Below are positions 1 to 15,988 of a stretch of 15,988 nucleotides of DNA, one piece after another. How positions within the stretch are numbered: the stretch's first letter is position 1; every line of letters begins with the position of its first letter. Source of the DNA: an uncultured archaeon (GTDB lineage Archaea; Asgardarchaeota; Lokiarchaeia; Sigyniarchaeales; SOKP01); contig CAZOYD010000070.1 of assembly GCA_964583985.1 (NCBI GenBank), positions 1 to 15,988 on the forward strand, read 5' to 3'. The notes under the pieces are model-generated. The model saw only the letters and a program-made list of their open reading frames with translations. It made no database searches and was not told the DNA's origin. A program made the translations under genes and the position numbers.

Positions 1-2028
1 GAGGAGTTAATCATTTCAGATAGAAAAAAATTATGGGAACCTTCAGAAGAATGGAAAAAGAACGCTGAAATTACGAAGTTTATCCAGAAAGTAAATAAGG
101 AATTCGGTCAAAACATTCAAGGTGGTAAAGACCTCTATAGATGGTCCGTAGAAAAGATCGAAGATTTTTGGGCGGCTATGTGGGACTTTGGAGGCATCAT
201 AGCTTCCAAAAAATATGATAAAGTTGTTGAAGATCTAAGTGTTTTCCCAGGTACCAAATGGTTTCCTGGAGCAAAATTAAATTTTGCCCAAAACCTGCTC
301 AAGTATAAAGATGATAAATTAGCTTTTATTTTTCAAGGAGAAACCAAGGTTTCAAAACAAATCACGTATGCCAAACTGAATCAAACCGTAGCTCGCTTAG
401 CGAAATCTCTCAAGGAGATGGGCGTTAAAGTGGGAGATCGAGTCGTGTCCTATATTCCAAACTTGATCGAAACTCCTACTGCCATGTTAGCTACTGCTGC
501 CATTGGAGCGACGTGGGCCTCATGTGGAGCAGAATTGCAACCGAACGCCGTGATAGATCGGTTTGGACAAATTGAGCCAAAAGTACTCTTTACGGTTGAT
601 GGGTATTTCTATAGGGATCAAGAGTTTAATATCACTGAGAATGTAAAAGCTGTGGTTGAGGCTATTCCTTCAATTGAAAAAGTGGTGGTGGTATCTTACA
701 TTACGAATGGAAGACCAGATATAAGCCACATTCCAAATGCGATACATTGGGACGAGTTTATCTCAAAAGAAGAGAACCTCACTCTTGAATTTGAACAATT
801 ACCCTTTGAACATCCCTTGTACGTGATGTTTTCATCAGGTACTACGGGCAAACCTAAGTGCATGGTTCAAAGCGCTGGGGGTATATTGATCAATCATTTA
901 AAAGAACTCATCTTATTTACTGATTGTAAAGGAAGCGATGTCATAAATTATATTACTGCGCCTTCATGGATGATGGTATAAGTTAACCTTATATCAGCCA
1001 AAATGTGGAACTGGCTTATCAGTGCCTTAGCAACGGGCGCAACAATATTTTTGTATGATGGAAATCCCTTATATCCAGATCCTTTAAGATTTTTCGAGCT
1101 AATCGAAAAGCATAAAGTATCAATATTTGGAACCAGTGCAGCCTATCTTCATTACTTAATGGGTCTTGGGGTTAAACCTGGAGAGAAATTTGATTTAAGT
1201 GCATTAAGAGAAATTTCACAAACGGCATCTACATTATCTCCTGAAGGATTTGAATTCGTATATCGGGATATCAAAAAAGATTTGTTTTTCAATTCTATCA
1301 GCGGAGGTACGGACATTAATGGATGTTTTGCTGGGGCAATACCAATTTTACCCGTTTATTCTGGGGAATTACAAGGTCGTGCGTTAGCTATGAAAGTCGA
1401 ATCTTACAGTGGCAAAGCAGAACCAATTGAAGATGAACAAGCGGAACTTGTATGTGAAGCACCCTCACCCTCAATGCCAACTCATTTTTGGGGCGACGAT
1501 AAAAACATGACAAAATATAAAGCCGCTTACTTTGATTATTATAAGGATATAGGCAAGAATGTATGGCGACACGGGGATTATATCGTTATTCACAGCGATA
1601 CGGGAGGGATTACCTTCTGGGGGCGATCGGATGCGGTTCTTAAACCAAGCGGAGTGCGCATAGGAACTGCAGAAATTTATAATGTCGTAGAACAATTGCC
1701 GGAGATTGCTGATAGTTTGGTAATTGGCCAACAATATGAAGGAGATATCCGAATTGTGATGTTTGTGCTTTTAAAAGAAGGGTATAAATTAACTGATGAA
1801 TTAAAAACCAAAATACGACAGACTTTACGTGAAAAAACAAGTCCAAGGCACGTTCCAAAATTAATATTTCAAGCACCCCCAGATGGCATACCATATACTT
1901 TTAGTAATAAGAAAGTTGAGATTGCTGTTACGAAAATCATTCATGACATGGAAGTAGCTAATCGCGGAGCTCTTAGAAATCCAGATTCACTTGATTTTTA
2001 CGAGGAAATGAAAGAAAAACTAAATTAA
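1..2028 (+). CDS. Acetoacetate--CoA ligase (acetoacetyl-CoA synthetase, ANL superfamily); two exons, <1/13..972 and 1003..2028
   Basis: Frame +1 is open from base 1 (EELIISDRKKLWEPSEEW...DLYRWSVEKIEDFWAAMW), well upstream of the ORF-track ATG at 178. Family motifs: WFPGAKLNFAQNLL, AMP-binding loop MFSSGTTGKPKC, SISGGTDI, WRHGD, GRSDAVLKPSGVRIGTAEIY, SPRHVP, KKVEIAV, ALRNPDSL. The two ORF-track pieces share a frame, and removing 30 nt gives WMMWNWL and about 660 aa. Confidence 0.93.
973..1002 (+). other. Putative bulge-helix-bulge (BHB) intron, 30 nt, within the acetoacetate-CoA ligase CDS
   Basis: Insert ATGGTATAAGTTAACCTTATATCAGCCAAA has an in-frame TAA (979-981). It forms a 9-bp stem 974-982/988-996, a 3-nt bulge 971-973, a central helix 967-970/997-1000, a 3-nt bulge 1001-1003, and exon-exon pairs 965-966/1004-1005. 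Excision gives TGG ATG|ATG TGG AAC TGG. Confidence 0.75.
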
Positions 2029-2332
2029 TTTTATTTTTATTATTTTTCTAATTAAACTCTTTTTCTAGGTAAACTATTTTAATAATTATTTAACATATCA
2101 CGCATCAAGTTCATTCCTAAATAAATATCATAACCCACTCCGTCCCATTCACTATCAGTACCTTTTACTTGACCTAGAATCATACTTAAATTTTCATCAG
2201 TTAGAATTTCCTTACATAAAAAATTTTAGAAATAAAAGAAGATATACGGTTCATTATCCTTAATAAAAAAGAGAATTTTATTTGTTGTTATTTACTACTC
2301 AAATTATTTTGTACAATTAGTGGATAAATTTA

Positions 2333-2743
2333 TTATCTTTTTTTGCTAACGCCTCTACTTCGACCTTTTCTATCGCCACCGCTATTGCCTTTTCTACTGC
2401 CACCACCACTGCTTTTTCTATTACCACCATAACCGCCGCCATAACTACCACCCCCTCGACCACCGCTTCCACTACCGCCTCCACCACCGCCTCCGTATGA
2501 TCTGTTTTCGGAGGGAGGACTTTTTTTAGTGACTACAACATTATTTGCTTGAGGGCCTTTATCACCTTGTACTACATCAAATTCGACTTCATCATTTTCA
2601 TTTAATGTTTTATAATCATCGTCATCTCCAGCTAATGCTGAAAAATGAACAAAAACATCATTTCCCTCTTCAGAATTTATAAATCCAAAGCCTTTATTGC
2701 TATTAAACCATTTTACTGTTCCTTTAACCAATTTAATTACCAT
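2333..2743 (-). CDS. Cold-shock domain protein (CspA family) with a Gly/Arg/Ser-rich C-terminal tail
   Basis: [11 protein letters not shown]1 KGFGFI, RNP2 DVFVHFS and [10 protein letters not shown], followed by roughly 60 aa of low-complexity tail. The start may be ATG 2743 or the TTG four codons downstream. Confidence 0.95.
2366..2437 (-). repeat. Three imperfect 24-nt tandem units encoding xxxGGxRK in the Csp tail
   Basis: Plus-strand units: ttttctatcgccaccgctattgcc (2366-2389), ttttctactgccaccaccactgct (2390-2413), ttttctattaccaccataaccgcc (2414-2437). In protein order they encode [16 protein letters not shown] and GNSGGDRK. Confidence 0.65.
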
Positions 2744-2806
2744 ATTTTTAATATATTATAGCTCTAATACTTTTAAGATATTAAAGGAAATAAACTTTTC
2801 CGAGGG

Positions 2807-2962
2807 TAATATTTCAAGCAGCCCCAGAAGGCATTTCTTATACTTAAGAAAGTTGAAATTGACATTACAAAGATTATTCATGAAATGGAAATCGCTAATC
2901 GAGGTGTTTTAAGAAACCCCGAATCTCTTGATTTCCACATGGAAATGAAGGACAAGCTTCAA
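2807..2962 (+). pseudogene. Degenerate remnant of an acetoacetate-CoA ligase 3' end
   Basis: Aligns with 1862-2025. It reads IFQAAPEGISYT, then an 8-nt deletion (TTTAGTAA) creates a frameshift and stop, then KKVEIDITKIIHEMEIANRGVLRNPESLDFHMEMKDKLQ. The intact copy reads IFQAPPDGIPYTFSNKKVEIAVTKIIHDMEVANRGALRNPDSLDFYEEMKEKLN. Confidence 0.9.
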
Positions 2963-3116
2963 TATTATAATTTTTTTATTTCATTTTAATGATTAATGTT
3001 AATCCAAATTAGATAAAGTAAATTAAAAAAGAGTATTAATAATATATTTATACCAATCATTTTGCGATTCTATCCTTCCAGTTCTTATCAGCTTTATTAC
3101 TGGGAGTATAAAGCTA

Positions 3117-5348
<2,232 letters not shown>

Positions 5349-5451
5349 CTATTGATTTTGCTTTTTTTCGTTTTTTTCATTTTTAACAAGCTTTTATAGC
5401 ATTATCTATACAAGAATGTTTAGTATATATGTGAATACATAATGAATTATA

Positions 5452-5472
5452 ATATAAGAATCATTCTTATAT
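5452..5472. promoter_or_regulatory. Fur/Per-box-like operator, perfect 10-1-10 inverted repeat
   Basis: ATATAAGAAT-C-ATTCTTATAT lies between divergent katG and the fur/perR gene. The core TAAGAAT-N-ATTCTTA has the 7-1-7 geometry of Fur/PerR boxes. Confidence 0.7.
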
Positions 5473-5574
5473 AATAACTACTATCAAATAGTAACTATTA
5501 TTAATATATCTTATGTTTCAATTATATAAATAGTGTTTCATAAAAGCTATTCATATCATAACTCAAGGATTTAA

Positions 5575-5988
5575 ATGAATAACCAAAATTTAATTTCACT
5601 CTTCCGTGAAAATGGATATAAAGTAACTGCTCAGAGATTAGCAATATGTAAATATATACTTTCTCGTAAGGATCATCCTGCAGCAGAGAAAATATTTCAA
5701 GAAATGAAGGAAGAATATCCCACAATAAGTCTAGGTACAATTTATAAAACCTTACATCTTTTAAAAGAGTTAGGTTTAATACAAGAACTAGGTTTTAATG
5801 AAGGCAGTATAAGATATGATCCAGACATGGAACTTCATATCAATATGGTGTGCTCGAACTGTGGGAAAATTTACGACTATAAATCTAAGAACTTAAAGAA
5901 TTTTTGGCAAAACGCCATTAAAGAAATAGGAGTTAACCCAACTGGACAAAGAATTGACCTTTATTTTAAATGTGATAAATGTGATTAA
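5575..5988 (+). CDS. Fur-family transcriptional regulator, probably PerR-like
   Basis: KVTAQRLAI, HPAAEKIF, ISLGTIYKTLHLL, RYD, HINMVCSNCGKIYD and C-terminal CDKC (two CxxC Zn motifs). Divergent from katG. Confidence 0.93.
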   Translation: MNNQNLISLFRENGYKVTAQRLAICKYILSRKDHPAAEKIFQEMKEEYPTISLGTIYKTLHLLKELGLIQELGFNEGSIRYDPDMELHINMVCSNCGKIYDYKSKNLKNFWQNAIKEIGVNPTGQRIDLYFKCDKCD

Positions 5989-6133
5989 CACAATTTCATG
6001 TGTTACATTTCACGCCAAAAATTGATAACTTTATTAATAAAGTTCGAAATGTTATAGATTTAGAATAAGGAAAGATTAGCCCAAGGATAACAATAAATCA
6101 GATTTTTTGTTATTATGCGCAAACTTGGTATTA

Positions 6134-7633
6134 TTATGAAACCTCAGGAAAAAGGATTACAAAATTACTACCTTTGTAAAATTCACCGGGTTTCCTATCT
6201 TCTACCCAAATTTTAGCGTTATAGGTTTCCAAAATGATTCTAACCAAGCTTAAACCCAATCCCATTCCTGTAGTCTCTTTTTTTTCATTAAAACCTCTTT
6301 GAAAAATAAGTTTTTTGCTATGATCTGGGATGCCAATTCCATTATCGATGAACTCAATCTTATTGAATATTTCATCCCCTTTTTTTATTTTTGAGGTTTT
6401 GATTAAAATTTCAATATCTTTATTTTCATTATGCAATATTGCATTCATAAGTATATTTTCAATTGCATCGTCTAATAACTCATTAGCGTAAATAATGGAA
6501 TTATTACTCATCAAGTCGTATGATATATTCACATTTTTATTCATCAGGCTGTATTTTACATTTTCGGAGGCATTTTTAATTTTTTCCATTAAGTCGACCT
6601 TACTCAATACCATCTCCGATTCATGGAATTCTGAGAATTTTCTCACGTTTTTTATCAAGTTCATCCCCCGAGTAATCTGATTTGCTAATTCATTGAACAG
6701 TTCTTGATTCTGTAATTTTACATCTGATGAGGGATATTCAAGTGAATATAGTTCAACAGTGTTTAAAATGCATTGAAATATATTGTTTATATCATGGGTG
6801 AATAGATCCTTATAAAAGGTTTCATGTTCATATGCAATGCGATATTTTTCTTCTGATTCCTTAAGTTTCTGTCTAGATCGTATTCGTTCAGAAATGTCTC
6901 TCGTAATCAGTAAATATTTCTTTTGCCCGTTTCTATCGTAAAAGATTGTTCCTTTTGTTTCCGTCCATACATACTGCCCGTTTTTTTGTCTTATTCTTCC
7001 TTCTACTAATCCTTCGCCGGTATTATTTAAGTCTCTAAACACTTGCATTACGGTTTTTTGATCATCAGGATGGATGAGCATTAATGCATTCTTGCCAATT
7101 AAGTCATCTTTATTATATCCCATTAACCTATTATGAATCTCCTCGTTAGCATATTCAAAACGAAATTTTTGATTGACAACAGTAATTAGGTCATCAGCAT
7201 TTTCTGAGATGAGACGATAATTTTCTTCAGACTTCTTCAATTCTTCTTCCAAGTGCTTCCAATCGGATATATCCAAAATAATTCCTTGGAAGTGAGTTAT
7301 TACTCCATTCGAATCCCTTCTGATCCAGGTTTTATCATCTACCCAACGTGGATTTCCCTCTTTTGTCAAAATTCGATATTCTTGGATAAATTCTCCAACC
7401 CCTGACTCACAATAATTTGCTACCTCCTCTGCAACTCTCATTAAATCCTCTTCATGTATTATATCTGCAAAATTGATTTTCCCGGACAAAAAATCAGAAG
7501 AATCATACCCAAATTGAGTAATATTGTCTGTGACAAACTCTACTGGCCATTTATCTAAATTGCGCCAAAGAAAAGCTATAGCTGGGCTTTTATTAATAAT
7601 CTCTTCTAAATCTCCATATGATTTTTCTGACAT
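6134..7633 (-). CDS. Cytoplasmic PAS-PAS sensor histidine kinase
   Basis: Two PAS/PAC domains (IHEED...EYRILTKEGNPRWV...GIILDIS; IHPDD...RIRQKNGQYVW...RDISER). H-box THDINN, N-box ENILMNAILH, G1 DNGIGI, F-box IFQRGF, G2 GMGLGL. No obvious TM segment. Confidence 0.95.
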   Translation of the reverse strand: MSEKSYGDLEEIINKSPAIAFLWRNLDKWPVEFVTDNITQFGYDSSDFLSGKINFADIIHEEDLMRVAEEVANYCESGVGEFIQEYRILTKEGNPRWVDDKTWIRRDSNGVITHFQGIILDISDWKHLEEELKKSEENYRLISENADDLITVVNQKFRFEYANEEIHNRLMGYNKDDLIGKNALMLIHPDDQKTVMQVFRDLNNTGEGLVEGRIRQKNGQYVWTETKGTIFYDRNGQKKYLLITRDISERIRSRQKLKESEEKYRIAYEHETFYKDLFTHDINNIFQCILNTVELYSLEYPSSDVKLQNQELFNELANQITRGMNLIKNVRKFSEFHESEMVLSKVDLMEKIKNASENVKYSLMNKNVNISYDLMSNNSIIYANELLDDAIENILMNAILHNENKDIEILIKTSKIKKGDEIFNKIEFIDNGIGIPDHSKKLIFQRGFNEKKETTGMGLGLSLVRIILETYNAKIWVEDRKPGEFYKGSNFVILFPEVS

Positions 7634-7831
7634 TTGTAATCGTTGGATTCTAAAATTTTTTTAACTATTTTTAATTACATTGAAATTTTTGATTATAAAA
7701 AAATTTTCCTTTATTGTCTAAAATCTAATTATGGATTTTAGTATTAAATCATGGTAAGAAAAGTGATTTAAGCATAAAATACTATATTTTATTGAGATAA
7801 ATCTTATATAATTAGGATATAAAATCTAGAT

Positions 7832-8428
7832 ATGGATTCATATGATAACTTACCCGATGCTGAAATTAAGCCAGTAGGAGACATTTCAAAAAAGTTCCTA
7901 AATTTAGGTATCAAATCGTTTAAAACCGCTTGCATGTATGTACACAAAAGTAAATATGGATATAACTCTGACTATGATGACAAAATGATCTTTTTTAAGG
8001 AAAAGATGGGTAGTTGCACGATGAAGCATGCTACTATTGCGGGCCTTGCCGAAGAACTTCGAATTCCCATGTATAAGTACATTGGTGTTTATAAATTTAC
8101 AGAAAATATAACCACTGGTGCTGGTAAAATCCTGAAAAAATACAAGATTCCTTATGTACCAATGGTTCATTGCTTTTTGGTTTATCAAAAATATCAATTT
8201 GACCTTACCGAAGGAAACTATAATGGAAAAAAGACTTCGATAAGCGAATTTATAAAAACAGAAAGAGTTATTCCATTTATCAGCAGAAAAGATGAATATC
8301 TACTCTTTAAAAAAATCCTTAAAGAAGAAATCTTGCCTAGTAAAGAAATGATAGGAATCGATGAGCGAACTTTATTAAAAGCGAGAGAAGCAAGCATCAT
8401 TTTATTAAAAGATTGCATCAAGAAATGA
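7832..8428 (+). CDS. Hypothetical protein, possible transglutaminase-like Cys-His-Asp fold
   Basis: 198-aa ORF. GSCTMKH...HCFL...FDLT spacing resembles a transglutaminase-like triad. Confidence 0.7.
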   Translation: MDSYDNLPDAEIKPVGDISKKFLNLGIKSFKTACMYVHKSKYGYNSDYDDKMIFFKEKMGSCTMKHATIAGLAEELRIPMYKYIGVYKFTENITTGAGKILKKYKIPYVPMVHCFLVYQKYQFDLTEGNYNGKKTSISEFIKTERVIPFISRKDEYLLFKKILKEEILPSKEMIGIDERTLLKAREASIILLKDCIKK

Positions 8429-8484
8429 GAAAATTATCTAGAATGATCTTCTTATTTGATTTAATCTTATTAGGATCCTTATCT

Positions 8485-8886
8485 TCATTTCTTTTTAATG
8501 AAAGGTTCTTTTTTGATTACTAGTGATATCTGATTCTTGTTTTTCTTTAAATTAAACGTGCTTTTTTTCCAATGCGGGCTTTTACTTGTATGTAAATACC
8601 ATCTAAGAGCTTTTTCTTTAAAATCAAATTTAACTTTTTTATAACCATCAATTTCAATTAAATTAATAAGTTCCTTCGGATCATATTTTAGGTCATATAA
8701 TTCTTCTTTTCCAGCATCTCGTAGGATTAGTTTCCATAAGTAGGTACGTATCATGACCGAACGAGCAACAGTTTCTGGTTCTTCTTGAGGAATGTTAGTT
8801 TTTTCATAATAAATACCTAATAAAGGATGATCTGGGTCTTTAATAATAAACTCAAAACATTGCGTTTTAAGACAAATTTCAACCAT
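8485..8886 (-). CDS. Hypothetical protein
   Basis: 133-aa ATG-started ORF filling the gap, with typical Lys-rich composition and no recognised motif. Confidence 0.65.
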   Translation of the reverse strand: MVEICLKTQCFEFIIKDPDHPLLGIYYEKTNIPQEEPETVARSVMIRTYLWKLILRDAGKEELYDLKYDPKELINLIEIDGYKKVKFDFKEKALRWYLHTSKSPHWKKSTFNLKKNKNQISLVIKKEPFIKKK

Positions 8887-9009
8887 TCGTGATGATCATC
8901 CAATTTTTATCTATTGTAATTATTAATAATAGAATTCTGCTCTAACGAGAAATATTTTTTTTATAATAATCAAAAATTTGAAAAAAAAAATTTATGCAAT
9001 TTTTTAAGT

Positions 9010-9726
9010 TTATGAGAGAGGAGAACCACAAGTTCCGCAAAATTTACCCGCTCCTGAAACATCCGCTCCACAATTTGGACAATATTTAACATTTGTAGAG
9101 GAGGAGGTTGGTGAAGGTGTAGGTGTTGGTTGATATGTGGGTTCTGTCATTGGTGCATTCATTATTTGTTCTAATTTTGCAACTTTAAAGTAGCCAATGA
9201 TTTGGAAAATCCATCCAATTAAAATTGTTATAAATAAGAATGCAAGGACATACATCAAAGCACCATTTTTCAGGTAATGACTACCTTCTTCTGCATCTCG
9301 AGCAATATATGCTGGGAACATTGTAGTATTTTGTCGAAAGAAGGTCTCTAAAGCTCCCCATGCACCCATTTCAATCGCAGCAGCAATCATAGTGATGATG
9401 AAGCCAGTACCAGTGAAAACAAATAATGGCATAAGGTATGTGAAATCATAAGTATACATAAAACCTACATAATTTATTGGAAAGAACCAGGCTACCACAC
9501 CCACTATTGAACCGATCAATTTAAAAATTATGGCAGTAATAAATTTCGATCGATAATCCCCTAATAGAGGATTGTTTAATTTTAGATTAACGTTTCTAAT
9601 ATCTGATAGCGCTAAAAGAGTAAAAATTATTCCTACAAAAGGAATGGGGATGATAACGAAAATAGCCACTATTTTCATTCGACTTCCAAACGACCTGAAA
9701 TCAAGATTTGTATCTGTATTAGACAT
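9010..9726 (-). CDS. Membrane protein (about 4 TM, DUF973-like) with Pro/Thr linker and C-terminal zinc ribbon
   Basis: Several hydrophobic segments, a PTYQPTPTPSPT linker, then YCPNCG...FCGTCG. Confidence 0.85.
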   Translation of the reverse strand: MSNTDTNLDFRSFGSRMKIVAIFVIIPIPFVGIIFTLLALSDIRNVNLKLNNPLLGDYRSKFITAIIFKLIGSIVGVVAWFFPINYVGFMYTYDFTYLMPLFVFTGTGFIITMIAAAIEMGAWGALETFFRQNTTMFPAYIARDAEEGSHYLKNGALMYVLAFLFITILIGWIFQIIGYFKVAKLEQIMNAPMTEPTYQPTPTPSPTSSSTNVKYCPNCGADVSGAGKFCGTCGSPLS

Positions 9727-9897
9727 TTTATGAACCTATTATTATTTTATTTTTGTTTGATGGGATTTACAATATTTAATATTTTTCTACTTATTTTAAT
9801 TTTATTTAAAAATATGAAATAGGTCATGCTCGCTGTTTAGTCTATCAATTGAACTATCATGTTTCAAATTTTTTTTTAAAAAAAGAAAAAAATAACA

Positions 9898-10887
9898 TTA
9901 GAAATCGATATCATGTCCTGTATTACTCGTTAAAGCTCGATCATATACTAACTTTGCAACTGCTACATCTTGAGCGCTTATACCAACTGATTTAAACACC
10001 GTGATATCATTTTCGGACTTCCGACCATGTTTTTTCCCGATGATGATATCTCCGATTGATATAATATCATTTTCAGTAATGACTCCTTCATTAATTGGTA
10101 TGATATAATCACCAGCTTCAGCTAGACATGCCTCCTTTAAACCAGCAACCCGTAAATTTGCCCTTTTAATGGTTGTTGAATCTAATTCTCTCACAGTGGC
10201 AGCATGAGCACCTATGGATGAAATATGCATGCCCTCTGGAATTATCTCACCTGAAAATAAAGGTGTTGTACTAGTAGTTGCAGCGACTAGAATATCTGTA
10301 TCAACCAGCAATTCATCTCCTGAATTGGTAATTTCGACAGTGATCCCTAATTCTTTCTCTAATTCTTCCTTAAATGATTCGGCAACGGATCGATTCAAAT
10401 CATAAACTTTGCATTTTTCTAATTTTTGATTGAGTGCCCAATAGACTCCAACAACTTGCTTTCGTGCTTGGACTCCAGCGCTATATATGCCCATTGTCTT
10501 GCTATTTTTTCGAGCTAAGTATTTTACACCTACTCCTGTAGCTGCACCGGTTCTCATGGCAGTGATTAAGCTTCCATCCATGATTGCAATTATGTCTCCG
10601 GTATCCATATCTTGTACCATAATTTTAGCTAATACTGTTGGCATATTATGTTTTATAGGATTTTCCTTATAGACTGAAACAATTTTTGTGGCAAGAGCAC
10701 CCATTTTACCTCCAATTAATCCCGGCATTATTAAAGTCAATCCCGGTGCAGGATCTGTTATGGCTATTCTTTGAGGTACTATAGCATTTCCTAAAGAAAG
10801 TTGCTTGTATGCTTCTTCCACATACTCTAATGCATCAGTCATGTTTAATAATTCATTTACATCTTGTTTTGACAGTAGTCGTACCAT
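9898..10887 (-). CDS. Ornithine cyclodeaminase / mu-crystallin family (archaeal alanine dehydrogenase-like)
   Basis: LIMPG, ATKIVSVY, DGSLITAMRTGAA, Rossmann-like SAGVQA, HISSIGA, ITVFKSVGISAQD. Confidence 0.93.
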   Translation of the reverse strand: MVRLLSKQDVNELLNMTDALEYVEEAYKQLSLGNAIVPQRIAITDPAPGLTLIMPGLIGGKMGALATKIVSVYKENPIKHNMPTVLAKIMVQDMDTGDIIAIMDGSLITAMRTGAATGVGVKYLARKNSKTMGIYSAGVQARKQVVGVYWALNQKLEKCKVYDLNRSVAESFKEELEKELGITVEITNSGDELLVDTDILVAATTSTTPLFSGEIIPEGMHISSIGAHAATVRELDSTTIKRANLRVAGLKEACLAEAGDYIIPINEGVITENDIISIGDIIIGKKHGRKSENDITVFKSVGISAQDVAVAKLVYDRALTSNTGHDIDF

Positions 10888-10908
10888 AAAGACAAGTATT
10901 TACAATAC

Positions 10909-10917
10909 TATTTAAAA
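10909..10917 (-). promoter_or_regulatory. Candidate archaeal TATA box (leaderless transcript)
   Basis: TTTTAAATA on the minus strand, 22-30 nt upstream of ATG 10887, with no SD visible. The AT-rich background weakens this call. Confidence 0.35.
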
Positions 10918-11051
10918 TTTAAGCCAATTTTCCTACACTCATTTTCTACCAATCTCGAAATTTTAGTGATATCTAAATACATTTAGAAACAAAAAATAAA
11001 AAGTCATGATCCCTTCATATATATGAAATATAAAAAAAAGTTAAAAAAATC

Positions 11052-11444
11052 ATGTCACCAAAGCAGAAAAAAGGAGCAAAAAAAGGTAGAAGGACCTATG
11101 GACCACCAACAGATCAACCAGTAGTAACCCGAGTAAGAATGCCAAGAAAACGGGATGGAGAAATGTTTGGACGAGTGGTTGAGATATATGGTCAAGAGCG
11201 CATGGAAATATTCTGTGAAGATGGGAAATCTCGCATAGGAAGGATAAGGGGAAAAATTAAAAAAAGAGTCTGGGTAAGGAAAGGAGATTTAGTGATTGTC
11301 AATCCTTGGAATTTTGAAACGGTTGTTCAAGATCAAAAGGAGAAATGCGAGATATTCTGGAGATACTTAAAACATGAAGTATCTTGGTTAGAACGGAATA
11401 ATCGTTTACCTGAAATTCTGGATATAAACAACATCCCTCTATAA
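11052..11444 (+). CDS. eif1a: Archaeal translation initiation factor 1A (aIF-1A)
   Basis: RVRMP..DGEMFGRV, CEDGKSRIGRIRGKIKKRVWVRKGDLVIVNPW and WRY...V.WL are the aIF-1A signatures. Confidence 0.96.
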   Translation: MSPKQKKGAKKGRRTYGPPTDQPVVTRVRMPRKRDGEMFGRVVEIYGQERMEIFCEDGKSRIGRIRGKIKKRVWVRKGDLVIVNPWNFETVVQDQKEKCEIFWRYLKHEVSWLERNNRLPEILDINNIPL

Positions 11445-11480
11445 AAAGAAATATCATTATACACTACTATTATTTAATAC

Positions 11481-11882
11481 TTAACAATTAATCATCTCAT
11501 TCAATTTCATAAATAGGGCTTCTAGAGTGGAAACTTTCTCTTTTCCTTGAATTTCGAGAATGTGGATTCGATCTCGGGGATTCATTTTCTGATCTTCTTT
11601 AGTTGCCTCAGAATAACTGATCTTTTGAACTGGTATAAATTCTGGATAAATTTCATGATCTTCCAGATAATGAAATGTTAGATAATGAAACAATAGTGAT
11701 TGTTTGGAAGAATTCCATGTGGGATGTTTGGTGATCATGAAAAACCCCTCATTTATTCTCTCTCCACATTTAGGGCATTCTGTAAAGCTATTAACTTTAT
11801 GATGTTCAATCTCAATTAAACGTTTTCTAAGGATGCTTAAATTATTAATTTTTGAAACTATATAGCTTATTTTACTATTCAT
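11481..11882 (-). CDS. Hypothetical protein with CxxC and His cluster
   Basis: 133-aa ORF containing ECPKCGE and FHYLTFHYLEDH. Confidence 0.65.
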   Translation of the reverse strand: MNSKISYIVSKINNLSILRKRLIEIEHHKVNSFTECPKCGERINEGFFMITKHPTWNSSKQSLLFHYLTFHYLEDHEIYPEFIPVQKISYSEATKEDQKMNPRDRIHILEIQGKEKVSTLEALFMKLNEMINC

Positions 11883-11902
11883 GATATAGTGATTTGGAAA
11901 AA

Positions 11903-12085
11903 TTATTCTTTATTTCTTTCTTTTCTTTTTTTAAGAACCTCATTTAATGCATTCTGCCTGTATCGTTCTTGTTCATCCAAAAAATCAGGATTATTCATAT
12001 TTACTTTCATATTTTCTACCATAGCTCTAGCAACATCTTCAGCAGTATTAGCTGTCTTTTCGCTTTTCTCCTTTTTTTCTTCCAT
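11903..12085 (-). CDS. Small charged hypothetical protein (about 60 aa)
   Basis: MEEKKEKSEK...KKRKERNKE, with a helical charged composition and a purine-rich coding strand. ATG at 12085 is preferred to the upstream TTG at 12094. Confidence 0.6.
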   Translation of the reverse strand: MEEKKEKSEKTANTAEDVARAMVENMKVNMNNPDFLDEQERYRQNALNEVLKKRKERNKE

Positions 12086-12155
12086 CCAAAACAACTCTTA
12101 ATTCTTATTTTTCTATAAGAAATAAATAATAAAATCTATATAAAAAATAGTCTTA

Positions 12156-13157
12156 TTATTTCTTCGAGTATGAACTCAGTATGTCATCAGGTAAATGGAT
12201 CGCAAATTTGCATTCTAGATCACCATTAAGTGCTGTTTTAATAGGCTCTACCGCGATGGACTGTTCGAAAATTTGATCCCAATAAAGTTTATACCAACCT
12301 GCGCTACAATGGCAGAAGTCTTTTGAAATTTCCTTTTCAGTACCATTTTTTAGTGCACCTCTCACCCACGGACAATAGCAAATGAAAAATCTTTTCATTT
12401 TATCACCATCGGCATCTAAAAATTCCCTCATTTGATAAGGAAGCTTGGAGACATATATAATATTTCCCTCTCTAATTCCTTGAGATATTACTTGGTTATA
12501 TCGTACGTATTGAACTATCTCATCATCGATGTATTGTGCAAATTCCAATGTTCCTTCATCTCTATGCTTTTCAAGCCGGGTAATTAAATCGTGATGTTTT
12601 TTCTTTAAGAAGTCATCTAAACCCAATTTTTTAAGGAGTTTTTTATCACCTTCGATATCATCCGGAGGTCGTCCATGCAGACAAGGTGCAAGGAGTTTTA
12701 CAGTATTTTCTTTCCCGAGTTTGTCTTCCATTCTTTTTAAAATAACCTTCGTGAATTCAGGTTTCTTTTTAGGGTTGACTCCAAGGGGAGGTATGGTTAA
12801 ATCTTTAAAAATTTCATTTCTTGTTGATTCCCCATAAATTTTAGCTACTCTTGTATACAAGTTATCCATGGCATTGTAAGATTCACTAATGTCTATCGCA
12901 ATTGTTATAAAATCATATCTCTTAGCATAATTAGCATAATTCATTATTGCCCTAAGAAAAATTAACACTGAATCTTTTTCCTGCAAGACGAGATGATCAG
13001 AATAATCCATAATTTTTATGGGTAAACTTGTTTCAAGTGTTAAATTTTCTTTAAAGAGATATTCCTCGTAATTTTTAATTTGCTTGATAAACTCTTTTAT
13101 CAATAAATTATCAACTTTGTTTTCTTCCAAATAGTGCTTAAATTCAACTTCATTCAT
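12156..13157 (-). CDS. Hypothetical protein with a C-terminal Cys-rich DUF6144/V4R-like domain
   Basis: PCLH, ICYCPW, FCHCSAGWYK, ALNGDLECKFAIHL. The family name comes from motif recall, not a search. Confidence 0.75.
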   Translation of the reverse strand: MNEVEFKHYLEENKVDNLLIKEFIKQIKNYEEYLFKENLTLETSLPIKIMDYSDHLVLQEKDSVLIFLRAIMNYANYAKRYDFITIAIDISESYNAMDNLYTRVAKIYGESTRNEIFKDLTIPPLGVNPKKKPEFTKVILKRMEDKLGKENTVKLLAPCLHGRPPDDIEGDKKLLKKLGLDDFLKKKHHDLITRLEKHRDEGTLEFAQYIDDEIVQYVRYNQVISQGIREGNIIYVSKLPYQMREFLDADGDKMKRFFICYCPWVRGALKNGTEKEISKDFCHCSAGWYKLYWDQIFEQSIAVEPIKTALNGDLECKFAIHLPDDILSSYSKK

Positions 13158-13319
13158 AAATGATCAATTAATGGAGCATAATAGTAGAAATATTAATGTT
13201 TTGAATTTAGTATGACTCTAAATCCTTGTTATTATATAGAATTCTTTAGTATATTGTATAAATGGTTTCTTCAGCCCAAAGATACAAGAAAGATTAAAAA
13301 AGTATCATACGTTTGTTGG

Positions 13320-14153
13320 TTAATCTACCCAAAAGTCTTTTGCTAGCTGTCTTCTCGTGTGCCATAATCCATCTTTTTCAGTAAAACCAATTACACCCTT
13401 CCCTTGATCAGCATCCTTAATTTTCCACATTCCGCTAACGGCTCCAGTCAACGCACCGGATAAAACTTCAAAACCTTGAGCCGAATACAAGTCGCATTCT
13501 ACTCCACGATTGATTATAAATTTAAGTTGACGCATACCTTGTTGGTTTTTAGATTTAAGCACATCTAATAACAGTTCTACTTCGTTATCAAGTTGATCAT
13601 TTGGCACAACCCGATTCCATAGATTCCATTCTACTGCTTTTTTCCCCGGGTGAAGCGCACCGATAAGATTGATTTCTTTAGCTCTCCTTCGACCTATAAG
13701 TCGAGACAATCGCGTGGTACCTCCCCATCCAGGAGTTATCCCAACATCCACTTCGGGCATGCCCCATTTGGAACGTTCAGTCGCAATTACGAAATCGCAC
13801 ACCATGGTAATTTCCAAACCACCACCCACTGCAAACCCATCGACGGCTGCAATTGTAATTTTATCCAATTCTTCAAGTTGATTCGCCATGTTTTGATAAT
13901 ATCTCACCCGCCTTGTAATATCATTCGCATTTCCCCATTTAATCATTTCTTTAATATCATCACCCACGCAGAAATTATCTCCAGCTCCCTTGATAACCAA
14001 AAACTTGAGTTTTGCAGATTCCCTCACGATTTCTATGGCAGCAACTATCTCTTCAGATAATTTCATGCTTAATGCGTTCATGACATCAGATCTATTAAGA
14101 ATTATCCAAGCTACTTCATCTGACTCTTGATAAATTAAATTTTCGAATTTCAT
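13320..14153 (-). CDS. Enoyl-CoA hydratase/isomerase (crotonase) family
   Basis: LNRSDVMNALS, FCVGDDI, IAAVDGFAVGGGLEI and GMPEVDVGITPGWGGTTRL. Both catalytic Glu positions are present. Confidence 0.95.
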   Translation of the reverse strand: MKFENLIYQESDEVAWIILNRSDVMNALSMKLSEEIVAAIEIVRESAKLKFLVIKGAGDNFCVGDDIKEMIKWGNANDITRRVRYYQNMANQLEELDKITIAAVDGFAVGGGLEITMVCDFVIATERSKWGMPEVDVGITPGWGGTTRLSRLIGRRRAKEINLIGALHPGKKAVEWNLWNRVVPNDQLDNEVELLLDVLKSKNQQGMRQLKFIINRGVECDLYSAQGFEVLSGALTGAVSGMWKIKDADQGKGVIGFTEKDGLWHTRRQLAKDFWVD

Positions 14154-14176
14154 ACTCTATACTTGATCTGTTATTA

Positions 14177-14183
14177 ATATAAA
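14177..14183 (-). promoter_or_regulatory. Candidate archaeal TATA box (leaderless transcript)
   Basis: TTTATAT on the minus strand, 24-30 nt upstream of ATG 14153, preceded by purine-rich AGAAA (BRE-like). Confidence 0.35.
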
Positions 14184-14297
14184 TATATTTCTAATAGAGA
14201 TTATTTGAAGATTATCTAAAGCATTGAATCATATATTTGATTGTTGCTAAAAATAAATAAAAAATAAAGTACTCCAAAATAACCTATACTATTTCAA

Positions 14298-14948
14298 TTA
14301 ATCGATATTATATCCTTTTTCTTCCCACGCTTTTCGCATTATAGGATTATGCTTTAAATATTCATCAACTATATTTTTAGGAACGCCGTTCAATGGACAG
14401 CTAAAGTTAGGGCATTTTGAACAACTGAGAAAATGCATTGAAACGATCCAAATAATTGATAAACCCAACGAAATTCCGAAATAAAGATACAATCCTAGCA
14501 AAAGTAGCGAAATTAAAGGGATAGCAGTGAAAATAAGGATGCCAATTATGAATTGAATTTGTTCTGATCGACTCATGGGTGCGGGATTGTACTTCCACGC
14601 TTTATAAAGACCATAATTTGCATAACATTTCACTGTTTTCTCATCTTTAAATGCATAATAAGGACAATGACTGCAAAGAATTTTATTCTCCCAAATTTGG
14701 AAGAAAAACACTAAATACCCTATATAGAGTGAGAACAAGAAAATCAGTTGAAAAATAGTTACATCTCCAGAAATAAATCCAAATGCTAATCCCCAGATCC
14801 AAGTAATCCAAACGGCTAAAACGGGAATCAGAAAATAGATAGTGTCTTTTATATCAAACCTACACATCAATTTTCCATTAACAGAACATTGTTGGCAAAC
14901 TGTACCATTATTATCGCAGATATTGCGTGGTTGATTTTTATTTTTCAT
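14298..14948 (-). CDS. Cys-rich integral membrane protein (about 4 TM), function unknown
   Basis: C..CQQC..C N-terminus, TM pair, LCSHCPYY...C, second TM pair, CSKCPNFSCPLN. Confidence 0.8.
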   Translation of the reverse strand: MKNKNQPRNICDNNGTVCQQCSVNGKLMCRFDIKDTIYFLIPVLAVWITWIWGLAFGFISGDVTIFQLIFLFSLYIGYLVFFFQIWENKILCSHCPYYAFKDEKTVKCYANYGLYKAWKYNPAPMSRSEQIQFIIGILIFTAIPLISLLLLGLYLYFGISLGLSIIWIVSMHFLSCSKCPNFSCPLNGVPKNIVDEYLKHNPIMRKAWEEKGYNID

Positions 14949-14990
14949 GCTTTAAACCTCCAAAAATAGAAACACGTTTTTATCTCAAAC

Positions 14991-15491
14991 CTATTTGTAT
15001 GATAACGTATTGATTATTTCTGATGCCCATTCCCTTGCCACTTTAACCTGTTCCTCGGGATTATTTGCTAAAGGTCCCGTAAAAGTGCGTTCTCCCACGA
15101 TATTATTTTCTTGCAACTCTTTCTTAAGTCTTTGCAATGCTTTGTTACCATTACCTCCAGCACAATTCCAAATAGCTAGATTTTTGTCTGAAAGATCGTT
15201 CATTGCTAGATAACTCCTGATGGATGGTGTTAATGTCCACGCCCACACAGGCGTTCCTAAAAAGATTAAATCATAATCTTTAGGATCATATTTGAGAGCT
15301 TCCAGTTTTGGTTTCTGTTTCATTTTAGCATGCATTCCACCCCAAAAAAAGCGAAATCTACTTTCAGAATCCAAATCTTTTATGGGTTTAATACGTTCTA
15401 TATCGGCACCCGTTTGTTCCTTTATTGCTTCAGCAATGAGATGTGTGTTACCGCTAAGGGAGTAGTATACAATTAATATTTTAGTTATCAT
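14991..15491 (-). CDS. Flavodoxin-like protein
   Basis: FMN-binding loop YYSLSGNTHLIA and YDLIFLGTPVWAW. Confidence 0.93.
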   Translation of the reverse strand: MITKILIVYYSLSGNTHLIAEAIKEQTGADIERIKPIKDLDSESRFRFFWGGMHAKMKQKPKLEALKYDPKDYDLIFLGTPVWAWTLTPSIRSYLAMNDLSDKNLAIWNCAGGNGNKALQRLKKELQENNIVGERTFTGPLANNPEEQVKVAREWASEIINTLSYK

Positions 15492-15671
15492 TATATTAAC
15501 CTTAGAGTGTTTTGTATCTAAAAAAAATTTTCATTTTTGCAAATTGATATTAGCAGAAAATTATAGTTTAATCACAAAATTATATCGATTAAAATGCAGA
15601 GTCTCAAAAAATTGATAAATCAATAACCCTATAGTATAATTTTAAAATAAAATAATAGGAAAAAAAGTCTT

Positions 15672-15986
15672 TTAACCTTGGAATCTCTTTTCTAGTGTCT
15701 TTTCATGCAAAAAGAAAGAAAGAAATAAAAAGCCAAGACCAAATAATATGAGTACACCAAAATCTATCAATAGTCCGAACATTCCAAACACGCTTAAATC
15801 TCCAAAACTAACATTTATTATGTCAATAAAATAAGTAAGTGGAGATACATATGCTATTGGCGTTAATACAATTGGCATAAATAATGGAGTCATAAATACA
15901 AGAGGGAATTTTATAAGAATGGTAAGAATCATAGTACTCCCTGGCGTACTTGATGATGGAACCGAAAGTATTAAACTAAAACATGA
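15672..15986 (-). CDS. ABC-2 type transporter permease, C-terminal part (5' end outside the window)
   Basis: The frame is open to the window edge (SCFSLILSVPSSSTPGSTMILT...). It has hydrophobic helices and SPLTYFIDII, resembling the ABC-2 NPLTY motif. Confidence 0.7.
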   Translation of the reverse strand, partial: SCFSLILSVPSSSTPGSTMILTILIKFPLVFMTPLFMPIVLTPIAYVSPLTYFIDIINVSFGDLSVFGMFGLLIDFGVLILFGLGFLFLSFFLHEKTLEKRFQG

Positions 15987-15988
15987 AA

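What the first reader, a model, noticed from the sequence alone, without database searches (positions are those of the whole stretch)
961..1010. Candidate tRNA-type (bulge-helix-bulge) intron in a metabolic protein-coding gene
Seen: the conserved acetoacetate-CoA ligase motif WMMWNWL is interrupted by exactly 30 nt carrying an in-frame TAA. The RNA can fold as an inner stem UGGUAUAAG(974-982)/CUUAUAUCA(988-996) with one G-U pair and loop UUAAC, a 5' bulge UGA(971-973), a central helix U967-A1000, G968-C999, G969-C998, A970.G997 (non-canonical), a 3' bulge AAA(1001-1003), and an outer helix A966-U1004, C965-G1005, U.U mismatch, U963-G1007, C962-G1008. Established: the archaeal splicing endonuclease EndA cuts BHB motifs after the second nucleotide of each 3-nt bulge and RtcB ligates the ends. 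mRNA introns of this type are best known from crenarchaeal cbf5. Applying that rule cuts at 972|973 and 1002|1003, which regenerates TGG ATG ATG TGG AAC TGG (WMMWNW) and a full-length protein of about 660 aa. Both halves retain their family motifs, which argues against pseudogene decay. Inference: EndA-dependent mRNA splicing of a metabolic gene in a probable Asgard archaeon, which annotation pipelines would call a split pseudogene. Caveat: the central helix has one mismatch and the outer helix is weak, so this is a relaxed BHB.
Basis: partly seen in the sequence, partly recalled or inferred. Interest (0 to 1): 0.93.

Follow-up and report, generated by a model that had tools for sequence, protein, structure and literature searches.

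The report
tRNA-type mini-intron in Asgard ligase gene
The only acetoacetate-CoA ligase gene of this Asgard (Promethearchaeota) archaeon is broken by a conserved 30-base hairpin shaped like a tRNA intron, so its messenger RNA very probably has to be cut and rejoined. The papers I could search report that inside an archaeal coding sequence for one gene only (cbf5).

Summary

- **Not an artefact or a strain-unique lesion.** The insert sits at the same site in 24 sequence variants from independent assemblies. It is in 20 of 134 genomes of one family, spread over 7 genera, and is always 30 nt.
- **RNA structure is conserved.** Five of the 9 pairs of the inner stem show compensatory changes. The intron is 81.5% conserved against 37% at four-fold sites in the exons.
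- **The gene is under selection.** dN/dS of both halves is 0.05-0.08, the same as in intronless orthologs.
- **The machinery and precedents are in the genome.** It encodes EndA alpha and beta and RtcB. It holds inserts of the same geometry in Rpo1N (31 nt, frame-shifting), RNase HII and LeuRS.

My best reading is an EndA/RtcB-spliced mRNA mini-intron (about 0.8). No RNA evidence was obtained, and the central and outer helices cannot be tested by covariation.

Two additions. Nearly identical strains differ in the insert only through diverged recombination tracts. A LAGLIDADG endonuclease-like gene flanks intron-bearing alleles, and the window keeps a 46-codon relic of it.

This scan already reported the same intron on three other genomes.

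The parts
1..972 (+). Exon 1 of acetoacetate-CoA ligase. Its 5' end is cut by the contig end. It ends ...PSWM.
   Evidence: NCBIfam NF002937, profile positions 3-320, E 3.9e-110. The frame is open from base 1.
973..1002 (+). 30-nt mini-intron in the register predicted by the BHB rule. Three neighbouring registers give the same mRNA.
   Evidence: Absent from 18 orthologs. Present, always 30 nt, in 24 variants. Mean pairwise identity is 81.5% against 37% at four-fold sites of the exons.
1003..2028 (+). Exon 2 of acetoacetate-CoA ligase, with its stop codon. It starts MWNWL.
   Evidence: NF002937, profile positions 320-654, E 2.9e-131. dN/dS is about 0.05.
974..996 (+). Inner helix h' (974-982 paired with 988-996) and loop 983-987.
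   Evidence: 95.1% of cells are paired. Five of 9 pairs show changes on both sides. 0 of 500 shuffles reach the observed covariation, and slid controls pair at 29-49%.
967..970 (+). 5' strand of the central helix (UGGA, in the exon). It pairs with 997-1000 (GCCA, in the intron).
   Evidence: U-A, G-C and G-C are invariant in 25 sequences. The fourth position is A.G in 23, A-U in one and A.A in one. No covariation is possible, because the exon side is the Trp codon.
997..1002 (+). 3' end of the intron, GCCAAA: the 3' strand of the central helix plus the first two bases of the 3' bulge.
   Evidence: Mean pairwise identity is 96%, against 61% in the loop. C998, C999, A1000 and A1001 are invariant.
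971..973 (+). 5' bulge UGA. The predicted cut is 972|973.
   Evidence: Geometry read from the sequence. The rule of cutting after the second bulge base is stated for cbf5 in PMC2738675.
1001..1003 (+). 3' bulge AAA. The predicted cut is 1002|1003.
   Evidence: As for the 5' bulge. Joining 972 to 1003 gives TGG ATG ATG TGG AAC TGG.
962..966 (+). 5' strand of the outer helix h. It pairs with 1004-1008.
   Evidence: 76% of cells are paired. Intron-bearing alleles prefer CCC and TCA here (21 and 22 of 24), which strengthens C963-G1007 and A966-U1004. Intronless alleles vary freely.
979..981 (+). In-frame stop codon inside the intron.
   Evidence: There is a stop at this codon in all 24 variants: TAA 22, TAG 1, TGA 1.
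2043..2180 (-). Decayed 3' relic, about 46 codons, of a LAGLIDADG endonuclease-like gene. Intact copies of that gene flank intron-bearing AACS alleles elsewhere.
   Evidence: tblastn against the L023 neighbour gene gives 63% identity over residues 333-378, E 3e-10. The genome search reports 2 TAA stops inside the match.

Best explanation
Bases 973-1002 are a 30-nt archaeal bulge-helix-bulge (BHB) mini-intron in the pre-mRNA of the acetoacetate-CoA ligase gene.

**Inferred mechanism.**
1. The transcript folds so that exon bases UGGA (967-970) pair with the intron's 3' GCCA (997-1000).
2. That helix is flanked by two 3-nt bulges and closed by a 9-bp intron hairpin and a short exon-exon helix.
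3. The heterotetrameric (alpha-beta)2 splicing endonuclease cuts after the second base of each bulge, at 972|973 and 1002|1003.
4. RtcB joins the exons. This restores ...PSWMMWNWL... and a protein of about 660 residues, and releases a 30-nt intron that is probably circularised.

**Shown here.** The insert, its conservation and stem covariation, purifying selection on both exons, the presence of the enzymes, and inserts of the same geometry in other genes of this genome.

**Inferred.** The cutting and joining themselves.

**History, also inferred.** The intron is old within one Promethearchaeota family and has been lost or exchanged repeatedly by homologous recombination.
For: 1. **Same site and length in many assemblies.** There are 24 distinct variants. 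20 of 134 family genomes carry it, in 7 genera, and none of the 265 genomes searched outside the family does.
2. **Inner stem.** 95% of cells are paired, 5 of 9 pairs have compensatory changes, and 0 of 500 shuffles reach the observed score.
3. **Constraint on the intron.** Identity is 81.5% against 37% at four-fold sites. The 3' GCCAAA is 96% conserved. Intron positions 973-975, 995-996 and 998-1001, next to the two bulges, are invariant.
4. **Exon integrity.** Both exons are intact in every intron-bearing locus. dN/dS is 0.082 and 0.052, against 0.084 and 0.046 in intronless genes.
5. **Sole copy.** Only one AACS gene exists in this genome. Only 1 of the 20 intron-bearing genomes also has an uninterrupted junction.
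6. **Machinery.** EndA alpha has the Tyr/His/Lys residues, a beta paralog lacks them, and RtcB is present. PMC5829648 reports that Asgard archaea have the broad-specificity (alpha-beta)2 enzyme with the L1 loop.
7. **Same geometry elsewhere in this genome.** It occurs in Rpo1N (GHFGH|31 nt|IELARPV), RNase HII (DEAGR|30 nt|GPV) and LeuRS (30 nt; Pfam matches on both halves).
8. **Cut rule.** The register predicted by the BHB rule is one that restores the motif.
9. **One natural variant** (G997U) completes a 4-bp Watson-Crick central helix.
Against: - No transcript, cDNA or proteomic evidence was obtained. No full-length protein identical to a spliced product turned up among the 240 homologs retrieved.
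- Energy-based folding does not draw the BHB.
- The central helix has only three Watson-Crick pairs plus A.G.
- Neither the central nor the outer helix can be tested by covariation, because their exon strands are fixed by coding.
- The invariant AUG...AUG repeat, the stop codon conserved in all variants and the hairpin at the first AUG are also what a translational bypass would predict.
- My ORF-based genome-wide BHB scan showed no excess over shifted-cut controls, so it adds nothing.
Confidence: 0.8

Rival explanations
1. A split enzyme. The RNA is not spliced. The two ORFs are translated separately, the first ending ...WMMV at the stop and the second starting at AUG 1003, and the two chains assemble into an active ligase. 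The hairpin would serve translational coupling or mRNA stability.
For: The insert always carries a stop, and exon 2 always begins with an AUG. Both halves are under purifying selection, which this model also predicts.
Against: - Removing exactly 30 nt regenerates the invariant motif.
- The extra codon 976-978 changes between Val, Ile, Ala and Lys and follows RNA pairing, not protein constraint.
- I read no Shine-Dalgarno-like purine run in the 21 nt before AUG 1003.
- The invariant CCAAA has no role in this model.
- Inserts of the same geometry in Rpo1N and RNase HII shift the frame or leave exon 2 without a start codon, so they cannot work this way.
- The break lies inside a conserved core motif, not at a domain boundary.
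Confidence: 0.08
2. Programmed translational bypassing, as in phage T4 gene 60 or the yeast mitochondrial 'byps'. The ribosome carrying peptidyl-tRNA-Met takes off at AUG 973-975, slides over 27 nt and lands on AUG 1003-1005.
For: Matched take-off and landing codons are invariant in all variants. A stop lies two codons after the take-off codon in all 24 variants, through TAA, TAG and TGA. A conserved hairpin starts at the take-off codon. The LeuRS insert also has matching AAA/AAA codons.
Against: - The Rpo1N insert (CAU ... UAA before AUC) and the RNase HII insert (AGA ... ACA) have no matching landing codon, yet share the BHB geometry.
- The invariant CCAAA, which complements the exon UGG, is not predicted by this model.
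- To my knowledge, bypassing is unknown in archaea.
Confidence: 0.04
3. A disabled gene. The insert is a mobile-element footprint or an endonuclease-immunity insertion that inactivated the gene.
For: An in-frame stop lies in a core motif. A close relative lacks the insert. A relic of a LAGLIDADG-like gene lies next door.
Against: - Both halves stay open in every one of about 30 loci, although synonymous sites are saturated (dS about 1.9). dN/dS equals that of intact genes.
- The insert itself is conserved well above neutral sites.
- It is the only AACS copy in 19 of the 20 genomes that carry it.
Confidence: 0.02

Closest known systems
BHB intron in the cbf5 (pseudouridine synthase) pre-mRNA of Crenarchaeota (Watanabe 2002; Yokobori 2009, PMC2738675)
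   Same: It is a short BHB-type intron inside an archaeal coding sequence. The predicted cuts lie between the second and third bulge bases. The motif is relaxed and handled by a heteromeric endonuclease. The intron is patchily present or absent among relatives.
   Different: The gene is a metabolic ligase, not an RNA-modification enzyme, and the phylum is Asgard. The intron is only 30 nt, in phase 0, with a conserved in-frame stop. It is one of several such inserts in the same genome. Splicing is not yet shown by cDNA.
Archaeal pre-tRNA and pre-rRNA BHB introns cut by EndA and joined by RtcB
   Same: The geometry is the same: helix, 3-nt bulge, 4-bp helix, 3-nt bulge, helix. A tRNA-Thr(UGU) intron of this genome fits the rule I used. 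The enzymes are present.
   Different: The substrate is an mRNA. The exon strands of the helices are constrained by codons rather than by tRNA structure.
Mobile archaeal rRNA introns that encode LAGLIDADG homing endonucleases (I-DmoI, I-Tsp061I), and 'collaborative homing' of an intron with a free-standing endonuclease gene (cyanophage psbA, recalled from memory)
   Same: A BHB-type intron is associated with a protein of LAGLIDADG fold. Presence or absence is embedded in diverged recombination tracts that look like co-conversion.
   Different: The endonuclease-like gene lies outside the intron, about 1 kb away beside the host gene. In the window it is only a relic. Its DNA target is unknown, and no cleavage was tested.
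Programmed translational bypassing in phage T4 gene 60
   Same: Matched codons flank the gap, there is a stop near the take-off site, and there is a hairpin at take-off.
   Different: Other inserts of this genome lack matched codons, and the conserved CCAAA is unexplained. I rank it a minor rival.

Membership tests
Archaeal BHB intron (substrate of the splicing endonuclease) | Two 3-nt bulges on opposite strands, separated by a 4-bp helix | tested here: met
   Bulges are 971-973 and 1001-1003. The helix is 967-970/997-1000, with three Watson-Crick pairs plus A.G, so it is a relaxed form. One natural variant has four Watson-Crick pairs. The spacing is invariant in 25 sequences.
Archaeal BHB intron (substrate of the splicing endonuclease) | Cutting after the second base of each bulge gives the functional mature RNA | tested here: met
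   Joining 972 to 1003 restores TGGATGATGTGGAA as in all intronless orthologs and closes the profile alignment at position 320. The rule is taken from PMC2738675.
Archaeal BHB intron (substrate of the splicing endonuclease) | Flanking helices h' (inner) and h (outer) | tested here: met
   h' is 9 bp, 95% paired, with 5 covarying pairs. h has 76% of cells paired and a constant U.U mismatch, and covariation is not possible there. Synonymous choices in intron-bearing alleles favour the h pairs.
Archaeal BHB intron (substrate of the splicing endonuclease) | Covariation support for the central helix | tested here: inconclusive
   The exon strand is the invariant Trp codon plus the A of ATG. The intron strand CCA is invariant. 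Position 997 is G in 22 variants, U in 1 and A in 1.
Archaeal BHB intron (substrate of the splicing endonuclease) | The host encodes the endonuclease and the ligase | tested here: met
   PF01974 matches twice, at 100 and 67 bits: an alpha with Tyr/His/Lys and a beta without them. RtcB scores 557 bits.
Archaeal BHB intron (substrate of the splicing endonuclease) | Excision from RNA, shown in vivo or in vitro | not testable with these tools
   No transcript data could be reached. No protein identical to a spliced product was found among the 240 homologs retrieved.
Programmed translational bypass (gene 60 type) | Matched take-off and landing codons, with a stop and a hairpin at take-off | tested here: met
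   AUG 973-975 matches AUG 1003-1005. A stop lies at 979-981 in all variants. The hairpin starts at 974.
Programmed translational bypass (gene 60 type) | The same rule explains the sister inserts of this genome | tested here: not met
   The Rpo1N and RNase HII inserts have no matching landing codon.
LAGLIDADG homing endonuclease (neighbour gene, as a partner of the intron) | Double LAGLIDADG fold with acidic residues at the ends of both motifs | tested here: met
   This holds for the intact relatives, not for the window. Pfam LAGLIDADG_3 scores 23.6 bits (cut-off 22.5) and matches 6 of 7 members. E204 and D307 are invariant. In the model (pLDDT 68), the ten highest-ranked Foldseek matches are LAGLIDADG endonucleases or maturases, apart from one WhiA transcription factor.
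LAGLIDADG homing endonuclease (neighbour gene, as a partner of the intron) | An intact gene in this window | tested here: not met
   Only about 46 codons of the C-terminus remain, at 2043-2180 (-), with stops inside.
LAGLIDADG homing endonuclease (neighbour gene, as a partner of the intron) | Cleaves the intronless AACS site | not testable with these tools

The most novel reading that the evidence does not exclude
The mini-intron is half of a two-part mobile element. A free-standing LAGLIDADG endonuclease gene beside AACS cuts intronless alleles at the conserved WMMWNW-coding site. The 30-nt BHB intron interrupts that site and so protects its carrier. Repair copies the intron, its flanking exon sequence and sometimes the endonuclease gene into the cut allele.

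The window would then be a late stage of that cycle: the intron is kept because it is spliced, and the endonuclease gene has decayed to a relic. This would be homing of an archaeal mRNA intron too small to carry its own endonuclease.
Probability: 0.3. Interest if true: 0.85.

Novelty: new member of a known kind. Interest (0 to 1): 0.62.

Why it matters
In the papers I could search, splicing of an archaeal coding sequence by the tRNA-splicing enzymes is documented only for cbf5 in Crenarchaeota. The one other mRNA case found there is a 5'-UTR substrate in Haloferax.

This is a metabolic gene in the archaeal group closest to eukaryotes, and it appears to depend on that machinery. The same genome shows the same kind of insert in RNA polymerase, RNase HII and leucyl-tRNA synthetase.

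If transcripts confirm it, three things follow:
- Gene callers mis-annotate such genes as split or partial, as seen here.
- Metabolic reconstructions of Asgard genomes undercount functional genes.
- Protein-only, endonuclease-based mRNA splicing would be a routine part of gene expression in these archaea.

The recombination tracts and the endonuclease-like neighbour also make the gain and loss of these introns directly testable.

This scan had already reported the same intron on three other genomes, so this window adds an instance and some independent tests. It is not a first sighting.

Tried and rejected
1. **Genome-wide BHB scan filtered only by ORF continuity.** It gave 3,617 hits against 3,515-3,842 with shifted cuts. 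With strict hairpins it gave 71 against 50-71. There is no excess, because hairpins at adjacent-gene junctions swamp any signal. It is uninformative and is not used as evidence.
2. **Pattern TGGATG N{21,51} ATGTGGAAYTGG over genome contigs and metagenome contigs.** The pattern was too loose.
3. **Another copy of the 30-mer in the genome.** None was found, so it is not a multicopy repeat.
4. **ARAGORN intron calls as a positive control.** They were unreliable: only 22 tRNAs were found. Only tRNA-Thr(UGU) gave a clean canonical BHB.
5. **RNA evidence through proteins identical to a spliced product.** None was found.
6. **P0070, which starts MMWNWL and looked like a distant split form.** It is a scaffold-gap artefact with NN.
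7. **Candidate at C31:34232-34261.** Only exon 1 hits a family (VWA_CoxE), so it is unverified.
8. **Profile of the LAGLIDADG-like proteins against PDB sequences.** No significant hit. The fold search was needed instead.
9. **Direction of the recombination event between the window and L299.** It could not be resolved from sequence distances, because both tracts are equally far from L301.
Full report
**What is in the window.** Bases 1-2028 (+) encode an acetoacetate-CoA ligase (AACS) in two in-frame ORFs, 1-981 and 1003-2028. NCBIfam NF002937 aligns the first half to profile positions 3-320 and the second to 320-654. So exactly 30 nt are extra, inside the motif WMMWNW. The insert reads ATGGTATAAGTTAACCTTATATCAGCCAAA (973-1002) and holds an in-frame TAA at 979-981. 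ATG is repeated at both ends, so four registers give the same product.

RNAfold and RNAalifold keep only the 9-bp hairpin and a different outer pairing, and the energy z-score is -0.84. Thermodynamics alone does not single out a BHB. About 3-6% of genomic hairpins of this size have BHB-compatible flanks by chance.

**It is real and conserved.** The first 18 species representatives I looked at all read TGGATGATGTGGAA uninterrupted. That looked at first like a strain-unique lesion. A protein search restricted to half-length products then returned many 341-344-residue proteins starting MWNWL, at 74-91% identity. Their contigs come from NCBI MAGs and from ENA and JGI metagenomes, and one contig is 1.8 Mb. 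They carry a 30-nt insert at the same place.

A pattern search of 399 genomes of the phylum found the insert in 20, all in the window's family and spread over 7 genera, always 30 nt. 74 of the 134 family genomes have the uninterrupted junction, and only one genome has both forms. An assembly artefact is excluded.

**RNA-level constraint.** I compared 25 distinct 61-nt sequences (alignment A1).
- The inner stem is 95% paired. Five of its 9 pairs have changes on both sides. No shuffle out of 500 reaches the observed covariation, and slid controls pair at 29-49%.
- Mean pairwise identity of the intron is 81.5%: 96% in the 3' GCCAAA, 81% in the stem and 61% in the loop. Four-fold degenerate sites of the same genes stand at 37%.
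- A973, U974, G975, C995, A996, C998, C999, A1000 and A1001 are invariant. These are the intron bases next to the two bulges, including the intron strand of the central helix.
- The exon strand of the central helix (UGG of Trp, plus A) cannot vary, so covariation cannot test the BHB-defining helix. One variant (G997U) makes it a perfect 4-bp helix, and another (G997A) does not.
- Intron-bearing alleles strongly prefer CCC and TCA just upstream (21 and 22 of 24, against 4 and 4 of 17 in intronless alleles). This strengthens the outer helix. Co-transfer of flanks with the intron would give the same picture.

**The gene is functional.**
- Every intron-bearing locus keeps both halves open.
- dN/dS is 0.082 for exon 1 and 0.052 for exon 2 among intron-bearing genes. 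The values are 0.084 and 0.046 among intronless ones, at saturated dS of about 1.9.
- The window's genome is estimated 100% complete and has no second AACS.

**Machinery and sister cases.** The genome encodes two EndA paralogs. One has the catalytic Tyr/His/Lys and the other lacks them, which is the (alpha-beta)2 arrangement. PMC5829648 reports that arrangement for Asgard archaea, with the L1 loop that confers broad specificity. RtcB is present.

By direct reading, three other genes of this genome carry inserts with the same geometry of a 4-bp helix, two 3-nt bulges and a hairpin:
- Rpo1N: GHFGH | 31 nt | IELARPV, at G000:C2:24757-24787 (-).
- RNase HII: DEAGR | 30 nt | GPV, at about C1:127776-127805 (-).
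- LeuRS: 30 nt at C64:4237-4266 (-), with tRNA-synthetase Pfam domains on both sides.

The Rpo1N insert shifts the frame inside a universal motif of an essential enzyme. Some RNA-level or ribosome-level removal must therefore exist in this organism.

**Rivals.**
- *Translational bypassing.* It fits this insert uncomfortably well: matched AUG/AUG, a stop in all 24 variants that changes among TAA, TAG and TGA, and a hairpin at take-off. But the Rpo1N and RNase HII inserts have no matching landing codon, and the invariant CCAAA has no role in it.
- *A two-chain enzyme.* This is possible in principle for a phase-0 insert followed by an AUG. But the extra codon follows RNA pairing rather than protein constraint, I see no ribosome-binding motif, and the sister inserts cannot work that way.
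- *A dead gene.* The selection data exclude it.

I put EndA/RtcB splicing at about 0.8.

On the gene tree, intron-bearing alleles occupy the deep branches, and at least 7 changes of state are needed. That fits an old intron with repeated losses.

Two pairs of nearly identical strains differ in the intron.
- The window and JGI contigs L299/L300 are syntenic and 98-99.7% identical in the parts of the gene outside the tract, with almost no differences downstream. A 1.1-kb tract around the site (spliced positions 600-1680) is only 87.6% identical.
- L309 and L310 are about 99.5% identical, except for roughly 30 nt upstream and 130 nt downstream of the site, where they differ by about 20%.

So the intron state was exchanged by homologous recombination with a diverged allele. 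It was not created by clean insertion or deletion.

Following a lead in earlier notes of this scan, I examined the 378-residue gene that lies tail-to-tail with AACS in L023-L025.
- It matches Pfam LAGLIDADG_3 just above the cut-off, as do 6 of 7 relatives.
- It keeps acidic residues at the ends of both motifs.
- Its model (pLDDT 68) matches mainly LAGLIDADG enzymes: the bI3 maturase, I-AniI, I-DmoI and I-Tsp061I.
- The broader family is multicopy in these genomes. Yet its five closest orthologs among 134 genomes all lie next to an intron-bearing AACS: four downstream and convergent, one upstream in tandem. None lies next to the 74 intronless genes.
- The window keeps a 46-codon relic at 2043-2180 (-). 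Its intronless sister L299 shares that relic, which hints that the sister lost the intron.

This suggests, but does not show, a homing-like partnership. Relatedness among the genomes weakens the count.

**Comparison and novelty.** The closest documented case is the cbf5 pre-mRNA intron of Crenarchaeota. PMC2738675 states the same cut rule and notes that no other archaeal mRNA intron had been confirmed. My literature searches found no report of BHB introns in Asgard protein-coding genes. A 2026 preprint on Asgard tRNA introns does not mention mRNAs.

Within this scan, the same AACS intron was already reported on three other genomes, and many similar mini-introns on others, some said to have RNA support that I did not check. 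I therefore class it as a new member of a known kind. Interest is moderate to high, and it still lacks RNA proof.

Noticed in passing
window 2043-2180 (-): A relic of about 46 codons of a LAGLIDADG endonuclease-like gene lies 15 nt after the AACS stop. Intact orthologs flank intron-bearing AACS genes in G244 (two copies), G212, G173, G206 and L023-L025. None flanks the 74 intronless genes of the family.
   Followed up: yes
window 601-1710 (spliced positions 600-1680), compared with L299:175-5172: The window and a syntenic JGI contig are 98-99.7% identical in the gene flanks, with almost no differences downstream. Identity falls to 87.6% in a 1.1-kb tract around the intron site. This is allelic replacement by recombination. 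A second strain pair (L309/L310) shows the same pattern on a shorter tract.
   Followed up: yes
window 2843-2959 (+): An orphan copy of the last 39 or so codons of an AACS gene, 74% identical to residues 302-340 of the real gene. It lies beyond the cold-shock gene and looks like a scar of a past rearrangement or cassette insertion.
   Followed up: partly
G000:C2:24757-24787 (-): A 31-nt, frame-shifting, BHB-shaped insert splits the universal GHFGH|IELARPV motif of RNA polymerase subunit Rpo1N. Six-frame translation of the genome shows only one GHFGH site.
   Followed up: partly
G000:C1:127776-127805 (-), register +/-1: A 30-nt BHB-shaped insert with an early TAA splits the catalytic DEAGR|GP motif of RNase HII.
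   Followed up: partly
G000:C64:4237-4266 (-): A 30-nt insert with a perfect 4-bp central helix (CUAU/AUAG) and two AAA bulges splits leucyl-tRNA synthetase after residue 144. Pfam tRNA-synt_1 matches both sides.
   Followed up: partly
window 955-1020 and alignment A1: Intron-bearing alleles share synonymous codon choices within about 12 codons of the junction (GCG CCC TCA ... AAC ... ATC), and intronless alleles do not. The cause is either selection for the exon part of the BHB or co-conversion with the intron.
   Followed up: partly
whole genome G000: ARAGORN finds only 22 tRNA genes in a genome estimated 100% complete, and 13 of them have called introns, many at odd positions. This fits heavily interrupted tRNA genes that standard finders miss.
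   Followed up: no
G205 and G244 (relatives): G205 carries one intron-bearing and one intronless AACS junction. G244 carries two intron-bearing AACS copies, each beside an intact LAGLIDADG-like gene.
   Followed up: no
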